A stretch of 64,000 nucleotides of DNA, taken from assembly GCA_965240325.2 (NCBI GenBank), contig OZ251235.1:558001-622000 (forward strand). The letters are read 5' to 3'. The notes under the pieces are model-generated. The model made no database searches and was not told the DNA's origin. It saw only the letters and a list, made by a program, of their open reading frames with translations. The stretch comes from Rebecca billardiae RCC1528 (lineage: Eukaryota; Protista; Haptophyta). Positions 1-64,000 of the stretch are shown one piece after another. The translations under genes and the position numbers were made by a program. Every line of letters begins with the position of its first letter. Position 1 is the first letter of the stretch.

Positions 1-960
1 CGTGCCGCGAACTTCGCCGCTGCGCACGCCGTCAAGCGCCTCGTCGACGGTTACCAGGCGGCGAGCAAGGGCTGGGGCGCCAGCTCGCACGAGGCTCGGC
101 TCGAGAGCGCGTGCCGCAGCGCGTTCGTCGGCCTCGACCAGGCGTTCATCGCGTCGAGCCCGGGCGCGCACGACGGCACCACCGCAACCGTCGCCATCGT
201 GGACGCCGAGCGCATCACCGTCGCCAGCGTCGGCGACTCCACTGCGCGGCTGCTCGTGCGCAGCGCGGACGGGTCGGTGAGCGCCTTCCAGGCCTCGGCC
301 GACCACCGCGTGGATCGGCGAGATGCGGCGGAGGAGGCGCGGGTCCTCGCGGCCGGCGCGCAGATCGGGCGCGTGAAGGGCCGCGACGGCAAGCCGGTCG
401 GCCCGGAGCGCCTCTACCCCGGCGCGCTGGCCGTCTCGCGCTCGATCGGCGACGCGGACGCGGGCCAGGCCGCCATCGCCACCCCGGAGGTGCACACGCA
501 CTCGTTCCCTGCGCACGGCGGCGTGCTGCTGCTCGCGACGGACGGGGTGTGGGACTTTGCGAAGGAGGCCACCGTCGACCAGCTGTGCGGGGTCGCGCTC
601 TCGCGCTCGCTCAGCCCGAAGTGGCTCGCGCACTCGCTGATGGAGAAGGCGAGGCCTGCGAACGCCGGCGAGGACGACGCGACACTGATCGCCGTCCTCC
701 TCGGCGTGCCGAGCGCGGCGCAGGACGGGAGCGCCGGCTCCGCCAAGTCGGCGAGGGAGAGCGTCGGCGCGCGCATCAAGTCGCTCTTCGGCCGGACGCG
801 CTCGCACGAGACGCGCTCTGTGCCCGACAGCCCTCGCGCTGCCGATGCCTCGGGCCGCCATGTTCGCCAGTCGGACCCGCCCACCTCCCCGAGCACCGGT
901 GGCAGCAGCCACGGTCGGCGCAGGGCGCTCCGGCTCTCGCTCGGCGGTGGGCAGAGGTGA
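1..960 (+). CDS. Protein phosphatase 2C (PPM family), 5' part outside window
   Basis: PP2C motifs in the ORF 199..960 frame: DGTTATV (just upstream, same frame), ASVGDS, DHR, LAVSRSIGD, LLLATDGVWD, terminal DDATLIAV. Ser/Arg-rich tail, stop at 960. Confidence 0.9.
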   Translation, partial: RAANFAAAHAVKRLVDGYQAASKGWGASSHEARLESACRSAFVGLDQAFIASSPGAHDGTTATVAIVDAERITVASVGDSTARLLVRSADGSVSAFQASADHRVDRRDAAEEARVLAAGAQIGRVKGRDGKPVGPERLYPGALAVSRSIGDADAGQAAIATPEVHTHSFPAHGGVLLLATDGVWDFAKEATVDQLCGVALSRSLSPKWLAHSLMEKARPANAGEDDATLIAVLLGVPSAAQDGSAGSAKSARESVGARIKSLFGRTRSHETRSVPDSPRAADASGRHVRQSDPPTSPSTGGSSHGRRRALRLSLGGGQR

Positions 961-1348
961 TCAGCCCGCCGGCGCGTGTGCGACGTCGCGAGCCGTCACG
1001 TGGGCTGCTGCATCAGCTAGCGGCTCAGGGCGGTCTCGTGCTTCGGCACGAACGATCGATCGGCGCCGTTGGTCACTGGCTTCATCCGCAACTCTAGCAG
1101 TTCTCGTCGGACAGCGCGTTAGCCGTAATCAGCCGCATGTGACTCGGACAGCCAAGCCCCCCCACCGGCAGCCTGGCCTCTGAGGCTCTGACTGCCCAGG
1201 CCGTGGACAAGGCTTTGTACACTACGACTTAGTACACTGTAGTGTAACTGCTAAGTAAAGACCGAGTTGAGACTGTAATAAGTATATATATGGCGCATGA
1301 CTTTGTTGCATATTAGCCCATCGAGTACTATGGTGCCAACGTACATGA

Positions 1349-1599
1349 TACAGTTTACTAAGAGTAAGAATAAGAGACGCACACAGCTCAGGCAGGCGAG
1401 ATTGACGCCCGCCAACTGTCACCGCCCATGAAGCCGTCGCCGATGGTAGCGCCGCCGGAAAATTCGTTCAGCCGTCCGCCTGGCGCCTGCGAGTGCGAGG
1501 CTGAGCGAGGCGACTGCGGATGAGGGCTGCGGCCGCCTCGCGGCGCGCCAGCGCCCGTCGTCCTCGCCCCACCGTCGTCCACAAAACGTCGTCGTCCGA
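1349..1599 (+). mobile_element. Dispersed repeat copy A (TA|CAGTTTACT... terminus, Tc1/mariner-like end)
   Basis: TACAGTTTACTAAG..AATAAGAGACGCACACAGCTCAGGCAGGCGAGATTGACGCCCGCCAACTGTCACCGCCCAT. About 250 bp aligns with the reverse complement of 52861-53085. Confidence 0.7.
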
Positions 1600-1941
1600 T
1601 GACTGCATGACCGGTCATCGACAATGTTGCTTGATGAGCACAGATGAAGATGATGACATGGTCCAATAACAGTCATCATCATCTTATTCGTCATCAACTT
1701 CAACACTACTGATGACAATGCTTGAGTTTTATTTCGCGCTGATGGCTTTTTTCGTAAATTGGCGGTGTCATTGATGACGACAAGTCGACAATGGCGGCGG
1801 CGCGGCGCGTATTTCCGCTCGCGCGCCGGACCCCGGCCGACGAGCACGGGCGGCAGCGGGGGACGACGAGTGCAAGCGGCTCGTGTTGGCGCGGGCGGCC
1901 GGGCGTGCGCACTGGAGGTGGCGTGCGCTGGAGCGAGCGCG

Positions 1942-4552
1942 ATGAAGGACCCGTCCGCCCACCCAGATGTGACGGCCATCAAGCAGGAGGCTGGCGACGC
2001 GTATCGCTCCTCCGACTTTGCGCGCGCGCGCGACATGTACACGCAGGCGCTCGCGACGCTCGACGAGACGACCGGCGACATGCGCGAGATCACGACGCTG
2101 CGCGCGGCGCTCCTGGTCAACCGCTCGATGTCGCAGCTGCAGCTGCGCACGCAGACCGACGAGCCCGACGAGCGGCTCGAGCTCGCCACCCGCGCCGTCG
2201 CCGACTGCACGGCCGCCCTCGAGCTCTGCCCGCAGGGGACCAAGGCGCTGTACCATCGCGCGCGCGCGCGCGACGCGCTGGGCTGGCGCGACGAGGCGAT
2301 CACCGACCTGCAGCGGCTGCTGCAGATGACGCCGAACAACGGCCCGGCGAAGCGGCTGCTCGAGCAGCTCTCCGGCGACGCGCCGCCCTCGCCCGTGCAG
2401 ATGCCGCCCTCGCCCAGCGCCGAGCGTGCGGCCTCGCTCGCCACCAGCGCAGACCGCTCTCTCGCCTCGTCGGCGCCGGGCTCGCCCGGCCGCACGGGGG
2501 GCGTGCCGATGACCGCGGCGTCGGCGCAGCTCCGCCGCCGCGCCGCCGCCGAGGGCGCGCACCCGCCCCCGCTCGCGCCGCGGCGGCCGTCGCACGAGCC
2601 GCGCACTGGCCTGCCAGTGGCCCAAGCCGTGCCAGAGCCAGCCAGCGGCGCGCACCCGGCGGCAGCGGCGGCGGGCGGGGCGGATGCGGAGTGGGCCGAC
2701 GAGCCCGACGGCGCCGAGCCCGACGGCGCCCCGCCGCGCAGCCGCGCCGCGCGCGCGCGCGCCTCTGCGCTGCGCGTGTGCCGCCACCTCTGCCTCGACG
2801 CGCTGCCGCTGCTGCTGCTTGAGCTGCTGTGGCTGGGCGCGTGCTTCGGCGCGCACGAGCGCTGGGCGCCGCTGCTCGCGCGGCGCGGCGACGCGCGCGC
2901 CGAGGAGGCGCTGCGCGCCGAGCTCCACACAGCCGCCGCCGGCGCCGAGCCGCGCGCCGACGCGTATCTGCGCGCGGTGCCTCCGCTCCTGCTGCTGCCG
3001 TGCCGTGCGGTCGCTGTGGCGATCCTCCAGCGCGCGCCGCCCGGCGCGGCGGCGCGCGGCGCGGCGGACGGCGCGCCCGTCGCGATCGCCGCGCTGGACG
3101 AGCACGGCGAGGTGTACCTCGCCGAGGGCGGCGCGAGCGGCGCGGCGCGCGCGCGCCACCTCGCGCTCGGCATTGGCGGCGGGCAGCGCGCGACCGTCCT
3201 AACCAGCTGGCCGCCGCAGGGCGCGCTGGCGATTGGCGGCGACGGCGGCGGGCTCGCGGTGCACTGGCCGTGGGGCGCGCCGCGCGGCGGCGGCGGCGGC
3301 GGCGCGCAGCGGCCCCCGCCGGGGCCGGCCACCTCGTACTGCCGCGCCGAGTTCGGCGGGCCGGTCACGGCGCTGCGCGCGCTGCACGCCACACCGGGCA
3401 GCGTGCTGCTAGGCACGACGCAGCGCGCGCGCGCGGGCGCGCGCGCGCACGGCCGCTCGGGGCAGCCGGGCGCGCTGCAGCCGCACGGTGCGCGCGGCGC
3501 CGGCGTGCTGCCAGTGCGCGCGGCCCGCGCCTCGGTCCCTCGAGCCCTCTCACGCCGCGCACACCCGCGCTGCCCCCGCGCCGCGCGCAGAGGCCGTGGA
3601 CGAGGGAGGCCACCTCGTGAGCCACACACTGCTCGCACCGAGCGTGGACGGACGGTGCCCGGCTGTGGCGCTGCGCGTGCTGGGCGCGGCGCAGGCGGAG
3701 GCGGGCGGGGCAGCGGCGCGCGCGCGCGCGCCGCTCGCCGCGGGCGCGCACCTGCCCATGCTCGGCCTCAGCGTCGACCACAGCGCGCACGTCCACGGGC
3801 TCGTCAGCGCCACCGGCGGCGGCGGCGGCGACGACGACAGCGGGGCGGGCGGCGGGCGGGTGGCGCGTCTGCTCCGGCTGAGTAGGCCTCCGTCGCGCGT
3901 GCTCGTGATGGCGCACGCGGTGCGTGGGCGCGAGCTCACGCTGGGCGTGCTGCCCCTCGCGCAGCTCCGCTCGCGCGTGCACGCGCCCCCGCGCCCCGCG
4001 CCCCGCGGCCACGCGCACGCGCCGCCGCCACCGCCGGGCGGCGCCGCCGCCCACCGCCTCGCGGCGCGCGCCGAGGCGGTGCCGTGTGCGCTCAGCGTGG
4101 CGGTGGAGGCGGAGGGCGACAGCGGGGTGCTGGAGTGGCAGGCGTCGAGCGCGCCGTCGGACGTGGTGTACGTGCGCACGCGAGCGCACCTGCTCGTCCT
4201 GCGCGTCGTGCCCGCGCGCGGGGCGCCGCTCGAGGCGGCAGCCGGCGCGGCGCGCGCGCACCGCGGCGGCGCGCGCGACGCGGCACGGGTAAGCGCTCGT
4301 GCGCGCGCGCGCGCGCGCCTGCGCGCGCTCGCGCGCGCCTGCGCGCCTGCGCGTGCACGGCGGCGCGGGCGGCCTCTGAGCGGCCCGACGCGCGCGCGCG
4401 CGCGCGCGCAGGCATTCGCGCGCGGTGCGACCTCGTCCGAGCGCGAGTACGCGTGCGAGGAGCTCGCCGCCCTCAGGCTGAGTGCGCTGGGCGCAAGCGC
4501 GCCCGCGGCGGGCGAGCGGGGCGACACGGGTGAGGCGCCGGGTGGCGGCGGC

Positions 4553-4592
<40 letters not shown>

Positions 4593-5500
4593 TCGAGGAG
4601 GCGGGCGGCGATGCAGGCAGCGCGCCGCCGCCGCCGCCTGTCGCGGCGGCGTCCGCGCCGCGCCTTGTCCCGCTCGACGGGTACGTCGCCCTCGCCGTCG
4701 CCGCGCCCGGCGGCCACACCCGCCACGCTCTGCTCAACACGTCTCAGCTGCTGAGCGCGCACTCTCGGCACACGGCGGCGCGCGCGCGCGGAGGGCGCGC
4801 GCACACGGCCGCGCGCGCGCGCGCGCACGGCTCGTCCGGCGTGGTGGGCACGGCCGGCGCGCTGGGCGGTGTGGAGCTCACGCCGTTCGCCCTCGACGAG
4901 CTCGCGCGGCCGCAGCTCCCGCGCGGCTGGATCGGCGCGGCCGTCCACGGCGGCGCGCAGTGCGGCCTCGAGTGCGTCCGCCATCTTAACCGGGCGCGCG
5001 CGCACGAGCTGCGCGCGCGCGGCGGCGCCGTGCGCGCGGCGGCGCGCGGCGGGGACAGTGGCGCGGAGGGCGGCGCGGGCGGCGCGGGCGAGGCCGACGC
5101 GGAGGAGGGGTCCGAGCCGGTGGAGGAGGAGCAGCCGCCCTTGACCCCCCTGGACGAGGCGGCGGGGCTGCGCGCTGCGGACGCGCACGGCTCACTCGTC
5201 GCGACTGCGCACGCGTGCGGTGGCGGCAGCGCGGCCTGCTCGCTGATCGTGACGCATGTCTCGCTGCTGCCCACCGTCTCCTTCGACGCGCACGCGGACT
5301 GGCGGCTCGGCTGGCTGCTGCTCACAGGCGCGCTGGCGGTGATGGTGGCTTGGCGCTGCGCGCTCGACTGGCTCGCCTCACCTCGAAGCGCAGCCGGCGC
5401 GGGCGCGGGCGCCGCGCGCATGCGCAAGCAGGGGGCCAGGCCTGGCACGCACCCTCAGAACGGCCGCCCGCTGCGCCAGCGGCATGAGCATGAGGACTGA
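1942..5500 (+). CDS. TPR-repeat membrane protein of unknown function; join(1942..3487,3591..4288,4412..5500)
   Basis: Three TPR-like repeats (KQEAGDAYRSSDFARARDMYTQAL; LLVNRS..AVADCTAALEL; KALYHRARAR..EAITDLQRLL). Hydrophobic segments LPLLLLELLWLGACF and WLLLTGALAVMVAW. GT-AG introns 3488-3590 and 4289-4411 give a 3333-nt in-frame CDS. Confidence 0.7.
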
Positions 5501-5761
5501 CTACGCTGTCTACGCACCGGTCGTGTCGTCCGCCGGTCGTCGTCGTCAGGTCTCAGCAGCGCATAGCAGCACTGATGCAGTAGTCATCATCGTCGATCGC
5601 CTGCTGTCACTCGATCTCGCGCGGCGCGGCCGCGCGGCCGCGATAGCCGATATAACGATTATATTATTATTATTTAATAATAATCAATGTAATAATAACT
5701 AAAATCGCGTAGTCGATTATCATCATCATATCAATAAGACGATCATCAATAACTGCTGTAG

Positions 5762-7243
5762 TCAGACTGACGCAACGACTGAGACCTGCTGCTGCTGCTG
5801 ATGAGACCCGGACCCGCCGGCGGATGTCAAGGGTGATGACAGCAGCAGTGTTGGCTGCCCATCATCGTCCCCTACTGCTGCGGTCGCATGGGCAGCCGCG
5901 AGGCCGAGTGCTGCAGTTGAATCCTCGTCCAGCAGCCCCTGCTGCTGCTGCCTGCGCTCACGGAGCTCGTCGCTGCCGTGGCGCCCATCGCCCGCCGCGT
6001 CCTCGGGCGCGCGCAGTGTTCGCACGGGCGCGAGCTCGAGCGCGGCCGGCAGCGGCAGCGGGCTGCCCGGCTCGAGCGGCAGCGAGGCCATCGAGGCGGC
6101 CGATGGGCTGGGCACCTCGCCCTCGTCCTCCGCCATGTGCCGGTACTGGCCGGGCGGCGGGCGGCGATCGGCGGGCCGCCTGCGTGCGAGGAGGAGCACA
6201 CAGCCGCCGATGGCCGCCAACGCGCACGCGATGAGCGCAATCACGCCCGCGCGGCCGCCGCCGCGCGGCCGGCCGGCCGCGTCGCGCCGCGGGCCGCGCG
6301 AGCCTGTGGGGTTGGACGGCTCTTGCGCTTCGACCGACGTGCGCGAGACAGGGACCAGCGCCGGCTCGCGCGGTCGCGCGCGGCCCTGGTGGCCCCGTGC
6401 GTGCCGGCTCCCGTCGCGCGTGTCCGCCTGCGGCTGCGCGGAGCACACGGGCCCCGGCGCGGGCTCGCCGCCCTCGGCGAGCGCGCGCATCCACGCGCCG
6501 CCGAGCGCGCGCGTAAAGATGCGCACGTGCTGCATGTACCCGAGGAAGTTGGCGTGCTCCACGTGGAAGCTCTTGCCGAGGAAGGTGTACGTGCGCGTCG
6601 CGCGCACGGGCCGCATGTCCGCGCGGCAGCTCGCCACCGCCTCGCCGTCGCGGTACAGCGTCGCCTGCTCCTGCGAGAGCGCCACGCCCAGGTGCAGCCA
6701 CTCGTCCACGCGCCACACGCCCGCGGGCGACTGGCACACGAGCCAGCCCGGGGCGCGCGCCACGCCGCAGTGCGCGCAGTACAGGCCAAAGGCGAGGCTG
6801 GAGGTGGTGCCTTGCTGGCCGAAGAAGAACTCGCCCTCCGTGTTCGGCCCGTCACCCAGCTCCATCACCCGCTGGAACCCAGCCCCGCCGATCCCGAAGT
6901 TGTAGTCGAAGAGGCGCACCCACGCCGCCAGGCTCAGGTCCGATCCGCCGAGATGCGTCGGGCCGGCATCGATGTACTCAAACCGAGACGTGCCAAAGCG
7001 GCCGACCATGCTCACCTCACGGCCGCCGACTTCCGTGACGGGGAGCGCGCGCGCGACCAGCTGCGCCGTCAGCCCTGGGTGTACCGGGTGCCTGCCCGTG
7101 ACCACGTCGTCGGCAAGGCTGGCGCCAGTGAGAGGCCACGCGTGTGCGTCGCACTGGTACGCAGGCACTACTGTATCGGCTGCGAGGCAGGCCAGCTGGC
7201 ACGCAGCGAGCATGAGAGGCACTCGTGCTCGGAGGGACGTCAT
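5762..7243 (-). CDS. Type I membrane protein with LamG/ConA-like lectin domain
   Basis: Signal-like MTSLRARVPLMLAACQLACLAA. LamG_3 motifs LSLAAWVR, WLHLGVAL, LYRDG, FLGKS, FLGYMQHVRIFTRAL. TM VIALIACALAAIGGCVLLL followed by RRR. Confidence 0.8.
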   Translation of the reverse strand: MTSLRARVPLMLAACQLACLAADTVVPAYQCDAHAWPLTGASLADDVVTGRHPVHPGLTAQLVARALPVTEVGGREVSMVGRFGTSRFEYIDAGPTHLGGSDLSLAAWVRLFDYNFGIGGAGFQRVMELGDGPNTEGEFFFGQQGTTSSLAFGLYCAHCGVARAPGWLVCQSPAGVWRVDEWLHLGVALSQEQATLYRDGEAVASCRADMRPVRATRTYTFLGKSFHVEHANFLGYMQHVRIFTRALGGAWMRALAEGGEPAPGPVCSAQPQADTRDGSRHARGHQGRARPREPALVPVSRTSVEAQEPSNPTGSRGPRRDAAGRPRGGGRAGVIALIACALAAIGGCVLLLARRRPADRRPPPGQYRHMAEDEGEVPSPSAASMASLPLEPGSPLPLPAALELAPVRTLRAPEDAAGDGRHGSDELRERRQQQQGLLDEDSTAALGLAAAHATAAVGDDDGQPTLLLSSPLTSAGGSGSHQQQQQVSVVASV

Positions 7244-7993
7244 GCCGACGCCGATGGCCGCCGGCGCAGCGGCGACCGGCCGCGGCAAGCCCTTGCTGGG
7301 CAGTCCACCGTCGACAGACAAGCGAACGAGGCATTTTATTCTGCTCATCTTTTAACTTTTTCCGCCCCGCGCAGCCGCGCTGGTGAGCAGGCCACAGCAC
7401 GGGTGCCGCGCCGGAACACTGATGAGTGAGTGATGATGTCCTCACCACCTGCGCCACCACGCCAACACAGTCGCGGCATCTCATACAGCCGTGTGACAGA
7501 CTATACAGTATATATATATATATATATGTGTGTGACTGCGCGCGATGGCGTCGCCAATGAGATGGACGGCCTGGGGCACTGGGCTGATCATGTCTACAGT
7601 AGTCCGTGTACTGTGCGGCATGGAATTGTGAAGGATCTCTCGGCTCCGTACTCTCAGTTGGCTAGCTCTCGTTTGACGGTCTCGACGCGGTAATCTCGTC
7701 GTCTCTCTGGCTTTCTCTACTCTCTCAGCACTCAGCACTCACTCTAGCTATACTGTTTCTTCCGACCAGGGCAGGTGCCAATTAATGTGCGCCACCCGCA
7801 GCCCTGCCCCCCAGCCTCCTATACGGACAGTTAGTTACGGTCCCCGTCCTCTGCGGAGCGGGGCCGGGATGGAGCGGGCAGGTCGCAGGAGCGGCCGCCT
7901 CGGCCTGGCGGGCACAAGTGCGGCGGCGACGGCAGATGAACACTGCCGCGGCCGAGCGCCTTCCGGAGCACTTGGATGACATATATATATGTG

Positions 7994-9043
7994 CTATCTG
8001 CTGCCGCTCCTCAGACGCTCGCGCGCGACGACGTCCGACGGGAGAGCAAAGACCGGATCGACTCGCGGCAGCCATCCTGACACGTCGTTGGCGCCGTCGG
8101 CGTCGTCCCGTTCGCCCTGCACGAGCGCGAGCGCCATGAGCCCAAAGAAGGTGTGGTACGGATCGGGCGGCTCGCCCGGTGTCCACGCCAGCCCGCCCTC
8201 CGGGTCAGCGCACGCGCGCACAAAGGCGCGCGCCGCGCCCACATCGACCCAGTGCAGCGCTCCGAGCGTCCGCAGCGAGGCGAGCACCCACCACGAGTAG
8301 CACAGGTCGGCCTCCTTGTCCGCGCGGCCGGCGAAGCCACCGCACGGCTGCTGGCGCTCGGCGAGCCAGCGAGCGCACGCTGGCCGCGAGGGCATCTCGT
8401 CGAGCGCGCCCAGGACGCTCAGCCCCGCCAGGCAGCAGAACGTGGCCCCGGCGTGAGACTCGCCGCCGGGCGTGCCGCCAAAACCGCCATCGGCGTTCAA
8501 GCACGCCAGGAATGCCCGCGTCGCGATGTGCGCGTCGTCGGAGGCGCGATCGGGCGTCGCGTCGAGCAGCGCGAGCGTCAGGAGCGCGCAGCACGCCCGC
8601 TTCGGGTCGACATCTGCAGCGGTCGCGGCATACAGCTCGGACCGCGCGAATGCGGCCGGTCCGGGCTCAGCCCCGCGAAACGCGCTCAGCTGCCCATGCA
8701 GCGCCGCGAGCTGCATGGCCGACAGCGTCTGCAGCGCGTCCGACAGGTGGCCTGCGCGCGGGCCGAAGCCGCCGTCTGCGTTCTGCGCAGCGCGTACGAG
8801 CTCCAGCGCGTCCGCTCCGGTGGAGGTGCCGCCCGTGGCGCGCAGAAGATGCAGCGCGCCCACCACCCAGTACGCGTGTGAGAGGCGAACGCCGCTGCCG
8901 GCGCCGCGATCACCGCCGATGTCGTATGCACGAGCGGCACGCGCGATGCCCAGGACGTAGGTAGCATGCTGATCCTCCACGCGGCTTGTCAGCGCCGCGC
9001 CCACGCTCAACAAGCACGAATGCGCGAGCCACGCGACCGCCAT
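7994..9043 (-). CDS. RABGGTB: Rab geranylgeranyltransferase (GGTase-II) beta subunit
   Basis: Prenyltransferase repeats: RLSHAYW, QNADGGFG, DGGFGGTPGGESHAG, WLAERQ..GGFAGRADKEADLCYSWWVLASL, DPYHTFFGL, VDPVFALP. Zn ligands D-x-C and H are present. Confidence 0.9.
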   Translation of the reverse strand: MAVAWLAHSCLLSVGAALTSRVEDQHATYVLGIARAARAYDIGGDRGAGSGVRLSHAYWVVGALHLLRATGGTSTGADALELVRAAQNADGGFGPRAGHLSDALQTLSAMQLAALHGQLSAFRGAEPGPAAFARSELYAATAADVDPKRACCALLTLALLDATPDRASDDAHIATRAFLACLNADGGFGGTPGGESHAGATFCCLAGLSVLGALDEMPSRPACARWLAERQQPCGGFAGRADKEADLCYSWWVLASLRTLGALHWVDVGAARAFVRACADPEGGLAWTPGEPPDPYHTFFGLMALALVQGERDDADGANDVSGWLPRVDPVFALPSDVVARERLRSGSR

Positions 9044-9164
9044 GCTGGTCCTGGCTTGTTGAGGTGTTGTCCGCTCGCATGCAGCTTCACAAGATTGCTG
9101 CGGCGGCCTCGAGCGAGGCTGGCTGTGTCGTCGTCGCTGGGCCTGGCGCGCACACTGTCGTGCC

Positions 9165-10355
9165 ATGCGGGCGGCGCCGCTGCTCCTTCACCGCCAGATC
9201 CTGCACCGCTCGTCTCAGCCGCTCGCGCTCGCGGTCTCGATCGATGCCAATGACCACTGGGCCGTGTGGACGACCCTCATGCTGTGCGCGGCCACGGGTC
9301 AAGGCCTGGAGCGCCGCACGCGCATCGGCCGCGCGCTCTCCGGCCCGGTGCTCACGATGGCCCTGGCTTTCATCCTGACGAACGGCGGCGTGCTGCCAGA
9401 GCCAACCGCCTCGTTCCGCCTCGCGCAGGGCGCCATCGTCCGCCTCACGACGCCTCTGCTGCTCTTCTCCGCTGACCTGAGGCTCATCGCGTCGCGGACG
9501 GGGCGCATGCTGCGATGCTTCTGGGCCGGCACGCTTGGCTCCGCACTCGGCGCCATGATTGGCGCGGCGCTCTTCCGGCGCTCGCTGCTGCAGATTGACG
9601 GCGGCCTCCAGTGTGCCGCCGCGCTCGCGGCGAAGAACATCGGCTCCGGGATCAACTTCATCGCCGTGTCGTCCGCCGTCCCCGCAGACACGGTCGCCGC
9701 TGCGCTCTCGGTGGACAACGTCGGCGCGCTCGTGTACTTCCCGGCGCTGTCGCTTCTGGGCCGGCCGGCGGCGAAGCCGGATGGCACCGCGCACGCCGAA
9801 GCCGACGACCGCGCACCCAGCGCCCAGGCCGGTGCGCTCGATGCTGCTCCGGGCGCACTCGCGGTGGCGATGGCGCTCACGGTCCTCGCCTCGCGCTGCG
9901 GGCCAGCGCAGGCGCAGCTGCCGCTCGTCACGCTGCTCACAGTGGGCATGGCGACCCTGTTCCCCGCGCAGCTGGCGCCGCTCCGCACCTCGGCGGAGTG
10001 GATGGGCAGCCTGCTCCTCTACCTCTTCTTCGCGACAGCGGGCGCAGCCGGGGGCATCGCTCCGGGCATGTGCACGCCTCTTGCTGGCTTCACACTCGTG
10101 CTGTACGCCGTGCACCTGGCGGTGGTGCTCGCCGCCGGCAGGCTGTTCCGCTGGCCCCGCGAGGAGGTGCTCGTGGCCTCTTCCGCCAACATCGGCGGGC
10201 CCGCGACGGCCTCAAGCCTAGCGCGCTCCAAGGGATGGTCGCAGCTCGTCACGCCGGCGATCCTCGTCGGCACACTTGGCAACTGCGTCGCAACCTTTGC
10301 CGGCGTCGGCCTGCATCAGCTCATGCGCGCGATGCTGCTGCCCCGGGGCGGATGA
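9165..10355 (+). CDS. DUF819-family polytopic membrane protein
   Basis: About 10 hydrophobic segments with motifs PLLLFSADLR, NIGSGINFIAV, VASSANIGGPATA, LVTPAILVGTLG typical of DUF819. Confidence 0.85.
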   Translation: MRAAPLLLHRQILHRSSQPLALAVSIDANDHWAVWTTLMLCAATGQGLERRTRIGRALSGPVLTMALAFILTNGGVLPEPTASFRLAQGAIVRLTTPLLLFSADLRLIASRTGRMLRCFWAGTLGSALGAMIGAALFRRSLLQIDGGLQCAAALAAKNIGSGINFIAVSSAVPADTVAAALSVDNVGALVYFPALSLLGRPAAKPDGTAHAEADDRAPSAQAGALDAAPGALAVAMALTVLASRCGPAQAQLPLVTLLTVGMATLFPAQLAPLRTSAEWMGSLLLYLFFATAGAAGGIAPGMCTPLAGFTLVLYAVHLAVVLAAGRLFRWPREEVLVASSANIGGPATASSLARSKGWSQLVTPAILVGTLGNCVATFAGVGLHQLMRAMLLPRGG

Positions 10356-10653
10356 AGTCTATATTGGATACGGCGCGCGGTCTTGATGATGCGACTTATG
10401 ATATTACAAACGTGATGCTGACGATATAATTCTTTGGTGGCAGCATATGCTGACGATATGCGGTGCAGACTAATCCATCACGACGTGTCTTGGCATGACA
10501 CGTACGATCCCGACTCCGAATCGGGCTGTGGCTGCGCTGCGTCTGAGCCCCCGAGCCCAAGGCCGAGGCTAACAGACCCACGTACGTACGTCAGCGCGCA
10601 AGTGATTGCCAAGTGCCGCACGAGACTCCCTGTCCAGCGAGAAGCAACGCGGT

Positions 10654-12172
10654 TTACTGCGACTTCTTCTCGGCCCCGTGGCCGACGTTGTCGAGGTTGG
10701 CAAAGGTATCCGCCATCGCCTCGAAGTAGCCGCGCACGTCGTAGTGCAGACCGTGCTTCTCGAAGAGCGCCTTCACCCGCGGCGCAATCTTCGGGTGACG
10801 GAACTGCGGCATCGAGGGGAAGAGGTGGTGCTCGATCTGGTAGTTGAGGTAGCTCATCCACCAGTCGCACCACCACGAGGGCGAGCAGTTCGTCGTGTGG
10901 TTCGCGGCGTACTCCACCCTGCGGGCGCCGGTGCGCGGGGGCGTGGCGGTGAGACACGGGCGCGTGCCAGGCAGGTGCGCGCAATTGGACGCGCCGCTGG
11001 GGCGAGGTGGCATCGGCAGCCGCCGCGCTGCGCCGCGCTGCGCCGCACCAGGTGGCGTGCTCGTCCGGCTCGACCACGGCGAGGTGCGTGTGCGACACGG
11101 CGAAGTTGCAGAAGATGTACATCGCGCCGAGCTGCACGTACAGCAGGTAGCACGCGATCACGTACCCAACGCCGTAGTTGGCCGCGAGGTAGCCCACCGT
11201 CCCGTAGCGGATGCCGAGCATCGCGAGCTCGTCGTAGTGGCCCGTGCGCACCATGTGGCGCGGGTGGAGGTAGAGCTGCCAGCCGAGGGCGACGAGCAGC
11301 GTGGTGACGGGCGCGAAGAGCTTCGCCTGCATGCTGAGCCACGCCTTCATCGCGGGGCTCTTCACCTTGGCCGCAACCCTGCGAGGCCGGATCGCGCCGC
11401 GCGACCGGACGTGGGTAAGGTGAGTGTGCTGCGAGCAGGCGCGCGGCGCAGCCGGTGCGCCAGGGCGCGAGCGCGGCGGGGCTGCGCACCGCTCGTGGAA
11501 CGCGACGAGGGGGAGGGTGTCCAGATCGACGTCGTGCTTCAGCTTCTGCGGCGTCGCGTGGTGCTTGTTGTGCTGGTTGCGCCACCACGCGCCCGACATG
11601 CCGCAGCCGAGCCCGTAGCACGCCACCTGAATCGCGCGGTCAATCGAGATGTTGCCCGTGAGCGAGTAGTGCCCGCCCTCGTGCATGAGCCAGCCGCAGC
11701 GGCCCTGCACGACTCCCAGCATGCCGATGCCGGCGAGCGTGTACCCGTGCCAGATCAGCGCCGCGCCCGCCAGGTGCAGCGCCACCACCTCCGCCAGCCG
11801 GTACATGACGTGCATCGGCGACGGCTTGAAGCAGCCCTCTGCCTCCAGCTGCTTGGTGAACTCCTGGAAGTCGGCGATCAGGTCCGCGCGGCGCGGAGCG
11901 TAGCCCTTCTGCACGGGGCGCGAGGGGAGCGACTTGAGCACCTTGTCCGCCTTCGAGCTGCGCACGTGGAACTGCTTGTACGCGTCCGTCGCATCCGTGC
12001 CGACCTGGTACATGATGATCTTGCCGCCCGGGTGGCGCTTGACGAAGTTGCTCACGTCGTACGCGCGGTCGCCGATGACCAGCTCCTTCTTCTGCTCGTC
12101 CTGCGGTGCGTCGGCATCGTACAGCTGAGCCGACGGCGGCGCGGCGTACGAGTAGCTGTCGCGCGGCGGCAT
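10654..12172 (-). CDS. Front-end fatty-acid desaturase (Delta5 type) with cytochrome b5 domain; join(complement 11490..12172,11049..11378,10654..10918)
   Basis: HPGG heme motif and His boxes HEGGH, HNKHH, QIEHH. GT-AG introns 11379-11489 and 10919-11048 yield 425 aa. From memory, very close to the Pavlova Delta5 desaturase (MPPRDSYSYAAPPSAQL...). Confidence 0.95.
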
Positions 12173-12274
12173 TGGTCTAGAAGGAGCCACGGGAGGGAGC
12201 CACTGGAGGCGTGGATGATGCGCGATTCCCGCCAAGGATGCGCCCCGAGCGTGCCCGGCCGCGAGCCGGCCGCG

Positions 12275-12353
12275 TGATTGGCCGAACCAGCGACTTCGCG
12301 CCGAGACCCGGGTATTCGCCTATTGTACAGTATCGTCGAATATCCGGATTGGC
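12275..12353 (-). promoter_or_regulatory. Two CCAAT boxes upstream of the desaturase
   Basis: GATTGGCC on + (GGCCAATC on -) at about 12276 and 12347, roughly 105 and 175 bp upstream of the ATG. Confidence 0.35.
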
Positions 12354-12965
12354 CCGCCTGCCGAGATTGCCAGAAGGCTCCAGGGTGCTCGCGAACCCGG
12401 ACGCGCATCGACCACCATCGGAAGCAGTTGGCCGTCCAGGATGGCGTGACGTGCGCCCGCGCGCGTGCTCTCCTATGGCATGGCGGGGGACGAGCGAGCG
12501 CGCGCGTCAGTCGTAGATAAATGGTAGTTGCGCCCTAGCATCGTAGGCATGCAGTCACCAAGCTAGCTCGCCGTGCTCGGTCAGTCCACGCGCAGTGCAG
12601 CCACATCGATGCCATTCGGCCGATCCGCGTCTGCCCCTTTTCGTTGTCGTGTTTCGACCACACCGCGGGATCACTGCCGCCGCGCTCAAGGTATACGCCA
12701 TCCAATCACCCTATCGTCGGCTTGCAATCAAATCCATTACCTAGCAGCTTACCGCTGGCGACCGGCCTTGGCTGAGGACTGAGCAGTGACTCCGGACCAC
12801 CCGGCCGCCGCGGGGAAGTGCCGGAAGTGGAACAACTCGGGCGGCGGCGAGGTTGGAGGTAGAGAGTCAACTGTCGCATATGCGGTTGTCTGCATTTGGA
12901 AGAGTCCACCTACTTGTACATCGCGATGAGACGTGGGAGGGTTTGGGGGCCGACGCGCTCGCATC

Positions 12966-13170
12966 AGAACTGCGCATTCATGGCGGCACAACGTGGTCGG
13001 GCCGTGCGCGCCGCGCCCGCGGCCCGACTAATAGTCTTTATTGTGACTACTACCGCTACTCACTAGAACTGCGCGCATTCACGGCGGCACGACGTGGCCG
13101 GGCCGTGCGCGCAGCGCCCGCGGTCTGACTAATATATATTATAAGCTAGTCGTCTCTATTGTGACTACCG
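12966..13170 (+). repeat. Imperfect tandem duplication, ~100-bp unit
   Basis: AGAACTGCGCATTCA(T/C)GGCGGCAC..GTGG.CGGGCCGTGCGCGC.GCGCCCGCGG..GACTAA..TATTGTGACTAC occurs twice. Confidence 0.85.
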
Positions 13171-13265
13171 CCGAGCTATGCCGGGAGCCCCGCAGCCCCG
13201 CAGGCGTCCACCGGTCCAGGCGAGTCCGCGAGCATCACGCGTGCAAGCAGCTATAATAATATGAT

Positions 13266-16250
13266 TTATCCGTCGTCGTCGTCACCAGCCTGCACCCCGA
13301 CAGTAGTGGTGCGAAGAAAAAACAGAGCACAGTTCGAGTTGGCCCATGCGTCTAGGCGTCGCTCTGCAGCGACTTCCAGGACCTCGAACGCGAGCTCCTT
13401 GTGCGTTTCGCAGAAACTGACCCAGCGATGACGGTCGTGGAGACGACGGCCGACGAAGGATCGCAGAGCACCGTCGTACTTCTGCACTGTGCCGGCAGGG
13501 AGGTCGGTCCTGTTGACACAGTTCGCGGCGTAGAGCAAGGCCATGTCTCGCGCAAATGCACATGCCGGTTGCTTGTCCGCAGCGGCCAGCACGTCGAGGC
13601 AGTTGAGCGGGTTGAGCGCAGCTTCGAGCGCGGCCGTGACGCGCGACGAGAGCAGCGTGATCGCGTCGTCGTCGACGAGATCGGAGCCGTCGCGCGAGCG
13701 CTTGCCTCGGCTCGTGGTCGGTGCCTTGAGCTTGAGCGCGAGCGCGCCGAGCTCCATCAGTTGCAGTGGCTCTGCGGGCAGTGGGGCGGTGCCGCCCGAG
13801 TGCAGGTCGCGCAGCAGCGCCTCGTAAGCCTCGAAGGAGAAGGACGGGTCGGCTGTGATCACGCCAGACGACGCCTCGGCGGTCTGCAGCGCAAGGACGG
13901 CCGAGTCGGCGCCGCCGTCAGACACGCCGAGTAGCGTGCGGTAGTAGCGCGCGCGCGTGAGCAGCAGCCGCGAGGCGCCGAGCTTGCGCCCGTCCGCAAA
14001 CTCGAAGACGACGTCGTGCACGCCGCTCGGCGGACCGACCGCAGTGCCCAGCGCGCGCAGCTGCGCACTCGCGTGCTGCTCGCGCTCGCGCAGCTCGGCG
14101 AGCTCCGCGCGCAGCTTGGCCTGCTCGCGGCCCGCGGCAGAGAGCAACACACGCGCAGCTGCTCCTCCGTCGTCCTCGTCAGCGTACGCACCGATAAGGT
14201 GCTCGACGAGTTCTGCCATGTGGCCAGCCGGAAAGCGGTGCGCGAGCGCAGTCGCAGAGAGGACGATTCGGAGATCGTGCACTAGCACCCTGCGCACGGA
14301 CTCGCCGCTGCGGATGAGCAGGCTGCGGAGCACGCCAGCCGCCATCTCAGCTGCATCCGCATCTGCTTTTGTGGGGCGCGGCAGCTGCGCCGTAGCGCGC
14401 AGCGGGGCTGCGAGCACGGGCATGTGGCTCTCCTCCACCGCTGCGCACGCGGCAGCTCCGCCGCTCCCGTGGCGCGAGCACATGTTGCGCACCGCGACCA
14501 GGGCAGAGTGGCGATGCTCCGAGACACGCACCCAGCACAGCTGCTTGGCGCTCGTGCCGAGCTCGTCTGGCGCCGGCGGGGCGTGGCCGTCGGCGAAGAC
14601 GCGCATGAGCAGGGGCACAGCGCCGGCGTCCACGAGCGCCTGCGCCGCTGCAACGCCAAACACGCGCGGCAGCCACAGGAACATGCCGATTGCGGCGTCC
14701 ACGTCGAGGGGGAGATCGGCTTGCGCCTTCCAGCCGGTGGACACGATGCGCATGAGCACAGGCGTCAGGTCGAGGTGGAGCTGGCGCACAGCGCGCCTGA
14801 TCTCAGGGACCGCGTCCCTGTCGCTGGGGTCAGTCCACTGATCTCCGACTCTGAGCATGATCTGGATGAGCTCGAGCGCGCCGGCGCGCACGTTGGCATT
14901 GCGCGAGTCGGCGGCAAGCAGCAGCACACCTGGGAGGTCACTGCGGATGAGGGGGACTGCAGCGTCGTCCTCGCATTCGAGCGGAAACGAGCAGCACATG
15001 CCGAGCAGCTTGAGTGCCATGCACGCCACCTCGTCCAGCTCACAGTCAGGGCTGGACCCCGTGTCGCCACGGTCCGCTGCGCCGGGTCCGCCGCCACTGA
15101 CGCATGAGCGCAGCAGCTGCACGACAGCAGGCAGCGCGCCACTCGCCATGAACGCGGAGAAGGCGCCCTCGACGTCATCGCGTAACGCAGCAGCTTCGCT
15201 CGTGAGGTAGCGCACGGCGGCCGTGCGATCTTCCCACGAGCCGTGCCCGGCGCCCAGCATGGCGAAGAGCGCCTCGGGCAGCCCCCCCTTGCCAAAAGGC
15301 TGGACAGTCTCGTTGGTAGCCGCGCTGTGGCACAGGTAGTAAGACTGATCGATGTCTTTGCCGTCGCTGCGGGTGAGTGCTCGCAGGGCACGCGCTGGCA
15401 ACGCCGTCGAAGCGCCCTGGACCGCGGGCATGAGCGTGGACGCGCCCTTGACCGCGTCCAGCAGCCACGACCCGAAGCTGAGAGCCTCATAGTCATTCAA
15501 CAGCTCCTCGGCCTCGCCTGTCAACTGGTCGTCCTTCCGGTTCTCGATGGTCAGCAGCGCAGCGTACGCAACAAACTTGTCAGCCGTGTCACGCCCTGCT
15601 GTCGCGAGGGCCTGCACGATGCCGGCGTCCTCGGCGTGCTCGTGGAACGCCGTGAGCGCGCGGTGCGCGTACAGCACCAGGTCGAGGGCCAACACCGGGC
15701 CGGCGGGACTCGCGGCTCTGAGCATCCCGAGCACACCCTTGGCCAACTCCTGCACAGGGAAGGTGTCGAGCTCGGCGGCATCGTATGGGACCGACGACAG
15801 CGCGCGCGACAGCGCGCGAGTCGCAGCCTCGCGGATAGCGAGGCACTCCTCGGCCGCAAGCGCGCCGACGAGCGCGGTCCCCGCTTTCGCAAGCACGCGA
15901 CGCGCAGCTGCCTTGGAGCACGCGAGCGCGGCGAGCGCATCCGCAGCCGCTGCGCGGGCACCGTCGTGGTCACACGACAGCGCATGCACGAGTGCATCGA
16001 CGCACTTGCCACCACTCAGCAAGCGCGTGCGAGCATGCGCATCGCCCGCGTGCTTCTCGAGGGCGCGTGCGGCGAGCTCGCGCGCGTGTCCGCCACCCGA
16101 GCACAGCGCGTCCGCACACACCGTGAGCAGCTGCACGGTGTTCGCGCTAGCTGCCGCGAGCTGGCAGGCGAGCTCGCGCGTGGCAGCGTCGTCGGGCGCG
16201 GACGCGTCGTTGCCATTGGCCGCGCCCTTGCTGCGGTTGCCCGTCGGCAT
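13266..16250 (-). CDS. Armadillo-repeat protein with coiled coil and C-terminal BTB/POZ domain, apparently intronless
   Basis: ARM-like repeats (GKCVDALVHAL, SGALPAVVQLL, AGAVPLLMRVF). BTB start HDVVFEFADGRKLGASRLLLTRARYYRTLL, then FEAYEALLRDLHSG and BACK-like LNPLNCLDVLAAA. Confidence 0.8.
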   Translation of the reverse strand: MPTGNRSKGAANGNDASAPDDAATRELACQLAAASANTVQLLTVCADALCSGGGHARELAARALEKHAGDAHARTRLLSGGKCVDALVHALSCDHDGARAAAADALAALACSKAAARRVLAKAGTALVGALAAEECLAIREAATRALSRALSSVPYDAAELDTFPVQELAKGVLGMLRAASPAGPVLALDLVLYAHRALTAFHEHAEDAGIVQALATAGRDTADKFVAYAALLTIENRKDDQLTGEAEELLNDYEALSFGSWLLDAVKGASTLMPAVQGASTALPARALRALTRSDGKDIDQSYYLCHSAATNETVQPFGKGGLPEALFAMLGAGHGSWEDRTAAVRYLTSEAAALRDDVEGAFSAFMASGALPAVVQLLRSCVSGGGPGAADRGDTGSSPDCELDEVACMALKLLGMCCSFPLECEDDAAVPLIRSDLPGVLLLAADSRNANVRAGALELIQIMLRVGDQWTDPSDRDAVPEIRRAVRQLHLDLTPVLMRIVSTGWKAQADLPLDVDAAIGMFLWLPRVFGVAAAQALVDAGAVPLLMRVFADGHAPPAPDELGTSAKQLCWVRVSEHRHSALVAVRNMCSRHGSGGAAACAAVEESHMPVLAAPLRATAQLPRPTKADADAAEMAAGVLRSLLIRSGESVRRVLVHDLRIVLSATALAHRFPAGHMAELVEHLIGAYADEDDGGAAARVLLSAAGREQAKLRAELAELREREQHASAQLRALGTAVGPPSGVHDVVFEFADGRKLGASRLLLTRARYYRTLLGVSDGGADSAVLALQTAEASSGVITADPSFSFEAYEALLRDLHSGGTAPLPAEPLQLMELGALALKLKAPTTSRGKRSRDGSDLVDDDAITLLSSRVTAALEAALNPLNCLDVLAAADKQPACAFARDMALLYAANCVNRTDLPAGTVQKYDGALRSFVGRRLHDRHRWVSFCETHKELAFEVLEVAAERRLDAWANSNCALFFLRTTTVGVQAGDDDDG

Positions 16251-16544
16251 GACTTCGCGGTCGCTGCGCTGTGCGGTGTCCAGACGCCGCGCCACGCGCC
16301 CGGGCCCCGGGCTGCGGCAAACTGCCCGTTGCCGCTGGGCAGCCGCAGCGCTCCCGAGCGACCGGCGCGGCGGCGCGTGGCGTCCGGACTCTGCAGACTC
16401 ATTCTATGATTTAACGACACAGGTAGGACGACGCGGGTCTCCTGATTCGTCGGCGGCAGTGCCCGATCGTCGACACGAAGTCGGCGCTGGTGGCAGAGCA
16501 TAGCCTGCACCGCGATCGTAAAGCTTGAGACTGGTACTCACTGG

Positions 16545-16655
16545 TACAGTTTACTAAGAATACGTAAGAGACGCACACAGCTCAGGCAGGCGAGATTGAC
16601 GTCCGCCAACTGTCACCGCCCATGGAGCCGTCGCCGATGGCTGCGCCGCCGGAAA
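16545..16655 (+). mobile_element. Dispersed repeat copy B
   Basis: Same TACAGTTTACTAAG...GAGACGCACACAGCTCAGGCAGGCGAGATTGACG..GCCGCCGGAAA as copy A. Weak similarity continues to about 16800. Confidence 0.7.
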
Positions 16656-17442
16656 CTGCACTTTCGGCTGCCAAGCGGTTGCTGGACTTGCTGCCTTGCC
16701 CGGTCACGGTGGGCAGCCAGCTGCGACTCCCAGTCCCAGAGCCAGCCAGACGACGTCGACGAGGTCCGGAGGTCTCAGCACCGCTGATGCGGCCGATCGA
16801 CGCAGTCAGTATACTCAGCACAGCGCCACCGCCGCCTGCTTAATAGGTAAGCGCACGACGGGCGCCTGACATGACAATAATGTCAATAACTCGCGGAGAG
16901 TAGTACCTTACAGTCTGTATAAATACAGTCACCTGTTCCCTTATCTCAAAATGGTTCAGCCGTGTTCAGGAGTAATCATTGGGATCTCGTGTGAGTCGTG
17001 AGTCCTCCGGCTCCGAGGCTCAGTCCTGCGCCAGTCCGCGTATCGCACGGCCGACAAGCTACGGCCGAGCAGCCGACTACCGAGCTGCGACGTGAGCTTG
17101 CCTCAGGCAGCCTCCGTTATTATTATTTAAAAATTAGACATTATATATATATATATTTAAATAATATTTATATTAGTAGACTACTCATCACAGTCGCCGA
17201 CCACGGACCAGTCGGACCAGTAACACTTAACTACAGTTACACGCTGCGGCAGCACAGGAAGTAAGGTTGGTAAGGGTGAAGGCGGCGGTGTCAGTGTGCA
17301 GACGATGTCGATGACTGGCATCCGATGACGACCTTCTGGCTTATCAACCTACGGGCGATTCACAGCAGATCGACGGCTGCACCCAGCCTGCAGGGTCAGC
17401 GCGGGCGCTGGGCCGCATGGCCCATCGTCGGCGCGCCCCAGC

Positions 17443-18075
17443 TCAGCGCGCACCCAGGTTCGCGGCGCGCACGCGCCGCAAGAGCGCCGGCGGCCCAGCC
17501 GGCCCGCGGTCATAGACGAGGTCTGGCACGTGCTCCATGCGGTAGCCGAGGAGGACCTCGAAGACGCGGACGGTGGCTTCGGAGAGGAGGAAGTGCACGC
17601 CACCGATCGCGTGCACCACGTGCAGCCACAGCCGTAGGAGCGCCTCCTGGTCCAGCGGGATCACGATCTGGTCGTAGAGATCGATCGGGATGAATCGCTT
17701 CATCCATGGCCGCAGCGTGGACGCGATGCGGCGCCACAGCGCAGACATTTGCGGGTAGAGCAGGAGGCCGGCCACGAGCAGCCTCGGCGCGATCGATCGG
17801 CTCGTCTGGAGCATGAAGTTGACGTCGTCGAGCAGTCGCTGCACGCCGCCCTCGCTCCGGTCGATGTGCCGCATCGCTTGCGAGAGGATGCCCGGTGTGA
17901 ACTCGCCAGGTGGCGGCGTCGGGTACGGCGCGAGCTCCTGGCTCTCTCGCGCGTCCGCATCTCCCTCAGGAGCCCCAGTGCGCAGGGCACTGTCCACCGC
18001 CGCCACGCATCCGCGATGGACGACGATGGCCAGAAGCGCCGCGAGCGGCAGGTGACCTCGTCGGCGGGCGCCCAT
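17443..18075 (-). CDS. Hypothetical protein with signal peptide and hydrophobic segments
   Basis: 210-aa ORF with non-low-complexity composition. N-terminal LPLAALLAIVV, internal LLVAGLLLYP. No family recognised. Confidence 0.55.
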   Translation of the reverse strand: MGARRRGHLPLAALLAIVVHRGCVAAVDSALRTGAPEGDADARESQELAPYPTPPPGEFTPGILSQAMRHIDRSEGGVQRLLDDVNFMLQTSRSIAPRLLVAGLLLYPQMSALWRRIASTLRPWMKRFIPIDLYDQIVIPLDQEALLRLWLHVVHAIGGVHFLLSEATVRVFEVLLGYRMEHVPDLVYDRGPAGPPALLRRVRAANLGAR

Positions 18076-18389
18076 TGCTGCCGCGTGATCGCCTCGACGA
18101 CAATGACCGCGTCATCGTCCGGACTCTCCCCGGCACGATTTACAGCGCAAGTCCTGCACGGCTGACCGTTCGTTATCATAGGGCTGGCAGTGTCAGTGAG
18201 AGATGGCGCGACGCGACTCAGTGCATGATGCCGAGGAGTGAACGCAACGCAGACGCCAGTAACGGGCGCTGCCAGCGCAGGCTAGACCCACCAGCGGTCC
18301 ACCCCATTCCGCATGCCATGCACTTGGCCCTGGAAGCACCACTGCGGTGCAACGTGGCTGCGTCGCGTCGGGCCCTCATCACCACAGAC

Positions 18390-20835
18390 TCACCTCGTGC
18401 GGCGCCGATTGTGCGGCTGCGTCAGCCCGTGGCCGTCGGGCGCGCGCATGCGCAGCGTGACACTGACCGCCGCGTCCCGATCGGCGGCCTTCGCCGGCCC
18501 GCTCCGCGGCCGTCTAACGCCGGCCACCGCGTCCTCCCCGCGCACCGCCGCCCACAGCGCCACCATGGACGGCTCGAGCTCGCGGCTGCGGATGCGGAAG
18601 CCCTCGACCTCCATCTCGTCCTCCGAGCCGTCCGACGCGGACACCGCCTCCACCACCTCCAGCACGCCCAGGTCCGGGGGCGCGCTCGCGCGGGCGTGCT
18701 CGCGCCGAGCCCCCGCCCTCTCCTCCCGCCCTCGCCTCCCGCCCTCCGCCTGCGCAGCGCCGCCGCGCGCGCCCTTGCCCTCTGCAAAGTTCGCGCGGAG
18801 GCACGCGTCTGCGTGCTGCTGTATGCGCTGCCGCGGGAAGGACTCGCCGCAAATGGGGCAGCTCTCGAGGAGGGGCTGGTGCGATCGGCGCGGGCGGCGC
18901 AGCTCGTACGCCTCTGCAGGGCGGCGTGCGCGCGCGTTGGGGCAGCGCGCGCGCGCGGCGGAGGTGGTGGAGGTGGTGGGGCGCGGGGCAGCACGCACAC
19001 CGAGCGCGATCGCGCGACGGTGGGCGGTGGGCGCACGCACCGACGGGTGCAAGCGGCTCGATGGCATCGGCCGTGGGCGGCTGGATCGAGTCGGGAGCTG
19101 CGTGGGGAGCGCCGCCCGCAGCGGGCGGTGCGGCGGGCGGTGCGCTCCGCCGCGCGCCATCAGAACCGGCCGCGTCCTGTGCCGGCCGCGCGGCAGGCAC
19201 GCTGTCGTGCGCGGCGGCGGCCGGCGCAGCTGCCAGCGCGCGCGTGGGCTCGGACGGCCGCTGCGCGCTGGGCGCACGCGCGTGCTGGGCCGCGCTGCGC
19301 GGCACAGAGGCCCGCGATCCCGCCTGCTGTGTCTCAGCGGCGCCGCCGCCAGCGTGCACGCCGCGCGCCGCCAGCGTGTCAAGAACGTGCACCCCCTCAG
19401 AGACCCAGGCCTCGAACAGCGCCGCCGCCCCCGCGCACGCCGCGCCCGCGCACGCCGCACCCGCGCACGCGCACGCACACGCGCCCGCGCCGCTGCCGGG
19501 CCGCGGCACGGCCTCGACCAGGAGGTGCTGCGCAAAGCCCGCGCCCGGCGCGCTCGTCTGCCCCAGACTGAGCGCGCTGAAGACGTGCGCGCGCGCGCCG
19601 TCGACGAGCGGCAGGGCCACCGCCGCGCAGCCTCGCACCGGCGCGTCCAGAAGGCGCACCGGCCCGCCGCCGCCGTCCGCTGTGTGCGCGGTCACGGCGC
19701 GCACTCGCAGCTCGCCCACCGGCGGCGCGCCTGGGCCCAGCTCGACCAAAATGTCCGGGAGCTCCCACGCCTGCACCCACAGCGCGCGCCCGGCTGCGCC
19801 GTCGCGCTCCCTGAGGAACGGCCGCGCGGCCCGCACGCGCGCAATCGGCCGCCGCCAGCCGGGCTGCCACGGCAGCTGCGCCGGGAGGGCGGAGCCGCCT
19901 GGGCCGATCACGCGCTGCTCCCAGGCCAGCTCACTCTCGCCGAGGCCCTCCGCGCCGGCGTGACGCGCCGCGTGCGAGCCGTGCGGCGCGGGGGCACCCG
20001 GCGCGGGAGCACCCGGCGCGGCGCCCGCCGGCGGCCAGCGCTGTGCAGCGACTGACCCAGGGGTGGGCCCAGAGAAGGGCCCAGGGAAGGGCCCGGAGGA
20101 GGGCCCGCAGAAGGGCCCAGAGAAGGGCGGGGCGAGAAGCTGCGTGAGCGCGCGCGAGGGCAGCCCTCCGGCGCTGAGGGCAGCCACGCCGTCGTGGAGC
20201 GAGGCCGAGAGGTGCGCGAGTGTGCTGGAGATGTGCGTGAGCGTCTGCGCGTCCAGCGCGTGCCCAGCCGCGCCGACGGCCGCCAGCTCGCTCCCCCAGA
20301 GCGTCGGGCGCGGGTGCGCCTGCCAGCGATCGAGGGCCTGCCACTCGGACTGCGCGCCGACCTGCGTGGCGATGGCGCGCCAGCCCGTGCCGCTAGGGCC
20401 GAGGTTGCTCATCGCGACGAAGAGCCTGGTGTCCTCCTCCGTCCACGGGGGCATACCATCGGCCTGGGCAGCGGCCCACCCCGGCAGCTCGTGTCCGCGC
20501 GCCGTCGGCGCAGCGGCGTGGGCGTTGGCGCGAGCAGGCAAAGTGGTAGCGGCATGGGCGTGCAGCGGCCGCACTGGCGCCTCGGCAGCCGACTCGTGCT
20601 GTGACGGCGATGCCTGCACGACGGCCTGCACGGCGGCCGGTGCAGATGGGCACGGCTCTGCCGGCCTGGACTCCTCTGCAGGCGCAGGCAACTCTGCGTC
20701 AAACATCTTTGCGCAGCGCACGCACCCGAGCCGCACGCGCATCACATCCGTCACAGGGCGGACGAAGCTGTGCACCGTCCTGCACGTGGGGCACTCGGCC
20801 TCGAACAAGGGGGGCGCCCTGCCCGCGCCCGTCAT
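18390..20835 (-). CDS. Zn-ribbon + Myb/SANT + UBZ4 (Rad18-type) zinc-finger protein; join(complement 19041..20835,18390..18913)
   Basis: CPTC..CVRC; PWTEEDTRL..GWRAIATQVGAQSEWQALDRW; CPICGESFPRQRIQQHADACL reached via GT-AG intron 18914-19040. The 3' end is uncertain because a GTGAGT donor overlaps the stop. Confidence 0.7.
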
Positions 20836-20994
20836 CCGGGATCTCGCGCGACGTTGGAGCGCGCCAAGTCCTCACGTCCGACCCCGTCGGCGGGCTTCGG
20901 CGCAGCTTGGCCCTGCCGATGACGAGAAGCGCTTTCAGGCTTGGCGCGCGCCGCCTGATCCTCGTTATCACAGTCTGACTGAAGAACTGACTCT

Positions 20995-23900
20995 ATGATG
21001 ACGACAGGAAGTTCTTCAGAGTTCAGGATCGTAAATACTGTCCTGTCACTGATGTCCAATGACGACGCGTTGCCCGACGATCGAATTACATACACAGCAG
21101 CGCTCGATATCAATTTGTACGCGCACAGCAGAGCAGACATCACAGCCATGATGCAGGACCTCGTCGACTTTTTGTGGTACTATGATATGGAGCCCAACTA
21201 CCCCAAATCCAAGGTGGCAGTGTATGTGCCCCCTGGGCACGCACAGGTGGACCCAATACAGGTCATCAACAGGGCAACTGGACAAGCTGCTCTCATAGAC
21301 ACGTTGCAGGATGGCGAATACTTCACGTATGCAGGGGTGGTGACCAACATTCATCTGGCAACTGACAGGATGTTCGCCAGTCTCAAGGCCAGAGTGGCCA
21401 AAGCCGCCGCGCGGGTGCAGGCAGCTGACTGCTGCACCGAGACCAAAAAGCTACTCACTGTGTGGGATGTCACGTCGATATTATTCTACTTCTACGAGGT
21501 GGTTGGCATGTCCAGGGGCAGACTCAACCAGCTGCAAAGCCTCATGGTGGAGCCAGTGGTCAGGAGTGCTGCCCTGCCAGGGCGCATCGCATACGAGGCA
21601 GCGTGCTTTCCTCCCCAGTTCCTGGGCCTAGGCCTCGTCAATCTACATGCGCACCTGGAGAGTGTCCAGGCACACGCGTACTACCACTTCCTGGCAGATG
21701 ACCCACGTGGGCTATGTGCGCGCACGTCCATGGCAGCCATGGGTGCCCTGCAATCAGTAGAGCACCCAGCACGGGCGCGCGTACGCGGCGCCTCTACATT
21801 TGCCTCCACCATCGTCACCGGGAGAAATTCTGTACGACGCATGGGGTGGGCACTGCTCCCGTCCGAAGTGAATCTCGGCAGCAAGCTGATGCAGCAGCTG
21901 GCCCCCGGGCTCGGGATGCTGGCCACAAACCGGACCCACAGGGCATATACAAGACTCGCCGCAATGCCAGGGGCAGCTGCCCTCCCCTGCTTGGCACCAC
22001 ACGGCCTTCCTGACGCGAACGGAGAGAGGCTCAGCCGGATCGAGCACTCACTGGTGGACGGTACCCAGCACGTGTTGCTAGGTGTGCTCATGCAACAGCC
22101 ACCAAGACAGATGGTCTCCACTGCGTTCTATGCGGAGCTGTCCTCACTGCCACATAGGTCCCGCCCGGCGGTGATACTGGCAGTGAGGGATATGCTGAGG
22201 GCAGTCCTGACCGACCAGAGCTACTACAGGTACCTGGGGCACGTGCCTGCCGCCAAGCGTACTGTCTGTGATCCACCCAATCCCCGCCATCTGCCTGCAC
22301 TTCCTGTGCCTGGCATGCTAATGGTGGCCACGGACGGCTCATTCGATGCAGAGAACGGGCAGGCAGCGTGTGCCTTTTCCTTCTTCAACGGCAACAATTA
22401 CACTGCCCCTGTGCATGTGTATTGCTCCAAGTTCGCGGGGCACCAGGCACCAGGCCCAGCCGAATTCATGGCCATCACAGATGCATTGGTGCAGATAGAC
22501 CCCACCGCCAACCTGCTGGTGTGCACTGACCTGCAGGAAATGGTAAAGGCCGCCGAAATGTGGCAAAACGACCCCTGGGACCGACGACTTCGGCAGGGGC
22601 ACCACGCGTACGCCCCATACATCGCCAGGGTCATGAGCCTGGTGGGCTGGCGCCGCTTGCGGCATGGCAGCACCACTTCATTCGAGCATGTCAAGGCGCA
22701 CTCTGCTGACGATGCTGCTGCGCGACACCTCAGCCTCACACACAACCCGGGGGACCAGCACTGCACTGTCAGCCAACACAGTGTGGCGGCTTTGCGCCAA
22801 GAAGGGATGAACCCCAAAACCCTGCTCAACGCATGCAGCGATGCGGGGGCCAAGCTCTGCTGCTCTGACCCCGCAACCCCCTGTGTGACTCACAAGAGAG
22901 GTGGCCACCCAAATGCGGGTTCCCATGCGATGGTACAGCTGGCCGATGGAGAGCCAGTGGCAGGCCGAATCAAGCCCCTTGTGTATGACAGTGTGCTATC
23001 ACAAAGGGCAACCCACCTGCAAGTCACCAAGTCCAGCTGTGACTTGGTGGGTGAATGGACCGGCGTGTGGCCAGAGGCCTCCACTGGCGTACTACGGACC
23101 TGGCAGGCCAACACTGTGCCTGCCTACTACATACTCCACCACGGATATGAGTTCCTGCAGCCTGCTGCCTTGCGAGACCCGACGTTGCTCTCTGTGCGAT
23201 TCCAGTCGGGGGCGGCATTTAGCGATGCCTGCCCCCTCTGCGATCATGCTCCACTGCTACATCCAGCGCCAGATACTGAGCACCACCTCTTCTCTGAGTG
23301 CCCTGAGGTCGATGCCTACCGAATGGCTGCTGCCAGAAGCGTATCGCATGTAATTGAGCCATTCATGCAGGGACAGGCTGCAGCATGGAACTTGGCACGT
23401 CACGTGTGCTCTGGGGCTGCTCTCATGGGCAGGGTGCCCAGCACACTGAAGACCACTGTGGGGGGCAACGTGCATCTCGGCAGGACCATGCACGTGGCCT
23501 TACTGAAGGCAGGGCTAGGCATCATGCAGGCCCGCAAGGACGTGGACTCCCAGCTGTCGAAGGCAGGATGTCTCCTTCGACATGCCAGGGAGCTTCGGCC
23601 GCCGCCTGGGCACGGCCCAGGGGGGCAGCCCCCACCCCCACAGGCACAGGCAGGCCCAGGAGGGGCGATTGCCATGAATAATCAGTTGCAAGGACCACCT
23701 GTCATCCAGCAGCAACCCCCTGCCCAGGCTGGCCAGGGCTGGCAGGCAGGCGCGGGGCAGGCCAACCTGCACCAGCCCATAGCGCGCGGTCACCACGTGC
23801 GCCCCCAGTCACTCTCGCAGGCGTGGCCCCTTCAGCGTGCTCGCCCCCTCCCTATGGTGATTGCGTGGCCTCTGCAGCCTGCCACACCTCTTGTGGCATG

Positions 23901-24812
23901 GCCGCTCCAATATGCCACCCCGCTGGCTCGCAGCAATGTGGGTCCGCCGGACAATATGTTGACACATGGGGGCCCTGAGATGGAGGCAGACCCGGCTGCT
24001 GGCAGTCACACTGGTAACGGAGCTCATAGCGGACTTACACAGTCAGACACTGGACAGCAGGCCGCACAGCCGCCTGCTGGCTCTGCCAGGCCACCGGCAG
24101 CCCCCAGGCGCGGGCTGCCTCCTCCTAGTCAAGCGCAGCAGGACAGCCCCCCGCCCAAACGACACTGCCCACCCCGCCAGGCAAATGTGCCGCAGCGGAG
24201 CACGCTACCCCCTGCACAGCGCAGCAGGAAGAGGCGAGCGAACGACACCTCCCCAGGCGTATTAGCCATCGCCACCACTTTGCTTGCTTCCTACAGCGGC
24301 CCACGCCCGGACTTGATGCCCGATGTAGCACACATGTCTGACATGACCTCCTCTACCTCCATAGCTGCACGAGTGAAATACAGGCGCCTCGCTGCCAGGG
24401 CCAGTGGCCCAGACCCCTGCCCAGCTACTGGGCTCGATGACAGTCCCCCCAGCTCCCTTCCCCGCGCAGGGATCGGCTAGTGGCTGGCCCTCTGCCCACA
24501 CTGGGGCACCCTAGGGGGTGCCCCTGCTGCCGACTCGGCTCAAACTCGATGATCTTGAATTGCAAGGCCGTACACTGCTTGTACCTGGGACCACCCCACA
24601 GTGTTGGGCTCGTATGCTGTTGGCAATGGCATACCCCCGCCCCCTCTGGAGGCGGGCTGTCCACAGTGGAGTGGTGTCAAGACACTAGGTGTCTCGGTCA
24701 GTGGTTTGAGGTTGGGTGAGGGTGGTGGTTGGTTGGGGGCTGGCCAGGGTAGGGCTGGAGGCTTCGGCCGCCAGCCTGATCACCCGGAGCCCGTTATAAA
24801 GGGGAATTTAAA
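20995..24812 (+). mobile_element. 5'-truncated non-LTR retrotransposon (partial RT, RNase H, CCHC finger), ORF 20995..24480
   Basis: RT C-terminal motifs DINLYAHS..MEPNYPKSK..FTYAGV and LGLGLVNL. RNase H ATDGS / AEFMAI / VCTD / HVKAHS / NACSD. CPLC..HHLFSEC knuckle. Lower GC and CpG-poor relative to flanks. 3' UTR ends near TTTAAA at 24812. Confidence 0.9.
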
Positions 24813-24852
24813 CGCTTGCTGCTTCGTGACGCCTCCCGCCCCTGCGTCGGTG

Positions 24853-26871
24853 TCATCCTGCGGGAAGGCGCGAGGCCAGCTGCTCGTGCGGCGCAGGCCA
24901 CTCGCCTGAGTCCGGCCCAGCGGCAGCGGAGCCAGCGGCTGGCAGCGCCGTCGCATCATCATTACTTTGAAGGCCATCGGAGTTACGGATGGTCACGACA
25001 CCGCCGATGCCCGGCGCACCATGGGCGCTGGGCGGCACGTCCACGCGCCCGCGGCTGCCGCGCGTACGCGCCTCGACCGCGCCCGGCCGGCGGATCGTGG
25101 ACCCGCCGAGCCCATACCCACCTGCCCCCGGCCCCGCGGCCGGGCCGTGCCCGCGCGGCGCGGGCTCTGCCCCGAGGCTCAGGGCAGCGAGGCCCACGCC
25201 TGCGCTCAGTCGCTCGCCGTCAAGCTCGTGCGCGTGCGAGCGGGCGAGGTCGCCGAGGTCGCGCGCGCGCGCGCCGCGCTCCGCCTCCACCCTCGCCAGC
25301 TGCGCGCGCAGCAGCACCGCCAAGCCCTCCAGCTGCGTGATGGACAGGGCGCCGAGCGCGGCCGGCGGCGCCACGAGCTCAGCCGCGCTCAGAGCGAGCT
25401 CGGTCGAGCGCGGCAGCAGCGAGCGCAGCGCGTGCTCCAGCGAGGCACAGCGCTCGCACGCGTGCGCGGACGCGCCGTCCTCCTCCTCTTCGTTCGCAGC
25501 GCGCGCGGCGCTGCCCACGCCGCCGACAGCGCCTCCTCTCGCGGCGTGCGCCCTCGGGGGTGCGGCGACGGCACCGGAATTGGCATCGGCGGAGTTGACA
25601 ACGGCAGGATGGGCATTGGCGGAATTATTGGCGCCGGCGGCGGCACCGCCGACGGTGGCCGCCGGTTGAGCCCGCTCTGCCGATGCCGCGGGCGCGCGCT
25701 CGGGCGGCGCCCCGCCGCGCTTGCTCGCACGTCGCCGGCTGCCGCGCGCGGTGCACACCGTGGTCCACGTCGCGTCCGGCGGCTCGCCGCCCTCGTCCGT
25801 CTCCGACGCCTTGCGCGGCGCGGGCGTGGGCTCGGCGCCGCTCGGCCGCGCGGCGGCCGGCGCGGCCGCGCACGCCCCGGCCGTCAGCTCCGGCGCCGGC
25901 GGGGTTGCGACGGTCCGGGCGGGTGGTTCCGCATCTGCGTCGGCTGCGTCGGCGGCAGCCCGGTGGCCCTCGCCACCGCGCCCCCCTTCAGCACCCGCGC
26001 TCGCCCGCGCCTCCGTCCGCTTGGCCGCCGCCGCGCCTCGCCCCGGCAGGAGCGCGGGGCCGTCCTCACCGGTCTGGCAGCGGCCGCGCCGCGCCGCCGT
26101 GGCCGCGCGCGGTGCGCCGCGCGCTGGGTCGGCGTCGAGAAGCTCGGCGGTCGCGGCATTGGCCAGCGCCGCTCGCCGCGCGCGCTCGGCCTCGAGCACC
26201 TCCACGATCGCCGCGGCCGAGCCGCGCGCGTCACTGCCGCCCGTGGCCGGCTCGCACCGCGCGCGCGCCACGTCGAGGGCAGACGCACGCGTGCGCGCGT
26301 TCGTCGCGTGGACATCGGCGCGCGCGGAGATGAGCGCGCGGACGAGCTCGGCGGTGGCGCCTCGGCACGCGAGGACGAGCGCATTGTCGCCGTGCTTGTT
26401 CGCCTGCTCGAGCGTGCTCGCGCGCGCGCGCTCGTCCAGGCTGCCGAGGAGGGCGACCACGGCGTGCACGTGCCCACCGCCTGCGCACGCCATCATGAGG
26501 GGCGTGTTGCCCTGCCGACTGGGGCGCGTGAGCGCGACCGCGCTGGCCGCGCCAATGTGCCGCAGCGCGTCCGCGTGCCCGTGCATTGCGGCGAAGTGCG
26601 CCGCCGTGTTGCCGATCGGCAGGCGCGCGTGCACGTTGGCGCGCGCGTCAAGCAGCGGGCGCACGGCGGCCGCGTGGTGTTCGCACGCGACCATCAACGG
26701 CGTGACGCCGGCGCGATCCTGAGCGTTGACGTCAACGCTGCCGTCCGCGAGGAGCTGCGCGATGGCCTCATCGTCGGCGTACCGTACCGCAGCGTGCAAT
26801 TTTTCGTCGCGACTCATAGAAGTATCAGTACTGGTAGCCGTCCGCCATCGTGCAGCGTCCAGCTGCAGCAT
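24853..26871 (-). CDS. Ankyrin-repeat protein with low-complexity middle and C-terminal helical region
   Basis: Ankyrin repeats VNAQDRAGVTPLMVAC, GNTAAHFAAMHGH, GNTPLMMAC, GDNALVLAC, ADVHATN. Start codon uncertain (26871 or 26817). Confidence 0.85.
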   Translation of the reverse strand: MLQLDAARWRTATSTDTSMSRDEKLHAAVRYADDEAIAQLLADGSVDVNAQDRAGVTPLMVACEHHAAAVRPLLDARANVHARLPIGNTAAHFAAMHGHADALRHIGAASAVALTRPSRQGNTPLMMACAGGGHVHAVVALLGSLDERARASTLEQANKHGDNALVLACRGATAELVRALISARADVHATNARTRASALDVARARCEPATGGSDARGSAAAIVEVLEAERARRAALANAATAELLDADPARGAPRAATAARRGRCQTGEDGPALLPGRGAAAAKRTEARASAGAEGGRGGEGHRAAADAADADAEPPARTVATPPAPELTAGACAAAPAAARPSGAEPTPAPRKASETDEGGEPPDATWTTVCTARGSRRRASKRGGAPPERAPAASAERAQPAATVGGAAAGANNSANAHPAVVNSADANSGAVAAPPRAHAARGGAVGGVGSAARAANEEEEDGASAHACERCASLEHALRSLLPRSTELALSAAELVAPPAALGALSITQLEGLAVLLRAQLARVEAERGARARDLGDLARSHAHELDGERLSAGVGLAALSLGAEPAPRGHGPAAGPGAGGYGLGGSTIRRPGAVEARTRGSRGRVDVPPSAHGAPGIGGVVTIRNSDGLQSNDDATALPAAGSAAAGPDSGEWPAPHEQLASRLPAG

Positions 26872-28431
26872 GCCGCATGCGGCGTCCGGGCTTCTGCTCG
26901 GCGAGAGGCGCCGCAGAGCAACAGTACCCACTGGGGACACGGCACCCAGGGTCGGAGAAATCAGAAAATCGGCGCGCTTTTTATTTCCGCCTTGCATTTA
27001 TTCAGCCGCGCGCTGCGCGGCGGACGCGCGCGTCTCGGGCGAGCGGGCGACGGCGCCGCGCTCCCGTGCGTGTGGACGATCCCGCGAGCGCAGAGCCGGC
27101 GAGCTAGGCTGGGCAGTCGTGCTGAAGTGCCATTCGCCGCTTCGCGCCGCGCATCGCATTCGGCTGTACTTGCCTCGGGCCAGCACTTGTCTGTGCACAC
27201 TGCCACACGGCCAGCCCGTCGCCCGCGTGCGCCATGCGAGGCGAGACACACACGGAGCATGCGCTTCCGCGCGTCGAGGCCTACGCTGTACCCACTGCGC
27301 TACCTTGCGCCGCCGCGCATGAGCGCGGGTCCGAACAGCTGCGTTCAGGTGTGCTGATTGCATCATTCATACGAGCCGATTGGTCGAACAAGCGCTCTGG
27401 CCCGACGATGACGTTGCAGCGCACGCCATGCTGATATGCGGTGACGCGGAGCATGTGCGCTCGCGCGGAGTGGCCACACGCGTGACCGCTGTCCAGCTCT
27501 GCCCCGGCATTGAACTCCCTGACTCGTGCTCCGACGTCAATCTTGGCCCGAGCTAGTACGTGCATGTATGCGTGCTGATGCAGAATATACCTGAACGAGG
27601 CCCATGATGGCCTGCCTGCGTGTATGTGCCTCCTCGGATGACACGGCGCGTGTATGAATGTGTGTATACTACCTTGTCAAGCAGTAGCTCACGTCTGGAC
27701 GTTCGTGTCGAACTTGACGGTGCGCGTCGCGCACACACGGTCAGCCTTGATAGACGCACCCGTGCAGCCGGAAGGCAGCATCAGCCTGCCTAAGACGTGA
27801 GCATCCAGCCCCGACGCCGCTTCCGGTGCCTGAATGGCGCGCGCTCCTTTCACGCGGGAATGTGCTCACTACATCACTATCCAGAAGGGCGCATGTCAGT
27901 GCTTTGCATGCTCACACGACCCTCGCCGTAGGTCGATGCCAACCGCTGCGTGATGCTCGATCATGCCTTTTGACGGCTGTGTGACCCGTGCAGATGCGTA
28001 TGCCAGGCAGCGTACTGTGACGAGCGATGCCGCGTGCATAAACTACCTGGACATTGCCCAGTGCAACCAAGTGCCGGACGCCGACGCCGCTGCTCGCGGC
28101 ACGCGTGCAGTCAGCCGAGGAATGCACACAACTTCCTTGTTGGTGCGGCGCACGCGATGGCCTGAGGCGCGGCGGATGCAGTGATTCCGAACGGCGAGCG
28201 GTGGAACGACGCAAATGGCTGCTCTTCAGCCGCGCTCAACCACGCGCACCGCCTTCGCGGGCACGCAACTACCGCAGGAGGGCGCGCAGTCGGCGCCCAT
28301 CTCGCCCCTCCAGCGCCGCCCAGCGCGCTGTCAGCGCAGCCGCCAGCGGCAGAGGTTGGTGGTGCTCTGACGGCATCACCAACATATTCGGAAAAGAAAA
28401 TCCCCACCCGAAATTCCTGCGCCCAGTGGGT

Positions 28432-29019
28432 ATGGGGGACGACGAGTTCGCGGCGATCACCGTGGAGCGCGCCGAGGCGGAGGCGGCGCGGCTGGTGCAG
28501 CGGCACTCGCTTCAGGAGCTGAGCGGCGTGCAGTCGCGCGTGCGCGCTCGCCTCGACAAGGACGTGCGCCAGCTGCGCGAGCTCGTCGGCGAGAAGTACC
28601 GGACGCTGATTGAGTGCGCTGACGCGATCGACGCGATGCAGCAGTCGGCGCGCGAGGCGAGCGAGAGCCTGGGCGGCGCGAGTGCGCTGTGCGTGCAGCT
28701 CGAAGAGGCGTCCGCCGCGCTCGGCACGCGCGCGCTCGACGCGCCGCACGCCGCGCGGCCCACGGACGCCGCGCACGGCGCCGAGGGTGTTACGGCCGCG
28801 CACGAGGCACGTCGGGACGCAGTCGCGTGCGCCGCCTTCCTCGAGGCCGCGCCCGAGGCGATCTGGTCGGCGCTGGACGCGGAGGAGCCGCTGCGCGCGG
28901 CCTGGCTGCTGATCACCGCGCTCGCACTCGCCGAAGCGCCCGAGCTCGAGCAGCAGCTCGCGCTCGGCAGCGGCGGCGATTCGGCGGCGGCGGCGGGCGA
29001 TGTCTCTCAGGAGGGGGAG

Positions 29020-29052
<33 letters not shown>

Positions 29053-29604
29053 GCGGGGTACGGCGGCGCGGCGGCGGCGGGCGTCGCGAGCGGCGGCGCG
29101 CAGCTCGACGCCACGGCGCTCGTGGCGCTGGCGAGGGACGTGCGCGCACGCACCGAGCGGCAGCGCGCCCTCACCCTCGAGCTTGCAGACGGCATCGTGC
29201 GGGCGCCCGCGCGCTCCGTGCGCGCGCACGCGCACGCGCTCGCGGCGCTCGGGCTGCTCGCGCGCGCGACGGACGCGGAGGGGCAGTGGCGGCTGCTCGA
29301 CGGCTGCGCGCGCGAGGCGCACGCCGCGCTGCGCGCCGAGCCGGGCGCCGAGAGCGTCTCGCGCCTGCTGCGCGCCGCGCGCGCCCTGCGCGTCGCCCTT
29401 GTCCACAGCCACCTGCTCTTTGTCCCGGACTCGGCGCCACCGGACTCGGCGGCACCGGACTCGGCGGCACCGGACTCGGCGGCTCGCGAGGGCGCGTCGG
29501 CGCCGGGCGCGCACGGCGTGGTGGGCTCGGCGCTCGAGCGCGCCATCGCCGCCTTCGCCGTGCCCGCCGCCTCGCCGCCGCTCGCGAGCGCACACGCGCG
29601 GTGT

Positions 29605-29635
<31 letters not shown>

Positions 29636-32435
29636 ATGATGGCGGCGACGGCGGCGACGGCGGCGACGGCGACAGCGGCGACGGCGGCGGCGGCGGCGGC
29701 GGAGCGCCGGGCGACGGTGCCGCGCGCGACGAGGGCGCGCGCGACGAGGGCGCGCGCGCCCTCGTGGCGGCGTGCGCGCCCCTCGAGCGCGCGCCTGCCG
29801 CGCAGCGCACGCCCGCGCCGCTGCTCGCGCCGCCCGCGCGCACGCTCGACCGCGAGGACGTTTCCGAGAAAGTTCGCAGCTGGTGGGAGCAGGAGAGCGC
29901 GCGCGTCGCCGAGGGCGCGCGCGCGGTGCTCGAGCGCGTGGCGGAGCCGAGCGAGCTCGCGCGCGCGTGCGCGCTGCTCCGGCGCGCGACGCACGCGCGG
30001 CGCGGCGCGCCCTCCGCCTGGGCGCGCGCGTGCGCCGCGCTGCTCCCGCGCGCGGCGGCGGTGTGGGCGGAGCTCTGGCTGCCGCTGCTGCGCGGCCGCG
30101 CGGCTGCGCTCGTCGACGGCGCGCTCGACGCGATCGGCCTGGAGCGCGAGCTGGACGACGCGCTCCGCGCGGTGTCGTACGCGCCGGACGAGGCCGCGCC
30201 GCGCGCCAGCGCGGCGGCCGCCGTCGCCGCCGCCCGCGGCGCGGGCGCGCACGCCGTGGACTGCGCGGTGAAGGCGGTGCGCGCGCGCGTGACGGGCGCG
30301 CGCGCGCGGCTCGCGCCGCTGCTGAGCGCGGCGGCGGGCGCGGCGCCGGACGCTCCGGGCGCCGAGGCCCGCGCGGCCGCGCGAGACGGGGCGCCGCGCG
30401 CACCGCCCGGCTCGGCCGCTGGCGGCGGCGCGGCCGTCTCCGCCCGGCTCGCCGCCCACGGGCGGCACGGCGCGGCCGGCGGCGGCGGCGCGGCCGGCGG
30501 CGGCGGCGCGGCCGGAGTGGCGGAGGGCGGCGCGCGCTCCGACGACGAGGGCGGCGCCGAGGCTGGCGGCGCGGAGGGTGCGGCTGCTGCTGCGCTCATC
30601 GCGGGTGTGGACGAGGTGCTCGCCGCCGCCTGCGTCCGGCTCGGCGAACGGCTCGCGCGCACGCTCCGCGAGGCAGCGGCGGCACTCGCCGCCGAGGCGG
30701 ACGCGGCAGAGGCGGCCGCGGCGGCCAGCGACGCCGCCGCATGTGGCGCGCCCGCGCCCGCGCCGCCCGCGCAGCTCGGCGCGCCCTCGGCTGCCGGCGT
30801 CGCGCGCGCGCGCGCGCTCGCTGCGCGCGCGCGCGCCGCAGACGGCAGCCTCCTCCTCGGCGCGATCGCCTCCGCCCTCGCAGCTGACGGCTTCGGCGCG
30901 GCGGACGTCGTGTGTGCGGCGCACGGCGCGGGCGCGTGGGCGGCTGTGGCCGACGAGCTCACGGCCGCGGCCGCGAGCGCGCGCGCTGTCTGGCTGGCGT
31001 CGGTTGCCGACGGCTTCAGGCGCCGACTCACCGCCATGGCCCCCACCGTGTACGTGGCGCCGCCGCCCGCCGGCGCGGCCGCGCCCGACGGCGCCGACTC
31101 AGCGCTGCCGACAGCGGGCGGCGGCGGCGCGGCGGCCGAGCCCCCGCGCTCCGCCGCCGCCGAGTACGGCTGCAGAGGCCTGTTTGTGAGAGTGCGCGTT
31201 GCGGGGGAGCAGGCCTCGGGCGGCGCGGACGCGGCGGCCTCGGCGCGCGCGGCGCCGACGGATGATGCCGCCGCCGCCGAGCCCGGCTGCGCCGACGAGG
31301 ACGAGCTCGACCTCCCGTTGTACGCCTCAGCCGAGCTGTGCGCGGCGCTCGTCGAGCTGGCCGCCGAGTGCGCGCACGCGCGAGCGCTCGGCGCGCGGCT
31401 GTGCGCGGTCGCGGTCGCCGAGTTGCGCGGCGCGGTGTGGCGCGTGGTGCTGGGCTGCGCGCGCGACGCCGTCGCCGCGGTGGACGCCGCGGAAGGCGGC
31501 GCCGCCGGCGGCGGCGAGGACGCGAGCGCGCGCGCCCGCCGTGCGGAGGCCCACGCCATGCAGATTGCGTTCGATCTCAACTTTGTGCAGGCGCTCATGG
31601 GACCGCCAGGGGACACGGGTGCGCGCGGCGCGGCTGCGCGCGGCGCGGCTGCGCGCACGCCCCGATCTGACGCGCACGCCGCCGCCGCGCGCCACCCGCC
31701 GCCCTCCGCGCGCGCGCGCGCACCAGCCGACGCCGCGGCGCTGCGCCGCACGTCCGCGGACGTGAGCGCCCGGCTCGACCCGATCGACTGGGCACTGAGC
31801 GAGCCGCTGCTGCTGGCCGCGGCGCAGGCGTGCGCCGCGCGCTCTGCGCTGCTGGTCGGTGGGGCGGTGGGGCTGCCGGCGGGCGCGATGGCGCGGGGCA
31901 AGGTGCGCGCAGTCACGCCCGCCGCCGCCGCGTCACCTCGCCCGCGCGCCCGGCTGCCAGCGCACAGAGCAGCGCGCCACCCAGCCAACCGCCTGCCGGC
32001 CGCGCGTGCGCGCCGTGCACGGCAAACAACACCCGCGCGCGCGCGCGCCCTCTCGCGCGCCTGTCGCGGCGGCGTGCGCAGGGCACGGCTGCGGACGCTG
32101 TGAAGGCGGCGCTGCAGAGCGCGCCGAGCGCCCTGCCCCTCGCAGCGCCGTGCGCTCGCTTCGCCCTGCTGCCAGTCACACTGCCCCAGCTCGCGCCCGC
32201 CCAGCGCGCGGACGGCACCGGGCCTGCCGACAGGCAGGGCGGCGGGCGCGCCGGCGGGCGCGCCGGCGCGACGGGGGCAGCGACCGACGCCGAGCGGCGG
32301 CAGTCCACGGGCAGCCTGTCTTCGGCGCTTGCGGGCGCGGCCGCGGGCGGCGCGAGCCGCGCGGGCGGAGGCCGTGCGCCTGCCAAGCAGAGCAGCAGGC
32401 CGTGGGCAGCGTGGCTGGGTGGTGGTACGCTGTAG
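28432..32435 (+). CDS. COG1: Conserved oligomeric Golgi complex subunit 1 (Vps51/Vps67 N-terminal domain)
   Basis: QLRELVGEKYRTLIECAD, APEAIWSALD, MQIAFDLNFV, LDPIDW..RSALLVG, and RFALLPV after GT-AG intron 31903-32081. A further in-frame intron at 31619-31726 is probable. Confidence 0.85.
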
Positions 32436-32820
32436 AGTGACGAGACTGATATACATGTCCGGATGATATGAGCATGCAGTCGAGCCAGGCTGCGCACTCG
32501 GCAGTCCGCCGCCGCAGTCGGCAGTGCCGCAGTGCAGCGCATGCATGGCAAGGCCGCCGAGTGCGCAGCTGCTGCTCATCATCATCAGGCTGGTCATCAC
32601 TGCTGCGTGGACTACGAATGTTGTCGGCGTCGCCGCCGACCGCGCTGTGCTGCCTGATTAAAGGCGGGCTGATTGTAGTCGTAGTCGTAGTTATTGACGA
32701 TATATATGATGCATGATTATATGGCGTCGTAATATATATATAGGCGGCCCGCGCCGCCTCCGCCTCGGGCCCGGCCGTCCGGGAGGTCGGATCGGATGAC
32801 CGCCAAACCGGCCGTCTTGA

Positions 32821-32943
32821 GCCCGCGTGTCCGTGTGATCCATGATGCCAGCAGCATAGGCAGGAACTCGTGCTACTTGCTAGCCCGCGTGTCCGTGTGA
32901 TCCACGATGCCAGCAGCATAGGCAGGAGTGCTACTTGCTAGCC
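32821..32943 (+). repeat. Tandem duplication (62/58-bp units) just downstream of the GT25 stop
   Basis: GCCCGCGTGTCCGTGTGATCCA(T/C)GATGCCAGCAGCATAGGCAGGA[ACTC]GTGCTACTTGCTA twice. Confidence 0.9.
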
Positions 32944-32945
32944 GG

Positions 32946-34076
32946 TCAGACGGCATGGCCGCCGGGTCCCATCGACGTCCTCCTCTGGTCAGGCGTGGCA
33001 GCATTGAAGACGGGCTCGTCGCTCACCGTGAAGCGTATCTGCTGCGCGCAGTGCGCGTGCGCGAGCACCACGTCGTTGCTCAGCAGCGGCGCGCCCTCCA
33101 GCGCGGCCAGCAGCTTGGCCACCCCGCTCTCCTCAGCGAGCACGGCGCCCATGCCCATCGAGAAGCGCGCGCGCACTTGCTCGGCGGGGGAGAGCTTCGC
33201 GCGCTGGGAGCGCAGCCGCACGAGCGCCTCCGCGCTCAGCGGGGCCGCCTTCGTCGGCAGCGCCAGCCCGGGCACGTTGCCGATGTGCCCGCAGACGCCG
33301 CCGGCCTCAAAGTGCGCCCACCAGTCGGTGGTCGCGCGCGAGGCCTCGATCTTGGCGGCGTCCCAGCTGGAGGGGGGGCTGCGCTCCATGAACGCGCAGT
33401 AGCGCCGCGTCCAGTCCCTGAACGGGTGCACGTCGTCCTCGAGCAGCAGGACAAAGCGGTGCGGGCACGTGCCGTTCGCGCACTGTGGCGCGGCCGCGCC
33501 GCCCTGCTGCGGCCGCGTGCGCTGCAGGAACTTCTGCATCGCGCGGAGTGCGGTCAGCTTGCTGAGGTGGTTGGCGACCAGCGCGGCGCAGTTCGCGGAG
33601 GTCGTCTTATTAGCCACCTTCACCTGCTGCTTGAGAGGCACGTACGCGCTCAGGTGCAGGCACTTTGTCCTCTTCGCCAGTTGCCTGGAAACGCAGCACG
33701 CCACGGGCCGCTGCGCCGAGCACCCCGGCCCCTTGCGCTGCGCCATGAGCTTTGCGCACCGCTTCTGCTTGAGCATCTGCTCCGCGAAACGCGTCATGTC
33801 CTCGCCACCGGTGGACAGCTGCGAGTCAAACGCGGTCACGGACTCGCCCTCTTCCAGCCTCGGCGCGCTGGTCGCACGGATGCGTACGGCGCGAATGCCC
33901 GCCGCTCGAAGCGCACTGCGCATGTGCGCCGCGCGCACCGCGTCCACGTCGCGGTTGATGAAGAAGGCGGCCTCCGGAAGGGTCACCTCGGGCGCTTGCG
34001 CGCATGGAGCCCTTTGGCTCGCGAGCGGCTGCTCGGCCGCGCTCAGCAGCAACAGCACGAGGCCTTGCCAGAACAT
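32946..34076 (-). CDS. Glycosyltransferase family 25-like protein with signal peptide
   Basis: MFWQGLVLLLLSAA; AAFFINRDVDAVRAAHM; ALVANHLS; FVLLLEDDV (GT25 EDD motif). Confidence 0.7.
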   Translation of the reverse strand: MFWQGLVLLLLSAAEQPLASQRAPCAQAPEVTLPEAAFFINRDVDAVRAAHMRSALRAAGIRAVRIRATSAPRLEEGESVTAFDSQLSTGGEDMTRFAEQMLKQKRCAKLMAQRKGPGCSAQRPVACCVSRQLAKRTKCLHLSAYVPLKQQVKVANKTTSANCAALVANHLSKLTALRAMQKFLQRTRPQQGGAAAPQCANGTCPHRFVLLLEDDVHPFRDWTRRYCAFMERSPPSSWDAAKIEASRATTDWWAHFEAGGVCGHIGNVPGLALPTKAAPLSAEALVRLRSQRAKLSPAEQVRARFSMGMGAVLAEESGVAKLLAALEGAPLLSNDVVLAHAHCAQQIRFTVSDEPVFNAATPDQRRTSMGPGGHAV

Positions 34077-34196
34077 GCATGGACGGCCCGGGAGGCTCTT
34101 AGGCTCTCAGCTCATCGCGGCCATCGCAGCTATCCGCGAACGATGGCGCCGGCGACGGCCAGCGTCTCTGTTGCCCTTGTGTGAGGTGTCCTCGCG

Positions 34197-36914
34197 ATGG
34201 GCGTGCAGGGCCTGTGGACGGTGGTGGAGGAGTGCAAAGCGGCCGCGGAGCGGTGGGATGCGAGGGTGGTCGGCGAGCGCGACCTGATCGTCGTCGACTG
34301 GAGCGCCGTCGAGTACGCAGTGCTCGCGCTCGGAGGCGCGTCGGCCGCCGACCACGCCGGCGCCGGGCGGTACCGCGCGCATGCGGCCGCGCTGCGCGCG
34401 TGGCTGCGCGCGTGGCTGCAGCGCGGCTTCCGCGTGCTTGTAGTCCTCGACGGCGGCGTGAACCCCGCGCACGCCGCCACCTTTGTGCGCCGCCGCCAGC
34501 AGAGCGCCGCACCGTGGGACGAGGGGAAGTTGTCCAGCCGAGAGCTCGCACTCGCGTTCGCCGACGACTCAGCGGCCGAGCGGCCGCAGCTGAGCAAGGG
34601 CCCGCTGTCCGATGCCATGGCCGCCGGCGTGCTCGCGCGCGAGCGCGCGCTCTGGGGCGCCGACCGCCTCGCCGAGCTCACCGCCACGCGCGACGCGGAC
34701 GGTCTGATTGCAGCCGTGTGCGGCCTGCAGCGCGCGCGCGTCGCGGCCGTCGTCACGGCGGACTCGGACCTGCTGGTGCACGGCGTGGAGCGCGTGCTGC
34801 GGATGGAGCGCACGGTGGGGCTCTTCGACGAGGACGGCGCGCCCGCGGACGTGCTCCTCAGCTTCACGCTGCACGGCGCGTCAGGCGCGGCCACCGCCGT
34901 GCTGCATTTTGCACGAGAGCAGCTCCGCTCGCAGCGTCGGCCGGACCTTGGCTTCCAGGCGCCCGGGCTGAACGGCGAGGCGGCGCTGGTGAGCGCCGTG
35001 CCGTGGTGCGCGATGGCCGACGTGGCGGCGTGCCTGGGCAACGACGTGTCCCACGCCGTGCGCGACGCCGCCGCCGCGCGCGGCTTCGGCCCGTGGCGCA
35101 TCATCCGGCACCTGCTCTCGAAGCGCGCGCGCGGCCTCGGCTGGGTGAGTGAGGGCCGCGCGACGCAGAAGCTCTTCGTCGACCTCAAGCTGCCGAGCAT
35201 CGCGCGGAAGCGGTGGCGCGAGTACTGCGCGGCGCGGGCGGAGTACGCAGCGCCGCCCCACCCGCGCACGCTCGTGCGCGCGCCCGAGGGCCTGCTGCGC
35301 ATGCCCGGCGCGCGCGCGGAGCCGGCGCGCGCGCTCTGGCCGGCCGCGGCGACGGCGCCGCCGCCCGCCGTCGGCGGCGCAGCCGACCCGGCCGGAGCGG
35401 AGCGGGTGGGCGAGGCCGCGGCGTGCGCGGTGCGGCTCGACGGCTCCTCCGCCGCGCGGCAGCGCGCGCGCGACGCGTCGGGCTGGCTCCCGCCGCAGCT
35501 GCTGGAGTGGCGCACAACCGGCCTCGCGGCCTTCTCCCGATTCGGCGTCGACAGCCGAGTGCACCAAGGGCTGCGGCCGGCGCGCGCGCTGGCCGCGGCC
35601 GTGCTCGCGGGCGCGGGGCCGGCGCAGCTGCCGCCGGGCTGGGTGCTCACGGAGCTGGCGCCGTCGGCGCGCACGGCGGTGGCGCTCGCGCTCGTGCCGC
35701 CTGCGCACGTGCGCCCCACGCACACCGTTGCGGCCGTGCACCCGGGCTGCTTTGTGCCGCCTCTGCCCATCAAGCCGTGCGAACCGCCGCCGCCGCCGCC
35801 GCCGCCGCCGCTGGGGTCTCAGCCGGGGCTGGCGCCGCCGGGGCTGGCAGAGGCTCCGCCGTGGGGTCCGCACGCGCGTGCGCTGCTGGCGCGCGCGCGG
35901 CTGGGCATGGGCGACGCTGATCCCCACGCCGCCGCCGGCGCGCACGCCACGGGCGCGGCCGCATCGGAGGGCAGCGCTGAGGAGCAGGACCGGCTGGACG
36001 CGGACTCGTCCGAGGGCGGAGCCGCGCCGGGCGTGGGCGGCGGCGGCGGCGGCGGCAGCAGTCGCAGCAGTGCGCAGGAGAGCGGCGCAGAGGACGACGC
36101 CGCTGCCGCGGGCGCCGCCATCGCCGACTCGGTCGAAACGGACACGCAGGCCAGCCACGGCTCTCTGCGTCCCGCGGCCTCAGACGCCGACGTCGCAGAC
36201 AGCTGGGAGGCGCTCGCAGACGACGAGGGTGAGCTGAGCCGCGCCCTCGAAGCGGTCACGGCGCCGACCTCCGCCGCAGGCGCGCCGCCCGCGCTGCCCT
36301 CTTGCGCCGAAGATGTCCTGGCCGCAGCGGGGCTGCTCCTGCTCCCCGCCCCGGGCGCCCGCGCCTCCTCGCCGCTGCGCGCGGAGACGGCCGAGGCCGA
36401 GGCGGCCGCGCGCATCCTCGAGCTCTCGCGCGCCGTGCTGGCCGCGCTGCGCGCCAGGCCTGCATGCGCCGACGCGCCCGCGACGAGTCTGTTCATCATC
36501 GCCGCGCACGTGCTGCTCGTGGCCAGCCTCGCGGGCGAGCTCGTGCGCGCGCACGCGCTCGAGGCCGTGGTGGGCGCGGTTGAGGACGCGGTCTCGGCCG
36601 AGACGCCCCGGCTGCGCGCGAGCCACAACGGGCACGCTTGGTGCGTGTACGCGTACCTTGGCAACCGGCTGGTGCAGTGGCAGGAGCCGCCGATGGAGCG
36701 GCGCGCGCGAGAGAAGGCACAGCGGAGGGCGACGGCGCAACGCCGGCGCGAGGCCTCCGCTGCGTTGGCGCTGGTGCAGCCCGTCGCTGCCGACGGACGA
36801 GAGGCGAGGCTGATGCCCGCGATGGCCGCGGCCTCTGGCGGCAGCAACATCGACGACCTTGTCACTGGCGGTGGCATCAGCAGCCCATGGCAGGCAGCTC
36901 AGTGGCCGTGCTAA
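34197..36914 (+). CDS. XPG/FEN1-type PIN-domain protein (asteroid-like)
   Basis: MGVQGLW, LIVVDWS, VVLDGG, DADGLIA, VVTADSDLLV, CLGND match XPG-N/I motifs. Long low-complexity C-terminus. Confidence 0.8.
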   Translation: MGVQGLWTVVEECKAAAERWDARVVGERDLIVVDWSAVEYAVLALGGASAADHAGAGRYRAHAAALRAWLRAWLQRGFRVLVVLDGGVNPAHAATFVRRRQQSAAPWDEGKLSSRELALAFADDSAAERPQLSKGPLSDAMAAGVLARERALWGADRLAELTATRDADGLIAAVCGLQRARVAAVVTADSDLLVHGVERVLRMERTVGLFDEDGAPADVLLSFTLHGASGAATAVLHFAREQLRSQRRPDLGFQAPGLNGEAALVSAVPWCAMADVAACLGNDVSHAVRDAAAARGFGPWRIIRHLLSKRARGLGWVSEGRATQKLFVDLKLPSIARKRWREYCAARAEYAAPPHPRTLVRAPEGLLRMPGARAEPARALWPAAATAPPPAVGGAADPAGAERVGEAAACAVRLDGSSAARQRARDASGWLPPQLLEWRTTGLAAFSRFGVDSRVHQGLRPARALAAAVLAGAGPAQLPPGWVLTELAPSARTAVALALVPPAHVRPTHTVAAVHPGCFVPPLPIKPCEPPPPPPPPPLGSQPGLAPPGLAEAPPWGPHARALLARARLGMGDADPHAAAGAHATGAAASEGSAEEQDRLDADSSEGGAAPGVGGGGGGGSSRSSAQESGAEDDAAAAGAAIADSVETDTQASHGSLRPAASDADVADSWEALADDEGELSRALEAVTAPTSAAGAPPALPSCAEDVLAAAGLLLLPAPGARASSPLRAETAEAEAAARILELSRAVLAALRARPACADAPATSLFIIAAHVLLVASLAGELVRAHALEAVVGAVEDAVSAETPRLRASHNGHAWCVYAYLGNRLVQWQEPPMERRAREKAQRRATAQRRREASAALALVQPVAADGREARLMPAMAAASGGSNIDDLVTGGGISSPWQAAQWPC

Positions 36915-37167
36915 AGGAATAATTGGCGCGTCATCAATCCGCTCGTCGCCTGCCTGAGGCTGAGCGCGCTGTAGTGTGCGCCTCTACTGCTTATTCTTGT
37001 TAGTCACTGCTACTAGAAACTGAGTACGCCTCAGCACTCGTCGCGTCCGCTAGCTACATGGCACGTAACGCCAACGGTCGCGAAAGTCCGACGAAGGGTG
37101 GGATATCCGTCCCACTCTTCACTTCACAGCGGCCTACGCTTCGGACACCTTGAGGCTGCTCAAGGCA

Positions 37168-38358
37168 TCAGCTGCCGCCGCAGATGTCCGCAAACTTGGG
37201 CTTGAAGGCACGCTTGAACTCATCGACAGGGAATCGCACTTTGAGGTCGACCTCGCCACCGCCGAGCCAGAACGTCTTGCTCGGCAGCCTACTGATCGCG
37301 TCGTGCGCGACCACGGGCATGTCCGCCGTCGCGAGGCCGAGCGGTGTCACGGCGTTGTGCCCAAAGCCAGACAGCTGGTCCGAGAGGGCGCCGTCCACGA
37401 GTCTGAAGTTGTACTGAGGGGCGAGAAGGGTTTTTGCAGGCGCCCCGCGCATGCGGCGCACGGCGGGCTGTGTGAGCCGGGTCGGGCGCATGCTCGGTGC
37501 GTGCACGCGTGCTGGACGCGCGCGCCGGTACCGGCGCCGAGTGCAGCCTGTCCCGCCCCGCAAGCGCGCGTGCAGACGCGCGTGCGTGCACACCTGCTTC
37601 TTGCCCACTGCCGAGCTGCCCTCGAGTGATCGCACCGCGTCATGAAGCTTCTCCTTGTGCAGCTTGGCGACGTACTGCACGACGATGAGGGCGTACTTGA
37701 CGCGCCCGCCCACCCACGCCTTCTTCTCCTCGCCCGGCGGCACCTCGAGCCGCGTGTTCTCCATGATGATTGACTTGCACAGCATGTCGACGGACGGCGC
37801 GCCGAGGACATCGCGCCGCCACTCGAGGGACTGCTCGTAGTAGTCGGAGGGGACGGACATCCACTTGAGAGCGGTGAGGCCCATCGCGGCGGCAACGACC
37901 TCGAGGCGCTGCTGTGTGGGCCCCGCGTCGGCCGACACGGCCGCCGGGGCCGCCGGTGACGGCTTCACGGTGGGAGCGCGCGCAGCCGCTGCCTTGGCCG
38001 GGCGGGACGGCGCGCTGCCGCAACCGCACACGGACAGGTTCACCGTGAGGGGATCTGCGCCCGGCTGGGCGCCAACGCGCATCTCCACATTGAGCAAATC
38101 CCCACCGCTCGCGCCCGCGCGGCCACCGACCGGCGCCCCCCCGTGCAGGACGCTCAGCTCGACGTGAAGCGGATCGGGGCCACCTCTCGCCGAACACACG
38201 TCGACGCGCACGAGATCGCCTGGGCTCGAAGCGGCGGCGCGAGTCTTCGCACCGGGCACGGCATGTGCACGTGATGACGGAAAGCCGTCGAGGCGGAGCC
38301 TCAGTGCGATTGGCCGCGCCGAGCGCTCGTCGACAGTGATGGCCGCGATCTGTCGCAT
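37168..38358 (-). CDS. YbaK/aminoacyl-tRNA deacylase-domain protein; join(complement 37594..38358,37168..37413)
   Basis: SDYYEQSLEWRRDVLGA, LCKSIIMENT, YNFRL, GFGHNAVTPLG, FWLGGGEVDLK. In-frame 180-nt GT-AG intron. Confidence 0.85.
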   Translation of the reverse strand: MRQIAAITVDERSARPIALRLRLDGFPSSRAHAVPGAKTRAAASSPGDLVRVDVCSARGGPDPLHVELSVLHGGAPVGGRAGASGGDLLNVEMRVGAQPGADPLTVNLSVCGCGSAPSRPAKAAAARAPTVKPSPAAPAAVSADAGPTQQRLEVVAAAMGLTALKWMSVPSDYYEQSLEWRRDVLGAPSVDMLCKSIIMENTRLEVPPGEEKKAWVGGRVKYALIVVQYVAKLHKEKLHDAVRSLEGSSAVGKKQVCTHARLHARLRGGTGCTRRRYRRARPARVHAPSMRPTRLTQPAVRRMRGAPAKTLLAPQYNFRLVDGALSDQLSGFGHNAVTPLGLATADMPVVAHDAISRLPSKTFWLGGGEVDLKVRFPVDEFKRAFKPKFADICGGS

Positions 38359-38649
38359 CGCGCGGCAAACGATGGCGTCGGCCACGCGGCCTTGCGGTTG
38401 GGTCGTGCTTTTTGAGCTGGCAATGCACCGCAAAATATTGCTGGTTATTTGGCGAAGTTGGCGGGCGGGATTTTTCATTTATTTATGGGGGTACTGCAGC
38501 AGGGCCAATCAAGCTGCTGGCCCGGAGGCCTCAGGCCTTGCTGCACGGCTCACTTCCAGACGATTCAGATTCACTACTCCTTTACTGTAGTCACTGCGAA
38601 GTCACGGACTCAGTGATTTAATGTCTGTGGGTTCCGTAGGCGGTCCAAC

Positions 38650-40330
38650 CTGAAGACTGCAAGACCGCCACTGAGAGTCAAGCCGAGTGAAGAGATCCCC
38701 GTCAGGCGGCCCGTTCAGACTCCTTGAATGGCCCCAGTGGGCGGAATTGGCCATATCTCCCGGAGATTGCGTGTACCCGCACGTGCGAGTAAAGTTTCGT
38801 CGGGATTTTCAGCAAATTCATTGGACGAGGGTGCCTCACTCTATTGTCCAAACTTGCATTTTCGGGATGTGAAGCTGTAAGTGTTTCGCCTTGCGGAGTA
38901 GCGCAGCCGCCAATCCGTCCAATGGGAAGCCAGCTCGGGCTTCGCTCAATGAAAAATGATCAATCGGCTCCCGCGAGCCCCAATAAGGAAATAGATGCTC
39001 GCTCCGTTCCACTTCTGTCGGTATCTCGCCGTCTCGTGGTGGGCGAGGGGCGGAGCTGAGTGGTTGGGGCTGCGGCGCGGACTGCGATGCTGGGCTGCTG
39101 ACGTTCTCCGCGCGGGATATCTGAGGGGCACGCGAGCTGTATGTAGGGCACGCCTTGCAAACAATCTCCCCGCTGTACGTGCAGGTCATGCTAGCGTCCT
39201 CCGCGCCAAAAAAACCTGCTTGTTCTTGCGCGAGGCCCGAGTCCGCCGGCACGGTCGCTGCTCGCCGCAAGCTGGCACGCGTCAGCGTCTACACATTCAC
39301 GATTCGGTGGTCATCGTGCGCCTGAGGACGGGGGCGATCTACTGAGTGCGCTGCTAGATGAGCAGGCCCGCGTAAGGTTAGATCACCCTGCTCCTCACGC
39401 CTTGCGCGCACCTTGGGTTGCTTCCGTCACGCTTGAGGCGCTTCACGTCGCACGGGTCGGCGTAAGCTGTGTGTGTGATGCAAGCAGACGTCTTCCAAGC
39501 CTGGCTTGTACCCGATGGGAGAGCATACTTCTATCGCCTTCAGCCACCACCTTCTCCGGCGTTCGACGCCCACACTACATGCGACCACAGCCATACGCAG
39601 CTCGTCGGGACTCGTCTCCGTTAGCTTGTCGATGTGCAAACGCCAAGGCCTGTGACACGCAGGGAAGACTGATTCGCCATGGCATTTGTGCACTGCGTGA
39701 AGCATTGACACCAGCGCACGTTCGCCAGGTAGATTTGCGGGAGCAGAGCGTGCTTTTCTGCCAGGATTCGCACACGTATCACATGAAGTTCAGCAGTCGC
39801 GGGCTCGGACTGAAGATCTCTGCACCGTCGCTTAGCCGTGAGTGACAGGAACAGGCGAGGAGCTCCCACTGTGCTGGCGCACAACATGCCGTGACAGCGG
39901 GGGGCACACACATGGCGCGTGCGCTGACACAACCGCGCGGACGACCGGGCTAGGCGCCACTGATCGGCCGCCCTCGTGCAAGGCACCGGCGGACTTCGCG
40001 GCCGGAACGCCATCGGGACAGCCGTCCCTCGTTTCGGCCGCCAGATAGTCTTTCGCCTTCTTCAAAACTCTAAACATTGACTGGCCAAGTAACTCTGAGA
40101 TTCGCAATCGTGCGGCCAAAAACGGGGCTGGGGGGCAGTCAAGGTGCGGTAACTACTCCATCGACTGTCGTAGTCCTTGTCTTCAGGAATAAAGACGTTG
40201 ACGATTGTGGCGAGGAAAAGGTTGGCGGCGGCGGGAGCGGGCAGCTCGGTCAGCGATTGACTGCTCGACACTCGTGCGGCCGGTGGGGACGGCGTGCAGA
40301 CGATGCATCTTGCACGGGCAAGGCCAAGGT
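38650..40330 (-). other. Possible multi-exon gene or decayed coding sequence of unknown function
   Basis: Several short minus-strand open segments with protein-like composition bounded by CAG| and |GTGCGC or GTATGC, e.g. DLQSEPATAELHVIRVRILAEKHALLPQIYLAN and RPWRLHIDKLTETSPDELRMAVVAC. No family recognised. Confidence 0.3.
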
Positions 40331-40415
40331 CCGTGCCCTGGGCGTTGCGAGTGGCCCCGCTGCCGAGCCATGCCGCGCGTGATGCCTCGGATGATGCCCA
40401 GCCAGCCGCAAGGCC

Positions 40416-41948
40416 TCAGCGCGGGTCAGCCGCGGCGACACGCGCGGCGACATTCGCCACGCTCGCCCTCGCGTCCGGCGGGAGCAACGGCCCGAGCTCC
40501 TGCTTGATGATCGGCCCGAGCGGCCGCTTCGCGTTCTGCTCGACGCAGTCGGCCACCTCCTCCAGGTAGCGCGTGCCCGCGTTCGAGTTGGAGACCTGCA
40601 GCAGGATCTCGCGGCGGTACGTGCGCACGGCGGCCTGCCGCCGCGCGACCTCGGTCGCGTTGAGCGAGCGCAGCATCTCCACCAGCCCCGCCGGCCGCGC
40701 GATGAACTCGCGCGTCGGGTACTTGATCCAGAAGTCCTCGTACGGCACCCGCGTGAGGTGAGGCCCGTCCGAGCGGCCGTATGGGCCTTCGAGCAGGTCG
40801 CACAGGACGACCGGGATGCAGCCGGCGGCCATCGAGGTGACGAAGCGCGAGGTGGTGCAGATGTCGCCCGCGGGGCAGAGGCAGAAGCGCGACTGCGCCA
40901 TCATCCGCCCCATCCGCTCGTACTTGGACGTGCCGCCGTCGTCCTGCCCGCCGGCCGCGCGCAGCTCGTTCACGAGCGACGCCAGCGGCGCGCCGCGCTC
41001 GGCCGACAGCGCCTTGAGTGCCTTCAGGGTGCACGCGGGCGCGGTGCCGTTGGCCGACTGGCGGATGACGTCGCCGCGCATGCCGATCTGGATCACCACG
41101 TCCTTCTGCCCGCCGAGCAGCAGCTGGCCCACCTCGCACCGCACCTGCCTGCCCGTGCAGCACACGTCCAGCCCGCCCGCGAAGAAGAGAAGGTGAGGCC
41201 GCGGCGTGCCGGCGGGCGGGAACGCGCGCAGCGCGGCCTGGTTGGGCTGGTGGCCCATGTCGAAGGTGCAGCGCGCGACGATGGACTGGTGCCGCCGGGT
41301 CTCCGCGCCGGGCGTGCGGCCGAACGCCTTCATCCGCCCCACCGACGTCTCCGACAGCAGCTTGCTCATCGGCTGCAGCCGCTGCCGCAGCGTCGCAATC
41401 TTTAGCGTCATCCCGTCAAACTTCTTGTGCTTGTCGATGTACTCGATGATCGCGGACTTGTGGATGGGCGCGTTGGTCACCTCGATCGCCATCGAGCTCG
41501 CGAAGAAGTGGTCGCGCCCGCCGTACCGCACAAAGTACCGCGAGCGCCGCAGCGCGCGGTACGCCGCAGACATCCGATGGTAGTGGGTCGTCCCGTTGCA
41601 CCGGCCCATGCGGAAGCTGGCGTACTCCCAGAGCGGGATGTAGAAGAGCACGGCGGCGCTCGCGTTGCGCGTCCGCCACGGGTGCTTGCGCAGCACCCGG
41701 TACAGGTTCGCCTCCTGCAGCCCCTCGCCCTCCGCCGAGAACTGCAGCTCGGCAAAGCCGGGGCAGCCTGCGAGGTACGATTGGTCGAGCACGCGCTCGT
41801 CGTACATGTAGAACGGCAGGCGCGGCGGGCCTGCCGTCGCCATCGCCGCTGCAGCTGCGGCCGGCGAGCCGCCGCGCCCGCCTAGTGCCCACGCGCACGC
41901 CACCACTCCGAGCGCCACGAGGCGTGAGCGCGAGCGTTGAGCGCCCAT
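40416..41948 (-). CDS. Exostosin-like glycosyltransferase (GT47)
   Basis: N-terminal signal anchor; FYMYD, WRTRNASAAVLFYIP, YGGRDHFF, LLFFAG, SRFCLCPAGD, AAGCIPVV. Confidence 0.9.
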   Translation of the reverse strand: MGAQRSRSRLVALGVVACAWALGGRGGSPAAAAAAMATAGPPRLPFYMYDERVLDQSYLAGCPGFAELQFSAEGEGLQEANLYRVLRKHPWRTRNASAAVLFYIPLWEYASFRMGRCNGTTHYHRMSAAYRALRRSRYFVRYGGRDHFFASSMAIEVTNAPIHKSAIIEYIDKHKKFDGMTLKIATLRQRLQPMSKLLSETSVGRMKAFGRTPGAETRRHQSIVARCTFDMGHQPNQAALRAFPPAGTPRPHLLFFAGGLDVCCTGRQVRCEVGQLLLGGQKDVVIQIGMRGDVIRQSANGTAPACTLKALKALSAERGAPLASLVNELRAAGGQDDGGTSKYERMGRMMAQSRFCLCPAGDICTTSRFVTSMAAGCIPVVLCDLLEGPYGRSDGPHLTRVPYEDFWIKYPTREFIARPAGLVEMLRSLNATEVARRQAAVRTYRREILLQVSNSNAGTRYLEEVADCVEQNAKRPLGPIIKQELGPLLPPDARASVANVAARVAAADPR

Positions 41949-42090
41949 GGATGCTGAATGCGGGGCTCCACGATGCGCTTGAGTCAGTCAGCTTTGGTCA
42001 GCCGTTCGTGACGGCGGCGTGGCTGGCGGCGTGCCCTCGACTCCTCACCGGCGCCCCTCGCCCGGCTTGGCGCTCGGCAGGTCGAAGGCG

Positions 42091-43422
42091 ATGGCGCCCG
42101 ATTCTTCCCCCGACGAGCCGCTCCTGGCGGTGAGTGTGAATGGGCCGGTCGGCGCCGATGCGCTCGGCGTGGTGCTCCCCGCCGAGCACGTCCTAGCCTC
42201 GCTGCACGGCCTGTGCAGCTCGCCCGCCGACGCCGAGCGCGCGGCGGCGCCATTCGAGCTGCGCACGCTCGGCGCGATCCGGCGCAACCCGACCGGCTAC
42301 CTGGCCAACCTCGATCTGCGCGCGGAGGACGAGGCCCGCGACGAGCTGAGCACGGCCGTGCGCGAGCTGGGCGGCGCTGCGCTCACGCTCGTGGACTGCA
42401 CGCCGGCATCCTGCGGGCGCGACGCGCGTGCGCTGCGCAGGCTCGCCGCTGCGAGTGGCGCAACCCTTGTCATGAGCGCGGGGTTTGGCTCGGAGGCGAT
42501 GGGCCACGAGGGCTGGCTCGAGGCGGCCTCGGATGAGGAGATCGCGCAGCGCCTGATAGAGGAGCTTCAGGATGGTGTCGACCTCGGCCCCGCTGAGCCG
42601 CGCGCACGCGCCGGTGTGCTGTGCGCGGCTGTGTCCGGCGGCGGCGCCGTCGACGAGGCCAGTCCTGGGCTGCGAGCTCGCGAGGCGAAGCTCGTGTCCG
42701 CGGTGGGGATCGCGTGCCGGCGTACGCTCGCGCCGGTCTTCGTGCACATGCCGCGGTTCGAGCCGTTCGAGCCCGCCCACGCGCTCTGCGCGCTCGACTT
42801 GCTCGAGCGCGCCGGCGCGCCGCTCGCGCGCTGCGTGCTCGTGCTCGGCGGCCCCGCGCTGCTGCGCTTGGCGGCGCGGGCGCCTGAGCTCGACGCGCTG
42901 GTGGCACGGGGGGCTTCGGTGTGCGTGGTGGGCGCGGGCATGCCGGACGTGTGGGCACCGTCGCTCGCGCGCGCCCCGCGCTTGCCCACCGACGTCGAGC
43001 TCGCGGATGTGGTCCTCTCTCTCTGCGCGCGCGCCGCAGTCGCCAGGGTGCTGGTGTCGGCGGGTGTGTGCACGCGGCTGCAGCGCGTCGCGGGCGGCGG
43101 GTACGGGTACGCGCACGCACCGACGGCGTTCGCGGCGTTGCTCGAGGCGCGCGGGCTCGCGCGCGGGGACGTGCGCGCCGTGTGCGGGGGCAACGCTGCG
43201 CGGCTGCTGGCGTGGTGGCGGCCTTTGCCGCCACCGCCGCGCGCAGTCCGGCAGTGGACATGCTACTGGTGTGGCGCGGAGCATGAGGAGGCGCTCCACC
43301 CTCACGATCGGCTGCCCACCGATCACGAGTACTTTGAAAAGTTCTCATGGCGCTATTGCTCTCGCGCGTGCCTCGCGCAGCACCGAGAGGCCGGCTTCGC
43401 CGCGCGCGCAGCAGTGTCGTAG
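42091..43422 (+). CDS. Phosphotriesterase-related (PTE/PTER) amidohydrolase-fold protein with C-terminal zinc finger
   Basis: SVNGPV..LGVVLPAEHV, LVDCTP..GRD, VMSAGF, LIEELQDGV, PVFVH, GGYGYAH, NAARLL. C-terminal CYWC-x24-YCSRAC. Confidence 0.8.
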   Translation: MAPDSSPDEPLLAVSVNGPVGADALGVVLPAEHVLASLHGLCSSPADAERAAAPFELRTLGAIRRNPTGYLANLDLRAEDEARDELSTAVRELGGAALTLVDCTPASCGRDARALRRLAAASGATLVMSAGFGSEAMGHEGWLEAASDEEIAQRLIEELQDGVDLGPAEPRARAGVLCAAVSGGGAVDEASPGLRAREAKLVSAVGIACRRTLAPVFVHMPRFEPFEPAHALCALDLLERAGAPLARCVLVLGGPALLRLAARAPELDALVARGASVCVVGAGMPDVWAPSLARAPRLPTDVELADVVLSLCARAAVARVLVSAGVCTRLQRVAGGGYGYAHAPTAFAALLEARGLARGDVRAVCGGNAARLLAWWRPLPPPPRAVRQWTCYWCGAEHEEALHPHDRLPTDHEYFEKFSWRYCSRACLAQHREAGFAARAAVS

Positions 43423-43862
43423 GCGCTGGCAGCGGTCCGCGGTCGGCGGTGCCGGTGCCCGACCTCCAGATGGTGAGATCACTCTCTGAGATGCCACTGG
43501 CCCACTGATGAGAGTTATAGGCTACTCTTTAATAGTCATGGCCCGCGGTGCAGGGCGGAGCGCGCAGCGTGGAGCCCGCACCAGCGGGCCCGAACCACGT
43601 TTCAAAAAGATCTTTGATCGCAAGAAAAAAGGGACGGGGGGCGATTTTTAGGGCTGGCGGAGACCGAGTTTCGAGTTTTTGAGATCGCATAGAGAGGTCT
43701 ATTAGGCCGAAAATAAGCGCGTCCAGCTGATTCCCTTAAGTAAAGTGCGATCTGGACGTCAGCTGGACGTGACATTAGTGTAACGGTTCGTTACGAGCGC
43801 GATTTTAAGTATGAGATCATTGCCGCCAACCGCCAACCGATAAAAACGGCAAGGCAAGGGCT

Positions 43863-44007
43863 CGGGAAACTTGATCACTTGTAAATGTGAATAGTAAAAT
43901 GCTCTCCCCGAGCGCGCCTGTCGCCTCGCAGGCGCACGGGAAACTTGATCACTTGTAAATGTGAATGGTAAAATGCTCTCCCCGAGCGCGCCTGTCGCCT
44001 CGCAGGC
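43863..44007 (+). repeat. 74-bp tandem direct repeat (2 copies, 1 mismatch)
   Basis: CGGGAAACTTGATCACTTGTAAATGTGAAT(A/G)GTAAAATGCTCTCCCCGAGCGCGCCTGTCGCCTCGCAGGC at 43863 and 43937. Confidence 0.95.
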
Positions 44008-44094
44008 CGCGCGTCTCGCCCTCTCCTCGCTCCGCTCTCCCCGAGGCTGAGCTCGCGGCCCGCCTGTCACCTCGCAGGCGCGCGCCACGGACAC

Positions 44095-45418
44095 ATGCGC
44101 GACGAGATCGCGGCGGGGGCGGCGAGATCGCGGCGGGGGCGACGGGCAACAACCTGCCCGCGGGCGCGTTCGTCACTCGAGGAGCAGCGCGCAAGGGCGA
44201 GCCGAGTCCGGAGCACGCGAGCTCGTCGCTCGCCGACCGGAGCAGAGCGCGCCGCCCGCCGCCGCCGAGCGAGCGGCGCGGCAGAGCTGATGAGCCGGAT
44301 GCGCCCGGAGCTCGCGCGGCTGAAGGGCGAGCTCGAGCACGCGAGCTCGCGCCTCGACGCCGAGCCCGAGCTCCTCCTCAACTCAGTCGACGGCGGCCCG
44401 GAGCAGAGCGCGCCGCTGCGAGCGAGCGGGCAGCGCGGCAGAGCTGATGAGCCGGATGCGCCCGGAGCTCGCGCGGCTGAAGGGCGAGCTCGAGCACGCG
44501 AGCTCGCGCCTCGACGCCGAGCGCGAGCTCCTCCTCAACTCGGTCGACGGCGGCGCGGAGGTGCAGCAGCGTGAGGACGAGCAGGAGCATCAGTGAAACG
44601 CGCGCCGGTTCCGGGTCGCGCAGCGGCGCCCAGCTGCCTGCCACGCGAGCGGCGGCCACGTGGCGCGAGGAGGCTGCGTGGGGAAATCGCCGCGCGCGTC
44701 GACGCGGCGATCACCGGGCTGCAGGCCTCGGCAATCGACGCGGTGCGCACCCTCGCCGCCAGCCGCGACGACTCCGCCGTCGAGCTGCAGCAGCTGCGCG
44801 CGCAGATGCCAGAAGTGCCGATGGGCGGCGGCGTATCAGCAGGCTGACGTGCACGAGCACGTGACACGCGGAGGCGCTAGGCGCCAAGCTGGCGAAGTGC
44901 GGCGCCGAGCTCGACGAGCTGAGCGACGCGGCAACGGACGCGCTGGGCGCCCGCGCCGCCATCGTCGCGGCGCCCTCCAGCAGCTCGAGCAGCTGTGGAT
45001 AGTTGGCTGTCGAGGCGACCGCGGGTGTGACTCACAGTGTGAGTGAGCCGGCGCGCGGCTCAGCCTGCCGCTGGCAGCCGCCGTCTTCGAGGCCGACGCG
45101 GCGGAGGAGGCGGCGGGCGAGCACGGCGGCGCGGTGGAGCAGGCGCGCACGCGCGGCGGCAGGCGCGACGCGCCGCTCGCCTCGTTCCACCGCCCCGAGC
45201 TCCGCTCGGTCGGTCTCGGTGCGAGGCTGCGCAGCCGGCAGGCCGGGGCCAGCAGTGGCGCGCGCTCTCGCTCTGCCGGCACGAGCGACCAGCGGCCCGT
45301 CGTCGAGCGCATGGCGCAGGGCGAGTACCTCAAGCAGGTGCGCCCGCTCGCGCGCACGCGCCGGCTCGCGCCGCGCCAGCGCCTCTCGCCCTGCCTGCGC
45401 GCGCGCGCCGGCCGCTAG
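44095..45418 (+). pseudogene. Fragmented coiled-coil coding sequence with an internal ~160-bp tandem duplication (44240-44560)
   Basis: Protein-like pieces in different frames (AELMSRMRPELARLKGELEHASSRLDAE twice; EIAARVDAAITGLQASAIDAVRTLAAS; PVVERMAQGEYLKQVR). No continuous ORF. Confidence 0.5.
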
Positions 45419-46451
45419 TCCCCGCGGCGGCCCGCGGACCCGCGGCGACAGTCCTCGGCCCGCCGGCCCGGTGGGCGGCAGTGACTGAGTTGGCGGTGGC
45501 AGCTCAGGCGAACTGTTACACATGTCAGACTGAGACAGCAGCCGACGGAGGGTGCGCCGCGGGCCCCGAACTACGTTCGTTCTACGGAAAAAGACCGCGG
45601 AACGCGGTCATATATATATCATCGATCATATTACTGCTTATTGACACTGTGCGGCGCTCCACGATGAGCTGGGACGGACGGAGTCGACGAGTAGTGAGTA
45701 CATGCATTACAAAGTACGTCAATGCTGACTCCAACGCCAACGGGATAACGCGGTCGGGACTCTCCCGTCTCCGGGGCGTCTCCGGCAGGGTTGACGCCTG
45801 ACGCCCGCGTGTCATCACGAAAATTATATATATAATATAATAATAGTAATAATAAAGAACGGCGCGCGGTCAGCATCGGTTAGTATACCGCACGTGCTCG
45901 TCGGGAAGGAGTCACTAGGTATGTCGTCATTTCGATCCCAGACGAGGAGCGAGCCACGAGGGACCGCGCCGGTCCGAAGTCGGATGAACAGGGTGTTTAC
46001 GGTGCTCATCAGTTCCCGGATGCCACCTTGCGCGGAGTGACTCAGTTGGCCGTCGGGCGCCGCCGAGACTCGAGTGGCGGGCGCCGCCTCTCCCCACCCC
46101 CGCTGCCGAGCCCAAGACGGCGGCGGGGTGGCGCTGTTGGCCTACATAGTACATACACATAACACAGTCGCGAGCAGCAGCGCAGAATAGATATGCGGCA
46201 GCATTTACGCCGGGCATGAGTGGACCTGCCCACCCTTCATCTTCTAGTTCTTTCCTCCGGCTGGGGCTCGATCAGTCGACGCGGCGTCGCTCGCCTCAGC
46301 GCAGCGCAGGCAGGTGGTTGGCGCGGCTGCACTGTCGAGGCGGCTGATTCAATGCAAGTGCAGCACCTTCCCCGAGTCAAGGGAGTCACTCCCTTGCCCG
46401 AGTTGGTGCAGAGCGCGCCAGGGGCGTTCCCCGCACGAGTCATACTACTAC

Positions 46452-47386
46452 GCCAATATAAAAACTCACGCGCGAAAACAAAGCGCGGGAAAATGAAAGC
46501 GCGCTTCGCCAGGGCGCGCTGGCCTCAAGGGGCGCTTGGCGCGCGCGCGGCGCGGCGCGCTGCATCCGTCGAGTTGCCGTGCGAAGGCGGCGCGTTGCTT
46601 GCGTGGCATCGGAACACAGCCATGCTCCGCACTGCGCCCCGCAGCTCGCTCCTCGTCGACTTTGCCGCGCCTACGATCAGCGCGTATGCGAGCCTCGCCT
46701 CGGAATGAGCAGCCCGCGCCGGCCTCAGCCGTGAGCGCCCGCCTGGCGCGCGATGCGATCAACTCACGGCACGAGCTGCGGCTGAGCGAGGAAGCATGTG
46801 CCTGCGCGCCAAATGTCGCGGTGCCCTTGACAGGACTCCTCATCAGAGCAACGACTCAGGCATGGCATGACGGCAGCTTCGCGCGCAGGCGATGCATATA
46901 GATGTACAAGAGTCGCTGCGCGCACACGCAACCCGAAGACTCCTATTCATCGCTTCAGGGCGCTCACGGTATCGACAGCCGTCTGAAGCTGCATCAACGC
47001 GCACGATCGATGTCTCTAGGCGGCGTGGCTTGCGCGCAGGCACCTGCCTCCTCGCTCAGCCGCAGCTCGTGCCCCGAGTTGATCGCATCGCGCGCCAGGC
47101 GGGCGCTCACGGCTGAGGCCGGCGCGGGCTGCTCATTCCGAGGCGACGCTCGCATACGCGCTGATCGTAGGCGCGGCAAAGTCGACGAGGAGCGAGCTGC
47201 GGGGCGCAGTGCGGAGCATGGCTGTGTTCCGATGCCACGCAAGCAACGCGCCGCCTTCGCACGGCAACTCGACGGATGCAGCGCGCCGCGCCGCGCGCGC
47301 GCCAAGCGCCCCTTGAGGCCAGCGCGCCCTGGCGAAGCGCGCTTTCATTTTCCGCCCGCGCTTTGTTTTCGCGCGTTGATATTTGC
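46452..47386. mobile_element. Non-autonomous foldback/MULE-like element with ~340-bp inverted arms
   Basis: 46468-46809 is the near-perfect reverse complement of 47032-47376, with a 222-bp spacer. Termini GCCAATAT / ATATTTGC. Flanks TCATAC[TACT]AC and TCATACAC resemble a target-site duplication. Confidence 0.85.
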
Positions 47387-47400
47387 TCATACACGTCGAA

Positions 47401-47463
47401 TACTCAGTTTACTAAGAATAATAAGAGACGCACACAGCTCAGGCAGGCGAGATTGACGCCCGC
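47401..47463 (+). mobile_element. Dispersed repeat copy C (short)
   Basis: TACTCAGTTTACTAAGAATAATAAGAGACGCACACAGCTCAGGCAGGCGAGATTGACGCCCGC. Confidence 0.7.
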
Positions 47464-48061
47464 ACCCACTTCGGTCAGGATGATCAATATTGATTAATAT
47501 GATCGCTCATTCAACCCGCCACACTTTGATCCACACATACAACGTCATCTACTCATCTGATCACACTTGACGAAATATTATCATTGGCCGTCGGAGCTTT
47601 TCAACCACTCGCGTTGCACGTCGAGCTGCAAATAGCACACTTTAATCATCAAGGTCTTTAATCACACTGGGGCTCCATACTATGAGGATACGGTTAAAGC
47701 AGGGTTGAAACTCACAGCCGTACGGAATCCTTGGGAATCCGCAGTGGTTCCAGAGTCGTGCGTGCGAGTGCGTGCGAGCAAGCAAAAAGTGTGCAGCGCA
47801 GAACGGCTGTCTTGCTGGCTAATACAACGGAGTCCATTGGCTAATAGGTGGTTGATGGTTGATATCATGCGAGGCGGTACCTTCAACCGTCGTGATCTGA
47901 ATCCCCCGGGGGCTTGCCGCAGAGGCAGGTGGGCAGGGGTGCGTCGACATCCCAGCATTCCACATGCCGCGGGCGACCTGCCGTGATTGATGGTCAGGTC
48001 CAGACCACCCGTGTGGCTCGCCAGCGCGGGCCGCCGCCAGAGCCGCGGGGGGGCACGCGGC

Positions 48062-51000
48062 ATGCGCATGCCGCCGTCGGCGTTGCTCGCCGGACTCCTC
48101 TTCGCCGCATGCGCGCACGCGCAGCTGCTCCTCTCCAATCCGAGCACGGTGCTCGAGAGCATGCCGGTGGAAGCGCCCGCCGCGCACTTCTCCACGAGCG
48201 AGCACTTCCGCATCGACGGCGCCCCATTGGTGCTCTCGCCGCAGTCCGATTGGTCGCTGCACGCCTGCCCGCCCGTCTACCTCGGCGCGCAGCCGCTCGC
48301 GGGCGCCATCGTCATCCTCCACGCGCTGACGAGTTTGTACATCGGCCCGTGCAGCATCGAGCAGTACGCGCGTGCGGTTGCGCGCGAGGGCGCCGCGGCG
48401 ATCGGCGTCTTCGACGCGGGCGCGCTCAAGTTCGACCCGGTTCCGGGCTTCTGGGTCAAGTACTGGGTGCGCGGGGACTCGCGCGACTTCCGCGACCCGC
48501 CTACCGTGCACCTCACGCAGCAGGCAGCGATGCCGCTCATCGCCTCGCTGCAGCGGCAGGGTCCGCTCCGCGCGTCGCTCTCGCCGACGCCGTCGGCGTG
48601 GACCGCGCTGGGAGCGAGCTGGACGTGGGCGCTGACGAAGGCTGTGCGCGTCTTTGCGAACCTCGCCTGCCTCGAGCTCGGCGCGTGCCGGCTGTACGCG
48701 TTTGCACGCGTCGACGGTGGCCCACAGCTGAGCGCGGCCCACTCGGTGCTGGCCGTCAACCTGGTGCTGGGCGCGCTGCGCATCGTGCACATCGTCGTCG
48801 ACAACCGCTTCACGGGGCTGATGCCGCTGCACTTCGACTTCGTGCTCAACGGGCTGATCGTCGTGCTGGGCGCGAGCGGCATCGCGCTCTTCCTGCTGCA
48901 CTTCCTGACCGCGGCGGGCGTGGCGGGCGTGGCATCGCAGCGGCTCACGCGGCAGCTCAGCATCGTGCTCGTGCTCTTCATCGTGGCGATCGCCTCGTTC
49001 GACGTGCTCTCGTCCAGCCTGATGTGGCAGCGCAACGCCTACGAGCTGCTCACGTTCAAGGGTGAGCACGCCGCGCGCCGCGCCTGCGGTGACCCACCTG
49101 CGCGCGCGCGCGCGCTCCCGCGTGCGCACGCACCACCGCGCGGGCAGCTGCTCACACCTCGCGGCGCGGCGTGCCCGCGCGCTCTCTGCCCCCGCGCCTC
49201 CCCGCGTCCAGCCGCGAGCAACTACGCCGTCGTGCCCTGCGTCCTCCTCGCCCTCACGATGCTCATCGAGCGGCGCGCGAGCGTGCTCACGCGCCAGCTG
49301 CCGCCGCCGCCGCTCATCGCGCGGCTCGTGCGCAAGCTGCGCCTCCTCATCCTGCTCAGCATCGGCTCGGTGCTCGCGGGCGTGTTCATGCTGTGGGCGT
49401 TCTACAAGCCATGGCGCACGCTCGTCGGCTTCGTCGCGCAGGAGCTGCTCGGATGCACCATCGCGTACCTGGTGATCGACGCCTTCCACGCGGCCGGGCG
49501 GCCGTCGGCGCGCGGGCCGATCAAGCGCGCGATCGACCTCGTCGTCGTCGGCGTGGCCAAGGCGGCGCAGCGCGCGGGCGAGCGGCGCGAGAGGCAGCGC
49601 GTGAGCCCGGCGGGCGGCCCGGCGCGCGCCGCGATCTGCCGCGGCGACGCGTCGGCGGTGGTCTCGGTGCTCCCCGGCCGCGTCGCGTCGGCGGAGGAGG
49701 TGCTCAACCGCACGCCGGTCGACACGCACGGCGTGCCGCCTCACCTGCTGCTCGGCGTCTCGCCGCGCTTCATCCGCGAGTTCTGCTCGGCGCTGCCCAA
49801 CGTGGGCGAGCAGACGTCGTCGTACGACATCTGCGCGGAGGTCTCGCGCGTCACGAGCTCGCGCGGCTGCTCCCTCGCCGAGTCGCTGTGCTCCACGCGC
49901 ACGTTCGACGGCCGGCCGACTGTGGGCGAAGCCAACCTGTTCATCTCCCACGCGCACTCGTGCTCGTGGCTCAAGATGATGCGCGCAGTCGACGCGTTCA
50001 TCGAGCTGTACGGGCTCGACCCGACGCAGACCTTTCTCTGTGCGCGCCGCGCGCGCGCGCTCGCGCCGCGTGCGTCGCCGCCCGCGTGCGAGCGCGTGCG
50101 CGCGCGTGCCGCGCCGTGCCGCGCGGCCCCCGAGCCTGACCGCCCGGCGCCGCGCCGCCGCCCTCACGCGATGCGCAGGGCTGGACATCTTTTGCCTGCG
50201 ACAGTCGAGGCAGTCGGAGGAGGTGGTCTTCATCCCGGAGATCGAGGCGCGGGTCGCCTACGTCGTGCTGGTCCTCGACCCGTGGGACGCGCCGGTCTGC
50301 CTCACGCGCGCCTGGTGGTGCGCGCCCCGCGCCGCGCCCCGCCCCGCCCAGGGCCTAGCCGCCGTGGACGCGCCCCCGGCCAGCTGCGCCGTCGAGGTCC
50401 GTGCGCTTATGAATGCTATCGCCCCGCGCGCGGCCCACCCTCTCTCGCGCGCGCGTGCTCACCCCGCCTGCAGCCTCTACGAGATCATGCAAGTCATCGG
50501 CGTGGCCGACGACGACGATTTCCTCGGTGACAGCTCTCGGCGCGAGACGAGCGAGCGGCGCTCGACGAGCGAGAGAGAGGGCGAGGTGCACGGCACGCTG
50601 GCGTCCGCGTCGAGCGGCGTCGACCCGAGCGTGCGGGTCGAGCACGGCCTGCGCAGGTCGGAGCAGCCCAGGTCCTCCAGACCGTCAGCCATGTTGCGCA
50701 CCCTCACCGGCTTGGAGCGGAGCGGCGTCAAGTCGGCGAGGCGCCGCTCCAAGACCCACGCTGCAGAGCCCTCGGGCGTCGAGCTGGCCACGGCCGCGCA
50801 GCAGGGCGCGCAGCCGGGCGCGCAGGAGGCCGACGGCTCGATCAGGGCGACGGCGCAAAGCGAGGACGATGTCGGGCCCGGCGCCGCAGGCGCGAGCGCT
50901 CATCGGGAGGACCGGCGGCCGCAGCTCACCCTCACCGTCGCTCCCGACGAGCGCGCTCGCTTCATCGCAGCGCTCCGCGACAACCGCAAGTTTGTCGAGG

Positions 51001-51206
51001 CGGGCCTCACGTCCTTTGACGTGCGCAGAGCGAATGTGCTCGACGAGGGCGACAAGCGCCGGCTGCTCGAGCACATCGCGGTGCTCTTCGGCAGCCACGC
51101 GGAGCCAGACGAGGACCCCGTCGAGGTGGGCGTGTCCGTGTTCAACTACCAGACGCAGAAAGCCATCATTCGAGCGCTCGCAGCTGTGAGCTGGCACGTT
51201 GTATGA
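48062..51206 (+). CDS. Signal peptide + PA-like ectodomain + 7TM + cytosolic TIR/HET-like domain; join(48062..49061,49212..50039,50179..50317,50474..51206)
   Basis: Three GT-AG introns give 2700 nt (899 aa). PA-like GAIVIL..CSIEQYARAVAREGAAAIGV, seven hydrophobic segments, then LFISHAH, FLWLDIFCLRQ, VVLVLDPW, LTRAWCLYEI. Confidence 0.75.
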
Positions 51207-51668
51207 CATTTGTTTGATTGAATCTTGCATGCGCTGCCGCTGATCACAGCTGCTGACTGAGCAGTGCGGTGTCGGCCCGTCGGGTCACACTCTGACACAC
51301 TGTCACTGACGGTGACCGCACTGCGCACACCGCGCCAGTGTGCTGTCGTGACATGCTCAGTCACTGATAGTCCGAACGTTATTAATAATAATAATGCTCG
51401 GGTGACAGCCAACTCACTAATGTCAAATACTGCTGCGATATGGCTCAGTATGTATATATATATATGTGTGTAACAGCAGGTGCTGCCGCTGGTCATCATT
51501 GAGTAGGCACGCGAGAATTCAATGGGCCGGCTGAGCCTGAGAGTCCCGGCCGCCGCGCCCGGGGCCGGGGGTCGGGGCCGGACCGCGGGCAGTGCCCAGT
51601 CGCCGCATCAGCACCGCGACGAGTTATTAATACGGATATGCAGCGCATGCATGACGACGTCGACGAGA

Positions 51669-52484
51669 CTAGCAGGCAGCGGCGCCGAGCAGGGTAGTCT
51701 TTCTCCGCCGAGAGCCTGGTGCACGCGCCCGACGCCGCAGCAGCAACCGCTCGGCAAGGGCCATGCGGAGCGAGGCGCGCCGGGACAGGCCGCGGCGCCT
51801 CCGCAGCACTCCCCTGTCAAGGACAGGGACGTGACCGGGAAACGCGGCGGCTACGCGAGCCTGCGCCTTCGGCGCACGCCCCTCGTGCTGCTTCGTGTGG
51901 CGCGGCCGAGCGCAGCCCGAGCGCACTGCGGAGCCACCCGTGCTCGCGCCACACTCAAACACCCAGGTGAGCTCGCTGACCGGCTTGGGTGAAAAGTCAT
52001 CCACAAACTGGGTGCGCGCGCTTTTCGGCGCCGTGAGGTCCACCAGTGCCAGCTGCGCCTTCAGCTCGCCTCGCACACGGAGTTCGGTACGGTGCAGGTG
52101 GCGGGCGTCGTCCGCGTCGGTGTGATGCTCGCTGTCGTCGTCGGCATCACCGGCATGCGCCTGCTCCGCGGCCTCCGCACGCTCGCGGGCGAGCCGAATG
52201 AGATAGTGCTCATGCGCTCGCGACACGCGCATCGTGTGACCTCGCCAGCGGACCCCATGATACGTGCGGATCGCAAGATCGACCTTGTCGTCGTCTGCGG
52301 GGGCAACGGACACATACCCGAAGCCACGTGAGGCAGAGAGCTCGTCGTAGAATCCTCTGTCGTCCAGCGGCACTTCGCGAACGATCACGACATCGGTGAC
52401 ATCCCCGAACGGCGCGAAGCGCGCCGCGAGCTCCTCGCGTGTCGTCTGCGGTGCGAGGCCTGAGATGTGTAGCCGTGTCGCCAT
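51669..52484 (-). CDS. RRM protein resembling the nucleolar protein 8 (NOL8) N-terminus
   Basis: RNP2 RLHISGL, RFAPFGDV, RNP1 RGFGYV, YHGVRWRGHTMRVSRAHEHYLIRLARER. Confidence 0.75.
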   Translation of the reverse strand: MATRLHISGLAPQTTREELAARFAPFGDVTDVVIVREVPLDDRGFYDELSASRGFGYVSVAPADDDKVDLAIRTYHGVRWRGHTMRVSRAHEHYLIRLARERAEAAEQAHAGDADDDSEHHTDADDARHLHRTELRVRGELKAQLALVDLTAPKSARTQFVDDFSPKPVSELTWVFECGASTGGSAVRSGCARPRHTKQHEGRAPKAQARVAAAFPGHVPVLDRGVLRRRRGLSRRASLRMALAERLLLRRRARAPGSRRRKTTLLGAAAC

Positions 52485-52636
52485 TCTGTTGCGGACGACG
52501 ATGCGCCTCGTCGAGGTGCGCGCGCTCGGCAGTCGCCACTGCGGCAGGAGAGGAGACTGCGGCGGCGCAGGGCACGCGTGCGCCGTGCGTGCGCCGTGTG
52601 CAGCTGCAGCGGTCAGTGCGGGTGACGAACGATAAT

Positions 52637-52695
52637 GCCTGAGCTGTACATTGAACATGTGCGTCTCTTATTCTGATGAGTAAACTAAAACTGTA
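52637..52695 (-). mobile_element. Dispersed repeat copy E (short, with insertions)
   Basis: Reverse complement reads TACAGTTTTAGTTTACTCATCAGAATAAGAGACGCACA[TGTTCAATGT]ACAGCTCAGGC. Confidence 0.6.
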
Positions 52696-52860
52696 CTGTC
52701 TGACACATCGACATTACCTGAGGGCCAGGCCTTCTGTGTGATAAGCTACCCCAGTCATGCCGCTTGATACACGCCTTCCCCAACCGACAGTGGGGCTCCA
52801 CATTCCATACTACTACATCCTGTCGGCGCGCCGTCGCATCGGCGCCCAGTCGGAGAGTTC

Positions 52861-53085
52861 GGACGACGACGTTTTGTGGACGACGGTGGGGCGAGGACGA
52901 CGGGCGCTGGCGCGCCGCGAGGCGGCCGCAGCCCTCATCCAGGCCTCGCAGGCGGACGGCTGAACGAACCCATTCCGACGGCGCTACGATCGGCGACGGC
53001 GTGATGGGCGGTGACAGTTGGCGGGCGTCAATCTCGCCTGCCTGAGCTGTGTGCGTCTCTTATTCCAGATGAGTAAACGACTGTA
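52861..53085 (-). mobile_element. Dispersed repeat copy D
   Basis: Reverse complement aligns to copy A over its length and ends ...GTAAACGACTG|TA. Confidence 0.7.
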
Positions 53086-53765
53086 TGCCTATGGGGTGCA
53101 ACTGTCGATGGGCGCGATTCTGAAGCCGGTCTCAGTCGCCGTCGGATTTATTACTGTTATTACAGATTGGTTCGTCTGGTTCCCATCCATGTGGGTTACT
53201 TTGCGGCCCCGCCGCGGACGTCACGGAGGGCTGGCGGCGAGATCCGCGGCGGTGCACGTCGTGCCCCCGAGCTAACCGCCGAGCCCCAGCCTGGGGCTGG
53301 CGACGCCCTGGCGTCGCCCGACTCGTCCAACGAGGCGAGTGAGACTGAGAGGCGTCGCGCGCCGAGGGGCGGGTGAGGCCGGGGGGGGGGGCGCCTGGTG
53401 CGTTGGCGCCATCGATTTATTGGACGTTTCTTTTATGGGATTTCTGTCGCATCAATCAGATTCTGTGTTGTGCGACGAAATAAAAGCGAGGGGAGAATTA
53501 TCGGGAACGACGAGGTTATTTTGATGGGCATATTTATTATTACACGTATTTTGGCCGCCGTTTGCCCGTTAATATCACGTATGATCGATGAGCGCATTGT
53601 TCTCTGCTGTCGACCACTACTCCAGGCTAGTCTCTGGGCATCAGCATGGACATGAGACATGTCAGTCTCATATTGCCTCTTGGTCTTGCCGGACACGGCC
53701 GCCGGCGCCGGTTTATTCCCCTACGACATACGGCCTGGCAGCCTGAGCCGCCGCCTATACTGCGC

Positions 53766-53766
<1 letters not shown>

Positions 53767-53846
<80 letters not shown>

Positions 53847-53847
53847 T

Positions 53848-53907
<60 letters not shown>

Positions 53908-54135
53908 ACTAGTAAGAGACTAGAGAGAGAGGGAGGGAGACGGCGGAGAGAGCAGAGTGAGAGTAGCGTACTGCTAGAGACTCATCTAGTCACTAGAGCA
54001 GAGAGATCGAGAGAGCGCTAGAGAGTAGAGAGAGAGAGAGAGACGAGAGACTACTAGATAGAGAGTGAGTCTCACTCACTGACGACGACTGACTGGCATC
54101 AGTAGTCGTACTCGGTAGAGCCAGAGAGAGAGAGT
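53767..54135 (+). repeat. (GA)n microsatellite, nearly pure for ~140 bp then progressively interrupted
   Basis: Direct reading: GA runs 53767-53905 with one TCCTC break, then GA interspersed with CT/CTA/GTA/TC. Confidence 0.95.
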
Positions 54136-54427
54136 AGCACTTCGGTCCGGATTCGGTGTGAGAGAGCCAGAGAATAGAAATAGATCGAGACTCTTCATCA
54201 GACGAGTAGTCAGAGACTGGAGAGGTCGTTACCGTGACACGGTAGCAGTCCTATACGACGACATCTGACGCACACTACTACACATACGTATATACAGTAT
54301 ATGTCGTCAACTTCAACTGTACAAGAAGTGCCTTCGCACGAGGTCGCTGATGCCTGCCCGCCGCGTCAGCCTCGTCCGATTACGCGCGAATGATTCAGTC
54401 TGCGGTCAGCCACTGCTGTCCGAACGG

Positions 54428-57400
54428 CTACATGCTCGTCTTGAGCTTGATGTGCCGATCGAGGGTGTACATGCGCAGGAGCAGCGCGTGCGCCGTGTCT
54501 GGCGGCTGCTCAGACAGCTTGGCGTCTTCCTGCCACCATGGCCGCCACTCCTTGGAGAACTGCTCCGCGCGGATGCTCTGCGCGAGCTCGTCCAGACACT
54601 CCCTGCGGGGCACGCGCGGCAGGGGGTCGATGAGGGCGCGCGCGGTGACGAGGAGCGCGAGGGGCACCGCGGGCGGGGTCACCCGGCACGCGTCGACGCG
54701 CTCGAACGCATGGCCCGACGGCGCTCGCACCTGAGCACAGACGGCTTGGCTGTGAGCTTCACACGCCACAGCCAGCGCGCGCGCGCCTCGGCCGACCACT
54801 GCGCGAGCGCGCTGTGCGGGAGCACCGCCTCGAGAGTGCTCAGCTCGATCTGCGACGCAGCGCAACGGGAGGGAGGGGAAGCGGGAGCGGGGCGGAGGCG
54901 GAGGCGCGGTGATGGCTGGGAGGCGCAGATGTGCACGCCGGTCGGGGCTGGCCGAGCCGGCTGGGCCGGGACCGCCGCACACCCAACCAGCGGGCGCGCT
55001 CGGCCGAGGCGGGACGGCTGCAGCCGCGAGCCAAGGCCACTTCCGACAGCTCAGCCACACGCGCGCGGCACGGCGCGCCTCTCCAGCGCTGCGGCGGGCT
55101 CGCACGGCGCGACGGGACGCAGGCGGCACGCACCTTGAGCTGCAGCATCGCCGCTGAGATGGGCCCCGCGTGCGGCCGGACGGGCGCGCTGCCGTCCGTC
55201 TCCTGTCGCGCGCGCTTGGCTGGCGTGGCTGGCGAGGCGCTCGCCGGCTGCTCGGGCGCGCGGGGCGTGTCACGGCCCTCGCCCGCGCCGTTCGTCGTGC
55301 CGTCGTCGTCGTCGTCGCTCACGACGAGCGCGCTCTTTCGGCGCACCGAGCGGCGCGACACGCCGCCGTGCTCGTCAGCCTCGCCCTCCAACGCCTGCGC
55401 ATCGCACACGCCCGTGCACGACGCCTGGTGCGCCTCGAGCGCGAGCGCGCCCATCCGCGCGGCCGAGAAGGTGACATGGCACACGGCGCAGTGCGAGTGC
55501 GTGCGGGGGTCGTGGAGCTCGGCGCAGAAGGTGCAGCGCTGCCAGCCGCGCGTCGGCTGGATGCGCTCGGCGCACGCGCACACGCGTGAGCGCTCGATGC
55601 CAGCCAGCGCGTCGAGCAGCGGACGGCCGCCCAGCTGCTTGGCCGTGCGCAGTGCAGCGATGGCTGCGAGGCCGAGCTGCAAGTCGGCGTCCACGGCCGA
55701 GGCCAGATCGCCCGCGGCGGCGCCGTCGGCGCCCGCCGCCGCCGCCGCCGCCGCCGCCGCCGAGGAGCGAAGCCGCGCTGTCCTGCTGGTGGAGACGGCG
55801 GTTGTGCCGCCCACCAGCTCCTCCGCAGATGGCGCAGCCGCGGGCGCGGCGTCGGCGGCGGTGCCGGCCGGCGCGGCGGCGGCGGGCGAGGCGGCGGCAG
55901 CGGCGGCGGCCGGCGCTCCCGCGAGCGAGCGCTCCGCATGCGCCTCCGCCGCCTTGGCCATCGCCGCAGTCAGCTGCGGCTGCACGCCGCTCAGCCCTTC
56001 CAGCAGCCGCGACTCGCGCCGGCCGCGCGGCCGAAGCGAGGCGAGCAACGCCTCGACCTCCGCGGCACAGCTGAGCGTGAGCCAGCGGCCTGGCCGAGGG
56101 TCGACAATCTCCGAGATGCGAGATTCGACCTCGTGGATGCTCGGCTTGGCGCCCGCGGCGGCGGCGGCGGCGGGCGCCGCGGCGGGCGCCGCGGCGGGCT
56201 GCGCCGCCTGCGCCGGCTGCTGCTCGTGCACGAAGAGCTGCGCCGCGTCGGCTCCGAGCAGGAAGTACGCGCGGTGGTGCCGGTCCCGACCGAGCGGCTC
56301 CGTGCGCACCTGGCCGAGCCGCTCGCGCAGCCGGTTGTACTTGAGGTCGAGGTGGCGGCGCACCTCCTCCTTGCGCGTGCGCAGCACCTCTGGCACCGAG
56401 CGATAGTTGGGCAGCCCGGCGAGCGCGCTCGGCTGCTGCGCCAGCCCGGGCGGCGGTGCGCCCGCGGGCGCGGCAGCGGGTGCCTCGGAAGGCGGCTCGG
56501 CGCCCACGGGCGCGGGGGCGGCGGCGGCCGCGCCGGCCGCCTTCGCAGCCGGGGCCGCCAACGCGGAGGCCGCGGGCGTGGAGGCCGCGGGCGCGGAGGC
56601 GGGCGACGCGGCGGCGGGCGCGACAACGGCAGCTGCGCCAGGAGCGGCGGCGGCGGGCGCAGCGGGTGGTACAGCGGCGGGAGCGGCGGCGGCGGGCGCA
56701 GCGGGCGCGCCGGCGCCCGCAGTAGCTGCCCCGCCCTTCTGCGCTGCCGCCGCGTCGTCGCCGCCGTCCGTGTCGGCGTCGAACTTGACGGTGACGGCCA
56801 CCGCCTCCTCGGGCGGCGCGCCCGCTGCCGCCGCCGTCGCGACCAGGACCGCGTACGCGGCGGCCTCGCCGCCGCCCAGCGCGTCGATCGCCATGAGCCG
56901 GCGGCGGTACTCCTTGCGCTTCATGTCCTGCAGCCGCTCGACGCCCGTGATCGTCGCCTCCGAGTGCCGCGAGAAGAAAGGGCTGTCGATCACGAGCTGC
57001 GCCATCAGGTGCAGCGTCTCGAGCCGCGTGCTCACCGGCAGCTCGGCAAAGCTGCGCGACACGCCGGCCACGCCGAGCGCCCGCGCCAGCTGCTTCTCGA
57101 TCTTATTGCTGCGGTAGCCACCCGGGCGGCGCTGCTGCACGGCGCGGGCTCCCGCGGGCGCGCCGGCGCGTGCGCCGTCGCCATCGCCATCGCCGTCGCC
57201 ATCGCCGTCGCCGTCGCCCTCGCCGTCGCCGTCGCCCTCGCCGTCGCCGTCGCCGTCGCCCTCGCCATCATCGTCATCCTCCTCGTCATCGTCATCGCCA
57301 CCCTCGTCCTCCGCGCCGGCATCCGCCTCGGCCTCGAGCCGGGACTCGCGCCGCGCGGCGGCGGCCGCCTCGCCACGCTTCTTTGCGTGCGCGACGGCGA

Positions 57401-57938
57401 GCAGGTGCCGGCGCAGCACCTCGGGCCAGGTGTGCGCGGTCAGCCGCTGGCCCTGCAGCCGCTCGCCCGAGCGCGAGATGAGGTCTCGCGCGATGCGCGC
57501 CGAGCAGACGAGCCGCCCGCGCGCGGGCGTGCCATGCCGATCGCTGCACACCGAGTAGTGATCCGCGATGATGAGCCGCGTGAGCAGGATGTGCGCCGAG
57601 TGGAAGAGCCACTCGCTCGACGCCGAGCCGAGCGGCTCGAGCAGCATCTGCTCCCACTCGCGCCAGCTGCACGTGCCGACCGTCCACAGCTGCGCACTCG
57701 TGAGCTCGACCACGTCTGCTGGCGGGCGGCGCGGCGGCGGCACGGCGGGCGCGGGCGGCGGGAGGTGCAGCGAGCCCTCGTCGAGGAGAATGTCCGCCAG
57801 CACGGACGCCGCGGGCAGCCGGCCGCCGTGCTTTGGGTCGTGCACCGGCTCTGCGAGCACGGTGGGCGACGCGGCCGCAGCTTTGCTCTCCGCGCCGCCC
57901 GGCGTGTCGCCACCAGCCTTTGCTGCGGGCTGCGACCG

Positions 57939-57970
<32 letters not shown>

Positions 57971-60900
57971 TGGCCGCGCTGGCGAGGCACGGCGGGCGCG
58001 TCGAGCACGGCTTGCGCAGCGTGTTCGGCCCGCCGTTCTTCGCCTTGTCCTTGCAGTAGCGGCACGTGTTACAGTCCGCCATCCTGCACGCCGTGCACTT
58101 GCCGCACCGCTTCCCCGGGCGCGAGGCGCCGCCGCCCGGCGCCGTTGCGCCGTCGTCGTCGCCGCCGTCCTCCTCCTCCTCCGCGTCCGCGCCGTCGCCG
58201 TTCGCGCCGACGGACCGAGCGAAAGAGGCGGACACGGCGATGGCCGGCGTGGGCGCCGCCGCGGAGCTTGCCGCGGGGCCGCCCACCGCCGCGCCGTCCG
58301 CCGCCGCGTCGGCTGGCGCCGCATCCGTCCCAGAGTCTGCGCCGAGCGCGCCCGCCGCGCCGCCGCGCTCCTCGAGGCGCGCCGCGGCCGCGCGCAGCTC
58401 GGCCGCCTTGTCCAGCGCGCCGCGGCGCACGCGCTCGTCGGCCGCGAGCGCCGCGTCGAGATCGTCCAGCGTCGCCGCCGGCACGACAATCGCCGCGAGG
58501 AGGCGGCACAAGTCGAACGCCTCGAGCGCGCCGCCCACAAGGGAGGGCGCGAGCAGGGCGGACGCTGGCCGCGCGGGCAGCGCGACGAGCGCGCTCCCGC
58601 CGCCCGCCGCCTCGTCGTCGCCCAGCTCGAGATCCTCCGTGAGCTCGATCTGCTTCACCGTCGAGACGGAGAGCGTGGTGCAGAAGCGGCGGTGGCCGCC
58701 CAGCGCCGAGATCGTGTCAAAGGCCTTGCCGCAGTCGCCGCACACGTACTCGCCGTCCTCGTTCTTCTGCGGCGGCGCGGTGTGGCCGGCGCGGAAGCGC
58801 GAGGAGCACGCCGAGCACAGCGTCTTCGGGCCCTCGGGGCCGGGCCCCTTGCCCGAGCACTCCTCGTACGTGCAGGTGCACCAGCCGCACCGCCATGCGC
58901 CGCCGTCGCAGAAGCGGCGGTGGCCGCCGAGCGCGCCGATCGTATCAAAGGCGCGGCTGCAGTTGTCGCACACGTACTTGCCGTCCTCGTTCTGCGGCGG
59001 CGGGGCGGTGTGGCCGGCGCGGAAGCGCGAGGAGCACGCCGAGCACAGCGTCTTGGGCCCCTCCGGCCCGGGCCCCTTGCCGTTGCACTCCTCGTACTTG
59101 CAGGTGCACCAGCCGCACCGCCACGTGCCGCCGTCGCAGAAGCGGCGGTGGCCGCCGAGCGCGCCGATCGTCTCGAAGGTGCGGCTGCACTGCTCGCAGA
59201 CGAACTTGCCGTCCTCGTTCACGGTGGGCGCGGCGGTGTGCCCGGCGCGGAAGCGCGAGGAGCACGCGTGGCACAGCGTCTTCGGGCCGTCAGGCCCGGC
59301 GCCCTGCGCGGCGTGCGGCGTGGGTGCGCGGGCGTCAGGGCGGTCGCTGCGGCGCTGCGCGCAGCGACAGCGGCGCGCGTGGCGCGCGCGCGCCGAGCGC
59401 GGGCGCACCTTGCCGGACGTGTCCATCGACTGGCAGCCGCACCACTTGCACCGCCACTCGCCGCCGTCGCAGAAGCGGCGGTGGCTCGTGAGCGAGGCGA
59501 GGTGCTCGAAGGCGCGGCCGCAGTTGTCGCACGGGTACTTGCCGTCCTCGTTCTTCTGCGGCGCGCTCGTGTACCCGGCGCGGAAGCGCATGCTGCACGC
59601 GTGGCAGAGCGTCTTCGGCCCGTCCGGGCCGGCGCCCTTCCCGTTCGCCTCCGCGATCGAGCAGCTACACCAGCAGCACCGCCACGTGCCCGAGTCGCAG
59701 AAGCGGCGGTGGCCGCCGAGCGCGCCGATCGTCTCGAAGGTGCGCTCGCAGTTGTCGCACACGTACTTGCCGTCCTCGTTGCGCGGCGGCGGGCCGGTGT
59801 GCCCCGCGCGGTAGCGCGAGGCGCACGCCGAGCACAGAGTCTTCGGGCCGTCGGGCCCGGGGCCCTTGCCAGAGCACTGCTGCTCGGTGGCCTTGCACCA
59901 GCGGCACTCCCAGTTGCCGCCGGAGCAGAAGCGCATGTGCCCGGCGAGCCCGCCGCGCTTGGCATAGCGCTTGTGGCACTTCTCGCACTCGAAGTTGAGC
60001 GGCTGCTCGCCGTCGGCGACGGACGGCGCGGCCGCGCTCGCGTCATCGCCCGCCAGGCTGTCCACGCGGCTCGGCGGCCGCTTGCCCTTCTTCGCCGGCG
60101 TGGAGGGTCCGGACGCTGGGCCGTCTGCGCCCGGGGCGCCACTGGTCGCGTCCCCCGCCAGCTTGCGCTTGCCGCCGCCGCCGCCCTTCGGCTTGGGCGC
60201 CCTGGGCGCCTTGGGAGCGCGCGGCGCGCCGTCCTTGCCCTTGCCCTTGCCCTTGCCCTTGCCGCCCTTGCCCGCGCCAGTGCCGTCGGCGCCTGCCCCG
60301 GCGGCGACGCTGCTGTCACCACCGTCGGCGGCGCTGCCGCATGCGCCGCTGCCGCCACTGTTCGCCGACGGCGCGCGGATGGGCTGCGCTGAGACGAGCT
60401 GCCCGTTCGCACCGTGCCGCGTATCGCCGCCGTGCAGCGGTGGCGGGCGCGGGATCGGGTGGAGCCGGCACGGATCGCAGACCCATTCCTGCGCGCGCGA
60501 AGGCCGAGCGAAGGCGTGTGCGCATGCGCGCAAGAGGGCGCGTGGTGCGATGTGAGCCGCGCGCGGTGCAGGCGCGAACGCGCCGGTCACGTGCTGCCCC
60601 CGCGCACAGCATGCTGTGCTCCGCGCCGCTCGGAGCCAGCCGGCACGCTGGGCCCGCCGCTTGCCCGCCCAGCTGCCCGCGCGCGCGCCGGAACGCGCGC
60701 TGCGCGCGCGCTGCATGCCGCCCGCACCTCTGGCACCGAGCCGAGCTGAGGCCTGAGGCAATCGATGTGCACGACGCGGTCGCAGATCTGGCAGAGCGCC
60801 ATGCGCTCGTCATGCGCGCGCGAGCCGCACTCCGAGCACATGTGGTCGTCCGCCGTCGCCACGATCTCGATCGGCAGCGGCGGCCGGCCCGTGGCCGTGT

Positions 60901-61594
60901 CGCCAATCACCCACTGGCGCGCGAGGCGCTCGAACGCAGCCTGCATGAGCCGCGCGAGCTGGCCGAGGTTGGACGCGTCGTCGTTGCGCGCGCGGTGCTG
61001 CATCCAGAGCATGCGCATGTCCGCGATGAACTCGTCCGGCAGGTGCGTGTACGGCGCCGCGCTCGGCTCGCCGTACAGCCGCGCGCCGATGTGCTCAAGC
61101 CCTGGCATGCCGGGCGAGGGCGAAGACGCGACGAGATGGACGCCGCCCTTCGCCTTCATGGCCTCGTACACGCGCGCGCAGCGCTGCGGCGCTTCATGCA
61201 TGCCCATCTGGCGCGGGTGGCTCGGCATCGGCGGCCGCTGCGCCATCATTGGCTGGTACTGAGGCGGAGGGGGCGGGCGCGGCGGCGCGTACATATGCTG
61301 CCCGTACATGTGCTGCGGCGGGCCGTCCATGCCGGGGCCCGGGCTGGGCGGGCACATGTAGCGCTGGTCGTGCATGTACGCGTCGCCGTGCGCCATGTAG
61401 ACGGGCATCGCTCCCACGGCCATGTGCGGCTGGTATCGCATCGGCTGCCCTGGCTCGGAGTGCGGCGGCGCGGACGCGCCCACTGGCATGCAGTGATGCA
61501 TGCCCATCGTGCCGGGAGCCATCGCTGGGGAGTATCGCGCGCCCTGAGGCGGCGCAGCGTACTCGTAGGGCGAGCCATTCGTCGGCCGGTCCAT
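54428..61594 (-). CDS. Large chromatin protein: bromo-like helices, PHD, 6 C2HC + 5 GATA fingers, CXXC, DDT/WHIM-WSD region; join(complement 60728..61594,59409..60488,55134..59303,54731..54849,54428..54602)
   Basis: PHD CSEC..LCQICDRVVHIDCLRP..WVCDPC spans intron 60489-60727. CXXC RCGKCTACRMADCNTCRYCKD..KNGG..RKPC. Also TWPEVLRRHL, LPVSTRLETLHLM, WSD-like EPLGRDRHHRAYF..LRPRGRRESRL, and C-terminal LLLRMYTLD. Four GT-AG introns give 6411 nt. Confidence 0.85.
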
Positions 61595-62010
61595 GCCTGC
61601 ACACGCCGGCCTCTCCGGCGGCCACGCGCGGGAGCGCCCGCCTTCAGCTCTCGCGCCCCACGCGCCGCGAGCTATTTCAGCTCAGGCGCTGAGCGCCTGA
61701 GCAGGAGCTCCTTGGTCGACCCGGCCTCGGCCCTCGCTTGCAAGTGCACGCCCCTGTGGAAGCACGGACGCGGGTTCGCCGAACGACGAAGTCACCGAAC
61801 TGCGCGAGCCAAAACCTGCATGCCGCCATAAATGCCAAATGCAGAGCTTCTCCCATTGGCTGATTTGGCTCTATGGAGTGGGTAAGGAGCCACCGCGGCC
61901 GGGAGGCGCGTGCGAGCGAGCACCGGGTGATCAGAGCGCTGCCGACACGTGCAGGGCCGCGCCCCAGCCCGCGCGCGCCCCCCCGCCCGGGCCCGGCTTT
62001 TTCAGTGGCG

Positions 62011-62562
62011 ATGGCTGTCGTGCAGCTCGCAGTGGCGGCCCTGGCCTTCACCACCCGCTCGGCCGGCCACGTGGGTGTACGCGGCGGCGCAGGAGCCGGC
62101 CTCGTCCGGCCGCTCCAGCTCAGCAGGCGCAGCCTGGTCGTCTCCTCGGACGGCGAAGAGCCCGGCGAGGTGCCGAGGCTCGCGGACGACCAACGGAGCG
62201 GACCGAGCGAGTCGGAGCTGCTGAGCGACATCGCGCGCTTCAAGGAGCGCGAGGCGGTATCTGCGCAGGAGGCGGCCGAGAGCGGGCCTGACATCGCAAT
62301 GACCATCATCAACGGGCTCGGCGTCATCCTCACCTGCAACTTCGTCATCATCGTCGGGTTGTTCGGCTGGTTCCTCGTAGGCGCGGTCGGACAGCTCGGC
62401 TTCAAGAACACGGGCGTCATCGAGAGCTTCCGCGGCGCGTGGGACCCGTTCATCCTGCCGCTGCTCACCACGCACATGGCGCTCACGTTCCTGTCCAAGG
62501 GCATCGAGAAGGTGTCTGGCAAGGAGGATGAGGGGTCGATCAGCGGCGGCTGGAAGATCTGA
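62011..62562 (+). CDS. Small membrane protein with probable bipartite plastid-targeting presequence
   Basis: MAVVQLAVAALA-F (signal peptide followed by Phe), Arg/Ser-rich transit-like stretch, acidic linker, two hydrophobic segments. Confidence 0.7.
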   Translation: MAVVQLAVAALAFTTRSAGHVGVRGGAGAGLVRPLQLSRRSLVVSSDGEEPGEVPRLADDQRSGPSESELLSDIARFKEREAVSAQEAAESGPDIAMTIINGLGVILTCNFVIIVGLFGWFLVGAVGQLGFKNTGVIESFRGAWDPFILPLLTTHMALTFLSKGIEKVSGKEDEGSISGGWKI

Positions 62563-63501
62563 TTGATCATCGGCGCGCGCGTGGACCGTGGACCCGTGCC
62601 GGCTGCCTGTCGCCAGAGCCGCAACGCCCGTCGGCTCGGCACGACGTAATCTGGGACGCATGGGCGGCGGGCACCGAAGCTGCTCCCGATACCTGCCCTG
62701 GCAAACGGTGGCATCTGCTGTGGGCCCCATCTCGGTGACATCTGCTGTGGGCCCACGCAGCGCAGGTCTCCCGAGGACGGAGAGTGAGGCCCGCCGCTGG
62801 GCCGCCGCGCGCCGTTGTCCGTTCACGGCGTTCACCGCGGGGCGGCCTCCAAGGCCGATTCGTACGTATAGTTCACATTTATTCCTCAACGACGAGCCGG
62901 ACCCGGTATTTTAATAATAATAATAATATTATTATTATTAAATATACTGCGTGACCTATTTAAGCCGAGTCTCAGGGCCTCCGAGTGGCATCGGCGCACG
63001 GTGTCGCACAGACAGATCCTGTAGTGGCACAGTCCCGCGACTGCGGGCGAGTCGGCGACTGCCGGGCCGCGAGTCCGATAAACTAGTTGTACTTGAGCAC
63101 GGCCGCAGTAATAATAATACTAAGATCAGGGGACCTGTCGGTCCTGTCCGCCTCTGCCTCTGGGGCCCGCGGGCTCGGCCTCGGGACAAGTCGGGTCATG
63201 GGCCGCGACTAATTAGGGCTTAGGCGCGAGTGCGACCGGCGACCGACCTCGACCGTTGCCGGCGGCGTTCGGGTCCGATCTGAGTCTCCATCAAGTGCAG
63301 ACCACCTCGCCACCCGACGACATGGCGACGTCCCGGGCCACAGGCCCGCGCCGTTGCGTCGACGACGGGCGAGCGCAATGGAGGTCCGAGGGGTCTTGCT
63401 GAAGTCTGAAGAGGCGCATGCCCCGCCTGAAGGAGCACCCAGAGGGCTGCTGCGCCCCAGGCCACGCCGCGTGTCACGCAGGGCAGGCCGCCGCTGAGCG
63501 C

Positions 63502-64000
63502 CTATCGCAACCGCCGCTTGCCAAACGCGCCGATCTTGCTCAGGATCGCCTCGAACCGCTCGTGATAGACCTCTTCGAACGTCTTGTTCTCGCTCAGCAT
63601 CGCCTGCTCGATGAGATCGTGCTGCTCCTGGGCGTAGTCGTGCGCCTGCTGCGCCTGCTCCTTGAGCTGCTTGCGCACCTCCTTCTGCTTCTTGTACTCA
63701 TCGTGAGTAAGCAGGTCCTCCCCCTTCACCTTTCCATGCCACTTGCGGTAGCCCTTCAGCAGGCCCGTCTTATGGTCGCGCTGTGCCTCGTACGTGGTGA
63801 AGTCGTCCTGGAAGCCGTCGAACCATTCCACCCTCGACTCGTTCAGCCCGCGCGTGCCGCACACCATGTGCGCCGCGCCCACGTGCCGCTCGTGATCGTC
63901 CAGCTCGTACCCGTCGTCGTCGCCGTTGCGGCATTTCAGGTGGTTATTCGTGGCCTTGGACATGGTGGCGCGCCCGCACAGCTGCGGCGCGCCGCCTTTG
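63502..64000 (-). CDS. 3' part of a hypothetical charged protein (frame open to window edge)
   Basis: Lys/Glu/Asp-rich ORF with strong GC3 codon bias, open upstream of the ATG at 63963. No family recognised. Confidence 0.6.
   Translation of the reverse strand, partial: KGGAPQLCGRATMSKATNNHLKCRNGDDDGYELDDHERHVGAAHMVCGTRGLNESRVEWFDGFQDDFTTYEAQRDHKTGLLKGYRKWHGKVKGEDLLTHDEYKKQKEVRKQLKEQAQQAHDYAQEQHDLIEQAMLSENKTFEEVYHERFEAILSKIGAFGKRRLR

Follow-up and report, generated by a model that had tools for sequence, protein, structure and literature searches.

NAD+-cleaving TIR domains are known from SARM1, from plant TNL proteins and from the bacterial proteins ThsB, AbTir and SpbK; in TIR NADases the catalytic Glu lies in helix alpha-C, at the position of SARM1 E642, and many other TIR domains are scaffolds without enzymatic activity. 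The consensus of the HET domain (PF06985) is made up of the blocks xxSY/H, WIDxxCIxQ, a hydrophobic strand and RxWxxQE. HET is a remote TIR relative (PMC10890737, PMC4986451), the biochemical activity and mode of action of which are still unknown (PMC10890737). An extended TIR-like domain of 200-350 aa with a conserved Glu, TeTIR of TEP1/NWD2, is missed by standard TIR models and was found experimentally to be an NADase that kills cells (preprint 10.64898/2026.09.21.753143); in all cases it lies directly upstream of a NACHT ATPase, and it contains an RWG loop. On the receptor side, the GPCR-bigrams described in oomycetes and other protists (GPCR-PIPK, -INPP, -AC, -PDE and -TKL) fuse an N-terminal seven-transmembrane (7TM) part of GPCR fold directly to a C-terminal putative catalytic domain, and their listed accessory domains include neither TIR nor HET (PMC6033456); the original prediction likewise knew of GPCR-enzyme fusions in oomycetes but of none with a TIR/HET domain.

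The gene predicted at 48062-51206 on the forward strand of the window (the whole 64,000-nt stretch analyzed here) has four exons and encodes 899 aa, in which a signal peptide and a PA-fold ectodomain are followed by seven TM helices and by a cytosolic domain of ~260 aa that is interrupted by a disordered insert of ~140 aa (Table 1). The protein has the GPCR-bigram architecture, with a putative catalytic accessory domain, and differs from the described bigrams in adding a PA ectodomain. Its design varies on known ones, being that of a GPCR-enzyme fusion or resembling a TLR in layout. No description of PA, 7TM and a TIR/HET-like tail in one protein was found in the literature searched.

Table 1. 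Coordinates in the window of the predicted exons, introns, domains and candidate catalytic codon.
Feature	Position	Strand	Remarks
Exon 1	48062..49061	+	residues 1-333 and first base of codon 334; signal peptide, PA-like ectodomain, TM1-TM4
Predicted signal peptide	48062..48121	+	residues 1-20; hydrophobic core, then AHA/Q, read from sequence
PA-fold ectodomain	48122..48595	+	residues ~21-178; Foldseek versus PDB
TM1-TM4	48620..49033	+	residues 187-217, 225-246, 256-287, 293-324
Intron 1	49062..49211	+	150 nt, GTGAGC...CCAG, stop-free, in frame
Exon 2	49212..50039	+	residues 334-609 and first base of codon 610; TM5-TM7, linker, domain start to FISHAH and helix alpha-A
TM5-TM7	49220..49480	+	residues 337-360, 367-396, 400-423
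Cytosolic TIR/HET-like domain, first part	49709..50498	+	residues 500-664, interrupted by introns 2 and 3; family alignments
Intron 2	50040..50178	+	139 nt, GTGCGC...GCAG, frame-shifting, splits W610 codon
Exon 3	50179..50317	+	last two bases of W610 codon, residues 611-655, first two bases of C656 codon
Intron 3	50318..50473	+	156 nt, GTGCGC...GCAG, stop-free, in frame, splits C656 codon
Exon 4	50474..51206	+	last base of C656 codon, residues 657-899, stop codon
E659 codon	50481..50483	+	invariant Glu of WCLxE (30/30), helix alpha-C after beta-C in model; candidate catalytic residue
Ser/Arg/Glu/Ala-rich insert	50499..50921	+	residues 665-805, loop after alpha-C
Domain C-terminal part	50922..51203	+	residues 806-899; strand beta-D LTLTV, then helices; aligns to homolog C-termini

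In the searches the closest homologs stood in for the spliced 899-aa model, which was itself compared with them by script. When GT/AG combinations were tried around the introns originally proposed, just four kept the frame open from 48062 to 51206, and the three GT-AG introns first chosen were upheld among these. Across all three junctions the spliced protein aligned without gaps to the transcriptome-derived homolog P0099 and to ~15 other homologs, and BLAST matches crossed the junctions (e.g. P0045 at 2e-47). Codon periodicity was absent from intron 1 (GC of 0.90/0.82/0.76 by codon position, versus 0.68/0.48/0.94 in exon 1), which has no counterpart in P0099 and the translated part of which had a pLDDT <50 in an intron-retaining AlphaFold2 model. 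The FL/WLD junction left by intron 2 was gap-free against P0099, and an unspliced insertion is present here in two homologs (P0013 and P0041); codon periodicity was likewise absent from intron 3, where P0013 and P0014 have an insertion. The three introns share the ends GTGMGC...CAG and are without the GC3 periodicity of the exons (0.94-0.97). Donor 49054 with acceptor 49218 was ruled out because this pair would remove residues aligned gap-free to homologs, and donor 50315 for intron 3 because it would delete the invariant W655. The motifs that had been quoted were all recovered in the spliced protein (FISHAH, 577-582; WLDIFCLRQ, 610-618; VVLVL, 638-642; TRAWCLYE, 652-659), two of them being split by introns 2 and 3 as had been described. 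Given that TM5-TM7 and residues 500-609 of the cytosolic domain share exon 2, both halves belong to one gene, and the gene model and homolog alignments together confirmed the predicted four-exon, single-gene fusion. Both termini agreed with the ends of the family; an alternative start is offered by an in-frame ATG at 47990. Two public contigs with the ORF were colinear unspliced genomic copies (99.8% identity), neither of them a transcript, and no paralogs were found elsewhere in the 64-kb window.

For the predicted signal peptide, direct reading of the N-terminus showed a hydrophobic core followed by AHA/Q, and a helix at residues 5-14 appeared with low confidence in the AlphaFold2 model. For the PA-like ectodomain the fold was supported. 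Foldseek matched the modelled ectodomain to those of ZNRF3/RNF43 and to the PA domain of VSR1 in the PDB (E ~2e-3, TM by target 0.5-0.64), as well as to an aminopeptidase bearing a PA domain, and clusters carrying Pfam PA appeared in an Atlas shape search, all pointing to a PA fold; Pfam PA (PF02225) matched three of 42 paralogs (best 7e-06; P0076 with 20.3 bits versus a cut-off of 23.9) and gave no match at E<=5 in the window's own ectodomain. The seven hydrophobic segments listed in the original prediction corresponded one-to-one to seven long helices of the AlphaFold2 model, in which they adopt a GPCR arrangement, TM5-TM7 being placed by subtracting 50 residues from helices 387-410, 417-446 and 450-473 in the numbering of the intron-retaining model; the N-terminus would lie outside. 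As to a named GPCR class, no 7tm Pfam family was matched by the window pieces (E<=5) or the paralogs, and the nearest named 7TM families by language-model features scored only 0.60-0.65.

The first part of the cytosolic domain comprises a helical N-subdomain, beta-A (FISHAH), beta-B (WLD), beta-C (VVLVLD) and alpha-C (WCLYE). Most homologs have no counterpart of the insert that follows, although this loop also holds inserts in P0021, P0076 and P0081, and the GC profile of the insert is coding-like (0.71/0.63/0.91). Residues 806-899 belong to the single compact model, and their end, ...AAVSWHVV, agrees with the C-terminal SW motif of the family. In the domain model, made on a homolog (pLDDT 91.4), a flavodoxin-like core from beta-A to alpha-E superposes on solved TIR domains, which places the modelled domain in the TIR superfamily at fold level: the best 15 of 48,161 chains in an unbiased PDB scan were 11 TIR domains, three nucleoside 2-deoxyribosyltransferases and one unnamed structural-genomics entry, and weak Foldseek matches were mostly TIR, plus HET-E-1 (E 0.52). 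At the sequence level, TIR/TIR_2-type Pfam models were absent from the matches of 41 homolog domains at E<=10 and from those of the window pieces at E<=5, and the window's exon and read-through pieces matched no Pfam family at E<=5. HET was the only Pfam family matched repeatedly (9/41 homologs, best E 0.0014), with a best listed score of 16.8 bits (P0081, HET profile positions 25-63) that did not reach the gathering score of 22.5 bits. By language-model features, 53 of the 100 clusters nearest to exon 3 were HET, and one paralog had automatically been named HET-containing by UniRef. The family consensus, FVSHA ... WxDxxCxRQ ... VVLVLDPW ... LTRxWCLxE, has the four HET blocks ((F/A)xSH/Y, WxDxxCxxQ, hydrophobic strand, RxWxxxE) in the same order and spacing. 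Unlike HET, the domain has N-terminal and C-terminal helical parts of its own, and its family occurs in algae and protists, here fused to a 7TM receptor. A PDB sequence-profile search with the domain alignment returned chance matches only, and PADLOC and NCBIfam returned nothing meaningful for the domain. The proposal of a TIR/HET-like effector was partly sustained, by the fold of the homolog model and by the order of the HET blocks, but not by Pfam TIR or HET membership; as to its extent, the TIR-like core had been recognized, but the domain is larger (~260 aa), with N-terminal and C-terminal (806-899) helical parts that had been overlooked.

The family to which the cytosolic domain actually belongs is an unnamed ~260-aa protist domain (AlphaFold DB clusters such as A0A485KUK2, W4H3W1, A9UYZ4 and F2UQ03), with which it can be superposed over its entire length (Foldseek E 1e-14 to 1e-9, TM 0.6-0.76 over ~260 residues; ESM Atlas TM 0.73-0.79), with language-model scores of 0.95-0.96. 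This family is found in algae, oomycetes and choanoflagellates, often beside TPR repeats, and has no member with a curated name. In contrast to the window's protein, these relatives carry the domain N-terminal to TPR arrays or on the C-terminal side of proteins whose names refer to EGF, Apple or ephrin-receptor-like domains, not on a PA-7TM chassis. Membership in TeTIR was ruled out, as the window's family has no NACHT and no RWG in its consensus, and the domain is C-terminal to the 7TM part.

The 94 homologs of the protein put its motifs beyond chance. Homologs of 640-1300 aa, including MMETSP transcripts and Diacronema lutheri proteins, have the same layout, and a large, divergent paralog family is formed, some members of which are adjacent or nearby in D. 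lutheri. Pfam found neither swapped effector domains nor an RGS domain in the longer paralogs. Viral relatives were not found in IMG/VR with an 8-sequence alignment, and word-indexed protein searches (N-half, C-half and domain profile), the candidate lists of which were saturated by Ala/Arg-rich words, yielded nothing beyond the window's ORFs or proteins that the query alignment contained from the start. Mean identity among paralogs was highest in the TIR-like core (43.5%), compared with 31% in PA and 26% in 7TM. In a 30-sequence domain alignment the W of WxD and the W and E of WCLxE were invariant, while the H of SHA, the D of WxD, the DP of DPW and the R of LTR were at least 90% conserved; the window's protein retains all of these residues. 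From the order of secondary-structure elements and the motif, E659 is a candidate equivalent of the TIR catalytic Glu.

From this gene structure, fusion, set of folds and conservation pattern we infer, with a probability of roughly 50%, a one-chain membrane receptor in which a ligand-driven PA/7TM part controls a Glu-centred, nucleotide-cleaving tail. The signal peptide would place the PA-fold binding domain outside the cell or on the lumenal face, and the seven-helix GPCR-fold bundle would cross the membrane (plasma membrane or endomembrane), joined from TM7 to the cytosolic domain by a ~70-aa linker. A ligand, possibly a peptide, would bind the PA/7TM part and change receptor conformation or clustering, thereby bringing the cytosolic domains together, and NAD+ or a related nucleotide would then be cleaved in a pocket centred on the Glu of WCLxE and including the conserved His, Asp and Arg. 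This could either generate a signal or deplete NAD+ and kill the cell, by analogy with TIR NADases and with what is suspected of fungal HET; a role in immunity or cell death may be envisaged. If the tail is indeed an active Glu-dependent nucleotide hydrolase under 7TM/PA control, this would be a direct coupling of a GPCR fold to a TIR-type effector, a third wiring of such effectors to a sensor after Toll-like receptors and NLRs, and a first entry point into the innate immunity, or the self/non-self recognition, of haptophyte algae. The domain offers a compact, well-modelled HET relative, the invariant residues of which allow the question of a HET-like enzyme to be put to a mutagenesis test. 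More tentative is the wider proposal of a new class of one-component eukaryotic receptor, with a GPCR-fold sensor and PA head that directly activate an NAD+-cleaving death or signalling domain of TIR/HET type, whose pan-protist family would link fungal HET to TIR enzymes.

The same receptor could instead carry a non-catalytic assembly module that recruits partners through homotypic or heterotypic packing, like the TIRs of animal Toll-like and IL-1 receptors. The best structural matches included scaffold TIRs (Hydra TRR-2, MyD88, IL-18R-beta, MAL and TRAM), standalone-looking copies of the domain could be the partners, although many may be ORF fragments, and the W and E of WCLxE have disappeared from at least one paralog, P0048, indicating that catalysis is not needed in every member; however, strict invariance of the Glu, together with near-invariance of the His, Asp and Arg, in a much-shuffled domain is more typical of an active site, and constraint is strongest in the TIR-like core, so that we consider a purely assembling tail unlikely. 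An endomembrane housekeeping or sorting protein, with PA binding lumenal cargo as in vacuolar sorting receptors, a 7TM part of the GPR137/TOM1/TPRA1 kind and a nucleotide or nucleoside enzyme unrelated to defence as its tail, seems less likely still: housekeeping genes do not usually belong to a large, divergent paralog family, here with members side by side or close together in D. lutheri, the domain is elsewhere partnered by TPR arrays and by proteins whose names refer to extracellular domains of receptor type, and the sequence signal points to HET, not NDT. It is improbable that the protein is a conventional GPCR, or a 7TM regulator of G-protein signalling with a modulating tail, given that no RGS domain was found by Pfam in the longer paralog checked, even at E<=10, that no 7tm family model matched and that the conserved portion of the tail folds like a TIR domain in the model. 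An artefact in which two genes or a pseudogene were joined by invented introns is very hard to credit, even though introns 1 and 3, being stop-free and in frame, are not strictly needed for an open frame, because TM5-TM7 and the domain start lie in one exon, the junctions are gap-free against homologs that include transcript-derived proteins, intron and exon composition contrast sharply, and the conserved residues and both family ends are intact.

The genome is very GC-rich, and its in-frame, stop-free introns are read through by ORF callers, which emit chimeric proteins across them; the family has been hidden from domain databases for this reason.

A splice test tried out the GT donors and AG acceptors in the vicinity of each of the three proposed introns. 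With the ATG at 48062 as start and the stop codon at 51204-51206, only four of the combinations tried kept the frame open, among them that of the original prediction, which encodes 899 aa. All three introns begin with GTGAGC or GTGCGC and end with CCAG or GCAG. The surroundings of the gene in the window have a GC content of 62-83%, and exons and introns were told apart by GC at the three codon positions: exons 1 to 4 gave 0.68/0.48/0.94, 0.68/0.52/0.97, 0.69/0.40/0.96 and 0.71/0.51/0.88, whereas the introns gave 0.90/0.82/0.76 (intron 1), about 0.85-0.91 in all frames (intron 2) and 0.81/0.74/0.85 (intron 3). An alternative donor at 50315 was rejected because it would remove the family-invariant W655, and the alternative pair 49054/49218 because it cuts out residues that align to homologs. 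The start at 48062 is predicted; homolog alignments begin near it, and both ends of the protein are family-like (Met plus a hydrophobic segment at the N-terminus, ...SW-x-x-stop at the C-terminus). An in-frame ATG was also observed at 47990, 24 codons upstream; a start there would lengthen the protein by a basic stretch ahead of the signal peptide.

Exons and introns of the gene (window positions)
Feature	Position	Strand	Remark
Exon 1	48062-49061	+	originally predicted combination, open frame
Intron 1	49062-49211	+	150 nt
Exon 2	49212-50039	+	originally predicted combination, open frame
Intron 2	50040-50178	+	139 nt
Exon 3	50179-50317	+	originally predicted combination, open frame
Intron 3	50318-50473	+	156 nt
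Exon 4	50474-51206	+	originally predicted combination, open frame

A script-built spliced model aligned across the junctions to many homologs, such as P0006 (residues 18-664 and 805-898) and P0045 (residues 509-693, 44.6% identity, E 2e-47). In the multiple alignment the junctions FK/AAS, FL/WLD and RAW/CLYE were gap-free against P0099, a protein of 850 aa from the MMETSP transcriptomes, and likewise against about 15 further homologs. The database sequences of four other family members (P0013, P0014, P0018 and P0041) come from ORF calling without splicing and carry insertions precisely at the gene's intron junctions, indicating that the intron positions are common to the family. The three-intron splicing is supported by the open frame, the codon-position GC and the gap-free alignments, and an artefact of the gene model is unlikely. 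Exon 2 alone runs from TM5-TM7 through the linker into the cytosolic domain, of which it encodes the first 110 residues; a reading as two separate genes is therefore ruled out by the sequence itself, and the single chain stands. Two public contigs carry the ORF, both colinear with the genome and with the introns present. Introns 1 and 3 are stop-free and multiples of three in length, so prokaryote-style ORF calling runs through both; the sole database entries for the locus, P0001 (839 aa) and P0002 (239 aa), are chimeric ORFs that also run through intron 2, and they conceal the TIR/HET-like domain from family searches.

For the N-terminal half, a structure was predicted from the gene's own sequence, intron 1 included, on the basis of an alignment of 34 sequences (pLDDT 84, pTM 0.80). 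In the model an ectodomain of alpha/beta type, spanning about residues 21-175, is followed by seven long helices, which match the seven hydrophobic segments originally noted; the 50 residues encoded by intron 1 were the sole long stretch with pLDDT below 50. Foldseek searches of the ectodomain against the PDB retrieved the ZNRF3 and RNF43 ectodomains, which are of PA type, together with the VSR1 PA domain and a PA-carrying aminopeptidase (E about 2e-3 to 2e-2, TM by target 0.5-0.64). Among 42 full-length paralogs, three had a Pfam PA match (best E 7e-06), and the matches of homologs P0076 and P0103 lay slightly under the threshold. A Pfam search of the gene's own ectodomain gave no match. Proteins of 460-610 aa that combine PA and 7TM also turned up elsewhere among eukaryotes in language-model and shape searches, in Endomyxa and Zoopagomycota for instance, which indicates that the PA-7TM chassis is wider than the gene's family.

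Alignment of 30-41 homologs defined the cytosolic domain as a unit of ~260 aa, consisting of a helical N-terminal part (HLLLGVS..FLR.F), FVSHA followed by a helix, YxWxDxxCxRQ followed by helices, VVLVLDPWDxPVxLTRxWCLxE, a variable loop, LxLxM..ER.....AL..DR..VE..L..FD.R.A......D....I, and a final FN..VR.A...A...SW. Invariant in the 30-sequence alignment were one Gly, two Ala, the W of WxD, one Pro, and the W and E of WCLxE, while the H of SHA, the D of WxD, the DP of DPW and the L and R of LTR were at least 90% conserved. All of these are retained in the gene's protein (H580, W610, D612, R617, D643, P644, W645, P648, R653, W655 and E659), as are the tail residues D838, R840 and D849. A Ser/Arg/Glu/Ala-rich insert with coding-type GC periodicity (residues 665-805) occupies the loop after helix alpha-C, where a few paralogs also carry inserts. 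The structure of the domain was represented by a model of the compact homolog P0072 (residues 32-305), 42% identical, rather than of the gene's own spliced sequence; it forms a single domain (pLDDT 91.4, pTM 0.88) whose succession of elements agrees with beta-A/alpha-A/beta-B/alpha-B/beta-C/alpha-C/beta-D/alpha-D and additional helices.

HET (PF06985) was the only Pfam family matched more than once at E<=10, in nine of 41 homolog domains (best E 0.0014), and no TIR model matched any of the 41 at that threshold. The HET match of homolog P0081 covered profile positions 25-63 and scored 16.8 bits, below the cut-off of 22.5. HET clusters made up 53 of the 100 nearest neighbours of exon 3 alone (45 aa) by language-model features, and the paralog KAG8471001.1 bears the automatic UniRef label heterokaryon incompatibility domain-containing. 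Foldseek of the P0072 domain model against the PDB and Swiss-Prot gave no significant match; the weak top matches were mostly TIR (ThsB, MAL, AbTir, SARM1, RUN1, BdTIR and plant TNLs), with HET-E-1 as well, followed by other members of the same superfamily, namely nucleoside 2-deoxyribosyltransferases, DprA and SEFIR (105-126 residues aligned, model positions about 77-274). HET is itself regarded as a remote TIR homolog whose mode of action is unknown (PMC10890737; PMC10197012).

Over its full length of 260 aa, the domain matched uncharacterised proteins in the AlphaFold DB clusters (E 1e-14 to 1e-9, TM 0.6-0.76), which from their accession prefixes we take to belong to oomycetes, choanoflagellates, a fungus, dinoflagellates and green algae. 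The domain usually lies N-terminal to TPR arrays; in other matches it forms the C-terminal end of proteins whose names refer to EGF, Apple or ephrin-receptor-like domains (for example A0A812MPG0, A0A812LYK9 and A0A7S1LIX5, probably dinoflagellate by prefix), which suggests that the same output module also exists in single-pass receptors. The ESM Atlas agreed (TM 0.73-0.79; partners TPR, methyltransferase, DUF285 and HNOB), and 99 of the 100 clusters nearest to the domain by features had no Pfam family. The domain thus belongs to an unnamed, widespread protist family with a TIR-like core and sequence blocks closest to fungal HET, and falls outside both Pfam TIR and Pfam HET.

With exon 1, intron 1 and exon 2 as the query, phmmer was run exhaustively against 1.84 billion representatives and yielded 94 homologs (E down to 1e-52; 27-49% identity to the gene's protein), including KAG8458467.1, KAG8460825.1 and the adjacent pair KAG8471001.1/KAG8471002.1 from Diacronema lutheri, MMETSP transcripts and many metagenome or Logan ORFs. 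The D. lutheri paralogs are deposited as hypothetical proteins with automatic names only. PA-7TM-TIR/HET-like proteins are a diversified family of pavlovophyte-type haptophytes; no further paralog was found within the 64-kb window. A scan of IMG/VR with an alignment of eight sequences detected no viral copy. Mean pairwise identity over 20 full-length members was 43.5% in the TIR-like core, 31% in the PA head, 29% in the C-terminal tail, 26% in the 7TM bundle and 23% in the linker, indicating that the output module is the most constrained and that the sensor parts are diverging. No swapped effector domain was found in the longer paralogs.

We assign a probability of roughly 0.9 to the architecture as described. 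Its parts are of known kinds (PA fold, GPCR fold and TIR/HET-like fold), with an unnamed domain family at the core, and both the TLR-like layout and the GPCR-bigrams, fusions whose accessory domains are PIPK, INPP, AC, PDE or TKL (PMC6033456), are precedents for the logic of the fusion. TIR and HET are absent from the GPCR-bigram review (PMC6033456) and from a 2025 survey of GPCR families, and full-text searches that paired HET or TIR with haptophytes, with 7TM receptors or with NLR-like proteins of protists turned up no account of this architecture.

The predicted signal peptide and seven helices would leave the tail on the cytosolic side, with the PA head outside or in a lumen. The PA domains of the matched proteins are binding modules: R-spondin is bound by ZNRF3/RNF43 and a cargo peptide by VSR1, according to the titles of the matched PDB entries. 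TIR NADases are activated by oligomerisation. For the SARM1 TIR, a contribution of the BB loop to oligomerisation-dependent activation is noted in the TeTIR preprint (10.64898/2026.09.21.753143). Ligand binding might change the receptor's conformation or cluster it, switching on a Glu-centred pocket that would cleave NAD+ or a related nucleotide, to produce a messenger or deplete NAD+. TeTIR, the extended TIR-like domain of TEP1/NWD2, is a separate divergent family with a conserved Glu that is a cell-killing NADase (preprint 10.64898/2026.09.21.753143), which makes such chemistry plausible for a domain overlooked by standard TIR models. A Glu-dependent nucleotide hydrolase activity of the tail is given slightly less than an even chance, and a role in defence, death or self/non-self recognition is considered rather less likely than not.

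The tail might instead be a non-catalytic assembly domain; in one paralog, P0048 (residues ~477-662), the WCLxE motif lacks its W and E (LDCLYQ) and SHA is altered as well, so that this paralog may be catalytically dead; the gene's protein retains both residues. An endomembrane sorting or housekeeping protein and a G-protein-linked receptor are further alternatives. As for the latter, KAG8460825.1 (P0025, 1069 aa) carries the automatic UniRef name RGS domain-containing protein; no Pfam RGS was detected in the longer paralogs, nor, at E<=10, in its extra ~260-aa segment, and the language-model search matched no named 7TM family, THH1/TOM1, GPR137, TPRA1 and Wntless appearing only at 0.60-0.65.

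Downstream of the gene, AT-rich low-complexity tracts (TTATTAATAATAATAAT and TATATATATATATGTGTGT microsatellite) lie at 51380-51470, about 180-260 nt past the stop codon, in contrast with the otherwise very GC-rich region; a public contig (L002) stops at 51429. The neighbouring ORF at 51669-52658 on the reverse strand (329 aa) contains an RRM-like stretch, and a faint Pfam RRM_1 match was recorded for the same gene in locus L001.

Follow-up and report, generated by a model that had tools for sequence, protein, structure and literature searches.

A predicted minus-strand gene in the window (the whole 64,000-nucleotide stretch analyzed here) from Rebecca billardiae contains eleven zinc fingers of two types, a C2HC finger and a GATA-type finger with four cysteines, which alternate strictly with a period of 76 amino acids, or 228 nucleotides. 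This array is a real part of one long gene. It is ancient and conserved across several marine protist groups rather than newly expanded here, and it is apparently undescribed. With somewhat more confidence than doubt, we propose that the array is an ancient module, most likely a DNA-binding, targeting, or linker-DNA-sensing one, of a scaffold resembling the BAZ/ACF1-type partners of ISWI.

Layout of the array and the intron in unit 3

In-frame translation of the minus strand places six C-x2-C-x12-H-x3-C (H) and five C-x2-C-x20-C-x2-C (G) fingers between positions 58680 and 59987, in the order H-G-H-G-H-(G split)-H-G-H-G-H (Table 1). An eleven-finger array is far beyond chance. Its limits, 58677 to 59996, are compatible with the interval of 58675 to 60000 given by the first-pass annotation, whose account of six C2HC and five four-cysteine fingers in strict alternation agrees with the translation. 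All six H fingers have Cys as the fourth ligand, instead of the second His of the C-x2-4-C-x12-H-x3-5-H pattern of C2H2 fingers, and they are therefore a C2HC variant of the classical type. The five G fingers have 20 residues between their cysteine pairs, within the C-x2-C-x17-20-C-x2-C pattern of GATA ligands, G3 only after an intron is discounted.

That intron of 105 nucleotides, which the same annotation had placed in a single unit, begins with GT, ends with AG, and interrupts unit 3 in phase 0, between Lys44 and Gly45. Its excision would join G-K to G-A-G-P-D-G-P-K-T-L-C, matching unit 2, and no other unit is interrupted. Relatives share this insertion point, as judged from read-through protein sequences. 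The intron is free of stop codons, so the long open reading frame (ORF) reads through it, and the distances from one H finger to the next along the unspliced translation are 76, 76, 111, 76, and 76 amino acids. TRF reports the 228-nucleotide period in two rows (58680 to 59304, 2.7 copies, 88% matches, score 931; 59448 to 59867, 1.8 copies) because the insertion sits between them.

Could the array be a chance ORF or a noncoding tandem repeat in GC-rich DNA? The GC content is 75%, and long stop-free ORFs run in several frames; one on the opposite strand reaches 1484 aa. However, all zinc ligands are retained in every unit, Pfam E values go down to 3e-22, the AF2 models are confident, and related clusters from other organisms, about 125 in number, keep the period and the invariant residues. 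The conservation data rule this explanation out, and its probability is negligible.

Table 1. Features of the array and of the surrounding gene (positions in the window)
Feature	Position	Strand	Evidence and remarks
PHD finger upstream of array	60468..60838	-	Pfam PHD just over cutoff, first exon part; 239-nt GT..AG intron at 60489-60727
C2HC finger H1	59925..59987	-	Unit 1 = 59769-59996; translation; Pfam zf-C2H2_6 / C2CH-3rd_BIRD-IDD
GATA-type finger G1 (C-x2-C-x20-C-x2-C)	59823..59906	-	Translation, Pfam
C2HC finger H2	59697..59759	-	Unit 2 = 59541-59768; translation, Pfam
GATA-type finger G2	59595..59678	-	Translation; Pfam, highest-scoring GATA stretch in array
C2HC finger H3	59469..59531	-	Unit 3 = 59208-59540, intron counted in; translation, Pfam
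G3, N-terminal half (W-x-C-x-W-C ... G-K), exon end	59409..59450	-	Sequence, translation
105-nt GT..AG phase-0 intron within G3	59304..59408	-	Sequence; identical insertion point in relatives
G3, C-terminal half (G-A-G-P-D-G-P-K-T-L-C-x-x-C)	59262..59303	-	Sequence
C2HC finger H4	59136..59198	-	Unit 4 = 58980-59207; translation, Pfam, AF2
GATA-type finger G4, modeled singly	59034..59117	-	AF2, Foldseek, VIA
C2HC finger H5	58908..58970	-	Unit 5 = 58752-58979; translation
GATA-type finger G5	58806..58889	-	Translation, Pfam, AF2
Terminal C2HC finger H6, half unit	58680..58742	-	Translation; a lone C2HC also closes the array in every full-length relative
DDT-like segment immediately after array (E-D-L-x-L ... 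L-P ... G-x-A-L-E/Q)	58407..58676	-	Motif-level likeness to relatives only
CXXC zinc finger downstream of array	57996..58118	-	PF02008, 32 bits, E 1.3e-7
WSD (WHIM-type) motif, ORF of the array	55989..56309	-	PF15613, E 2.4e-13

Finger families and predicted folds

A Pfam scan, proposed as a check in the first-pass annotation, matched both finger types above the gathering score. The zf-C2H2_6 model scored 78.3 bits against a cutoff of 25 (E = 3.3e-22, five stretches), zf-C2H2 scored 34.3 bits against 25.2, and GATA (PF00320) scored 50.2 bits against 26.8 (E = 1.9e-13, five stretches). The GATA stretches in the window protein cover just profile positions 15 to 31 of 36; relative P0100 has one match over the full profile, 1 to 36.

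Structure prediction with AF2 covered the intron-free units 4 and 5 together with H6, and also G4 alone. The larger model has a pLDDT of 88 with no weak linkers and shows a hairpin plus a helix, the beta-beta-alpha arrangement, in each H finger. Foldseek groups the whole model with DNA-bound poly-C2H2 arrays such as those of Aart, CTCF, ZBTB24, and PRDM9 (E = 4e-5, probability 0.75 to 0.98, best 10 matches listed), at low TM-scores of about 0.2. For the lone G finger (pLDDT 81), the best Foldseek match is AtGATA18 (TM-score 0.81 to 0.83, rmsd 1.5 Å, 38% identity), and in a VIA comparison with 48,161 chains the top six matches are all GATA fingers (Z 5.3 to 3.0). On these models, the G finger is predicted to be a GATA-type treble clef, and the predictions support both folds that the earlier annotation had supposed.

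Comparison with plant-type GATA fingers (PF00320; Arabidopsis GATA18, PDB 8j48; Medicago C2C2-GATA P0099) reveals a shared four-Cys treble clef and a shared segment, G-P-x-G-P-K-T-L-C-x-A-C-x-x-R-[YF]-R-x-G, in register; the R61-[FYW]-R63-x-G65 part of the helix aligns likewise with the canonical factor P0099. The G finger differs in its loop (20 residues versus 18 in P0099), in a W-x-C-x-W-C motif that is invariant at the first knuckle, and in its five copies, each paired with a C2HC finger. It also differs in the residues with which GATA factors contact DNA. T-P-x-W-R-x-G gives way to G-K-[GSA]-P-G-P, consistent with the earlier claim that the canonical W-R motif had been replaced (by G-K-x-P-G), and the Asn of C-N-A-C is mostly Ser (at unit position 56, 98 of 162 units have Ser and 8 have Asn). 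Because T-P-x-W-R is absent, the DNA target is not predictable.

The H finger, in turn, resembles plant Q-type QALGGH fingers (PF13912; SUPERMAN/EPF) and the fingers of poly-C2H2 proteins (CTCF, PRDM9, Aart) in its C-x2-C-x12-H spacing, beta-beta-alpha model, A-L-G-G-H helix motif, and use in tandem, and the array linker H-T-G...G-K-[YF]-x-C is reminiscent of TGEKP. Unlike those fingers, it has Cys as its last ligand and lacks the Gln of QALGGH. Moreover, the C2HC fingers of the array are never adjacent, since a GATA-type finger always lies between them, and, instead of varying, their helix positions are conserved.

Among 162 distinct units of exactly 76 amino acids from 83 proteins, the invariant residues include linker positions G27, W29, G47, P48, G50, G65, and G76. 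Conservation is as strict in the linkers as in the fingers, which makes it most likely that each 76-aa pair acts as a single composite module. Each unit would bind two zinc ions, the first in a classical beta-beta-alpha finger of the plant-like x-A-L-G-G-H type with Cys as its last ligand and the second in a treble clef of the plant-like G-P-x-G-P-K-T-L-C-x-A-C-x-x-R-x-R-x-G type.

Relatives and copy history

In databases, 99 + 27 related clusters share this alternating array and its 76-aa period. Those with a labeled source trace to Aureococcus, two choanoflagellate transcriptomes, Picozoa SAGs, and an Atlas cluster dominated by haptophytes. Most full-length relatives have six H and five G fingers, a composition common to the window protein, six proteins of the P0100 clade, P0107, and P0112. 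In full-length relatives the array follows a PHD finger and precedes a WHIM/WSD region, in the order Bromo-PHD-array-WHIM1/WSD, and relative P0115 has both WHIM1 and WSD. PF27966 is also listed for some relatives. The first-pass annotation had raised the possibility that the array is already widespread in annotated families. The array does occur widely in databases, but those relatives with named sources are annotated just as "hypothetical" or "C2H2-type domain-containing," and a literature search found no published description of it.

Within the R. billardiae genome, a search with the array protein returned only itself and thus no further copies, and GATA fingers of the W-x-C-x-W-C type are restricted to the array gene. 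One ordinary GATA finger is present elsewhere in the genome.

The array had been described as recently expanded, and this description did not hold. Only units 4 and 5 of the window gene form a close pair (90.8% nucleotide identity), and, by their sequences, they alone look recently homogenized. Also, units are orthologous by position between distant relatives: P0107 and P0112 pair at units 1 to 5, with four of the five pairs starred, and P0100 and P0104 pair at units 1 and 3. Recent expansion in R. billardiae is rejected on these grounds. Instead, the array would change over time through unit duplication, sometimes with the intron included, and through local homogenization.

Because units pair by position, they are not interchangeable in the P0107/P0112 and P0100/P0104 lineages. 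This favors an array that is a sequence-specific reader, in which the units are individually distinct and all eleven fingers recognize one long DNA motif and target the scaffold to loci. The location of the most variable columns among the 162 units, at the start of the H-finger helix (13 to 16) and in the G-finger loop (35 to 42), points the same way. We nevertheless regard such a reader as unlikely. In the window gene, units 2 to 5 form one cluster, and units 2, 4, and 5 have almost identical H helices. Small conserved residues (T, G/R, A/G, G/S) occupy most of the usual base-contact positions of the C2HC helix, a pattern unlike that expected of a variable reading code, and no target motif is derivable. 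The first-pass annotation's suggestion that the array could read long or repetitive targets is conjectural.

A candidate module of a chromatin scaffold

The gene would encode, in order, a degenerate bromodomain-like region, a PHD finger, a basic linker, five pairs of C2HC and GATA-type fingers with a final C2HC finger, a DDT-like segment, a CXXC finger, and WSD/WHIM. The PHD finger is split by an intron, and its first exon part scores just over the Pfam cutoff (24.5 versus 24 bits); the order of PHD and then array is likewise found in P0100 and P0103. WSD (PF15613) scores 50.5 bits against a cutoff of 25.4 in the ORF of the array, which also contains the CXXC match. Pfam detected no bromodomain in the window, though relatives carry one, and the Pfam DDT model had no match in the 149 amino acids after the array, even at an E value of 10. 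When a profile of six full-length relatives was compared with PDB sequences, the best 60 matches listed included the bromodomain and PHD and none on DDT/WHIM.

ISWI partners of the BAZ/ACF1/RLT type have a DNA-binding domain (WAC, MBD, or homeobox) just N-terminal of their DDT/WHIM region. The array fills this slot and is therefore most likely a DNA-binding, targeting, or linker-DNA-sensing module. We infer that it binds DNA, and the domain architecture suggests that the scaffold may partner with ISWI. Several observations weigh against this reading: the replaced DNA-contact residues of the G finger, the small and conserved residues of the C2HC helix, the low TM-scores of the whole model to DNA-bound arrays, and the missing Pfam matches to DDT and the bromodomain in the window protein. 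In common with BAZ/ACF1/BPTF/RLT-type DDT-WHIM proteins, the window protein has WSD (WHIM) and a PHD match just over its cutoff, its relatives have a bromodomain and WHIM1, and the DDT/WHIM region is preceded on its N-terminal side by a module of a DNA-binding type. In contrast to those proteins, the array family has its Bromo-PHD part at the N-terminal rather than the C-terminal side, and an 11-finger array replaces WAC, MBD, or homeobox; the window protein, moreover, lacks a Pfam DDT match and has an extra CXXC finger.

C2HC fingers and some GATA fingers can mediate protein-protein contacts. The array might be mainly a scaffold for protein-protein or nucleosome contacts, in which the C2HC finger packs on the GATA-type finger or binds histones, with little DNA reading. 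The tight and invariant junction from H to G (C-D-G-G-x-W-x-C-x-W-C), the high pLDDT of the linkers, and the loss of the canonical GATA DNA-contact motif are all consistent with this idea. There is also a precedent, as evidenced by the C2HC fingers of FOG, which contact the N-finger of GATA-1 (Liew et al. 2005, PMC545545, as cited in PMC7614390). In that account, a classical-type C2HC finger works together with a GATA-type finger, as it would here, but each belongs to a different protein, whereas the contact within the array is hypothetical. A sequence search of solved structures, at E values up to 1, found no FOG/U-shaped finger; DNA-binding fingers are the top matches by both sequence and structure, and Arg61 and Arg63 on the GATA-type helix are kept as in plant GATA factors. 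A role mainly in protein contacts is distinctly unlikely.

A more far-reaching version of the composite-module idea, which we hold to be improbable, is that the 76-aa pair is an unrecognized, rigid two-zinc domain that reproduces the FOG:GATA contact within one protein. Fixed at 5.5 copies, the domain would build an extended rod, measuring DNA or reading a long motif, that places an ISWI-type remodeler. Its retention would date from before the haptophyte/pelagophyte/choanoflagellate split, unless it was passed between marine protists instead.

Multifinger arrays are normally of one finger type. An array that strictly alternates two types, and that keeps its 76-aa period fixed and its linkers invariant in very distant protists, would be a new design of extended nucleic acid-binding surface. 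Being compact and conserved, the fingers are easily expressed and tested. The patchy spread of the array (Haptista, Stramenopila, choanoflagellates, and Picozoa) poses the question of ancient origin versus transfer between marine protists. Returning to the reading that we favor, that of a module of an ISWI-partner-like scaffold, the array points to a likely DNA-targeting module of a chromatin-remodeling scaffold in haptophytes and pelagophytes, ecologically important algae whose chromatin biology is, to our knowledge, almost unstudied.

The alternating array and its gene

In-frame translation of 58602-60200 gives six C2HC fingers (H; C-x2-C-x12-H-x3-C) and five GATA-type fingers (G; C-x2-C-x20-C-x2-C) in strict alternation, closed by a lone H finger, which confirms the H/G array described in the first-pass annotation. 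The array region is 75% GC, and its consecutive H-to-H distances are 76, 76, 111, 76, and 76 aa, the long spacing being due to a 105-nt stretch in unit 3 that has no stop codon, so that the reading frame runs through it.

Positions of features in and around the array gene
Feature	Position	Strand	Remarks
Segment preceding PHD finger	60840-61200	-	Aligned by eye to the C-terminal half of the bromodomain of P0100/P0103 (full-length relatives)
PHD finger	60468-60838	-	Upstream of array; split by intron
Intron in PHD finger	60489-60727	-	239 nt, GT..AG
Stop-free frame containing array	54840-60761	-	1973 codons
228-nt period, block 2	59448-59867		TRF
105-nt stretch in unit 3	59408 down to 59304	-	Starts GT, ends AG; phase 0, between Lys44 and Gly45
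228-nt period, block 1	58680-59304		TRF; 88% matches, score 931
CXXC zinc finger	57996-58118	-	PF02008, E 1.3e-7; between DDT-like segment and WSD
WSD	55989-56309	-	Pfam; beyond CXXC
Hexanucleotide coding repeats	57161-57266, 60233-60263	-	TRF and translation; encode an acidic (Gly-Asp)n run and a basic (Gly-Lys)n run
Antisense stop-free ORF	55938-60392	+	1484 aa, Arg/Ala-rich; no family match

Domain scans of the gene fit an ISWI-partner-like scaffold. Pfam calls no bromodomain in the segment preceding the PHD finger, which is possibly a degenerate bromodomain or one broken by an unrecognized intron. Immediately downstream of H6, a segment common to the relatives (E-D-L-x-L ... L-P ... G-x-A-L) is reminiscent of DDT; the Pfam DDT model does not match it. 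A CXXC finger is listed for none of the relatives found with the array or the ORF as the query and may be a lineage-specific addition in this 70-75% GC genome. The antisense ORF is unlikely to be a gene; the very high GC content most likely accounts for it.

Finger identity and a probable composite unit

Pfam assigns five stretches of the array to zf-C2H2_6 (E 3.3e-22, 78 bits) and five to GATA (E 1.9e-13, 50 bits), the latter spanning profile positions 15-31 only, that is, the G-P-x-G-P-K-T-L-C-x-A-C-x-x-R part. In the H finger, the helix has the pattern [TS]-[IM]-x-[AG]-L-G-[GS]-H-[RK]-R-x-C, which we take, as a lead only, to be akin to the plant Q-type QALGGH fingers modeled by PF13912. For the G finger, the reference was P0099, a canonical plant GATA factor from Medicago found among the weak matches. 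The G-finger helix is in register with that of P0099 (C-x-A-C-x-x-R-[FY]-R-x-G); however, the array fingers have G-K-x-P-G-P in place of T-P-x-W-R, and their loop is two residues longer.

Predicted structures agree with the treble-clef and beta-beta-alpha folds expected from the first reading of the sequence. AlphaFold2 modeled intron-free units 4-5 plus H6 (177 aa, 31-row alignment) with a mean pLDDT of 88, a pTM of 0.52, and every residue at or above 70, as hairpin-helix fingers alternating with hairpin-hairpin-helix fingers. Foldseek groups the whole model with the DNA-bound poly-C2H2 arrays of Aart, CTCF, ZBTB24, and PRDM9 (E 4e-5 to 1e-3) with a TM of about 0.2, the low value that array flexibility would predict. 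When a single G finger was modeled alone (55 aa, pLDDT 81), the best Foldseek match was Arabidopsis GATA18 (prob 1.0, TM 0.81-0.83, rmsd 1.5 A, 38% identity), with GATA-4, AreA, GATA-1, and GATA-3 also present, together with a handful of small, unrelated zinc domains scattered between them. VIA-align of the same finger against 48,161 representative chains placed GATA fingers in all of the top six positions (Z 5.3 to 3.0).

Conservation was assessed in 162 distinct units of exactly 76 aa from 83 proteins. All eight zinc ligands are invariant among them, as are three residues of the H-to-G junction (G27, W29, and W33, within C-D-G-G-x-W-x-C-x-W-C), a further set of G47, P48, G50, L54, R61, and G65, and the G-to-H linker residue G76. 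The residues that vary lie at positions 5-16 (hairpin and start of the helix in H), at 35-42 (loop in G), and at a few places in the helices. Because the linkers are so conserved and pLDDT is high across them, we argue that the H and G fingers of a unit would act as one module.

Age and possible growth of the array

A word-based protein search with the array as the query returned 99 clusters of 242-770 aa, and the whole ORF added 27 clusters of 1085-3450 aa. Most of them also alternate H and G, with a maximum of 7 H and 6 G, and 194 of about 300 H-to-H spacings are exactly 76 aa. The labeled sources are the pelagophyte Aureococcus anophagefferens (NCBI), the choanoflagellates Stephanoeca diplocostata and Didymoeca costata (EukProt), the Picozoa single-cell assemblies COSAG01 and COSAG02, and a haptophyte-dominated ESM Atlas cluster (score 0.97). 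Each label is the one given by its source, and transcriptome or single-cell contamination is possible. Full-length relatives of about 2000-2300 aa (P0100, P0102-P0105, and P0110) carry bromodomain, PHD, array, and WSD in that order, and P0115 has WHIM1 in addition to WSD. The 6H+5G count is common to the window gene, the P0100 clade, P0107, and the Stephanoeca protein P0112.

In a maximum likelihood tree of 39 units, units 1-5 of P0107 each have the same-numbered unit of P0112 as their partner, four of these five pairings being starred; P0100 and P0104 match in this way at units 1 and 3, and window units 2-5 group together only weakly. Window units 4 and 5 are 90.8% identical in DNA, whereas every other pair is 63-81% identical; in P0001, another relative, units 3 and 4 look like units 5 and 6, respectively. 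The proposal of a recent expansion is therefore rejected, given that the array is kept in relatives, that units pair by position, and that only units 4 and 5 are close. Our reading of these sequences is that the array is probably old, its units having diverged before the lineages of the compared relatives split, with apparent local homogenization in the window's lineage and apparent duplication in P0001. Across the 72-Mb genome (41 contigs), the array is present in a single copy, and the W-x-C-x-W-C GATA finger type does not occur outside the array gene.

Excising the 105-nt stretch would restore G-K|G-A-G-P-D-G-P-K-T-L-C, identical to unit 2. Several relatives have an in-frame insertion at exactly this point, following G-K, as judged at the protein level in products of gene finders reading through introns; the first inserted residue is mostly Val, which a GT codon gives, and past the insertion the finger continues with G-P-G-P or M-G-P-S. 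The insertion lies in unit 3 of P0002 and P0021 and in two successive units each of P0043, P0046, P0062, and P0063, the two in P0043 being alike. These comparisons support a phase-0 intron position conserved between the window gene and its relatives, and they suggest that the array can grow via a duplicated 228-nt phase 0-0 exon plus its intron, with intron loss later.

Other architectures were also observed. In P0116 and P0122, the array and WSD are accompanied by HMG-box and YABBY-like domains (PF00505, PF04690, and PF09011), and P0115 also has DNMT1-RFD, Agenet, WRC, and Tudor-like domains; several chromatin-protein architectures therefore make use of the array. The 3182-aa transcript model P0112 (S. 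diplocostata, EukProt) places seven PDZ domains and an SH2 domain before array and WSD, which is either a genuine fusion in holozoans or the product of chimeric assembly. A separate small family, P0083-P0098, has two to four tandem G-type fingers of the W-x-C-x-W-C / G-P-x-G-P-K-T-L-C subtype and lacks C2HC fingers; several members end in a C-terminal RING (PF13920), and the window's genome has no counterpart.

A proposed role in chromatin

Neither the two finger types nor this type of scaffold is new. We found no description in the literature of a conserved 76-aa composite repeat in which H and G strictly alternate, and source-named database relatives are labeled just "hypothetical protein" or "C2H2-type domain-containing protein."

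The domain that precedes DDT on its N-terminal side (WAC, MBD, or homeobox) is DNA-binding in BAZ/ACF1, BAZ2, and plant RLT proteins. The array lies between the PHD finger and the WHIM-type region, and the closest sequence and structure relatives of both finger types are DNA-binding fingers. From this slot and these relatives, we propose that binding DNA is most likely the array's part in an ISWI-partner-like scaffold. It could instead chiefly make protein contacts; C2HC fingers of FOG bind the GATA-1 N-finger (PMC545545, cited in PMC7614390). As a DNA-binding module, it might read one long DNA motif or sense linker DNA without sequence preference. The usual base-contact positions hold small conserved residues, and with T-P-x-W-R lost as well, a preference for GATA sites should not be assumed. 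DNA reading by the array is a plausible idea.
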